DNA of 63,853 nucleotides, filler included, from Collodictyon triciliatum (Eukaryota): NCBI GenBank assembly GCA_043381765.1. It is 43 parts of 43 records of this genome, joined end to end, with 100 filler letters (N's around TTAATTAATTAA, not from the genome) between each part and the next. Parts side by side here need not be neighbours in the genome. Positions count along the whole stretch, not along the records: positions 59,511 to 60,892 come from JBHJMP010011236.1; 42 more parts are not named here. One strand, written 5' to 3'. Numbering within the stretch: the first letter of the stretch is position 1; each line of letters starts with the position of its first letter. A program made the translations under genes and the position numbers. Positions 1 to 63,853 of the stretch are shown piece by piece. The notes under the pieces were generated by a model, which was not told the origin of the DNA, searched no databases, and worked only from the letters and a program-made list of their open reading frames with translations.

Positions 1-160
1 TATTTTAGTTTATTTTAGTTTATTTTAGTTTATTTTAGTTTATTTTAGTTTATTTTAGTTTATTTTAGTTTATTTTAGTTTATTTTAGTTTATTTTAGTT
101 TATTTTAGTTTATTTTAATTTATTTTAATTTAATTTTAGTTTATCTTAGTTTATTTTAAT
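1..160. repeat. (TATTTTAGTT)n tandem repeat decaying at its 3' end; most contigs end in such simple repeats
   Basis: Direct reading; other contig ends carry (AAT)n, (TTTG)n, (TATG)n, (CT)n, (CA)n, (AAAAG)n and similar. Confidence 0.95.
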
Positions 161-1396
161 TCAATTTAATTCAATTTTACTGTCCAAATTGTAAAGTGTG
201 TTGTATAATTAATGTTGATGTTTCTTTTAGGGGATATAAGTCCTGCACAGAGAAAAACTTTGCATTTGAGATGACGCTTTGCTGTCTTGGGCTTCAGAGA
301 CTGAATTTGAATTATCAGAGACTGGTCGATCAAAAGTAAAATATATGTGACACTAACTTCCTATGGCAAGATATGACAACCAAAATACGGATGTGACATT
401 ACAACGATGTGAATTATAATGCAACGGGTATATTCCTAATATTGACTAAACCAACAGGTCAATCACCGCTTTGGAGGACCTTGTTGAGCTTCACAATTTC
501 AATTTGGTATTCGACCATGTATATGCAGAACAAGTGCACATATGACAACTATTTTTCAACCCACAACATATGTTTATCTGCGTAAATCGCTGCTTGGTTC
601 CGATGAATATACACACATACACACAAACATACACACAAAGTACTTTTATTTATCATCACAAATTCCATCCCTAACTAAGGAAATAAAACAAACAAAATAT
701 TTATTCAGCTCATTTGGTTGTAACGAAGCGTGCCGAAAAAAACTGCTTAGTCTTTCCGAGTGCCATGCGGCTGGCTTTTTCGCTTCTTTTTTTCTTCGTG
801 CTTTGTTTGGTTTTGATTTGTTTTCTTTTATTCATGCAACCTGGACAGCCACTTTTATCCCATATTTTCTGAGAATAATCGAGAAAGTAGCTTGTGCGAT
901 TTTTTGTGGAGTTGTTGACGACGCTGTATATCGGTTTATCTTCTCGACTTCTCGGCCCACTCTGGGAAGGAGTCCAAGTCAATACCATACACTGCGACAC
1001 CCAGGGTGTACATGCACCCAGTAATAAGAAACATGCCGATGATGTTCAGAAAGAATCCAGTATATGCCATTTGGCGGATTGTCATTGTCCCTAATGTTTA
1101 TTTATAGTAAGAAAACACCATGAAATGAATGCAAAATATTGGCGTTTTGCATATTTATTTTGCCTTACATATATATTATATTTTGAGAAAAATATATATG
1201 TTTGAATTATTTGTAAACAAATCATGATTGAAGAAGAAGCATATTTTTAACCATATCTGCAAATACATCAACGCCCCTTATATCTCGGTGATATAATACG
1301 AGATAGGTACCTGTATTGTATGCGATTGCGTTGGGTCCGGTAGCGACGGGGAACATAAAAGCGTATGACGCTGTTATCGTGGACGGGACCATTAGA

Positions 1397-1496
1397 NNNN
1401 NNNNNNNNNNNNNNNNNNNNNNNNNNNNNNNNNNNNNNNNTTAATTAATTAANNNNNNNNNNNNNNNNNNNNNNNNNNNNNNNNNNNNNNNNNNNN
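1397..1496. other. Artificial contig spacer N44-TTAATTAATTAA-N44 (first of 42; recurs about every 1.49 kb, last core at 62418)
   Basis: Identical 100-nt unit with a palindromic core giving stops in all six frames; flanking contigs shrink from 1396 to 1380 bp. Confidence 0.99.
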
Positions 1497-2613
1497 GGCT
1501 GATATCGATGAAGCTCAGATTCACCAGGAGGGAGATGTTGGCTGGAAGCACGGAGATGTTTCTTCCCGTGAAATTCAGCGAGTGGAGCTGGATATATGCC
1601 TCGCTTGGTGTCCATCCCGGCTTTATAATTTCGTCTTCCTGTTTTTGTTTTGTATTTAGGATACTTTTCGTTATTTTATTATTTGTCTTTTTGTGTGTGC
1701 TTACGGGGTCGTAGAGCTGCAGCGCGCGGATGTGTTTGTAGTCCGCGTTTGATGTGTTGTTCCACACTGGAAGGGCTGTAATGCCACGCGGTGCTCTCTT
1801 TATGTTAATTCTTCCACCGTATTCGATGTAGAGCGTCCTCATATTTGTGAGCGATGTAAATTGTGGTGGAAGCTCCTCCATCTGCATGTATCGTTGTCAG
1901 TGACTTAATCTTTTCAACATAAATTAAACAGTAATAATAAATGAATAAAAACATACCGGGTTGGTGCGAACAATAAGAGCCGTGAGACCTGTCAAACACG
2001 ATATTTGTGGAGGCAGCGATGACAACTTATTCTTATCAACATTAAGTGCACTGAGACCAGTCAAACAAGATATTTGTGGAGGCAGCGATGACAACTGATT
2101 GTCAAGAACATTAATCCATTCGAGACCAGTCAAACACGATATTTGTGCTGGCAGCGACGACAACTGATTGTCACTAACACCAAGAGCCGTGAGACCAGTC
2201 AAACAAGATATTTGTGCAGGCAGCGATGACAACTGATTGCCACTAACACCAAGTTTTATGAGACCAGTCAAACAAGATATTTGTGGAGGCAGCGATGACA
2301 ACTGATTGCCACTAACACCAAGATCTGTGAGACCAGTCAAACACGATATTTGTGGAGGAAGCGATGACAACTGGTTGTCACTAACACCAAGCTCAATCAG
2401 ACCTGTCAAACATGATATTTGTGGAGGAAGCAACGGCAACTGATTGGTAAAAAGATGCAATCCTTTCAGACCAGTCAACAAAAAGACACCACGAGGAACA
2501 GATGTCAGTTTCTTGTAATTGAGGTCTAGACTCTCGGAGCTTTTTAAAGAGGCGATGTCGCGTTTCCCGGCGATCTCTCGGACCTCTTCTAAAAGCGCGG
2601 CCTCGTCGGCCAT
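1497..2613 (-). CDS. Leucine-rich-repeat protein, 5' part (exon 1 about 2613-1958, then a GTATGT intron, exon 2 from about 1881 to contig end)
   Basis: About 8 tandem 23-aa repeats LTGLxxLxVxxNQLSSLPPQISC; exon 2 continues MEELPPQFTSLTNMRTLYI and ISVLPANISLLVNLSFIDIS. Confidence 0.93.
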
Positions 2614-4270
2614 GCCGACAGAAGTGGGGCGGGGGCGGTTTGGGCGGGTTCTGGGGGTTGTGTGGACGGGTGGACTGGGTTGTGTTAGTGCACTGCAGTG
2701 TTTATTTGTTTTGCGACTGCACTTGACAAGTCACACAGACTGGCGTTGCTTGGGTGAGAGCAGTGCGGTTGTGCACACAGAGAATAGAATGCGCATTGCG
2801 AATGAGTGATGTGATAAGGTAGCGAGAAAGAAAGAGCGCAGGGCAGCAGCGATTTCGACGGGACGAAGGTTAAATATCCCACAAAGGCTGGCNNNNNNNN
2901 NNNNNNNNNNNNNNNNNNNNNNNNNNNNNNNNNNNNTTAATTAATTAANNNNNNNNNNNNNNNNNNNNNNNNNNNNNNNNNNNNNNNNNNNNTTTTTAAA
3001 AATAAAAAAAAAATAAATCATAGTCAAAGGCATCCGATGCAAACATCTGTAGCATTTTTTTTGTCAGAAATGTTATATAGGTTGAGTACACAAAGGTGTT
3101 TGGGTGTTTTAACAGAAAAATGGGGAACCTCTAAGTAATAATCACAGTATATACTCAAATATTGAAAGATTTAGATAATGACTGTTGTTTTTAAGAAGAA
3201 AGTATACACACTTTATCGAAATAAGAGTACAAAAATAAAAATAAATATAATATAATTACTGCAATTCATCCATCAACATACAGAATAACAAAGTAAAGCT
3301 GTAGTATTGTGTTTTATCCAGCGGAGTCATTACATGGGTCAACACGTTGGAGTCTGCAAGTGGATAATGAAAGAAAGGTTAGCAAAACAGTTATCAATAA
3401 AATACAGAATTAAATATATATGAAAAATATAATAATGATTAAGAAAATTGGATTGTAATATCATATAATTCCAACGATTCCATATAATCTGATTTAATGA
3501 TATCACAAAGAGAACTAATCGATTAAATAAAAGCGCTGCAAGAGAGCCAGATATGGTATTTTGCGTGATTCTACTGCCTTTCCCACTCAACGCTGCAATC
3601 GCTGCTTTGTCGCCTCTCTCGAATAAGCTAAATCTGAAAAAGTTCAATGAGACTTGGTGACTTCTATTGAGTCGTATAAAACAAGAGTGATGCAAAAAAT
3701 AATAAACTGAACAAGAATAGTCACGCTTTTCTCAGTTCCAAGACCTGTTGGTGGCAGTCGTTTGGTGTATCTGTCTCAACCAAATGGAAGAAGCATTCTC
3801 CGCAGACAGCCTGATTGTTTTTGGACTCTTGATGGCCACCTTTTTCCAGGCATCGACGTGTCAGCGAGATATCGGAATGACGAACAATAAGCTAGAAAGA
3901 AATGAAAGAAGAGAAAACGTGAATGTACAGATGAAGAGACACGAAGATATTTTCACTTACAGCAATAGCCTGTGGACATGACCATTGTCTTCTATTATGT
4001 GCTTGGGAGAAGTTCATACCTTTTTTTCGTACGCAAATCAAGGAAGGCGCTGCAAGCATAATCCATTTCGCTTTCAGTTTATCTAGCGTTTTTTAAGAAA
4101 GGAAATTCTATTGAGCATTTACCTTTTGTTTTCCTTTTCCAATATTTTTTTGGAATTATTTTGTTGTATTTTTTGGAATTGTTTTAGCGTGAGTATACAG
4201 CACCGCACAATAGGACTCCTTATTGATTTTAAAGATTTGCTTTTTGGTGGGTGAGCAGACTTTTCACAAA

Positions 4271-4386
4271 ATGAAAATACCCGTCTCAGCCAAAGTAATG
4301 GTTGACTCCCAAAAGAGACGCTCTACGAAGGACATCATCCACACGGAATCTGTCCCCAAAGCGATCGGCCCTTAAAGGCATTGTAT
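4271..4386 (+). pseudogene. RidA/YjgF-family N-terminal fragment, disrupted
   Basis: KDIIHTESVPKAIGP matches the RidA I.T..AP.AIGPYSQ motif; TAA at 4373-4375; restoring 5 nt would give P-Y-S-Q-G-I-V. Confidence 0.55.
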
Positions 4387-4496
4387 NNNNNNNNNNNNNN
4401 NNNNNNNNNNNNNNNNNNNNNNNNNNNNNNTTAATTAATTAANNNNNNNNNNNNNNNNNNNNNNNNNNNNNNNNNNNNNNNNNNNNCACACACACA

Positions 4497-4584
<88 letters not shown>

Positions 4585-4623
4585 TTTTTTTTTTTTTTGA
4601 CACGTAAGTATCAGTCATTTACT

Positions 4624-5645
4624 TCAATACAATCTTTCATTCGAAAATCCTGATTGGCGAACATGAGGCTCGTCTTTCGGGGCTGAGGCTTCTCGAACCG
4701 GATAAAAAGGTCTCGAATGACGAGACGGAAGCGGGTCTTCGTCAGGTATTGGGCCCTCTAAAGCATATTGAAGCAGCTTGTATGCTTGAGAGCGTCTCTC
4801 CAGAGCGAGTTTCCTGCGCAGCGTTTCCCGCTGTATCTCGCGGTCTTTTTCTTCCAAAGCCCTCTCCATGGAGTGGATATGTTCGTGAAGAATCTGTATT
4901 TCCCGCTGGGCTTCTGCCTCTGAGCGCGTTGCCCGGGTGGCGATGCGGCGATGATGCTCTGCTAACTCCTCAGCCCTTTGCAAGGTTTCCTTGGATATTG
5001 CCTTTGCTGACTCCAGCTCTGTGACGGATTCCTGCCTGAGTTGGGCCGTTATAAGTAGACGCAAAATCAATTTAAATACCCATTGAAATGAATTGTTATT
5101 ATCATTATCATTTTAAAAAAAAAAGGCCAATAAGTAAAGGTCTCATCCACTCCTCTATATTGCCCCAGTGCATCTATGATATTTTCATACTAAACTCACA
5201 GCACGGTTGCCTTTTGTTGGGCCTCTCTGAGTGCCTGCTGCTGCTGCAGGTGGATCTTTGAGAGCTGCTCATACTTGTCTTTCCACAGGTCGAGTTGAAA
5301 AGAGGCCGGGTGGAAAGAATCGCACTTGCCTGCGCCTCGGCCCACGCAAGGACGCTCCACAAGCAGAGGCTCCTTTGCCAGTTCGCATGGCTGAATCAGC
5401 CTTCGCAGGCGTTGGTAAGACTGAGCCACGGGTCTGATAAGCGCAAGCGCAAAAGTCTTTGTCTCGACGTCCAGCGCGCTGGTCTGGCAAACGCGACAGT
5501 CTGGGTGATCGGGGCGGAAGGCCGAGGCTAAAGACCGAATGGAAATCCCCAGCGAGGCCAACTCGGAGCGGATGGACGAGAGAAGCGTGCTCAAGTCTGG
5601 GGCGCTGCTGCAGTGGCAATGACTCTGCGGAGGTCTTTGGCTCAT
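4624..5645 (-). CDS. Hypothetical coiled-coil protein (at least 2 exons)
   Basis: Two GC-rich ORFs (5645-5196, 5070-4624) rich in E/Q/R/L heptads, separated by AT-rich intron-like sequence. Confidence 0.6.
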
Positions 5646-5980
5646 GCTTGGGCTCTGCCTGGCGTCTTTGTGCCGTGCTGTGTTTTTCGCAGGGAGGCTT
5701 TTACTTCTTAAAAACTCTTTATGTCTAGTTATTTGTTCTTTTTATGGTTTGATAGAGGGTTATTTCTATCTCTCTCTCATGGTTTGTTTGTTTGTTTGTT
5801 TGTTTGTTTGTTTGTTTGTTTGTTTGTTTGTTTGTTTGTTTGTTTGTTTGTTTGTTTGTTTGTTTGTTTGTTTGTTTGTTNNNNNNNNNNNNNNNNNNNN
5901 NNNNNNNNNNNNNNNNNNNNNNNNTTAATTAATTAANNNNNNNNNNNNNNNNNNNNNNNNNNNNNNNNNNNNNNNNNNNN

Positions 5981-7373
5981 TTGTTGCTCACTGTTTTGCA
6001 GATTCAAAGTTCCCGTTGAAGTAAAGTGACTCTGCGTTCAAAAAAATCCATCTTTTCGACCGTGAGTGGTCTTCTATGTGATTATCTACCTTCGATAGAG
6101 ATAGAAAGGCTTGACGAAAGAGCTGTGATAAATGCAGTTATTTGTATTAACAGAGTATAATATGACTTGATATGATCGAAGTAATGATAAGCAGTATTTT
6201 CCCTCCTTTTCTTTTCTTTCCTTTATTATCTGTTTTCAAATAGAAGGAAGAAGGAGGGCGGTGAAGGTAAGTGGCTTTTAAGCGACATATCACTTATTAT
6301 TATTATTTTTTTTAAAAAAAATTGCATTAGATACCCGTATGGCATCAGTAAACCCACACCACTGAAAGGCAGTCTCAGCAGCGATACTCATGTAGTCTAT
6401 TACCATATTACATAGTGTAAAAATGATAATAACATTATATCTTTTGCAACTTATGCGTTATGGGGGAGGGAGGGACAAAACTTAAGAGCATAAGAGTGAA
6501 TCAAATATTGATCTAAACAAATGAAAGGAAGTAATTCAGGGTGCAAACGTGCAGCCCTCTCATGAAATCCTCCTGCTGAATAATGATATCCCAGTTTTTC
6601 TGGCATTCTTTTGGGTGAATTCTTCATCTTAGACTCGTATTGAAGCACCACCTTTTCATGGTATTTTTTCCTTACGTAATCAGGAATCATGTTATCTATT
6701 TTGAAAATGCATGTTAGCAGATAAAAATCAGGGCTTTTAAAATATGTGATTCATCCTAGCCAAATATATTTTTTTAATCAAGTATGCTACGATAGTGCAA
6801 ATTAGTGATGAAGACTTACATATAGAATCTCTAGTGACAGAATTTTGGAACCGGAAAACATCATCCCTAGCAACTTTATGCAGAAACGAAAAAAGAGCAT
6901 TTTGATGGAGAAGTTCGGATATTTCCTCGGAAGATGCTTCCATCAGATTTGATAGATCTTCCAAATGGAAAACAAGACCGTACGCGCTAGAAATATCATA
7001 ACGCAACACATGAGGATACATGATGAGAAACACCTCAGATTTGGTTTATAAAAAAAATGATGCGTGAGCCAGAATTTGAAAGCCTTACAGTATTGAAGTA
7101 CACAGAAACGTAAACATAAATCAGCATTCAAACCTGGCTGCTTGTATTACTTCGCATGTCCTAGCATCTAATTCTTTAATTTTCCTGGAAATCTGTTTCA
7201 TATAAAATTTTAGAGAAACAATTATTACAAGGAGAGCACCCCGTTGCATCTTACCAAAGTGTCCATGTTTGTTGAAATCAGGGTAGGATATTGAACATTG
7301 GGGTTCATCTTGACTAGACCACTATCCACCGTCAATGCTTTAAGAGACAGAAGTTCTTGACAATATTCTATGA
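5981..7373 (-). CDS. STAND NTPase of soluble adenylyl cyclase (ADCY10)/AAA-TPR type, internal multi-exon fragment
   Basis: Spliced: ISRKIKELDARTCEVIQAAS|AYGLVFHLEDL..FRFQNSVTRDS..MIPDYVRKKYHEKV..EKLGYHYSAGG, matching the family pattern RIDRL..ASVIG..F..F.H..RD..R..LH..LA.HY..AG. Confidence 0.72.
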
Positions 7374-7473
7374 NNNNNNNNNNNNNNNNNNNNNNNNNNN
7401 NNNNNNNNNNNNNNNNNTTAATTAATTAANNNNNNNNNNNNNNNNNNNNNNNNNNNNNNNNNNNNNNNNNNNN

Positions 7474-7630
7474 GCTCCAGTTTCAAAATCAAAGAAATGT
7501 TGCAATCTGCTTCCAAGTACAACGTCAGTGCTTGGATTGGAGTTCTGCCCATCCAAAACATCAATACTGCCCTCGAGCGCGTTCGTGCTGGTGGTGTCCG
7601 CTACCGCTTCGTCCTGGAAAACAAGTTTGA
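7474..7630 (+). CDS. Cinnamyl-alcohol-dehydrogenase-type Zn/NADP alcohol dehydrogenase, C-terminal end (frame stays open to 7838)
   Basis: IKEMLQSASKYNVSAWIGVLPIQNINTALERVRAGGVRYRFVL is the typical CAD/Adh6 C-terminus. Confidence 0.85.
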
Positions 7631-9112
7631 CCAAGCAACATCCCACCGCAGTCTTGCATTCTACACTGGCAGCCCATTTCTTTTCGACCCTATGAACTTA
7701 GACCATGATAAATACTTCTTTCGTGCCATGCTTCATCAGTGTGATGGTCTCTCACAATCTAAAATGGAATCCCTTAGCGGGTCTGATATACACAAAAATG
7801 AAAACCCCTTCACCGCTACCACAAACCGTTATGTCTGATTGGATATGATAGCCTGCCTTCTAGAAAATATGGTTTTGTTCGTTTGCTTGTCTTTTTTCTA
7901 TCTGTATGCATCTACCATGACGATTTTCTCCACATATTTTGTTTGATTACATACACAATTTGCTTGTGTTATTGTTACATAAACTAGGTATATTTTCTTT
8001 TAACGCAAAAAAAAAGGGAAAAAAAAAAAAGGAAAAAAAGGATAAAAGGAGTAAGCGACATAAATATTATCAATCAATTCTAGCAAACAAGATAGCATAG
8101 TGGTATAGCTTTTATATCGATACGAGAAGAGATAAACCATAGAATCAAGGGGAAAGTATTCAAATACACCAGAATTACCCCATTACATCCCACCTTTATT
8201 TTTTCTAGTTGCATTTATGATGCTGGATAAAAGTAGACAATAATCACGAAGAGCTTCCACTTTCCTATTCATTAAATAGTCTTACTTTCTCATCCAAGCA
8301 CGAAGTCGCTAGTTGAGGGTGAAGTGGGTGGAATGCAACATCAGTGACTGTGTCCGTGTACCTCACTATTTTATGTAAGACTGTTCCTTTGCGAAGGTCG
8401 TGCAATTATGCAAACTATATGAATACGCATCGGATTTTAGTCAGCAGCAGCCATTACTTCATATCAACCACACATTGTTGCTTTGCAAATTATAATTTTC
8501 ATAGAAGAGACTCTAGTATATCATAATTTTTTGTTGATGTATTAATAAACTAATTAACCAGAAGAATAAAAGTTAATTTGGCTCGCAATCTATATTTTTA
8601 AATTCAACAAACTTTGTCTTCTAATCCACAAGCCAAAAATTGTAAACAAAGGGTTGTATGATATACCAAGTTCATGAATGCGGTTATATGCCCCTCAAAC
8701 CTCCGAACAAACCTGGGCATTGTATTTGTGTGGAAAAAAAAAGTAAAAGTATGGAAATGAAACTCTAAATAATAATAATAACAATAATAATAACAATAAT
8801 AATAACAATAATAATAACAATAATAATAACAATAATAATAACAATAATAATAACAATAATAATAANNNNNNNNNNNNNNNNNNNNNNNNNNNNNNNNNNN
8901 NNNNNNNNNTTAATTAATTAANNNNNNNNNNNNNNNNNNNNNNNNNNNNNNNNNNNNNNNNNNNNCAAAAAACAAAAAACAAAAAACAAAAAACAAAAAA
9001 CAAAAAACAAAAAACAAAAAACAAAAAACAAAAAACAAAAAACAAAAAACAAAAAACAAGAAAAAAAAGAAAATGAAGCTTACCATATCCATATTTTTTT
9101 TTTATATTTAAG

Positions 9113-10206
9113 ATTCGCTATTTTCTCAGGCCTCTCTGCATACACCTTTTTACATGATTGAAGTAATGAAGCGAGAAGATTTTGAAATTCTCATTGGAGA
9201 AATTTTTTCGAAGCGCATGAAAAAGTTCAAAATATTTATAGAACCCACAGAAGGTTTGCCCAGCCCCAGCCCCAGCCCCAGCCCCAATCCCCTTATCTTT
9301 TTATATGATAATCCTACCATTAATCCTCGTATTTATCCAACCTTATATAGCTCATAAATAAATGCTTTTTATTGGCACGTGAACAATCCCAAAAAAAATA
9401 TGCAATTTTCGCATTTATTTTATCTTGTTAATAGATTTGCACGCATTCTTTTGCCAATACGTCCCATTAAGCAAGGTTTCCGGGAAAACATTACAAGACA
9501 TTGGATTACTAGTTGACCAAACATTGGATATGAGACTCATTCGTATTCCGTTACGTGCTTGTTTTTCTGTAGTTAAAGGTATTTTGGAATCAAGACTAAA
9601 AATTAAGGTTTACAAAATTTACTGCAGAACAAGCGAATATTTGCTTTCTGTGCTATCTGACCAGGATTGGGACGACGTAAAGCCAACTACATGATTGCCT
9701 ACAAATAGATGATACTCTGCCAACAATACATTTTTATATAATTAATCTCACTAAAGTGAGAATTAGATAACACTATTGTTGTTGACGTCTGGATGCAGCA
9801 AACTTTCCAATAATAAATCTTCCACATCTCCTTTTCAGATTACTGCAGAGTTATTCCAAGTCGCGCGCTACCATCTTGTGGACCACCTCGACCATTCTTT
9901 ATTTCCATTTGAATCGACATCCCCACCAGCTTTGAGCGAAAAAATAATGACAATACGAGGTTTTAAAATTACTTTCCTTCATATATGGTCATATATATCT
10001 TTGTGTCATCGGTCGCAATCTGCATATTTCTTTGATTTATGTATTTGTCTAAAAAAATAATGTAATATTAGGTCCTCATCCAACTCTTGTCGTCGTTGGG
10101 GAACAGATTACTAAGAGGGATTCATAGCAAAACAAGAATGCCCTTTGACGTGATAGGCGGTCCCCTTGTAGTCCTTTATCCCATCAAAAAAGAAGCAAAA
10201 AAATAA
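9113..10206 (+). CDS. Hypothetical multi-exon protein, 3' part
   Basis: Open exons bounded by AG/GT (about 9113-9253, 9435-9578, 9839 onward, 10072-10206); no family recognised. Confidence 0.45.
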
Positions 10207-10457
10207 ATAAGAGCCTCAGCCGAAGTAAAAGAATAAAGCAACGTATAAAATAACGTAGAAAAGAATAAAGAAAAAGAATAAAGAAAAAGAATAAAGAAAA
10301 AGAATAAAGAAAAAGAATAAAGAAAAAGAATAAAGAAAAAGAATAAAGAAAAAGAATNNNNNNNNNNNNNNNNNNNNNNNNNNNNNNNNNNNNNNNNNNN
10401 NTTAATTAATTAANNNNNNNNNNNNNNNNNNNNNNNNNNNNNNNNNNNNNNNNNNNN

Positions 10458-10552
<95 letters not shown>

Positions 10553-10565
10553 GACTGTTAGTGAC

Positions 10566-11401
10566 CTGTCTTTGAACCGTCAATGGAGTAAACAATGAGG
10601 CCGAATGTGCTTTCAATTTTTTTGGCAGCTCTCACAATCGCCTTCGTTGCTGCCCCGCGTATCGTCGTCTTTGGCTTGATTATCTTTTCCACAACATCTT
10701 GGCGCCTTATGATTTGCTTTGTGCGGTCGAGATAAAGCATATACCGCGCAACATCTCGGGATAATGACTCGATGAGCTTCAGTGAATAGTGACATTAATT
10801 ATTTCATTTTGAATTGTATCAAGCAATAGATGGTCCGAAAAAAAAAAGAAAAGAAGGAAAAAATCAAAAGAAAAGGTAAAAGAAAAGGTAGAAAAGGTAT
10901 ATAGCTCAAAATGGAGTATGTTGATCGAATACAGGAGATAGGGGAAAGAGGGGGCGTATGGCGTGAGTAGGATTTGTAAAATGTTCATTAATTACTGACC
11001 TCTTCTGTAATTTGGCCGGGTTGAGAACTTTGTGGCTGTGAATAGATGAGAAACAAGTAAATCACAATGACATATTATAAACCCATATTAATTATTATCA
11101 CAATCATAACCATTGTCATTATCATAAACACAAAACAACAATAAACACAGCCATAATAATAAGCATTATAGTAACAATTATAATGATAATAAATATGTTT
11201 TAATACTATGAGGGGGATTATGAACAGAGCTGAACTGAAAAGGGAAAAGGAAAAGGCAACAAAGGCAAAAGTATCGTTTCTTTGTTCGATCTTATGTTGA
11301 TACCCTGACACATAAACATTTTGATGGGATGCTTATCACAACGATCCAACCTGCGACTGTTCCTGGCTGGCAGTCACGCGAGACTTTTTAGCTTGGCTCA
11401 T
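10566..11401 (-). CDS. NSE3: Nse3/MAGE-domain protein (SMC5/6 subunit), 5' part; exons 11401-11351, 11035-11000, 10776-10566
   Basis: MSQAKKSR..|PQSSQPGQITEE|LIESLSRDVARYMLYLDRTKQIIRRQDVVEKII..AAKKIESTFGL fits the MAGE winged-helix A pattern (PIKR.DI..L..FG). Confidence 0.75.
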
Positions 11402-11948
11402 TCTCAAGGTACGTTTGAAGAATAAATAAAAAAAAAATAAAAAAAAAAAGATTAAAAATGGAAGAGGTTGTTCCTCCTAGAGTTATGTCTTCACATCATT
11501 TGTTGTTGTGTATGGCTTTGTTTATACATCCTTGAACGTGACATCTCCGCGGGTCGAGTATGTCAGACCGCTTCCGTCGGGCGGCTGATTCGATGGCGTG
11601 ATTGCCGTCCACCACGATTTGCTGGGCGATTATGAAATGTTGTCTTTGAGTCGAACAGGCTGGGTTTCTACCGAGGGCACAACAGCGAATGGCTGGGTGG
11701 TGGGTGATGCGTTCAAATCCGCATGCACACAGACGTTTGTCAAGAGAGCAGAGGAAAGAAGAAAGAAGAAAGAAGAAAGAAGAAAGAAGAAAGAAGAAAG
11801 AAGAAAGAAGAAAGAAGAAAGAAGAAAGAAGAAAGAAGAAAGAAGAAANNNNNNNNNNNNNNNNNNNNNNNNNNNNNNNNNNNNNNNNNNNNTTAATTAA
11901 TTAANNNNNNNNNNNNNNNNNNNNNNNNNNNNNNNNNNNNNNNNNNNN

Positions 11949-13339
11949 AAAAACTGTGAGCACTTGACCCTGAAGCTAGTTGCCTGTTGAAAGAAAATAC
12001 ATCGGACAGACTGTTCTGATCATCATGTAATATTTTCGTCATAACTAATGATACATAACCTGAGCTTTGAATTATGTCATCTGATGTGGGTATCTTCGAA
12101 AATGACTTTTCAGTATTCCGAAACAGCTTAATCGATATATCTTTCGCTTTTGGCGTTAAAACTCTTTGATAGCTATTAATTGAGCTCATATACTCTTTTT
12201 CCTCGATAAATTGATCTATTAAACAACAAAATGTGAATATTTAATATTTTAAAAAGGATAGCATATTGAATGGTAGAAACTGAACGCATTTTCTTTATTT
12301 AAATCATACCTATGCAAGATAAGATTGTAGAGGCTGAATATATCATACCGTAGGCATCACTTGATTTTGTTATGACATCATAACTTGTCATTATTTTTAA
12401 TAAAGAATCATCTATTGAATTCGGTTTTGCTGAAATTACTGTGATAAACTGTTCACCAAATGCTCCATGTATGTTAAAAGCTTTGACATAAACTCTTATA
12501 TCTCCAATAGGGAGAATAGTTTGGATGCGGCTCTCTCCTGAAGAAGACAAAAGGATGCGATCTTTCGGGTCTTTAACTGTGGAGTAGCTGAACTCATATT
12601 TAAATGGCTGTGACTGGGGACTTCCTTCCCAACCAAACGTAGATAGTGTATATTGTGTTTCCAAAGCAGTGCCATTCGGAGGTTCAGATAGAACGATTCC
12701 GCGCAAGGGTGGAAGAACTGTCTCGACAGTTATTTCTGTAAACCCGAATATTTTTTTCGCAGAAGAAACTGTAGATGCATTTATAGATATTTTGTATTTT
12801 AAGCCTCCAAAGAATATTCCAGGTAGAAAAGTTATGACATTTCTCATTCTCGAGAACAAAATTTCCGATGAATCTTCGATCAGTTGACCATTTATGAGCC
12901 ACACGTAATAAAGTTGCTTATTTCCCGGATTAGTGGGATAGACTCTAATTTCAAGTGCTCTTGATGGATTCATACTTGAATTGTCAATATTTGTAACCGA
13001 GGCCAATGATATAACTTCTCTATTAACTATACGAATCCAAAACTGCTTGCTAAAGGTTCTTGAATCTTTCATTACGTACAAGATAAATTTGTGAATCCCT
13101 TCATCAAAAGTTTCGGGAAGTAACTCGAGTACATTACTAACATGAGACAAGGAATCGCATATATTGGATGAATATGCGGGACAACACCACTTGTAAGTCA
13201 CAAGAGTGTTGCTTTCGGATGGATCAAAAACATAAGCAATAATACTGTGATTTTGAAAAACACCAACATCCTGGTTAGCTCCCACCAACTGAATTGACAA
13301 GGGACCTGGCCTTATAGAAACATCAAATTTGACCTGACT
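11949..13339 (-). CDS. REJ (receptor for egg jelly)/PKD1-like domain protein, internal fragment
   Basis: PPLRGIVLSEPPNGTALETQYTLSTFGWEG..PFKYEFSY and ILPIGD..VYVKAFNIHGA match REJ motifs PP.GG...P..G.AL.T.F....GW...PL.Y.F. Confidence 0.85.
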
Positions 13340-26009: not shown

Positions 26010-27122
26010 TTCATGTTTTGCCTGAAGCCCTCTCATCCTTTTTCTTTTTCTTCAGTCTGTGTTGAGTTCACACCCTGCCACACACCCGAAAGCATTGATT
26101 CTCTGATAAGCATGTCACAAAAACTCCTCGATTTTGTGTCTGCAAAACAATCGCTTATTCTTATTATTCGGATTTCCTTTTCTCTCATTATTTTCATAAG
26201 CATCAATCATTCATCCACAATCACCCGTTCATCACCATCCATTACACAGGAGCATTTGCCAACTTCGCTTCCTCCCCTTTTCATTCCTTCTGCATACACC
26301 CAGCACAAGTCTCTTCTCTGACGCCTCCCCACGATGCGCCATTTCCTCTCTCTAATCTATACCCTCATCATACGCGTCGATGAGTTTTGGGTTACCACTT
26401 TTCCTGTCGACGGTTTTGGTGGCGACTGCCCCTCCTGATTAAACGAGTGCAGTCAACACCCACACAGGGCGTGTAGAGAATCCAAAACTTCTGTTGTTTT
26501 TGACCTAGTTAAAATGATTCAAAGATTATTTTTTTTTGTGTTGTGTTCGTCCTGCTGTTTACCTGTTGTTTCAGTCAAGCTAACCAAGAACATCACACGA
26601 AGGCCGCTTAGGTCGTTGTCGGTTATGGTAAATTCATCAAAACAAACAAACAAACAAACAAACAAACAAACAAACAAACAAACAAACAAACAAACAAACA
26701 AACAAACAAACAAACAAACAAACAAACAAACAAANNNNNNNNNNNNNNNNNNNNNNNNNNNNNNNNNNNNNNNNNNNNTTAATTAATTAANNNNNNNNNN
26801 NNNNNNNNNNNNNNNNNNNNNNNNNNNNNNNNNNATAAACAATAATAAACAATAATAAACAATAATAAACAATAATAAACAATAATAAACAATAATAAAC
26901 AATAATAAACAATAATAAACAATAATAAACAATAATAAACAATAATAAACAATAATAAACAATAATAAACAATAATAAACAATAATAAACAATAATAAAC
27001 AATAACAAACAATAACAAACATGAAATATAAAATAGTAAAAAACGGACAGCTTCCTTCAAATAGGGGGGGGGGGGTGGTTTCACATGGACAGATTTTTGA
27101 CTGAATGCATTTGTGAACTTAC

Positions 27123-27994
27123 CAGCGATGATTGCGTTGGTGGAGGCGATGGCGGGGATAATGTTCTTGACAACACCCATCGTAAGCATGAACGTGACCC
27201 CTTTAATACATATTTGAAAGATAAAACACAACAAGGACATCGAAACACTGAACAACCTTATTGATATCATGTAATATGGATGACGAGTTTTTTTTTCTGG
27301 AAGGGCAAAATCCTAAAATTAGAATATGAGCTTTCCACCTTGGATATCATATTTTTGAGCTCGTTTTATTGCTGTGTCGAAAAGCCAGCGACAGTGCTCG
27401 GGATTGTCCGTATCCAATTTTTCATCTAAATTGATAATATAGAAAGCGACCCACGAAAAAAAAAAAATTAACTTATTTAAACTTCAACAAATATACTAAG
27501 ATACAAAAACTAAACCAAAACCAAAAAAAAAAAAAAGTGAATATAATCAAATTAAATATTTTTACTCGGGTGTTCAATCGGCCACTGTACTACGGAAGCC
27601 CACTCAATGCAGTGTTCTGGTTTTCTAGGCTTATCAGCGATGGTACAGAGCGGATAAGTCACCTAGATGTATTTTCACAATAAACGCTTACAATTGGTAT
27701 ATATTAAAACAGAAGTAGTTTCTGATGTAAAATTTCAACCACGAAGCCCAAAAAACATAGCCAATCTTAAAGAACTCTTTACTTTGAAAAAAAAAAGCAA
27801 AAAATAAACAAATAAAACAAATTAAGATAAGAAAATATAAAGAAAATATAAAGAAAACAAAAACAAAAAAACGGGGTAAAATATAAGAAAACAATAAACA
27901 AATAAAAAAATCACCTGAGGAGGAAATGAATCGAGAGAGCATTCAAAACAGCTTGAAATTCTAGGCAAAATCACACGAGCCTGACCCTTGAACC
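27123..27994 (-). CDS. UBA3: NEDD8-activating enzyme E1 catalytic subunit, internal 4-exon fragment
   Basis: [38 protein letters not shown] (catalytic Cys); [26 protein letters not shown]. Confidence 0.95.
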
Positions 27995-28500
27995 CTTTTG
28001 TTTTGTTAAAGAAAGGATGTTAGTATGCGATTTGAGTTATGCGAAAAGCAAAAGGAATAAAGGAATAAAGGAATAAAGGAATAAAGGAATGAAGGAATGA
28101 AGAAACAAAGAGAGAAGAGACGAGAAGAGAAGAGAAGAGAAGAGAAGAGAAGAGAAGAGAAGAGAAGAGAAGAGAAGAGAAGAGAAGAGAAGAGAAGAGA
28201 AGAGAAGAGAAGAGAAGAGAAGNNNNNNNNNNNNNNNNNNNNNNNNNNNNNNNNNNNNNNNNNNNNTTAATTAATTAANNNNNNNNNNNNNNNNNNNNNN
28301 NNNNNNNNNNNNNNNNNNNNNNTCTATCATTTTCTATCATTTTCTATCATTTTCTATCATTTTCTATCATTTTCTATCATTTTCTATCATTTTCTATCAT
28401 TTTCTATCATTTTCTATCATTTTCTATCATTTTCTATCATTTTCTATCATTTTCTATCATTTTCTATCATTTTCTATCATTTTCTATCATTTTATGACAG

Positions 28501-29583
28501 AAAGTACAAATTGCAATTTATGATGCGACAAACAGCACAAGATCAAGGCGCGAATGGATACAGCAAACTTGTGAAGATGCAGGAGTCAAAACCATGTTTA
28601 TAGAGAGCCTTTGCGATGACCAGTGTATTGTTTAATTTTTCATTAAAATAATGCTAAATTAAAAAGTATTCCTCCAATAAACGGTCCATTTTTACAAGAC
28701 GAAATGATAATGTATTTTCCTTTATTCGATCTAAAGTGAGATGAAATTATAATATATGTACATATCAACTATACAACATTCTTGATTGATTTTTCTTTTC
28801 CTTTTATCTGGGAAAAGCCATCATCGACAAAAATGTGCGCGCCACAAAAATTTTCTCGCCAGAGTGGGTTTATGTCATCACATGTATTTTATTCATGCTT
28901 ATGCGTGATTTGAGTTTATCATAGAACCATATCATTTTATGGACTTTTGAGTATTGTGTAAATGTGTTTATCTCATTCTTTATTTTTTTAAGCTACCGCG
29001 GAAAAGATCCAGAGTTTGCTGTAGCTGATTTTTTGAAAAGAATACAAATGTATTCAAAAACATATGAACCCGTAGATGAAGAAGATGCTTGCTATGTAAA
29101 AGTAACCATTTCCTTGACGATAAACTGAAACGAAACCAAAAATAAAAACTATTTCCTTGGCGAAATAATGGAAATAAGAAAAGGATAATCAATTTAAAAT
29201 TGTGAAATTAAATGTTATTTATATACACGAAAAAAAATCTGAAAGTAGCCGATTCAATCATCTAGATTATCGATGTCGGTAAAAAAGTCATTGTAAACAA
29301 TGTATTTGGATATTTACAAAGTAAAATTGTTTCCTTCTGCATGAACATGCGAGTAACAACTCGCTCAATTTATATCACCCGACATGGCCAAAGTGAATGC
29401 AATTCGAAGGGTAGAATCGGAGGAGATTCAGAACTTACAGCACTTGGACTTGCCTATGCAGAGAAATTGGCTGAGTTTACTCAAAGTCATATTTTAACCT
29501 CTCATCCAAGGACAAGATTCTGGACATCCACGCTCCGTCGTAGCGTACAAACTGCGAACACTTTAAGTGTTCCTTTTCTGCAA
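28501..29583 (+). CDS. PFKFB: 6-phosphofructo-2-kinase/fructose-2,6-bisphosphatase, internal 4-exon fragment
   Basis: AIYDATNSTRSRR, FIESLCDD, SPDY..AVADFLKRI, NNVFGYLQSKIV, IYITRHGQSE..GRIGGDSELT, WTSTLRR. Confidence 0.96.
28716..28739 (-). mobile_element. Retroposon family A micro-insertion (about 24 bp, older) in a PFKFB intron
   Basis: TTTCCTTTATTCGATCTAAAGTG; degenerate 18-bp TSD at 28698-28715 and 28740-28757 (3 mismatches). Confidence 0.7.
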
Positions 29584-29619
29584 GTAATTGACATTATTTT
29601 CATTTCTTTGGTTTTCCTT

Positions 29620-29699
<80 letters not shown>

Positions 29700-29935
29700 T
29701 TTTATTATTANNNNNNNNNNNNNNNNNNNNNNNNNNNNNNNNNNNNNNNNNNNNTTAATTAATTAANNNNNNNNNNNNNNNNNNNNNNNNNNNNNNNNNN
29801 NNNNNNNNNNTTTTTCTTTTTTCTTTTTTCTTTTTTCTTTTTTCTTTTTTCTTTTTTCTTTTTTCTTTTTTCTTTTTTCTTTTTTCTTTTTTCTTTTTTT
29901 CTTTTTTCTTTATGATTGTGCTAGTTAGTGCGTAC

Positions 29936-31052
29936 CCGTGATAACCCGATTATGGTAGGTGATTTTCGAATCATATTGATACTGTCCTCGGGAGACAGAT
30001 TAAATTTTTTGAATGCCTCGATAAAATATGGAACCCTTGTTTGAAGCGAATAAGTTAGCAGTGCTGGAGCTATTCTAACTGCACGTGTAATATCAGCTGA
30101 GGTAAGGCCTATCTCTTTCAGAAATTCTATGCGAGTGGCCAAGCATGTCGTGGAGAGTCGAAGGACACCAGCATGCATCCGAAAGCGACCACTTTGAAAG
30201 AAAAGAAATAGTTAAGAAAAACGATTATGATGCTAGTAATAAAGTCACTGGCCCAGGGTTACAGTGAATCTTGCACTTTTTGTTTACTGTAAAGAAAATA
30301 TACGGGTGATAATTAAAAAAAAATGATTGTAAGGTCAAAACGACCGTTTTTTTTTTTTTTTTTTGTTTTGTTGCCAAATCAGCGCTTATCACAAAATATG
30401 AATGCTCTACTTATCCACTATACTGTAAGTCTTCATATTGATGCATGGGATGATATACCCTTTCAATAGGAGGCGGTTCTCGTAGTAAAAATTCATTTTC
30501 TTTTGGAGCGCATCAGCTTTCATTGAGGCTAGGCTGGGAATGTCGGTGTACGCACTTCGTATGTTCTCTTCATTGAGACCAAAATCCAAGAAGCACTGGA
30601 TCTGTGTGTCGAAACTGTATTGATAAGAAGGACACATAAACAAATACCGAGAAAAGCTTTGAGTGGTCTACGCTATAGCGTGGGAAAACTTTGCAACGGG
30701 AGTTTAATTTAAAAAAAAAAAGAAGAGGCAGAAGATACTGGGTTCGCCTTCCCACACCACAGGTAGTTGTATTCGCAGCCAGGTGGCATCAGACCTGGCG
30801 GGTTATGTCGCGTGCATGTGCACCTTTGCTGTGGGCTAGCGGGGTTGAAATCTGTTCTGCAAGTCGCTCGTATATGTTGGTTGCTGTGTCTGAGATCAAG
30901 TGGGCGGCCGAAGGCAGCTCCTCCAGCGGAGTCTGGCTTTGTCGGGGAAGTGCAACAAAGCGGACGGACGACCATGGGTTTGGGAGGCGGCCGGCCAAGC
31001 AGAAGGAGGCGGCAAGAAGACCCCGCATAGACGCTATGGTCACGGGCAGCAT
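29936..31052 (-). CDS. mTERF-repeat protein with probable mitochondrial transit peptide, 5' part
   Basis: RIEFLKEIGLTSADITRAVRIAPALLTYSL, FLDFGLNEENI..IPSL, MIRKSPTIIGLS; Arg/Ser/Ala-rich N-terminus. Confidence 0.82.
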
Positions 31053-31303
31053 ACCTGCACAGGTCGCGTCTCTTTGCCTTTGTCTTTGTCTTTGTCTTTG
31101 TCTTTGTCTTTGTCTTTGTCTTTGTCTTTGTCTTTGTCTTTGTCTTTGTCTTTGTCTTTGTCTTTGTCTTTGTCTTTGTCTTTGTCTTTGTCTTTGTCNN
31201 NNNNNNNNNNNNNNNNNNNNNNNNNNNNNNNNNNNNNNNNNNTTAATTAATTAANNNNNNNNNNNNNNNNNNNNNNNNNNNNNNNNNNNNNNNNNNNNGG
31301 GGG

Positions 31304-31342
<39 letters not shown>

Positions 31343-31441
31343 AATTAAATATAAATTTACGTGATAAACATCGACGGTTTCATGATATCCTCTTTGAATC
31401 AGATGACTTCTGAATTCTGCATATGATTTCATGTGTATTAC

Positions 31442-32535
31442 TCAAGGTGAGGGTCAATCAATGAACGCAAAAGGCGTCGATCACTTTCTTCAAGAGAGAT
31501 ACTTGTCTGGGGTTTAAGATATAAGAATATTGAATGTTAAATAAGGTATAAACGCAATGAAAATTTTGATGGTATTTCTAAAATATATGATTGACCTGAT
31601 TTTCAATCATGTAATCAAGCATCCTGAGGGATTGCTCCTCATGATGCCATTTGACGTCAGGCCTTGATTACGACCAGATTAACGGGGTATTGTTTTGAAA
31701 CAAAAACAAATTTATGATGGTAAATGTTCATTTACAGTTCTTACCGAGCTCTAGGCATGAACTCATTATCGAATACGTGGCTACAGTTTCAAAGGAGGAT
31801 TAGAGAACCATACTTTTTTATCTGCAATATAATTCATTTTCTTTCTTTCTTTCTTTCTTTTCGTTAGAGAAGGGATCCGAATACCATTCCGTTGTATGCA
31901 TGGGCATGTCATTTTTGAGGAAAATAAAAGTACCTGAAAGGACCATGACCTAAATCGTGGCACAAGCCAGCCAGTTTGACGATTTTAATAATATGGTCAG
32001 TGATTCCAAGAGAAGGTTGATGCAATCGGAGATGATGCAGTAGTTCTCCAGCCAGATAGCTGACTCCTATACTATTTTATCTGGTTAGTTTATCATCAAA
32101 ATGAAAACAAAAGAGAATGAATGTCAGTTCTCGGATGGTTCTAAATACATCAACCAATCAAGCGTCAATGCGCAGCTTGGCGTTACATTTTTTTTTTTTA
32201 TTCTTCCTTTCAACTTTTTGTGCAGGACCGAGGGAGCTTGGCGTTACATTACAGGGAAGAATACCTGTGCTCGAAGCGAGTGTTCGTTGCACATGGGAAT
32301 ACATAACAGCATGTCCCAAGTTGCTTTAAGTCACGAAGCCTTTGGAAAACTGGAGTATCGATCACCTGCGTATGAAACTATACACAAGATGAGAATAGGC
32401 TATAACAATTTGATTAATTTCGAGTTACTTCGATGACTTGGCACCATGTTATCAGTAAACTGTCACTACCTCATCGATACTCATATACCCATGCACAGAG
32501 TCTAGAATCAACTTCCCTGGCTGGATGCCTGGGGC
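31442..32535 (-). CDS. SAMHD1: SAMHD1-like HD-domain dNTP triphosphohydrolase, multi-exon fragment
   Basis: [58 protein letters not shown] (HD at 31954-31959); [20 protein letters not shown]. Confidence 0.93.
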
Positions 32536-33248
32536 CTATTTCGATGTTTTCGATAAAATTAACACTTTTTTCAGTTGCCTATGAAGAGGAAAACAACAAC
32601 AATAGTAATAGTAATAGTAATAGTAATAGTAATAGTAATAGTAATAGTAATAGTAATAGTAATAATAATAGTAATAATAATAGTANNNNNNNNNNNNNNN
32701 NNNNNNNNNNNNNNNNNNNNNNNNNNNNNTTAATTAATTAANNNNNNNNNNNNNNNNNNNNNNNNNNNNNNNNNNNNNNNNNNNNGGATATTTTGCACCG
32801 CGACATATGGGTAGACTGGCTGGCTTGTTATTGGTGGCCCGACATATGACATGCTCCTGGACAAGCCATGATGCTGGGTAGCACCAGAACCAACTTGAGA
32901 GATATGTGTTGTTCGGCTCATATTCTCTGGAAAAGGAGCAGAGGATATTGCAATTGGTTGATTATAGTACACAGCCCCAGTCCAGGGTGTGTGATGTCTC
33001 GGTGCAACAAAATTGGCAGAAGACAGATTTGTAGAAGAGCAGCTTAATGCAGCAGCAGGATAGGTGGGATGCAAGACATATGACGCCGAGGGAGCCAGTT
33101 CTTTAGATGTTTCATTTTTTTTAAAAAAAAAGCAGAAAGGTAGATTGTATTCAAATAGCATTAGACAGAAATAAACTTTTTCCGGGAGGTCGTAGCCATA
33201 TGACTAAAACCAGTGTGAGGAATATTGATATATATATATCATTTAGGA

Positions 33249-33272
33249 CTTTGAATCGAATAAAGGAAAAAA
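33249..33272 (+). mobile_element. Retroposon family A micro-insertion (24 bp)
   Basis: CTTTGAATCGAATAAAGGAAAAAA between perfect 15-bp repeats ATATATCATTTAGGA (33234-33248, 33273-33287). Confidence 0.92.
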
Positions 33273-34272
33273 ATATATCATTTAGGAATATTTTGTTACA
33301 CAGCAAAATGATATATTCGTTCAGTACTGTTTTGGGATGAAGGCGAAGTAGAGTCAATTGATTCATGTTCTGCGACTAAAGGAGCCGGATTGGCCACCGA
33401 AATAGAGCGGCGCAGGGAGTTTGTCAATGGAGAGTTTGATGCTGGAGAAGATGGTATAACTGGGTCAATCTAAAAAAAGGATGTTAATTAAATATTAGTG
33501 AAACAAGAAAATTAAACAAAACATATGAATGATAATCTTTCACTTATACTGAGAAGCTCAATAGTATATAAATCTTATTCTATAAGTATTATTTACGGGT
33601 CATAATAACGTAAATCCAAGAAAACTGTTTTTTTCTCGTGAGATGAGTTTAAGTGTACAAACACAGAAGAAAATGCAAACCTTCATGGGGTCTGAGGACT
33701 TTGGAACCCCTTTTAGTGGAGACTTTGGCACTTGAGGGATATCTTTCGAAGATTGTGCTTGAGACATGTCCTGCGTGTAAAATGGAGATTACACACGTAT
33801 ATGCACCATACAAGATAGTATGAGCAAGTATCTTTATCGGTAAATAGGAAAATGCTTACATCAATTTTTTTCTTTAATTGCCCATTCTCCAGAAGCAATA
33901 ATGCTTCAGATTCCTTGAGCCTAGAAATCTCGACATTCATCGCACATTTCTCCTAATATCATAGATATGAACATAAGGACTTCAATTAGGGTAGTATCCG
34001 TCCGGGGCGCTTTAATATAAGCAAAGTCTTCATTTCTTAGTAGTAGCACAATTGTGTCTGTAAAGGATCTAGCAAAAAAACAATAAAAAACAATAAAAAA
34101 CAATAAAAAACAATAAAAAACAATAAAAAACAATAAAAAACAATAAAAAACAATAAAAAACAATAAAAAACANNNNNNNNNNNNNNNNNNNNNNNNNNNN
34201 NNNNNNNNNNNNNNNNTTAATTAATTAANNNNNNNNNNNNNNNNNNNNNNNNNNNNNNNNNNNNNNNNNNNN

Positions 34273-34328
<56 letters not shown>

Positions 34329-34397
34329 TTTTTTGTTTTTTGTTTTTTGTTTTTTGTTTGTCTGCAACTGAAATTCCTCTGTTGTGAGATTAGTCAT

Positions 34398-35418
34398 ATG
34401 GAACCACCCCGACGACTTGAGCCGCCCCTAGACTTACCTCCTGGTAGTTTTGAGATGTGTGTATTGGACAAGGCTGGAACTTCGACCGATGCGAGCGAAG
34501 TAAATCAAGACGCTAGAGGGCAGAAAACCACAATGTGTGGGGTCCATTCCAGGGTCTCTTCTTCAGCAAGCTTGGCATCCATGGCAACTCATCCACAACA
34601 CTTCGTCGCTTCCATACCTGCTCCTCCTATCACCCAGACTGCATACAATACCATTCCAAATGCACGCCCAGCAAACTCAATGCTTGCTGAGGGGGATGTT
34701 CCTGACAACCTCCATACTCCATTCGTTCATTTGTACCGAGCAGAGCTTGGTCGGGTGACAGCATACCGACAGCGTCTCGATACAGTCACAAACTGGGCCA
34801 TTAGCCTCACTGGTCTTCTAGTAACCTTTAGCCTGTCTCGTGATACAATCCCGCATACATTCTTTTCGATCATACTGCTGTTGAATATCTTATTTCTGGT
34901 CACCGAGTCTCGTCGATATGTGTTTTATGAGCTTGCATTACGCCGTTGCAGAATTGTTGAAATGGGATGGACAGCTCTAATCACACACTCCCCAAACCCA
35001 GACTTGAGATGGAAACAAAAACTCGGTGTGGCTTATGGTACACGACCAGGGCTATTACCATTTCGTAAAAGCTGTTTGATTCGGCTGCAAAGGAACTATA
35101 TATGGATGCTGTGGACTGTAATGGTAGGGTGGACTATCAAGCTGACTAATCTGGACGAATTTCCTTGGTCCGTTTATCTGTAAGACCCATCCTCCCCAAA
35201 GGATTTTACTCTTAGCCTCGTCCTTAATTATCCATATATTATTTATTAGGGGATATAATTCGCGTATTGCTTTATTTCTAAAAAAATCTTCTAATTCAAA
35301 ATAATGTGGTTACTAACGAGCGATTCTTCTTTCCTCATCTAGGTCGATTCTCGCGACAATCAGCTTTACTACTGTTTCACTTCTGTCATCTAAATTCCAT
35401 AGCTGGTTGGATGTTTAA
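34398..35418 (+). CDS. DUF2270-family integral membrane protein, apparently complete (intron 35180-35342)
   Basis: HLYRAELGRVTAYRQRLDTVTNWA, PH, FLVTESRRY..Y....RRCRIVE, RLQRNYIW match DUF2270 motifs HLYRGE..R...WR.RLD.TTNWA, EARRYR, RLRRNY. Confidence 0.85.
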
Positions 35419-35563
35419 TGAACCGAGTCTTTAGCCAAGGGAAATCGAGTTTGTAGGTTTTGAGAATAGTGATCATAACAAATGATTCATGGTCCTAATT
35501 TCAATAATAGTATTAATGTTTATTTCTCTCAACCGAACGGGCATCTGGTGGCTCTGCTTAATC

Positions 35564-35659
<96 letters not shown>

Positions 35660-35844
35660 NNNNNNNNNNNNNNNNNNNNNNNNNNNNNNNNNNNNNNNNN
35701 NNNTTAATTAATTAANNNNNNNNNNNNNNNNNNNNNNNNNNNNNNNNNNNNNNNNNNNNTTTTTGGATGATGAATGAGGTGATAATGGATGTAATTATGT
35801 TTTTTTTTTTTTGATTTTATCTTTTTTTTTTTTTCTTTTTATTT

Positions 35845-35892
<48 letters not shown>

Positions 35893-37245
35893 AATTGGTG
35901 AAATTATAAATCTGAACACAATAAAACCACGTGGATTAAATAAATAAGTAAATGAAAAAGGACTTGCACAAATGAAATAGAAAAAAAAAACTAGCATACA
36001 AAAATTCTGAGACATGTAAATATCATATGAACAGGGCATATCGCAAGGCTGAGGCCATGGGCCAAAAGATGGAAATGTCTCTTTCGTCGTTAGAGCTAGC
36101 CCGACAATCGCGCAAATCTAGAGGCCAACAAGCAACAAAGTATGCTATTGCAAGTTTTCCCCCATTTCCATATTTTTCAATCGCTTGCCAACTAAAAATG
36201 TGCTCACATATTTAACTAATATTGCTATTTGGCTCCTGAAATATACTTTTCGATTTAAGCGAGCAGAGAAAAATAATCAACAATACTCATAATCATCAAC
36301 ATATTGTTGAAATATATCTCGTCTGCATATCAAACTCATATGTTCCAATATTGTCCCTTTTTTTTCGGCAAGGTAGTAACCTGTAAACTTTCGTCGTATC
36401 CAATAATATAGTAGCGTTCGCCCATGGGATGAAATCATGCGAGACATAGGACTAGCTGAATACATCCCCGCAATCGAACGCAAAGTCTTCCCGTACTAAT
36501 GCGCCGTATCACACCCTGAATGAGTTGTAGACGGTGTCAGATTTCTTTCCTGAAATCTATCATAGTGCATATAACTTCTCTCTTTTCTTTCATCTTCTCT
36601 CTCTTCTACGCCGCTCGTCTCGCCCCACATTTCCATGCAAAGTTTCATAGTATCCTTAATTTTGATATTGCTGATGTCATATTAAGTCCCTTCACTCCCC
36701 CTAAACCAATTCTTGATTCTTGCACTCCGGGCAAGAATGCTTCTGATGTGAGATAATACCGCTGCATCTATATCACATTATTAAATACCAGGAATGTTAA
36801 CAAGGAACACAGCAGAGACAACTCTCGTTCTGTATCCATACGTATTATCTTGCATCTTCATTCTCTTTTAGCTATATTTCTTTTTCCTTGTTTAATAATA
36901 ATAGTAATAGTAATAGTAATAGTAATAGTAATAGTAATAGTAATAGTAATAGTAATAGTAATAGTAATAGTAATAGTAATAGAATACTCGCGTAACGACA
37001 ATCATTCTACTTTGTGGAGACTGTTTACTGTTTCCCCCCATTTTTTCTCACGATCAATTGTTTCGAAGCCTGAATATCGTGTCTCTGGTTCTTACAGTCT
37101 AGTGTTGTTTGTTTTGTTTGCTGAAGAAACTCCTTTCTCTCCCTCNNNNNNNNNNNNNNNNNNNNNNNNNNNNNNNNNNNNNNNNNNNNTTAATTAATTA
37201 ANNNNNNNNNNNNNNNNNNNNNNNNNNNNNNNNNNNNNNNNNNNN

Positions 37246-38102
37246 AAAACCTGCAGCTTTCGGTGCGATTTCATAGCATTAATGGACGAGCTGATAATCT
37301 CCATCGCATGTGGGAAAGGCATCACAGCAGCGATTTCTTCTGTTTTCTCAATCAAACTCTGCATCAAAGTGAAACATTTGACAGAAAAAAAAATGCGCAA
37401 AAGAAAATTTAGGTAATATGCGCCCCATTGGATAATTAGAGGGTTTGAAAGAGTGATAATATGCTATTGCTAAAAACATTCAGATAGTCCTTACTTTGCG
37501 AAGCTTTGATTTTCCATAACTGACACGCCGTTGGATAAATATGGTAGACTTTTTCAGAGCTAGAAAAGCTCTTCTTTGTTTTTTTCTGAATTGCGTTTAT
37601 GTTCCATAAATTTAATGCTATTTAATACACTATATGTTATATTATTGAAGCAATAAGGGAAAAAAATCTATTAATGATGTTCTTCAGCATCTATCCATCA
37701 ACCTATGATATCTCTTGCAAGATTTGATTAAGTTAAGTGGTTTGCATATTTTGAATAAAATGACCACCTTTTGTAATTAGCTTGAATCCGAACAACGGCA
37801 TTTTCTAGTTGGAAGTATCTCTCATCTCCAAGAAGAATGTGGTAGAATGTCTGAAGGTGCGATGGTGTCATTAAATTGCCGAACGGTTGGCCATTTATTC
37901 ATGGAGTAAGTCATAAATATGAGGTAAATATTCTTGGCTGTTCTATAAGACAATGCGAACATCAAAGATTAACCTTGATTAGAGCTGGGCGGTCAATCAT
38001 GTGAACCGAACGCATCGCGTTCACGATAGTATGGAAAAATTCATCAGCAGTTTCAGAAGACGCCACCAAGTTTTGCGCATCAGGTATGTTCAGGAGCACT
38101 AG
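37246..38102 (-). CDS. Hypothetical multi-exon protein with a possible IQ motif
   Basis: Exon about 37850-37768 reads TFYHILLGDERYFQLENAVVRIQANYKR; other helical exons; full gene model not resolved. Confidence 0.35.
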
Positions 38103-38989
38103 CAATAACTGTAGGAGGATAGGTGAAATGCAAAGTTATGACGAAACAGGTAAAATGATTCAAAATTTATCTTAAAAATAACAGAATGAAGCCTTGGCGA
38201 TAATGTTTAGGTTGTTATGTCAAAGGCTTCTGTTTAGTATGTCTTACGGCAAAGTTGTCTCGGATTTCAGCAAGACGCTGCTCGTACATGTCGATAAGTG
38301 CCTCATTATCATCCGCTGTAAGATGCATATGAAGAAGTTTGATTCACAAATACATAAAAAAAATGGATGCTGACTGAAAGTGGGACATTTAATATTATGG
38401 TAAATTGACGCAGATTTAGAATTTTCTAGAACCGTCTGATTGTATTGTTTAATCGACAGAAGAAAATGATTTACTTGTCTCTTCGACCCTCGAGATGAAT
38501 GTTCTTGGTGTGCCGGGCATCTCTGCATCTTCCACGTCCTTTCGTGCACATATTCATTTATGTTAAAATTTTTATTTAATTGAGGGAAATAGTTAGACGA
38601 ATTTATTGCAGTGTCATGCAGCTGAGAAATGNNNNNNNNNNNNNNNNNNNNNNNNNNNNNNNNNNNNNNNNNNNNTTAATTAATTAANNNNNNNNNNNNN
38701 NNNNNNNNNNNNNNNNNNNNNNNNNNNNNNNTTTTTTCTTCTTTTTCTTCTTTTTCTTTTCTGTTTACTTTTTTCTTTTCTGTTTACTTTTTTCTTTTTT
38801 TCTTTTCTTTTTCTTCTTTTTCTTCTTTTTCTTCTTTTTCTTTTTCTTTTCTTCTTTTTTTTTCTTTTCTTTTTTCTTTTTTCTTTTTTCTTTTTTCCTT
38901 TTTTCCTTTTTTTCTTTTCCTTTCCTCTTTTTCTTTTTTCTTTTTTCCTTTTTTTCTTTTCCTTTCCTCTTTTTCTTTCTTTTTTTTTC

Positions 38990-39965
38990 CTTTTAAAAGC
39001 AGCAAAGCGTCACTCCTTCCTTGTCTTATTATCAGTATGTTTAAGGTCAAAGAGCGATTATCTAAACCAGAGGAGTCATCTTACACACATCACACATCAC
39101 ACATCAGCTATGCTTGAGTTATCGCGTTGGTCTTAACACATTTTTTCTCAGCATAGAAATGAATCTTTACTTCGTTGCTGCCACTTAAAACATTATGATT
39201 TCTGCAGCTTATATATGAATCATACAAAACTCATGACATTCTCGTATCCGATGATATCGAAACACAAGCATACAAAAGCCTCGTTATGATGAAAATCTGA
39301 ACTTCCTTCGTAATAAAAAAAGGCAGTGTATCAAGCAATGTCCATGACTGCAGAAGCACACAATTTAAATTCACGGGTAATGAACAGCAGCCAAGGCGAC
39401 AATATTTCCTCACGCAACATGCCTATCACCACAACGATGCTGCATCGCAAGAAAATTGAGCCAGGACTGGGTAAAGCTATGTGTGTGGCTGCTAATTGTG
39501 AAATGCCATATGAGAAATAAAAAAATAAAAAAACATGCAAAATGAACAAAAATATTATCTGAACTCAGAAAGATTCCATTTATTGGTAACGCTGCTCGTT
39601 TGTAATGATTTATACAACAACAGACTTCTTGGCTATGAAATGAAACGCTGTGCGACGGGCCTGCATGCAAGATTGTTTGTTTGCCATTTTCATAAATTAT
39701 TTTATTTTATATTTGTTCAAAGTGGTGTAGTTTTTGGCTTTGGCTTTCTAAACTTTGTTTATATGGACGCTCATTCACATCTGATTGGTGGAGTTGTAGT
39801 CGGTAGTCAGTAATTGCATCTCGCGATTTGGCTTTTGGGCTGTCTCTTGTGCCTGCATGAGAAGTACAGTGAGGTTTCGTTTTTTTCTCAGCCTATTTCC
39901 ACATGTCTCTTCTCGCGGGGTCTGAATAATGAAGAATGCCAAGAGACTAGACAAGCTGTTGAGGA
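38990..39965 (+). repeat. About 1-kb duplicated segment, copy 1
   Basis: Colinear with the reverse complement of 50905-51885, with scattered substitutions and small indels. Confidence 0.95.
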
Positions 39966-39968
39966 ATG
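39700..39968 (-). mobile_element. Retroposon family B, decayed 3' fragment
   Basis: FLNSL..HYSDPARRDMWK*AEK..LMQAQ..PNREMQLLTTDY, homologous to 60589-60891; A-rich 3' end. Confidence 0.78.
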
Positions 39969-40217
39969 GCCAAAAAAAAAAACTCTATGAACTAAATAGT
40001 GATAATAAATGAATTATGTATGTATGTATGTATGTATGTATGTATGTATGTATGTATGTATGTATGTATGTATGTATGTATGTATGTATGTATGTATGTA
40101 TGTATGTATGTATGTATNNNNNNNNNNNNNNNNNNNNNNNNNNNNNNNNNNNNNNNNNNNNTTAATTAATTAANNNNNNNNNNNNNNNNNNNNNNNNNNN
40201 NNNNNNNNNNNNNNNNN

Positions 40218-41604
40218 ATCCGATTTTCTTCCTCTAACAATATCAAAATCAGCAGAGCGATACCACGACAGTTTGATCAAAACAAGATTACTACAAAGAT
40301 TGCTGAGTACTTACATAAACATAGCAGAGACGTTTTCAAAGAAATGAGAGTCCAATCGTTGGACTTCGAAGAATACGACAAAGTCAATGACGAAACGAGG
40401 AAGGAAGCCTGGATTTCTTCATCTTCACACAGTCAAGTGGCGAATATTGGCAAAGCTGGGGAGTCAGGAGCGAACGCAGATGATCAAAAGGGCGTTGTTT
40501 CGCCAGAAAAACTTCAACTCGAAGGAAAGGAAAAGAAGAAGGAGAGGGAGGAAGATGTCGTGCGGAGTGATAATTCTACTGAATCATCTCTAGCAAAGGA
40601 TGAAAATCAAGAAGGCCATGAAAGGCAAGAACAGGAGGATAGCCGAAATGATAGAAATCAAAGTTGCTCCAGAATCTCTATGAAAAAGAACGTGAAAGAA
40701 ATTGAAAAATATAAAACAATCATGTCGCTATTAATACCTAATAAGAAGGCTTACAATGTATTGGTTTCCATTTACAAGCTTCCCGTAACTAAATGGATTA
40801 CATTGATTATTTGGATTGTATGCAGTATACTTGCTATCTCTGTTTTCTTCCGATATCAGCTTTTGCCAGATAACTCCTACTTGGCCTTGCAGATAGTTTC
40901 AACGATTAATTGTTCTATTCAACATTTTATTTTCATTAGAGTTGACATCGTAAATGAGCTGATGAAATCATTCAGCTTTTGGTTTACTGTTCTTAATGAT
41001 TTGTCTCTTCATGTATGCTGCTTACTGCTATGGGGAGTCGACGATATTGGCAATTTTTGTGCAGCATTGCATTCATTATCCAGCATTTTATCAGTATTTA
41101 TATTCTACGATGCACATGCTGCCAAAAAGAAAGTCATTATGAGGTTTGCATCCGTAGTAGGCATTTTAAGCTACGTGCCTGTACTTGGAATATTAATATT
41201 TAAACTCGTGCCTTTTCAAAACGAAAAATTCTACTCAGATAACGGGCTTGAAATTATAGATATACGCTTGACCGCTATAGATAATTTGACCACATTGATG
41301 GTTTACTTGCTGAGGATAGTATACACTCACTTGATACAAAAAAAGTCAACAACAATAGCATTTTTGTCTCAATACTATGAATTTCAGTGTGAAAATTCTT
41401 CAATTGGATCGAATGTTCATATTCAAAAGGAAAACTCAAACGAAATCAAATCGATGAAGTCGATAATCCCACAAAGTGATGGCCAACATCAGTTAGAACC
41501 ATATCCAAATAAGAAGATTCATTCGGGTGAAACTGGACATAAGAAATCACCAAGTCAAAATTTTATTTCCATGTCACATGAGGGGAATGATAACAAAGCA
41601 AGTA
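40218..41604 (+). CDS. Multi-pass membrane protein; the whole contig is one open frame
   Basis: No stop across 1387 nt; charged N-terminal region followed by several hydrophobic segments. Confidence 0.85.
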
Positions 41605-41704
41605 NNNNNNNNNNNNNNNNNNNNNNNNNNNNNNNNNNNNNNNNNNNNTTAATTAATTAANNNNNNNNNNNNNNNNNNNNNNNNNNNNNNNNNNNNNNNN
41701 NNNN

Positions 41705-41989
41705 TCCTGAACAGCCTGCTGAAACACGCCCGCATTCTTCGCTACTCTGACCGCAAGCGAAGAGAGATGTGGGAATGTGTCGTGCGATATCTCCCACAGC
41801 ATATCCAACCACTGCTACCCACGCAGCCAATCAACCAGTTGTGTCGCCCATCTGACCAACTCGCTATCACTGATTTCTTTCCAGTGCTACCTCTCCATGG
41901 TAGTGTCTTCTCCTACTCGCGTTTGCTCCCATCCCGCCCCTTTGTATGGCATAACCTCGCTACACTTTGAATTGAATTAAGGAAAAAAA
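41705..41989 (+). mobile_element. Retroposon family A 3' end (cut by contig start)
   Basis: LNSLLKHARILRYSDRKRREMWECVVRYLPQH..QLAITDFF, same 3' UTR, tail CTTTGAATTGAATTAAGGAAAAAAA. Confidence 0.9.
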
Positions 41990-43493
41990 CGATTTATTTT
42001 AAGGAATTCATGAGCTAAGTGTAAGTGGCTAAGGTGTTCTTATAAGATGAAAAGGGGAACATACAGCCACTACCAGGAATGGAAGTCACATAAGGCGGCA
42101 CATAAGTCTGTAGAGAGGAAGATAAATGAAAGTAACGTTTCCCCCTTATTCGGTTCTAAGATAAACGAAGGCTAAGGTTACGAAGCAAGACGCATGGGGA
42201 TATGACGCGAAAAACAGATGTAAAATATTGTGATGGAGTGCAAATAGGTTCGAAGTGAGACGGGTCGATGTGCGCAATATGATTACATCACAAATATAAA
42301 TTACAAATCACTATATATTATAAAAAGTGCAGATGTTGAATTATATGGCGCTGATGGGCGATTCATTCACATTTTTGCGATATTTTTAATCGAGGAAATA
42401 CGGAACCGAGGAAACTGCCTTCGCCTCTAGGACAAAAATGAGCTGTGGACAAGACAGTGGAAAACCCCGGATTGTGTGGTTGGAGTTTTTGTGTTTTGGG
42501 TGGAAGAAGAAAAAAAAAGAAAAAGAAAGGAGAGAAAGTGTTCTCACACGCAACCTATTCTACCCGAGGTGAATCAGCTCCAACGCGATTTCTGGTTGTA
42601 TTCGAGACTGACAGAAGAGCGGATAAAGTTGTCGGGTCGATGAAAGTACACACATGACAGTTACCTCTCAAATCGATTCCGGCGAGTCCTTTCAACCGTC
42701 TATCTCAGACAAGGTTTACACCCTATTTCATTCCACAGAATGAGTCTTTTGAGGGGACAACAGGACGCTTTCCTTGCGTTTCTTGCTGGGCGACTCTGAC
42801 AAAAAGTGATGCATCGTTGTTGGTATGGTATTCACGGAAGTGGCGCTTGACCGTCCCCTGGCATCGGGACCATGCGTAGCCGGCAGTGGACTTTGCTTAA
42901 CCGGAGTATGGATACACGTTTGTGGTTTTAGAAACATATGCTCCTGCTTGCTCGGACTATCTTTGGTGTGCGAAGTTCCAAGCTTGGATTCGACTTGTGC
43001 TGTTTGCTCTTGCTCCTTGGTTCTCGGTGCGACGGGTTGGGGCAGGGTAAACGGACTATAATTGGTGGGCGCTGGTTCTTGTGTTAACTNNNNNNNNNNN
43101 NNNNNNNNNNNNNNNNNNNNNNNNNNNNNNNNNTTAATTAATTAANNNNNNNNNNNNNNNNNNNNNNNNNNNNNNNNNNNNNNNNNNNNTCTTTTCCTTT
43201 CTTTTCTTTTCTTTTCTTTTCTTTTCTTTTCTTTTCTTTTCTTTTCTTTTCTTTTCTTTTCTTTTCTTTTCTTTTCTTTTCTTTTCCCTTTTCCCTTCTT
43301 TTCCTTTCCATTTCCTTTCCTTTTCATTTCCTTTTCATTTCCTTTCTTTTCCCTTATATATTGCCGTCAAAAACCAAAGCTGCGGGGTTTCCTTCTTTAA
43401 TATTCTTCAAAACCATGTCGTACTTCAATCGTAAGGGCAGACATTCGCATTTACTTTTTCCTTCTTTCTTGTAATGAGCTTTTCACCTTGTAG

Positions 43494-44574
43494 GATTTCT
43501 GAAGCCATCCCGATGGAAATTACATCTTTAATTCCCATCGCCCTTTTCCCGATGTTTGACCTCATGAGCGGAAAGGAAGTGACCCGCTTATACTTCAATG
43601 ATTCATCGTATATATTCATTGGGTCAGGTACTTTCTCAAGGACGAGTTGTTTTGATTTTTTTCATATCTCATATTTCATAACGAGGAATAATTGAATAAG
43701 GAACAAATAAAAAAACACTTGCTCAATGTGAAACCATTTCTCTCTGTAAGATACAACTGGTAGGGAATTTATCATTTCTTTTTCTTAATCACCTTAAACA
43801 AAAAAACTTAATTTACCTTGCTATATAGGCATGTTGGCGAAAGGGGTGGAGAAATTCAACCTACACAGGAGGATTGCACTGAACATCATTGCTTTTATGG
43901 GTTCAGACCCAAGAAGGATTATTCTGTCGTTTATCGTAGCATCTGGCTTCATGTCCATGTGGATTGAGAATATATCAACATCCCTCATTATGGTCTGTTA
44001 AACAAAAATAATCAAAGAGAAGATTTGGTTGAACGAATTCATCACCCGATAATACTTAAGCATTTGAATAAAACCTTTGAAAAAATCTCAAAATAAAACA
44101 GATACCAATGGCGATAGCTATTATCCAAAAGCTAGAAACTACAGTCGAAACAGATGCACACCGTGATGCGTTCCAATCTTTTTCCACAGGACTTATACTT
44201 GCCGTCACATACTCCAATTCTATTGGGGGAACTGCGACCCTCACGGGCACCGTAAGCTATTGGTTTATATATTTACTTCCTTAGTTTTTGTCTGCTTTTT
44301 GTACTCAAGTGAATACTAATAATAACAGTAATATGAAAAATATAACAAATACAATAATCCGTATTCAGGTTCCCCAAGTCATTTTTCTTGGCCAACTGAG
44401 CAAACTTTTCCCAGGAGCGCCTCCAGTAATAATTTAATATAAACCTTTTGCGCGACTATATCCTTCTCTATTTCATGAACACAATAGTCAATGTTAGAAA
44501 ATAAAATGGATTAAACCCATTAATTTTGCTAACAGGTCTCTTTCGCTCGTTGGGCATTTTTTGCTGTCCCAGCT
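43494..44574 (+). CDS. SLC13/DASS (INDY-like) divalent-anion transporter, internal 5-exon fragment
   Basis: ISEAIPMEITSLIPIALFP, VEKFNLHRRIAL, FMSMWI, YSNSIGGTATLTGT, SFARW..FAVP. Confidence 0.93.
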
Positions 44575-45612
44575 NNNNNNNNNNNNNNNNNNNNNNNNNN
44601 NNNNNNNNNNNNNNNNNNTTAATTAATTAANNNNNNNNNNNNNNNNNNNNNNNNNNNNNNNNNNNNNNNNNNNNAAAGAAAAGAAAAGAAAAGAAAAGAA
44701 AAGAAAAGAAAAGAAAAGAAAAGAAAAGAAAAGAAAAGAAAAGAAAAGAAAAGAAAAGAAAAGAAAAAGAAAAAAGAAGAAAAGGAAGAAAAAGAAGAAA
44801 AGAAGAAAAGAAGAAAAAGAAGATACAGAATCCCCCGAGTAGCAGAAGACAGCAATCGCATACCTCTTCGAGTGAAAAGCCAAAGAGTGCTCTCAACGTC
44901 TCCCATTTTTCTCGCCGGGACTGAACAAACATCCTCACCTCAGAGTCCATCAACACAGAGGCCACACCCTATATATATTCGCAGCAGATATCCAGAGAGG
45001 TTTAGTCACTTTATAAGAAAGTATAAAACAAAACAAAACAACATAAAAGAACAGGAATAAAAAAGAAGTCGGGTGAGCATCAGGCGGGGCCGGTTGTTCT
45101 GCTCTCATCGTCCCGTTGTTGTAAAAAAGAAACCCAATAGTCTATTCTCGTTTGTTTTGTTTCAACCACCACAGCAGAAAGTCGCCAACAGACTTGCCTC
45201 TCACACAAGATTCCTTCAAGGGCTTCACAGGCTCGATAACAAAGAAAAACGAAGCAAGAGATATATATCCATGAAAACGGCAAAGAAAACATGAAGCAGA
45301 CTCTTTGCTTTACAACTCTGCGCTCTGCATCGTAATACTCAAATAGACCAAGCGATATCGACAAAAACAATCACAAAGACCTGCACTTAGAGTACTGATT
45401 CTTTTGAATACATCATCATAATATCATCGTCATGTAATCGTGTCATTCTTTATTTCTTGTAAATCCTGGTGATGATGAGTTCCTCCCTTAGTCATGGGCC
45501 AAAAAAAAAAAAAAAAGAAGAGAAAGAAAAAGAAAACAAGAGAGAAAGAAAAAAAGATTTCGCCCAGTGTTCAGCGTCTGCTCCGTTCCATCGCGAATGT
45601 GTGTTTCGGGAA

Positions 45613-46059
45613 CTAAAGAAGCTTGGACACCATGGCCAGAGTCTTGAGGCCCGGGAAGAAGCTTTGGACTTCGTTGAAGTCTGAGACGGCCAAGTCCTGC
45701 TGGATTTGATTGGCGGTGCCGTTGTCGCGGCGTTCGAGAGCTGCAATGAGGAGAGATGGTATGTGATAAGTGATTTTGGTTTTGATTTTGGTTGTGGCGG
45801 TGGTTGTGGTGGTGGTTTAGAGGGGATTGTAATCAATCTGATGATCATTTCCGTGACTCTGTATAGGTGGGTGTGCTGCAGGTAGGATGGGATGTTACCC
45901 ACATAGCAACAAAACAACAAAACAGAAACAATAAAAACAATAAAAACAATAAAAACAATAAAAACAATAAAAACAATAAAAACAATAAAAACAATAAAAA
46001 CAATAAAAACAATAAAAACAATAAAAACAAACCAGCAGTAAATCCTTGCAGTTTTTGGA
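45613..46059 (-). CDS. SEC31: Sec31 (COPII outer coat) C-terminal end; exons 46059-46033 and 45740-45613
   Basis: QKLQGFTAALERRDNGTANQIQQDLAVSDFNEVQSFFPGLKTLAMVSKLL* fits the SRA1/Sec31 C-terminal domain. Confidence 0.72.
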
Positions 46060-47373
46060 NNNNNNNNNNNNNNNNNNNNNNNNNNNNNNNNNNNNNNNNN
46101 NNNTTAATTAATTAANNNNNNNNNNNNNNNNNNNNNNNNNNNNNNNNNNNNNNNNNNNNTATACGGCCTGGAAGGAGGTGAGTCAACCATGCAGAGAAGT
46201 CCTCTTTGCACTCGACCTAGTGCTTATCAAACGAACCTCACTTCTCTTTTCACCACCCTTTTCGACAGCTTGCGCCATCAAAGCAGTATTCCTCCTCCAT
46301 CCAATCAATATCACCCGCCCCTTTTTTTTTCCCATGCTCGCGGGACACTATCACGCGTCCCCAAAAGAAATCCATGCGTCTCTTGTCAAGCCTCAAGAAC
46401 ATCTATTTTCCCTTTTTCTTTTATTTTTATACCTGTTTTTTCCTCTATCTCCCACATATCCCTACCTACTTTGGAACTACTTGCCTAATGGTTGAATGAA
46501 AGATTGTTCAGACGGGCTCAACAGCTAAGACTTTTAGAATAAAAAAATAATCATATGCTGTTTTCTGATACCAATATACGTCAAACATATAAAAACACAG
46601 AATAATCATTACGGAAAATAATATATTCTAGTTCGACAAAGTCATCACGACTATTCCATTTTTTTTACCACCAACTCTGAGCCCCATCCACAAGTCATTT
46701 CCTTTTTCTTTTTTTTTAATTTTTCTCACCTTAAATTACATCTCATTACATAATACTTCAATACCATTCCTTAATAAATTTCCGCTTTGCGCTCCTCAAT
46801 AATGATAATATAGTGAATAAATACTGCACAAAGAAAAGCTAAAATATAATAATAAAAAACAAAGAACGAATTGATAATTTTCAGTCCAAGACAGCGTGAC
46901 TTTACAAATTGCAACATAGCTATACAGGTTCTGTATGCTAGTGTTCATTGATTTTTTTTATTTATTATCTGAAATATCTGCTTCATGTTGTGTTGGTTAT
47001 ATTTGCTATTGTAAATTTAATGCGGACTATATGTCAGCAATTCATGATGAATTTTGTTCCTTATTTTGTTTTCATGGCTCTAATTATTTTGTTTGTTCTG
47101 AATAATGTCTCTGTCTGGCTATTGAAAATTTTATGACTTGTAAACGCGTCACATCATCAAAAATGAACTTCAAATATATCAACGGTTTCCTATCGTTGCA
47201 GGCCGCTATGCCACTTTGTACTGTATCATACACATAAAATGTGAATAGGATGTTTATTCGTTAAATAATAGCCATAAACACAACGTATAAGTCACTATTG
47301 TGGTTACTACACAGCGGCGCGCAGTGTAATCTCTGAGAAAATAGACAAATATAGATGCACACAAACTGGCCAA

Positions 47374-47478
47374 TTTTTTCCTTTATTCGTCATAAAGTGC
47401 AGCAAGGTTATGCCATACAAAAGGGCGAGATAGGTTCTGATGATAGATAGCAAACGCGAGTAGGAGAAGACACTACCG
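47374..47478 (-). mobile_element. Retroposon family A 3' UTR fragment
   Basis: Reverse complement GGTAGTGTCTTCTCCTACTCGCGTTTGCT..CTTTTGTATGGCATAACCTTGCTGCACTTTATGACGAATAAAGGAAAAAA. Confidence 0.88.
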
Positions 47479-47816
47479 GGGGGGGGGGGGGGGGGGGGGG
47501 GAACAAAAAAAAAAAAAGGGGGTGGGGGGGGGGGGTGGGGGGGGNNNNNNNNNNNNNNNNNNNNNNNNNNNNNNNNNNNNNNNNNNNNTTAATTAATTAA
47601 NNNNNNNNNNNNNNNNNNNNNNNNNNNNNNNNNNNNNNNNNNNNCGGGGGCCAGAAGCGCGCATTCGGCTCGGCCAGAGACGCCCAGTTCTTTGTCAGCT
47701 CCGGTGCATTTGGCCGCAAATCTTACGGGCCTGTCACAGAGCGTGTTTTTGGAACACCTATTAAGAATATTTCGCAGGCAATCTACTAAACAATTCTTAT
47801 TATTCATAAAAATTGT

Positions 47817-49029
47817 TTACGCGGATGATAAAGCAGGACTACAGTTAAATCGAGTTGAATCAATCATCCAGCGTCCTATAGTGGTACGGAAATTAGTAGC
47901 TTTAAAACTGGTACCTTCTGTTACAGTGTAAGTTGTGCCTCCAAGTGCGATACCTGTGCCACTGGAACCAAGCACAAAGGCGTTATTTGCTGGACTGGCT
48001 GAATCAAACCGCACAATCTGAGACCCTGTTCCACTTCTACCCGACAACATCCAAACCATGACTTGAATTTCTAGTCCATCCGGGGCATCACCACTTGCCG
48101 GAAAGACAACTACTGCATTTGAGCTTCCTGAACCCGCTTTTGTTAATATGATTTTACTAGGAGTATTTCGACTCACTGTGTGCGTGCCGCTGTCGTGAAT
48201 CATCCAATCAGTAATCGGCGCCTTAAACAATCGTAGCGAGTTTTGAACTTCGGTATCATTAAGGGTAAAATTAACTGTTGTGGAAGAATTTAAAAGTACA
48301 TTCATTGTAGAGCTTGCTCCTGAGTTAGTTCCTTGTAATCGACAAATATTAGCGGGTAAATTTTGTGCACCAAAATCTATAGCTGTAGTAACTTTTAATG
48401 GGTCGGGCACAGATACTGTCGTTTGTAGCCCATCAATCCATATGTACCAGATACATGTTGTGGGATTCAGGTGATGATATATACACGTATACACACCACC
48501 CTCAATAATTTCATATGTGTTGTTAGCAGTCACTACGGTTTTTGTATTGTTGTGCATAATATGTAATTGTATCCCCGTGGCGCCAGCGGTTTGACCTGTA
48601 TTTAAAAAGACTTGCGCTGTTGCGCCTGAGGTTGAATCTCGATAGGGAATAAATACATGCTGTTGTCCAGATATCCAACTATGAGTAAGATGTGGCAATG
48701 TAATTGTAATATTTGAAGAGGTTTGAACTAAAATTCTATTAACAACAGGAGTCACTGTAGAAACTGTAAAATTACCTGTCCTATTTTCAATCGGGGTTCG
48801 CATAGCTTTTTTCATTACAAACGCTTCTTCAGTATTGGCAATTCCCTCATCACCAACCATTGTACCTGATCTTTCACAAGTTAAAACATTTATTCCTCTT
48901 GAATAAACGAGGGTCCTATCGTTGAAATTGTCAAATCTTATGCCTGAATTCGTACTTGCTGTATTATACACCCCAGCAGTTGCACCTAAATTAGCTACGA
49001 CACCAATGCCGCCGTTTGCTCCTGTGACA
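47817..49029 (-). CDS. Intronless T/S/G/N-rich beta-strand protein, virus fibre/structural-protein-like (5' truncated)
   Basis: About 400 codons open from the contig edge; two related modules (FTVSTVTP..ILV..ITITLP..SGQQHVFI and HTVSRNTP..IIL..VVVFP..DGLEIQVM). Confidence 0.6.
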
Positions 49030-50904
49030 NNNNNNNNNNNNNNNNNNNNNNNNNNNNNNNNNNNNNNNNNNNNTTAATTAATTAANNNNNNNNNNNNNNN
49101 NNNNNNNNNNNNNNNNNNNNNNNNNNNNNAAAAAAAAAAAACAAAGCTTAAACTTTATTTATTAACGAAGGACGAGCCGAATGGACAGATTCAAGCAAAA
49201 CCCGTTTTGTTGTGTATTCAAAGAGAATAGAAGAATGGGCCGATATGATATATAAATGGGTCTTTTTACACAGCACCAATTTTGACGCCTTTTTTTTTTC
49301 CTTATAAGATAGTCTTTCACTTTTATTTGTCTGTGCATGTTTTTTCGCAGTATGATACTCACAGCTACTTCATGAGTAATTCTATGTGCGCTTTCTAAAT
49401 CCGTTTGCAATCACAGGTTTATGACAGCGGACTCACGGACACAGTCATGACAGTATTTGAAATACACTCAGGCGATGCAGGGAGGGGACAACGTGAGTGA
49501 TGAAATACTTTACTAAAGCACAAACATATTTCTGTGCTAAAACTCTTCAAATCATCTTGAAATATACCTTAAATATTTCAAAAAAAAAAGATAAACTGCC
49601 AATTCATTATTCATGCATATTAATACACATTCATAATGAATAGCTTTCTATGGGTTGGATCCGTTTATAATGACAAAAGCATTGCTCGTCCTTCAGAGCC
49701 GCGGTAAAGCGCAGGTTTTCCGCGGGTCCACTACAGACGAGGATGGTGTCAAGTTCTTTGCTTAATTGGAGCCAATAAAGAGTACAACCGCTCATTCAGA
49801 GATTTTACATCATATTTACAGCCCCAAAAATAAGCACTGGTATTTGTTTTTTTCTGAATACGATGAAGAGATAAAGACCCTTCACGCGCTATTGTGGTTC
49901 CATAAGCGACGAGTTTGCAAGATGCCCTTTATAAGAATGGGATGTAAGGGGAGAAAATATGGTTCTTGCATCAACCAAAAAGAAAATGTCGAGCAGATAT
50001 GAATGCATCAGGCGGTGTGGTATATGCTCTTTCTTTTTATTTTTATTTGTAGAATAGCAAGCGGTACAAAGAAAGGCATTCGCACAATTGTGAATCATCC
50101 TTGCCCAGAATCAGTAGCCATCAACATCACGTAAATAGTCCAATACGCCCATACAAACAACCGGATATTATGTCCCACTCAGTCATTCGCACCAACCACC
50201 GACCTACTGCTCCTTATTATTATTATTATTAATATTATTATTATTATTGAAACAATCACTACACCAGCCAAGGCTAAAACACTTGGATTTTTCAAAGCAA
50301 ATAAATGTCTCGGGATATAATCCACACAAACCCATGGGATATAATATTCCCTCATCTCTTTTTTTTCCCTTATGCATGGTGTTTTATCTAGTCGTGGTTT
50401 CCTCATGTACAGCTATTCACTAACAAATCTCTTGCTTTGTGTCTCTTTGGTTGTCTCTGCTGCATATCAGTAGTATATGAGAAGGAAAAGCCTGCTGACG
50501 AGCGAGTTCTGCTTNNNNNNNNNNNNNNNNNNNNNNNNNNNNNNNNNNNNNNNNNNNNTTAATTAATTAANNNNNNNNNNNNNNNNNNNNNNNNNNNNNN
50601 NNNNNNNNNNNNNNACATACATACATACATACATACATACATACATACATACATACATACATACATACATACATACATACATACATACATAAAAACAATA
50701 ATATAGACTATTAATTTTTTTCAAATATAAACATATGGTAAATAAATAATGAATTAATCATTTAAAAATAAATTAAATAACGATAATTAAACAAGAAACC
50801 AAAAGTACGGCAAGAGTTATGTCAAAATACCTAGCAAGGTGCATATTACCAGGATATTTTATCATTATTTAGTTCATTGTGTTCGTATATAATTTATACT
50901 TTTC

Positions 50905-51885
50905 CCCAACAGCTTATCTAGTCACTTTACTTCTTCATTATTCATACCCTGTGAGAAGAGACATGTGGAAATAGGCTGAGAAAGAAAAAACGAAACCTCA
51001 CTGTACTTCTCATGCAGGCACAAGACACAGCCCAAAAGCCAAACTGCGAGATGCAATTCCTGACTACCAACTACAACTCCACCAATCAGATGTGAATGGG
51101 CGTCCATATAAACAAAGTTTAGAAAGCCAAAGCCAGAATCTCCAACACCACTTTGAACAAATATAAAATAATGATTTATGAAATTGGCAAAAAGACAATC
51201 TTGCATGCAGGCCCGTCGCAAAGCGTTTCATTTCATAGCCAAGAAGCCTGTTGATGTATGAATCATTACAAACAAGGAGCGTTACCAATAAATGGAATCT
51301 TTCTGAGTTCAGATAATATTTTTGTTCACTTTGCATGTTTTTTATTTTCATTTCTCATATGGCATTACACAATTAGCAGCCGCACACATAGTTTTACCCA
51401 GTCCTGGCTCAATCTTCTTGCGATGCGGCATCGTTGTGGTGATAGTCATGTTGAATGAGGAAATATTGTCGCATTGGCTGCCGTTCATTCCCCGTGAATT
51501 TAAATTGCGTGCTTCTGCAGTCATGGACATTGCTTTATATACTTCCTCTTTTTTTTATTGCGAGAGAAGTGCAGATTTGCATCATAACGATGGCTTTTGT
51601 ATGCTTGTGTTTTGATATCATCGAATACGAGAATGTCTTGAGTTTTGTATGATTCATATATAAGCTGCAGAAATCATGATGTTTTAAGTGGCAGCAACGA
51701 AGTAAAGATTCATTTCTATGCTGGGAAAAAATGTGTGAAGACCAGCGCGATAACTTAAGCACAGCTGATATGTGACGTGTGATGTGTGTATAGGATGACT
51801 CCTCTGGTTTAGATAATTGCTCTTTGACGTTAAAGATACTGATAATAAGACAAGGAAGGAGTGACGCTTTGCTGCTTTTAAAAAT
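50905..51885 (-). repeat. About 1-kb duplicated segment, copy 2 (includes a family B fragment on + at about 50905-51172)
   Basis: Reverse complement of 38990-39965; same flanking (TATG)n and T/C-rich repeats. Confidence 0.95.
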
Positions 51886-52342
51886 AAAAATAAAAAGAAA
51901 AGAAAAAGGGAAGAAAATAAAAAAAAGAAAAAAAGATAAGAAAAAAGAGACAAAAGAAAAAGAAAAAGAAAAAAGAGAGAAAAAAAAAGAAAAAAGAANN
52001 NNNNNNNNNNNNNNNNNNNNNNNNNNNNNNNNNNNNNNNNNNTTAATTAATTAANNNNNNNNNNNNNNNNNNNNNNNNNNNNNNNNNNNNNNNNNNNNAA
52101 TAAAAAAAGAGAATAATAAAAAAAGAGAATAATAAAAAAAGAGAATAATAAAAAAAGAGAATAATAAAAAAAGAGAATAATAAAAAAAGAGAATAATAAA
52201 AAAAGAGAATAATAAAAAAAGAGAATAATAAAAAAAGAGAATGTGAGAGAAATGACAAGAAACTTTCAAACGGTACTGGATTTAAAAGCCATACACTGAC
52301 GAGAGAAAGGAACTGCAGCAGTAACAAGAAGACCCTATGCAG

Positions 52343-52773
52343 GTGTCACAGCGGATTGTCCAATTACCGAGCGACTCACAATTCGTCTTGAAGGTAGCAA
52401 GGTAAATATAGGAGAAAATACCATTTGTAGCGAAGTGATAAGCATGAGACTTCGCTTTTTATTCGGTATATTTAGTTACAAGATAGTTTGGATTATCACA
52501 ACGGAGGATTATGGGATTTAGAGATAGAGAGAGGGGTTATATCTCAAGAATTTTTCCTATTAACATACTGAACTCAGCAGGTCACCTTTTTCATCTTTCT
52601 GTCTTAATACAGCGTGATTGGACGAACGTTCCAGCTTAGGATTCTGAGTGAGATATTACCGATAAGCAGCCAAAGGAAGAAGCTCCCACGCCTCCTTCAC
52701 AAATGCCTAATGGCGGACTTGATTACAAGCTCCGGTGGAGAATATGTGTTCAAACACATCCTTGTTCGGGAGG
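52343..52773 (+). CDS. Second sAC/ADCY10-type STAND NTPase fragment; exons 52343-52401 and 52613-52773
   Basis: VSQRIVQLPSDSQFVLKVAS|VIGRTFQLRILSEIL...EYVFKHILVRE. Confidence 0.82.
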
Positions 52774-52884
52774 GTGAGGAATATCAGATGACTTGGAATC
52801 ATAGCAAAAAGAAAGACGGAGTTGTGCTTTTTAAAAAAAGTTGGATTATATCACTGTATTCTTTTTCTGTCTTCACAGTTTTTT

Positions 52885-53282
52885 AAGATAAAAAAGATAA
52901 AAAAGATAAAAAAGATAAAAAAAGATAAAAAAAGATAAAAAAAGATAAAAAAAGATAAAAAAAGATAAAAAAAGATAAAAAAAGATAAAAAAGATAAAAA
53001 AGATAAAAAAGATAAAAAAAAGATAAAAAAAAGATAAAAAAAGATAAAAAAAGATAAAAAAAAGATAAAAAAAGATAAAAAAAGATAAAAAAAGATAAAA
53101 AAGATAAAAAAGATAAAAAAAGATAAAAAAGATAAAAAAAGATAAAAAAAGATAAAAAAAGATAAAAAAAGATAAAAAAAGATAAAAAAAGATAAAAAAA
53201 GATAAAAAAAGATAAAAAAAGATAAAAAAAGATAAAAAAAGAAAAAAAAAAGATAAAAAAAGAAAAAAAAAGAAAAAAAAAG

Positions 53283-53371
<89 letters not shown>

Positions 53372-53484
53372 AAAAAAAAGATAAAAAAAGATAAAAAAAG
53401 ATAAAAAAAGATAAAAAAAGATAAAAAAAGATAAAAAAAGATAAAAAAAGATAAAAAAAGATAAAAAAAGATAAAAAAGATAAN
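52885..53484. repeat. 600-bp compound (A5-8 GAT)n / poly-A tract
   Basis: Direct reading. Confidence 0.95.
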
Positions 53485-53583
53485 NNNNNNNNNNNNNNNN
53501 NNNNNNNNNNNNNNNNNNNNNNNNNNNTTAATTAATTAANNNNNNNNNNNNNNNNNNNNNNNNNNNNNNNNNNNNNNNNNNNN

Positions 53584-53675
<92 letters not shown>

Positions 53676-53721
53676 TCAATGCATACCGTTTATATGTGAA
53701 CCCAATCGATATTGAATGCAG

Positions 53722-54247
53722 GAAGCATACTCCTCTCAATCATCTGGGGCAATCACAGGACTATTGATGCCGAGCAATTTCATGAAACCGTACTTTATGA
53801 AGCTTTCTATCCGCGTATCTCGTCGAGTGCAAATGATTATAGTCGCTTTCTTTTTCTGTTGGGTTTGGGGCATCATCAACCGCTTCCAGAATCTCATAGA
53901 CCCAGACCATCCCATGGTGAGTTATCCACAAACTCATCCCTTATGCTACATTTGCTCATATTTTTAGGAGAGCGAATATGACGGCAACAGCCTTTTGTGT
54001 TCTAATTATTGTTTGGTTTAATATCCCAGTATTTTCTCTACTTGATGCATTCTTTCGGGTCTCCGCTGGTAGGGTTCTCGAATAGTATGATTTATGGGTG
54101 GAATCGTGACATACGCAGGAGATTTCAGTAAGTCTTTATTGTATCAACCTAAGCTCTTGCTATCATTATTGGTGTGCGGCACATAAGTCATGGGATTACT
54201 ACTTTGTCAGGTATTGGCTCCACGGGGACACTGAACTTGTAGACTCG
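53722..54247 (+). CDS. cAMP-receptor-like / GCR1-GPR157-type GPCR, TM6-TM7 region
   Basis: IIVAFFFCWVWGIINRFQNLIDPDHPM|YFLYLMHSFGSPLVGFSNSMIYGWN matches family motifs CW....INR and P..GF.N..VYG. Confidence 0.82.
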
Positions 54248-54905
54248 GTATCTATTTCGCTTTTCATGCACCATAAGATTACGCATTCCGCAAATATCTT
54301 TATGTTTTTGAATTTAAGTTCACTTGATAGACTCACTTATACATCACTCTCCAACAATGCAGTCGAGCATTTCTGCGTAGTATTGGGTTGTGTAGAAACA
54401 TGTTCCTTTTTTGACAGAAAAGGAGGCATCCTCAGCGAAGCTTTATATAGGCGTATCAAGATGTTTACGAGTAATACAAGACCGAGGACTGAATAGATTG
54501 TCACAGGCGCATAGGTGTCTGATGACAGAAAACTCTTATATATTTGTACATCAGTTGCGAGACCTGCTTAGTTCGAGCAGATTTTCTGATAAAGAATAAA
54601 AATAAAAATAAAAAGGGTTTTGCAAGGCGATGTGCTCAAGATACACATTCGTCCAATCAAACCATCTAAATAGTATACTTGGTGCCAGCCGTCATCAGAC
54701 TTTCCTGATTGATTTAACGGCATGAAAATGTTACCCACCGCAGAATCTCAAACATGTGCTGGAACGTCATTATTGTGATGCGCTTATATTGCTCTTTCCT
54801 TTTTTCTTTAAATTTTTTTAAAAGAAAACTTAATTCTGTGCAACCCACCCCCTAGCGTTTTATGTTGGTTTTGGTTTTTTATTTTGTTTTTTTTTTTTTT
54901 TTTTT

Positions 54906-54966
<61 letters not shown>

Positions 54967-56569
54967 NNNNNNNNNNNNNNNNNNNNNNNNNNNNNNNNNN
55001 NNNNNNNNNNTTAATTAATTAANNNNNNNNNNNNNNNNNNNNNNNNNNNNNNNNNNNNNNNNNNNNAAAAAAAGAAAAAAAGAAAAAAAGAAAAAAAGAA
55101 AAAAAGAAAAAAAGAAAAAAAGAAAAAAAGAAAAAAAGAAAAAAAGAAAAAAAGAAAAAGGAAAACAAGGAAAAAAAAGGAAAAGAAAAAACCTTATGCT
55201 CTTGACGAGAACGTCCTTGCATCATGTAGATCGATTTTGAAAATTCGCGCTGGTATGAAGAAAGTTAGCACACTATCCATTTATAATAAATCTCATTTAT
55301 GAAGTCTTATTCCTGATTTGTGGACATCATTTTGAGAGTCGAGTAAAACAATTACAAAATTGCATCTGCTCAAAAATTCGAAGCGAGCCTTCTCTGGCCA
55401 CCTCCACCCTTTTGGTTGAAGTGATTGCACCAAATACGAAAGATTACAGTAAATGTTTTCTATTTCGTTTAGTTTCGGAAGTTGATTGTTCAAATGATAA
55501 GCACATGCACTTTTTTTTATTATTATTTATTTATTGCTATTTAGGATTCGACTCTGTCGCACATAAGAACTCATAAATTGTACAAGATGGCACCTACTCA
55601 TATTCTGGTCAAGGTCCGCAGGAGCATATTTATTGAAATTCAATTGAGTGTGCGCATAAAGTGCATTTACAGTGGAATCTCTCTAAATCAGCAAGAATCA
55701 GAAATGTACACATCTTGAAGACAACTATATATACATATCGTAGCAGTAATATTTGAATAGCGTTTCTTCTTTCTTCTTTTATCGTGAATTCTTGTATTTG
55801 ATTTATTTAACACTAATAGAGTATATTCTCACATCTACAACAGTCCAATCCTCATCAGTTGAGCTCCTTGAAGCTCCCTTGGAGTCAGCCTCGTTGACTT
55901 TGGGTGAAATTAAGATTATGAGTTGGGCGATGCCCATTTTACATGTGGTATACATGAGGATGTTACATTTTCCTATCACATATGATGACCAAACCTAATT
56001 GAAGAAGATAAGACGGAGGCTTTGAGTTAACCCTATCGGCAATAAAATTCGTGAACAGACAAGTTCAGATATATACACTAGTCATAAAACGCAAATATCT
56101 AAGACCCTAATATCTGTCGAGGTACGTTCCCATGAACCGGACTGTACTCTGAGAATTTTGGATGTCATTCATAATTAGAGCGACTATCTTCATCAACATG
56201 ATTTCTGTGTAAGAGAAAAGCACATACTGAACAATACTCGATGGTTTTAATAAATAATAAATAATAAATAATAAATAATAAATAATAAATAATAAAAAAT
56301 AATAATAAAAAATAATAATAAAAAATAATAATAAAAAATAATAATAAAAAATAATAATAATAAATAATAATAAATAATAATAAATAATAATAAATAATAA
56401 TAAATAATAATAAATAATAATAAATAATAATAAATAATAATAAATAATANNNNNNNNNNNNNNNNNNNNNNNNNNNNNNNNNNNNNNNNNNNNTTAATTA
56501 ATTAANNNNNNNNNNNNNNNNNNNNNNNNNNNNNNNNNNNNNNNNNNNNCGATTTTCAGATATGCAAAC

Positions 56570-57928
56570 CGATACGATGGAGCCATAGGTCATTGATAGG
56601 CATCTCTATTTGCTGCGCTATCCTTCCACCAAACATCGCTATCGTGGCATTATCTACCGCAGCTAAGTGTGTATGTGTTCTGCCGAGTGGGTATCGAGGC
56701 AAGCTGCTGTCAACCCACTCCAGTGATTCTGTGGCAATATCAGCAAAGGTTATATCAAAGTATGTATTGCTTTCCTCTTACTATCTCCAATGAAAAAAAG
56801 CTCATATATTGAATCCAATTTTGTGTAAGACATGAATATTTCATCTCATTAAGAACAAATGAAATAGATAATGGAAAGTCCGCTTGAGATACCTGCATCA
56901 AAAACCCAAAAATCAGTTAAACTGTGAATTCCTTTTCCACCAGCGACGAATACCTTGCTTTTAACCGTTTCCGAGTTCATAAAGTAGCGCGGAGATGGTG
57001 CGATGATAGGATATTGTGTTTCGTAGTCGGGAATAGGATATGTGATTATTTCGGCTGTCCCTTTATCTATAGTTTGATTAGTATGCTAATGAACATTTTG
57101 ATTACTAATAAAACGACATAATTAGAACGTCAATATTGTTTTATGAGGTACCAAATACCTATTTCAATGACTACCACGTCGTTTGTAAATGTATTTTGTG
57201 AATCAGAGGTACCGCCAAAAACTAGCAATTTATCCTCAAATACTGAGGCTGCTCCATATATGATCGACGGAATACTCTCAAAAGCAATTGGTGCGGTCCA
57301 TTCGTAGGTTGCTAGTTGGAGTTTTTTTATTTATTGAAAATATTAAGATTTTTTTTTTTAATCAAAAATAGAAAATGTAAAAAAAAAAAAATTGGATAGC
57401 TATCTTTTAAAATTCGTATGATATTTACTCAGATTGAACATGTAGAAGTTCGATTGGAACTTATAATATATATCACTTCCTCCAAACAAGACCAAAGAGT
57501 CTCTGTGAATGGCCATTTGCGTGTATTGTAATAGAGCTGCATTATCCTCGTTTTCTGGCTTCATCCTTATTCTTTTCCAAACTCTCGTTTCTACCAAATA
57601 AAGATCGGTAGGTTAAAGATTAAATACATGCATTTGATTATTTTTCAAGCTTATTTGATATATTAAAATCCAAAAAAATCATATCATGGAAATGAACCTG
57701 TGTCGAATGACCAGAACAGATATTCAAGATATCCATTATATCCTCCATAAACATATATGATATCGTTAAATGCTGCACAATTCATGCTCTCTAATGGCCT
57801 AGGTTTACTTGGCGAATCATATTCGATTTTTTCCCATTTGAATGTGTCCAAATTCAGAGAGTACATATCGTTTAACCCAACAAACCCAGCCCAGGAGCGT
57901 CCGCCAAAAAGATATAGCTATATAAAAG
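56570..57928 (-). CDS. Kelch-repeat beta-propeller protein, multi-exon fragment
   Basis: Repeated YLFGG, YVYGG, VLFGG, LVFGG, FVAGG, AMFGG followed by ND..Y/W....W. Confidence 0.92.
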
Positions 57929-59197
57929 NNNNNNNNNNNNNNNNNNNNNNNNNNNNNNNNNNNNNNNNNNNNTTAATTAATTAANNNNNNNNNNNNNNNN
58001 NNNNNNNNNNNNNNNNNNNNNNNNNNNNTTTTGCTTTTTTTTTTACTTTTCTGCTTTTATATGAGGGAAAGTTACAGTTAAAGGCTAGTGATAAGTGAAT
58101 TAACACAATGACAATGTAATTTTCTCAATCAAAATAGGCGTGTGGTCAGGGAGTATGAATCTAGACTGAAATACTTCGACCCCGAAACTAGTTATAGATG
58201 TTTCCTTCATATGATCGCCACTTCTATGACTTTTTCTGCCAAAATCTGGGAGCAATGTCGAAGTCGATACTTATCTTTTTTAATCACCCTAGCCTTTTCT
58301 CAGGACTTACCTTCTTTTGGTGCTGATGTCCATCAAGTCAATCAAAATAGTCGGTACATATCTTCACTGATGGAGGAATTGCGTATTCAGAGCATCCAGC
58401 AAAAACAAGAGTCGCTCATTCTATTAGAAGAGGCTGTCAAGTGAGACATCATCCTCATACATAGCTCAGGCTACAAACCTAGTCTCATTAGAAATCCAAT
58501 CGCGTGTATCCTGCAAACTAGCAAACTATCTGTAAAACGTTCTAATATACGAAATCAATTTCAATAGGATGCAAACTGACTTGTAGAAACACAAGTGTTT
58601 GTTGTTTCATGAAAGAACAGAATCGGCAAGTTTCAATTTTCTATTCTGATGCTTTTCAAAATGAAGCGGAAGGTGATATCATGTTCTCCCCTTTCTCTTT
58701 TTTTTTTTTTTTCCATTTAAATCAGATCCTTCGTTCACCCTTTCCGTGCGCCTTGAGGGAGATACGAGTCTCTTGTGGCATCTGTAGATAAAAGTTTAAT
58801 AAAATACATGGACGGGTGCTGAGTTGAGAAAATTCACGGATAAAATAAATGAAAGCATCTGAGGAGCCAATTAAGTTAGATTGGACAGAGAAATATAATC
58901 TATTGGACCCTTCTGTCAGACTTCATCTCTTATTCCTGGTGTTATTCTAGAAGTGGTTGACGCGTACTATTCGCGCGTGAAAAAGAAAACGCTAACCCTG
59001 TCAAACTGCTGGGGTAAAATACGGGCGTAATATTTGCCGGTTCCGACTTAGCACTGACGGCCGTTTAGAGAAAAAAAACAGAGCCGAGCATTGCATAAAA
59101 AGGGCACAGGCATGGCGGATAATAAATCTTTTTCTTGGAGAATAAGTAAGCAGTGTTGCAATAGTGCAAATTCTGATTTTGAAACACACTTAGCAAA

Positions 59198-59227
59198 GAA
59201 AAAAATCGAATAAAGGAAGAAAAAAAT
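59198..59227 (+). mobile_element. Retroposon family A micro-insertion (about 30 bp, mostly tail)
   Basis: AATCGAATAAAGGAAGAAAAAAA between 12-bp repeats ACACTTAGCAAA (59186-59197, 59228-59239). Confidence 0.75.
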
Positions 59228-60588
59228 ACACTTAGCAAAAGAGGATTCACTTGTATCTAATTCATATTTTATTCGTATTTTATTCGTATTTTATTCGTAT
59301 TTTATTCGTATTTTATTCGTATTTTATTCGTATTTTATTCGTATTTTATTCGTATTTTATTCGTATTTTATTCGTATTTTATTCGTATTTTATTCGTATT
59401 TTATTCGTATNNNNNNNNNNNNNNNNNNNNNNNNNNNNNNNNNNNNNNNNNNNNTTAATTAATTAANNNNNNNNNNNNNNNNNNNNNNNNNNNNNNNNNN
59501 NNNNNNNNNNATACATACATACATACATACATACATACATACATACATACATACATACATACATACATACATACATACATACATACATACATACATACAT
59601 GCATACATAAACTTGCTTATTTGCGCTACCAAAGGGACATATGGGAATTTACCAAAGCTTTAAATCTTCCTTATTGTTCTCTCTATGAAATGGGGTATTT
59701 TTTTATATTGATAGCATGATTAGAATTACCTTCCCTGAGCGATATGTCTTGTTTTTTTAAAAGAATGATTATAATGTTAACAGGTACACATCACTCGGAG
59801 GCCCAAGCAATACTGTCCCGAATCCATCGCTTAAACAAGTGAGTCTTAAAAATTAACCGCCTGCACAATCCTATATTGACGAATCGTATTTGATAGGAGG
59901 ATGGCTCCTATCTACCGGCATACTTTTTGAAGGATGGAAGCAAGGAGAGGGACGGAAGGCTCAAGTTGAAATCGTCTAAGGGAAGTAATGCGTAGTTATC
60001 GGCTAGAAGCCTGACTTTTCTCCCTTTAAGGAATAAACGATTTTTAAAAGGATTATTATACAACATCCAATAAGGACAAAAACACTGAAATAACACTAGC
60101 CAAAAAAAAAATTCATACGCAAAAAGAACTTTACACAGTTTGATTATGCCGATTCATCCAGCGACACAGGGAGGCCCATTTTATATATGTTGTTGCCTAC
60201 ATCATTCCGCCCAGGATTCATTTGTTAATGTTTATTGTTAATGGCTCGTCATCAAAATCAAGAATGGATGGAAGAATGTCATATATAAACGTGTCAACCA
60301 GAGAAGCTATTGTATCGTATGTAGAGTCAGGGTCTTACATTTGCGACTAGAATTAGCACCTGTGCTTCGCATAGGGGGCTTTAAATCCCTTAGAAATAAA
60401 TGTATGAATAGAACCAGAAAAGAGACACAAAAAACTGAGTAGAAAACGTTAACTAACTCCTTTATTACAAAAGCCGACTCTACCCATTACTCATAACGTA
60501 TTTTGTAGAATATGAACTCCTTTTTACTTATATTACTACTCTGTCCTTCAATTTTGTGCAGGATGGTTGAGGTGTTGGCTTTGGTTCG

Positions 60589-60891
60589 CTAGCCAGCGTT
60601 TGCACGGTCGCTTTTTGGTGGCCGGGTGGCGGAGAAGTAGTCGGTAATCAGGGATTGCATCCTACGGTTTGGCCTGTAGCCTGGGTCTTGTGCTTGCATG
60701 AGAGATACAAGGCGAGGTTTAATATCTTTCTCAGCCTCTTTCCACATGTCTCTTCTCACGGGGTCCGAGTAGTAGAGAACGTGCAGGTGGCGAAGAAAGC
60801 TGTTGAGGAAAGAGATTTGTATGATGTCATTCAGTCTGTTATCAGGAATGGGTGGCTGGTTGTTGAGTCTTGCTTTGCGTGAGTATATGCG
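60589..60891 (-). mobile_element. Retroposon family B, intact ORF C-terminus (cut by contig end)
   Basis: RIYSRKARLNNQPPIPDNRLNDIIQISFLNSFLRHLHVLYYSDPVRRDMWKEAEKDIKPRLVSLMQAQDPGYRPNRRMQSLITDYFSATRPPKSDRANAG*; homologous to family A ORF end. Confidence 0.8.
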
Positions 60892-62473
60892 CNNNNNNNN
60901 NNNNNNNNNNNNNNNNNNNNNNNNNNNNNNNNNNNNTTAATTAATTAANNNNNNNNNNNNNNNNNNNNNNNNNNNNNNNNNNNNNNNNNNNNTTTTGTTT
61001 TTTGTTTTTTGTTTTTTGTTTTTTGTTTTTTGTTTTTTGTTTTTTGTTTTTTGTTTTTTGTTTTTTGTTTTTTGTTTTTTGTTTTTTGTTGTTGTGAATT
61101 TGAATTCTCCTCAAAGGTCCAGATAAAAAACGCCTTATTTTGTAACACGCCTCACTTTTGCAAACCTTGATGCATAATCGAAGATCTAATTTAGGCATTT
61201 AAGTCGAGATATATCACGAGGCATAAATAGATAACTTAAAGTTTGTGCATATTTGAACAAGTCAGTAGTGCGTCTGCATAAATGATAGATTGGCAGTAGT
61301 GCCCGATGTTTTGGCTTTCAGTTTAATCAATCATTTTGATAAATCTGAATTGTCAAGTTATTCTTAAATGCAACGACATTTCTTTGAAATGATGAAGAGA
61401 GCCATTGTGATGAACCGCATATTATATTTAAAGAAGGGTGATGGCGCTAACCCTAACAATATATAAGGATTGGTTTTGATATCTTGCGCTGATGAATCAG
61501 GTATTCATATTGATATTTTCTTCTATGTATGCTTCCATCGATAGGAATAGCATAATATATATACCTACGGAGTCTTGGCCATCTATTGAGGCTGATGAGA
61601 AGGTCTTCATAAGTTACCTACACGATTTTATGAGAGAATATTCATCTTAACTGTGATATTTATTTATTCTATATGGCATTAAGATGGCTTATGAATCATG
61701 CATTACGCTGCTTCAAACGCTTAACAGGAGAGCAAGTTTAGCTGCATCTCGATCTGAATCATCTTAGCCTGATGAACTTTCGACCTTGTTTGGGCCTTTT
61801 CCTTCAAGCCCCGCAGCGGAACAAAGACGACTTTTTTCTTGCGTGCACATCGATCGTTGCTCCTTTTTGCCCGCAGACCCGAGTCTGAGCCTTGCACATG
61901 TCTTCCGTGGTGGGCGGCAGGAAGCTTTCGTCCTTTGGATATCGGGGAGCAAATCGAAGGAGGCATTTGCGGCTTCGGCGACCCCAAGACGTCCCTGAGC
62001 TTATCACCATCAGCGGTGTCCATACTCTCCGTGGGCTTTCCTGGTGGCCTTTGTCTTTGATGCAGACGGACTCGGCTTGTTTGCTTCGACTGCCGTTTCA
62101 TTCACTGTCTTGTTTGGTTGTCTGCTTGTCTCGGCTTAGTGATCGGTTGTGGCAGAGTCCTGTAGTTTGAAGTGCCTTTCACAAGTAACTGCCCGATGGG
62201 ACAGCAAACCAAAAGCAACCTCTTTGATTTATTGGTCAGATCACCACGAAACTGGTTGCTTCTTGTTTTTTGTATTTTGTTTTTTGTTTTTTGTTTTTTG
62301 TTTTTTTGTTTTTTGTTTTTTGTTTTTTGTTTTTTGTTTTTTGTTTTTTGTTTTTTGTTTTTTGTTTTTTGTTNNNNNNNNNNNNNNNNNNNNNNNNNNN
62401 NNNNNNNNNNNNNNNNNTTAATTAATTAANNNNNNNNNNNNNNNNNNNNNNNNNNNNNNNNNNNNNNNNNNNN

Positions 62474-62572
<99 letters not shown>

Positions 62573-62603
62573 GCATCAACAATAGACGAATATGAATACT
62601 CAC

Positions 62604-63286
62604 CTTGACAAACCCAGTGCGTCTGTCCAGGTTCAGATGGATATTGCGGATGGTTCCAAATTCGCTGAACTCTTCGGAAAGATCCTCTTCGGTTGCTTCT
62701 TCGTGGACGTTTGTGACGAACACGATCCATCCTTCGATCGCTGTGGCATGATTTCGTAATAAAAAAATAAAATACAATAAAGATTCATATCAGAGAGAAC
62801 AAATATCTTCCTTTTTTTTTCAGACTTTTTTTTTTTTTTTTTACCGAAAAGCAGTCAACGTGGTAAGGATAAAAGTGACAAGAGTAATAGGAAGCGTAAA
62901 ACAGACGATAGATAAGAAAGACTCACATCGTTGAGGCTGGCCGGAATCTGCGCCTGATCCTTGCAGCCGATCAAAGTTGCTTGCACGGCCAGACTCCATT
63001 TCGAAGGTTCCCTGACCGCGACCCTGTATTTCACGGCGCTTAGATCATGCCTGTGGCCCTCAAAAGACAGCCACCCAAGATGGAAGACATAGTACAGATA
63101 TGTTGTTCAAAAAAAGAAAAAAAAAGAGGAAAAAAAAGAAAAAAAAAAGAGGAAAAAAAAGAGGAAAAAAAGAGGAAAAAAAGGGGAAAAAAAGAGGAAA
63201 AAAAGAACCCTGGCTCTGCCACGAGAAGATCCAGCCTGTTGTGTGTGCTCGTCGCCCTGTCCGTAATCAACGCGCTCGTCGGCCAT
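62604..63286 (-). CDS. RBM8A: RNA-binding protein 8A (Y14, exon junction complex), 5' part; exons 63286-63209, 63038-62927, 62740-62604
   Basis: [52 protein letters not shown]. Confidence 0.97.
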
Positions 63287-63853
63287 TTCCTTCTTTTCTT
63301 TCCTTTCCTTTTTTTTTTTTTTGTGCCTGGGCTTTAGAAACTGGTTAGCAGGATTCGGCGTTGGGAATAACGGCAACAAACTGCGGCCCTGCCATCAAAG
63401 CTTCTGTGCCTGCCTTCTTGTGTGACCAAGTTCGCTCTCAGTTTCTTGTCGAAAACGGAGGTTCTTCATTCCAGACGTCCTCTCCTCCTCAACATCAGCG
63501 AAAGGCCACGGCTCAAAGGATTCCCCCATCGCAAGTGTCCTCTGGTCTGTCTGGTTGATGCAGTGGAGTGTGGTTTACAAATGGCTGGAGTTGCGTTGGT
63601 TATTTTGCTTGATCGGCTTAGTGGGGATAGCCGGAAATAGCGGTGGGTAGCAGGATTGAATCAGATTTTGTCTCGGCTCTCCTTTGCTTGCGAATCTGCT
63701 CGCAAATGAAAAACCACTGGTTGAAAAAGAGGAAAAAAAGAGAAAAAAGAGAAAAAAAGAGAAAAAGAGAAAAAAGAGAAAAAAGAGAAAAAAGAGAAAA
63801 AAGAGAAAAAAGAGAAAAAAGAGAAAAAAGAGAAAAAAGAGAAAAAAGAGAAA

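What the first reader, a model, noticed from the sequence alone, without database searches (positions are those of the whole stretch)
60589..60891. Two divergent retroposon families keep a canonical PCNA-binding PIP box at the ORF C-terminus
Seen: family A ORFs end QHAITDFF (21504-21527), QLAITDFF (41857-41880, and on the minus strand near 21035-21060). Family B ends QSLITDYF (60657-60634). Each lies 7-12 residues before the ancestral stop. The two families align upstream (LNSLLKHARILRYSDRKRREMW vs LNSFLRHLHVLYYSDPVRRDMW), diverge in the linker, then reconverge on Q-x-x-I-T-D-[FY]-F. Established: Qxx[ILM]xx[FY][FY] is the PIP consensus, and a TD pair is found in high-affinity p21-type PIP boxes. 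Human L1 ORF2p has an internal PIP between endonuclease and RT, and Pogo transposase has a PIP. Inference: these elements tether their protein to PCNA through a terminal PIP to couple integration to replication or repair. I do not know this arrangement from described LINE clades.
Basis: partly seen in the sequence, partly recalled or inferred. Interest (0 to 1): 0.8.

Follow-up and report, generated by a model that had tools for sequence, protein, structure and literature searches.

The report
L1-like retrotransposon tails ending in PCNA-binding motif
Two families of jumping genes in this draft genome encode a protein whose floppy last stretch carries a conserved, textbook docking motif for the DNA-replication clamp PCNA, which suggests, without proving, that they hook onto the replication machinery in a way not described for this kind of element.

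Summary
QSLITDYF (60657-60634, minus strand), QLAITDFF (41857-41880; 21059-21036, minus strand) and QHAITDFF (21504-21527) are present, 7-14 residues before the stop.

The window is not one locus. It is 43 unplaced contigs of about 1.39 kb joined by N/TTAATTAATTAA linkers, so neighbouring sequence is artificial.

Both families are C-terminal tails of L1-like LINE ORF2 proteins:
- Longer metagenome relatives carry the zf-RVT zinc knuckle above Pfam's cut-off.
- A model of one relative matches the human L1 ORF2p C-terminal domain best (Z 10.3/10.1/9.1; next Z 7.1).
- Copies share a 3' end (AATAAA plus a short A run), vary in 5' truncation, and have 16-17-nt target-site duplications.

The motif is conserved in four lineages as Q-x-x-I-T-[DN]-[FY]-F. 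It sits in an otherwise unconserved, low-confidence tail. Codons differ synonymously between families A and B, so the constraint is on the protein.

The motif matches the pogo and p21-type high-affinity PIP boxes. PCNA binding is inferred, not tested. No RT or endonuclease sequence could be recovered. I found no paper describing a C-terminal PIP box in a LINE. I file it as a new variant of a known kind.

The parts
60592..60891 (-). Family B: last 100 codons of an L1-like ORF2, open from the contig edge; stop at 60591-60589
   Evidence: 85% identical over 109 aligned residues to metagenome protein P0014, which continues upstream into a CCHC zinc knuckle. A loose end of an RNA-library contig at 60891 reads on as in P0014.
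60634..60657 (-). PIP-type motif QSLITDYF of family B
   Evidence: The Q, I, T and F columns are invariant in 10 sequences. Most contigs of runs X5 and X20 read QFLITDYF; no variant of 10% or more falls in the six constrained codons.
60545..60588 (-). Family B 3' untranslated end, about 45 nt up to the repeat boundary
   Evidence: Summed contig depth in X5 and X20 falls from thousands to about 0 below about 60545. Loose ends there are A-rich tails (tables 2, 5c, 7).
41705..41989 (+). Family A copy (contig c29), cut by the contig start; motif QLAITDFF at 41857-41880; a 1-nt deletion after the motif removes the ancestral stop; 3' end is AATTAAGG plus an A run
21405..21656 (+). Family A copy (c15+), 5'-truncated; motif QHAITDFF at 21504-21527; stop 7 codons later; flanked by a 17-nt target-site duplication at 21388-21404 and 21657-21673 (16 of 17 match)
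   Evidence: (repeat D4).
20915..21225 (-). Family A copy (c15-), older; motif QLAITDFF at 21059-21036; boundaries approximate
21063..21088 (+). 26-nt 3'-terminal fragment of family A, inserted antisense into the PIP-coding part of the c15- copy; flanked by a 16-nt duplication at 21047-21062 and 21089-21104 (15 of 16 match)
   Evidence: (repeats D1, D2). An extreme 5' truncation with a target-site duplication is the mark of target-primed reverse transcription.
47374..47486 (-). Family A 3'-end fragment (contig c32), 81% identical to c15+
39781..39966 (-). Decayed family B copy (c27): stop and frameshift; motif decayed to QLLTTDYN
50930..51089 (+). Decayed family B copy (c35): same stop as c27 (MWK*AEK); motif decayed to QFLTTNYN; 89% identical to c27 over 1151 nt
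21862..22269 (+). Separate fragment of a related ORF2 (region upstream of the zinc knuckle); one in-frame stop; runs off the contig
   Evidence: tblastn: 62% identity to P0013 residues 1-136, E 1e-52.

Best explanation
The frames are the C-terminal ends of the ORF2 protein of two related families of L1-like non-LTR retrotransposons (LINEs). After the L1-type C-terminal domain with its CCHC zinc knuckle comes a poorly conserved, probably disordered tail of 25-45 residues. The tail ends in a canonical PCNA-interacting (PIP) box of the high-affinity Thr-Asp type, Q-x-x-I-T-[DN]-[FY]-F, 7-14 residues from the stop.

Shown: the LINE identity of the copies, the position of the motif, and its protein-level conservation.

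Inferred: the tail docks ORF2p onto the host sliding clamp PCNA at the integration site. Human L1 is already reported to need PCNA, which is proposed to recruit the particle to suitable target DNA and to bring in RNase H2. Here the link would be made by a simple terminal peptide like that of the pogo transposase. Human L1 instead uses an internal PIP helix or wrist 'PUB' surface.
For: LINE identity:
- A profile of the two window tails found 9 proteins at E<=0.001 among 1.84 billion. Six are relatives (P0003-7, P0009). I set aside three as internally repetitive and unrelated (P0008, P0010, P0011).
- P0004 and P0006 reach Pfam's cut-off for zf-RVT (36.4 and 27.8 bits against 27.5).
- Cluster mate P0014 is family B extended upstream into the zinc knuckle. 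Metagenome locus L001 is family A extended upstream likewise.
- An AlphaFold2 model of P0004 aligns best to three human L1 ORF2p structures: 9k6g_A Z 10.3, rmsd 3.7, 164 residues, model 24-226 on ORF2p 1067-1265; 8uw3_A Z 10.1; 9hdo_A Z 9.1. The next rows have Z<=7.1.
- Five family A copies share the end CTTTGAATCGAATAAAGG plus an A run and then diverge, with different 5' start points.
- Two insertions have 17-nt and 16-nt target-site duplications.

Motif:
- Present in four lineages: A QLAITDFF/QHAITDFF; B QSLITDYF/QFLITDYF/QFLITNYF; C QTAITDFF/QTAITDYF; D QSVITNFF.
- In the 4-lineage alignment, the folded part has 26 of 79 invariant columns (pairwise identity 0.50), the linker 0 of 28 (0.14) and the motif 4 of 8 (0.62).
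- The invariant columns of the 10-row alignment are W50, Q79, I82, T83 and F86.
- The Ile, Thr, Asp and last Phe codons differ only synonymously between A (ATC ACT GAT ... TTT) and B (ATT ACC GAC ... TTC). The constraint is therefore on the protein, not the RNA.
- The tail of the model (residues 228-253, motif at 237-244) has pLDDT below 50.
- Dead copies c27 and c35 have lost the motif.

Literature (passages read):
- The pogo PIP box QKKITDYF binds at nM to 0.1 uM, and its Thr-Asp pair is linked to high affinity (PMC8191301, PMC4103810).
- QTSITDFF is a designed consensus binder (PMC4615156).
- The pogo, Tigger and Lemi1 transposases and L1 ORF2p interact with PCNA (PMC5371812, PMC10830420, PMC7617806).
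Against: - No binding test of any kind. The complex predictor was unavailable and no host PCNA was at hand.
- No RT or endonuclease domain was seen: none in 139 window frames scanned, and three 'longer' protein searches found nothing. All relatives come from contigs of 0.6-1.5 kb, so an intact, active element has not been shown.
- Asp is Asn in lineage D and in P0014.
- Basic flanks that raise affinity are present in B but not in C.
- The column-shuffle test for clustering of invariant columns is only P=0.045.
- The fold match is to a helical domain, where middling Z scores are common. Foldseek itself gave E 0.45.
- The human precedent warns against reading function from the consensus. The ORF2p PIP helix is buried against the palm, and PCNA is now placed on another site (passages of PMC10830420, PMC7617806).
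- PIP-like motifs can also serve other partners (my own knowledge, not tested).
Confidence: 0.6

Rival explanations
1. The motif is under selection but not for PCNA. It could serve another partner that reads PIP-like peptides (for example Rev1 or Mlh1-type pockets, or another clamp), or it could fold back onto ORF2p itself as the human 'PIP helix' does.
For: Conservation alone does not name the partner. In human ORF2p the consensus PIP helix packs on palm and fingers, and PCNA is modelled elsewhere (passages of PMC10830420, PMC7617806).
Against: The motif matches all six informative positions of the pogo box and of the designed p21-08 box, which bind PCNA tightly (passages of PMC8191301, PMC4615156). 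It lies at the end of a low-confidence tail after the last helix, not inside a domain. That is the usual setting of terminal PIP boxes.
Confidence: 0.2
2. The motif is a PIP degron. PCNA-bound ORF2p would be handed to CRL4-Cdt2 and destroyed on chromatin, limiting the element's activity.
For: Family B has Thr-Asp plus a basic residue at +4 after the box (YFSATR). That is the degron pattern as I recall it; the review PMC8871960 was seen only in a search listing.
Against: The +4 residue is Pro or Ala in A, His in C, Pro in D and Leu in P0007. The degron feature is therefore not conserved, while the box is.
Confidence: 0.07
3. The match has no function. The eight residues are retained by chance or by recent common descent of dead copies.
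For: The loose PIP pattern is as frequent as expected in the window (12 against 10.8). Only a handful of independent lineages are available, and the shuffle test is weak (P=0.045).
Against: The 28 linker columns just upstream have diverged to 14% pairwise identity, while the motif keeps 4 invariant and 2 conservative positions. Synonymous sites in the motif have changed. Copies with stops and frameshifts have lost the motif.
Confidence: 0.1
4. These are processed pseudogenes of a cellular PIP-box protein, or pogo-like DNA transposons, not LINEs.
For: The box is the same as in pogo transposase (passages of PMC5371812, PMC8191301). No RT was seen.
Against: - zf-RVT lies directly upstream in the same frame.
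- The best fold match is the L1 ORF2p C-terminal domain.
- Copies show a common 3' end, variable 5' truncation and 16-17-nt duplications.
- No transposase family appeared in the Pfam scans.
Confidence: 0.03

Closest known systems
Human LINE-1 ORF2p and its PCNA link (internal PIP helix 404-419; wrist 'PUB' site)
   Same: Same kind of element by the evidence at hand: a C-terminal domain with a CCHC knuckle, a fold match to ORF2p 1066-1267, and TPRT hallmarks. L1 retrotransposition is reported to need PCNA (passages of PMC10830420, PMC7617806).
   Different: In human L1 the consensus PIP lies between the endonuclease and the RT and is packed against the RT, and PCNA is now modelled on a non-canonical wrist surface. 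Here a canonical Thr-Asp-type box sits on a floppy tail appended after the C-terminal domain. The fold alignment stops at model residue 226-227, and the 26 tail residues beyond it have no counterpart in the match.
pogo / Tigger / Lemi1 transposase PIP box
   Same: Nearly the same peptide: pogo QKKITDYF against family B QSLITDYF, on a mobile-element protein (passages of PMC5371812, PMC8191301, PMC4103810). That the pogo box is C-terminal is my recollection.
   Different: pogo is a DNA transposon with a DDE transposase. The present elements are retroposons. The resemblance would be convergent.
Cellular terminal PIP boxes of the p21 type
   Same: Q-x-x-h-T-D-a-a near the C-terminus of a disordered tail. 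Basic residues precede the box in family B (NRRMQSLITDYF; p21 KRRQTSMTDFY as printed in PMC4615156).
   Different: Those are host regulators. The degron feature (basic residue at +4) is not conserved here.
Plant and other eukaryotic L1-type RTs with zf-RVT (PF13966)
   Same: Same Pfam domain. The nearest Atlas clusters carry zf-RVT, and one also carries RVT_1 (leads only).
   Different: No sequence-level relative of 687-2000 residues was found. I could not check whether those proteins carry a terminal PIP.

Membership tests
L1-like non-LTR retrotransposon (LINE) ORF2 | Reverse transcriptase domain (RVT_1) | not testable with these tools
   All copies and relatives are cut by contig ends of 0.6-1.5 kb. 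None was found in 139 window frames or in three 'longer' searches.
L1-like non-LTR retrotransposon (LINE) ORF2 | APE-type endonuclease domain | not testable with these tools
   Same reason as for the RT. No upstream sequence could be fetched.
L1-like non-LTR retrotransposon (LINE) ORF2 | C-terminal CCHC zinc knuckle (Pfam zf-RVT, PF13966) | tested here: met
   P0004 scores 36.4 bits and P0006 27.8 bits against a cut-off of 27.5. The same knuckle is in P0014 (family B) and L001 (family A).
L1-like non-LTR retrotransposon (LINE) ORF2 | Fold of the ORF2p C-terminal domain | tested here: met
   VIA second look: 9k6g_A Z 10.3, 8uw3_A Z 10.1, 9hdo_A Z 9.1, on ORF2p residues 1065-1267. The next row has Z 7.1. 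Caveats: model mean pLDDT is 56.5, the fold is helical, and Foldseek gave E 0.45.
L1-like non-LTR retrotransposon (LINE) ORF2 | TPRT hallmarks: common 3' end with A-rich tail, variable 5' truncation, target-site duplications | tested here: met
   5 of 5 family A copies end at the same AATAAAGG plus A run and then diverge. Duplications of 17 nt (16/17) and 16 nt (15/16) sit exactly at the insert borders.
Canonical PIP box (PCNA-interacting peptide) | Q-x-x-[ILMV]-x-x-[FY]-[FY] | tested here: met
   Met in all intact copies of lineages A-D.
Canonical PIP box (PCNA-interacting peptide) | Lies in an accessible, disordered stretch, typically terminal | tested here: met
   7-14 residues from the stop. 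Model tail 228-253 has pLDDT below 50 after the last long helix. A shallow alignment could also explain the low confidence.
Canonical PIP box (PCNA-interacting peptide) | Binds PCNA through the hydrophobic pocket and Q pocket | not testable with these tools
PIP degron (CRL4-Cdt2 substrate) | Thr-Asp in the box plus a basic residue at +4 | tested here: not met
   The +4 residue is basic only in family B. It is Pro/Ala, His, Pro or Leu elsewhere. The pattern itself is recalled.
pogo/Tigger DNA transposon | DDE transposase with CENP-B-type DNA-binding domain; short TA duplication | tested here: not met
   Pfam finds zf-RVT and no transposase family. Duplications are 16-17 nt. The defining features of the family are recalled.

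The most novel reading that the evidence does not exclude
A lineage of L1-like retrotransposons has bolted a pogo/p21-grade PIP box onto the very end of ORF2p as a modular clamp hook. It does the job that mammalian L1 does with an internal or wrist surface. Retrotransposition of these elements depends on it. If so, clamp capture would be a general and repeatedly re-invented requirement of LINE integration. This family would also offer a clean separation-of-function handle, because deleting about ten terminal residues would not touch the enzyme.
Probability: 0.45. Interest if true: 0.65.

Novelty: new variant of a known kind. Interest (0 to 1): 0.5.

Why it matters
How LINE-1 engages PCNA is currently disputed: a canonical internal PIP helix against a non-canonical wrist site (passages of PMC10830420 and PMC7617806). 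A related group of elements with an unmistakable, conserved, terminal PIP box would be independent evolutionary evidence that clamp binding matters for LINE integration. It would also give a simpler system to test what the clamp does, whether target choice at replication forks, processivity or RNase H2 recruitment. Finally it would be a case of a retrotransposon and a DNA transposon (pogo) arriving at the same host-hijacking peptide.

Tried and rejected
- **Pfam on the two window tails:** nothing.
- **Word-indexed protein search for longer relatives:** of P0001, P0002 and alignment A4, none found. The tool says this is weak evidence.
- **PDB sequence searches:** with P0013 and profile A5, only chance rows at E>0.5.
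- **Foldseek against the PDB:** no match at E<=0.001. Human ORF2p ranked first at E 0.45.
- **Metagenome scan:** one short locus only, L001.
- **Viral contig scan:** none.
- **RT or endonuclease search in the window:** 8 plus 131 frames scanned. Only unrelated families appeared (REJ, DUF2270, LRR, His_Phos_1, MAGE, mTERF, Kelch).
- **No whole genome is held for this window**.
- **Complex prediction:** I tried an archaeal PCNA stand-in, the only kind of reference offered.
- **Earlier-findings look-ups:** nothing returned.

Ideas considered and dropped:
- **A pogo-like DNA transposon**, because the box equals pogo's. Dropped on zf-RVT, 5' truncation and long duplications.
- **A long-terminal-inverted-repeat or DIRS-like element**, to explain the head-to-head pair in c15. 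Dropped because the + copy has its own 17-nt duplication.
- **RNA-level constraint on the motif.** Dropped because the codons differ synonymously.

Other points:
- QKKITNFF at 15691-15714 (-) is a strict-pattern hit in an unrelated low-complexity frame and is treated as chance.
- Runs X1 and X19 cover only parts of the stretch. I draw nothing from the uncovered parts.
- The variant count in the motif is too small to be a test: 2 of 27 listed places, both in the free second codon, with 0 in the 18 constrained bases against about 2 expected.
- Literature searches for a C-terminal PIP box in a LINE found none. The library lacks most subscription journals, and Warbrick 1998 (PMC147798) was not held.

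Full report
**What the window is.** The 63,853 bases are not one locus. They hold 84 runs of 44 N around 42 copies of TTAATTAATTAA, which split the sequence into 43 pieces of 1379-1396 nt sorted by length. This is a chain of unplaced contigs of a draft eukaryotic genome with GC about 0.26-0.41. Neighbouring features are therefore not genomic neighbours, and the finding's upper limit (60892) is a contig end. No whole genome is held. Sampled words of contig c41 occur in small shares in freshwater metagenome runs and in two small runs of coded organisms.

**The observation.**
- On the minus strand, 60891-60592 is open for 100 codons from the contig edge. It ends ...NRRMQSLITDYFSATRPPKSDRANAG, with the stop at 60591-60589.
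- Family A has QLAITDFF at 41857-41880, QHAITDFF at 21504-21527 and QLAITDFF at 21059-21036 on the minus strand.
- Further family B copies lie at 39966-39781 (-) and 50930-51089 (+). They share a stop codon and a frameshift, and their motif has decayed to QLLTTDYN and QFLTTNYN.
- A family A 3' fragment lies at 47374-47486.

**What the elements are.** The window tails have no Pfam match and no word-sharing longer relatives. A profile of the two tails, searched against 1.84 billion representatives, gave 9 proteins at E<=0.001. I set three aside (P0008, P0010, P0011) because they are internally repetitive, match in several stretches and lack the motif. The other six, and their cluster mates, come from metagenome contigs of 570-1529 nt.

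- P0004 (253 aa) and P0006 (197 aa) reach Pfam's gathering score for zf-RVT, the zinc knuckle of LINE reverse transcriptases (36.4 and 27.8 bits against 27.5).
- P0014 (221 aa) is family B itself, 85% identical to the window frame. It continues upstream through RGHLLWTMW to CTLCSNSDESIEHTFVQC.
- A loose end of a metatranscriptome contig at 60891 reads on in exactly that way.
- Locus L001 (1157 nt) is family A extended upstream to CTMCDSGDDSIEHTFVKC, with one frameshift.
- An AlphaFold2 model of P0004 (12-row alignment, mean pLDDT 56.5, residues about 80-225 at 64-84) matches three human L1 ORF2p structures best when its top Foldseek candidates are re-aligned. The scores are Z 10.3, 10.1 and 9.1 over 164-167 residues, with model 20-227 on ORF2p 1065-1267. 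Unrelated rows start at Z 7.1. Foldseek alone also ranked ORF2p first, but at E 0.45.
- The Atlas look-alikes of P0013 carry zf-RVT, and one carries RVT_1 (leads only).

**Retroposition hallmarks.**
- All five family A copies (four in the window and L001) end at the same CTTTGAAT(C/T)GAAT(A/T)AAGG plus a short A run, then diverge completely. Their 5' ends differ.
- The + copy in c15 (21405-21656) is flanked by a 17-nt direct repeat (21388-21404 and 21657-21673, 16 of 17 matching).
- A 26-nt 3'-terminal fragment (21063-21088) sits antisense inside the older copy, flanked by a 16-nt repeat (15 of 16 matching). These are two of only four direct-repeat families found in that contig.
- For family B, about 200 contigs in each of runs X5 and X20 lie on 60545-60892 at 85-100% identity. 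Almost none lie below 60545, where loose ends are A-rich. This puts the 3' boundary about 45 nt after the stop and shows a large, heterogeneous family.
- I could not recover RT or endonuclease sequence by any route. The call 'L1-like' therefore rests on the C-terminal domain.

**The motif.**
- Four lineages carry it: A (QLAITDFF, QHAITDFF), B (QSLITDYF, QFLITDYF, QFLITNYF), C (QTAITDFF, QTAITDYF) and D (QSVITNFF). This gives Q-x-x-I-T-[DN]-[FY]-F.
- With one representative per lineage, the folded part has 26 of 79 invariant columns (pairwise identity 0.50). The 28 linker columns after the conserved Trp have none (0.14). The motif has 4 of 8 (0.62). The next seven columns have one, a Pro (0.26).
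- A column shuffle gives P=0.045 for such clustering, which is weak on its own.
- In a 10-row alignment the only invariant columns are W50, Q79, I82, T83 and F86.
- Between A and B, the Ile, Thr, Asp and last Phe codons differ at the third base only. The constraint therefore acts on the protein.
- In the model the box (237-244) lies in the tail 228-253, with pLDDT below 50, beyond the part that aligns to ORF2p.
- The loose PIP pattern is no commoner in the window than composition predicts (12 against 10.8). The strict one is (5 against 0.04), with one unrelated hit at 15691-15714.

**Mechanism.** This part is inferred, not shown.
- The box equals the pogo box QKKITDYF at all six informative positions, and families A and C equal the designed consensus QTSITDFF. 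Both bind human PCNA tightly, and the Thr-Asp pair is linked to high affinity (passages of PMC8191301, PMC4103810, PMC4615156).
- PCNA is reported to be required for human L1 retrotransposition. It is proposed to recruit RNase H2 and to guide the particle to suitable target DNA (passages of PMC10830420, PMC7617806; PMC5371812 for transposons in general).
- I therefore think the tail tethers ORF2p to PCNA at or near the integration site.
- The same papers are a caution. The human consensus PIP is a buried helix, and PCNA is now placed on a wrist 'PUB' surface.
- A degron reading fits family B only, because the basic residue at +4 is not conserved.
- The complex predictor was unavailable, so no model of binding exists.

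**Novelty.** PCNA use by L1, and a terminal PIP box on the pogo transposase, are both known. A conserved canonical PIP box appended after the C-terminal domain of a LINE ORF2p did not turn up in five full-text searches of a library that lacks most subscription journals. I file it as a new variant of a known kind, of moderate interest. It is testable with a peptide-binding assay and a tail-deletion retrotransposition assay.

Noticed in passing
whole window; linkers e.g. 60893-60992: The window is a chain of 43 unplaced contigs (1379-1396 nt, sorted by length) joined by N44-TTAATTAATTAA-N44. Any finding that relies on gene neighbourhood across these linkers is void.
   Followed up: yes
38874-40005 and 50859-51998 (contigs c27, c35): These two contigs share 1151 nt at 89% identity. 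The shared stretch runs far beyond the decayed family B tail and has (ACAT)n on the 5' side. It could be a segmental duplication, a composite repeat or a non-autonomous derivative. Which one is undecided.
   Followed up: partly
59694-59782: One contig of run X5 skips 89 nt with GT..AG ends in the flank of contig c41 (table 5). This suggests a spliced host transcript next to the family B insertion and hints that X5 is indeed RNA.
   Followed up: no
15691-15714 (-): QKKITNFF fits the strict PIP pattern but lies in a short low-complexity frame in which ITNFFI occurs twice. It has no similarity to the LINE tails and is probably chance.
   Followed up: partly
20882-20914: A run of 33 A at the contig start abuts the 3' end of the minus-strand family A copy. 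On that copy's own strand it is therefore a T run, not a poly(A) tail. Unexplained; the contig is cut here.
   Followed up: no
47330-47470 (-): The family A 3' fragment in c32 is preceded by long C runs and T runs. This may be an assembly or sequencing artefact.
   Followed up: no
1927-2730 (-): A leucine-rich-repeat protein frame (LRR_8, LRR_4) whose DNA holds a 69-nt tandem periodicity at about 85% identity.
   Followed up: no
12302-13339 (-); 34449-35180 (+); 29266-29640 (+): Host gene fragments: a REJ domain (E 2e-24), DUF2270 (E 1e-34), and a 6-phosphofructo-2-kinase/histidine phosphatase junction.
   Followed up: no
40218-41603 (+); 47820-49028 (-): Two long open frames (462 and 403 codons) fill whole contigs and have no Pfam family.
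   Followed up: no
59511-59614, 60993-61050, 62236-62373 and many contig ends: Contig ends are very often microsatellites, such as (ACAT)n, (CAAAAAA)n, (CT)n and long homopolymers. This is probably why these pieces stayed unplaced.
   Followed up: no
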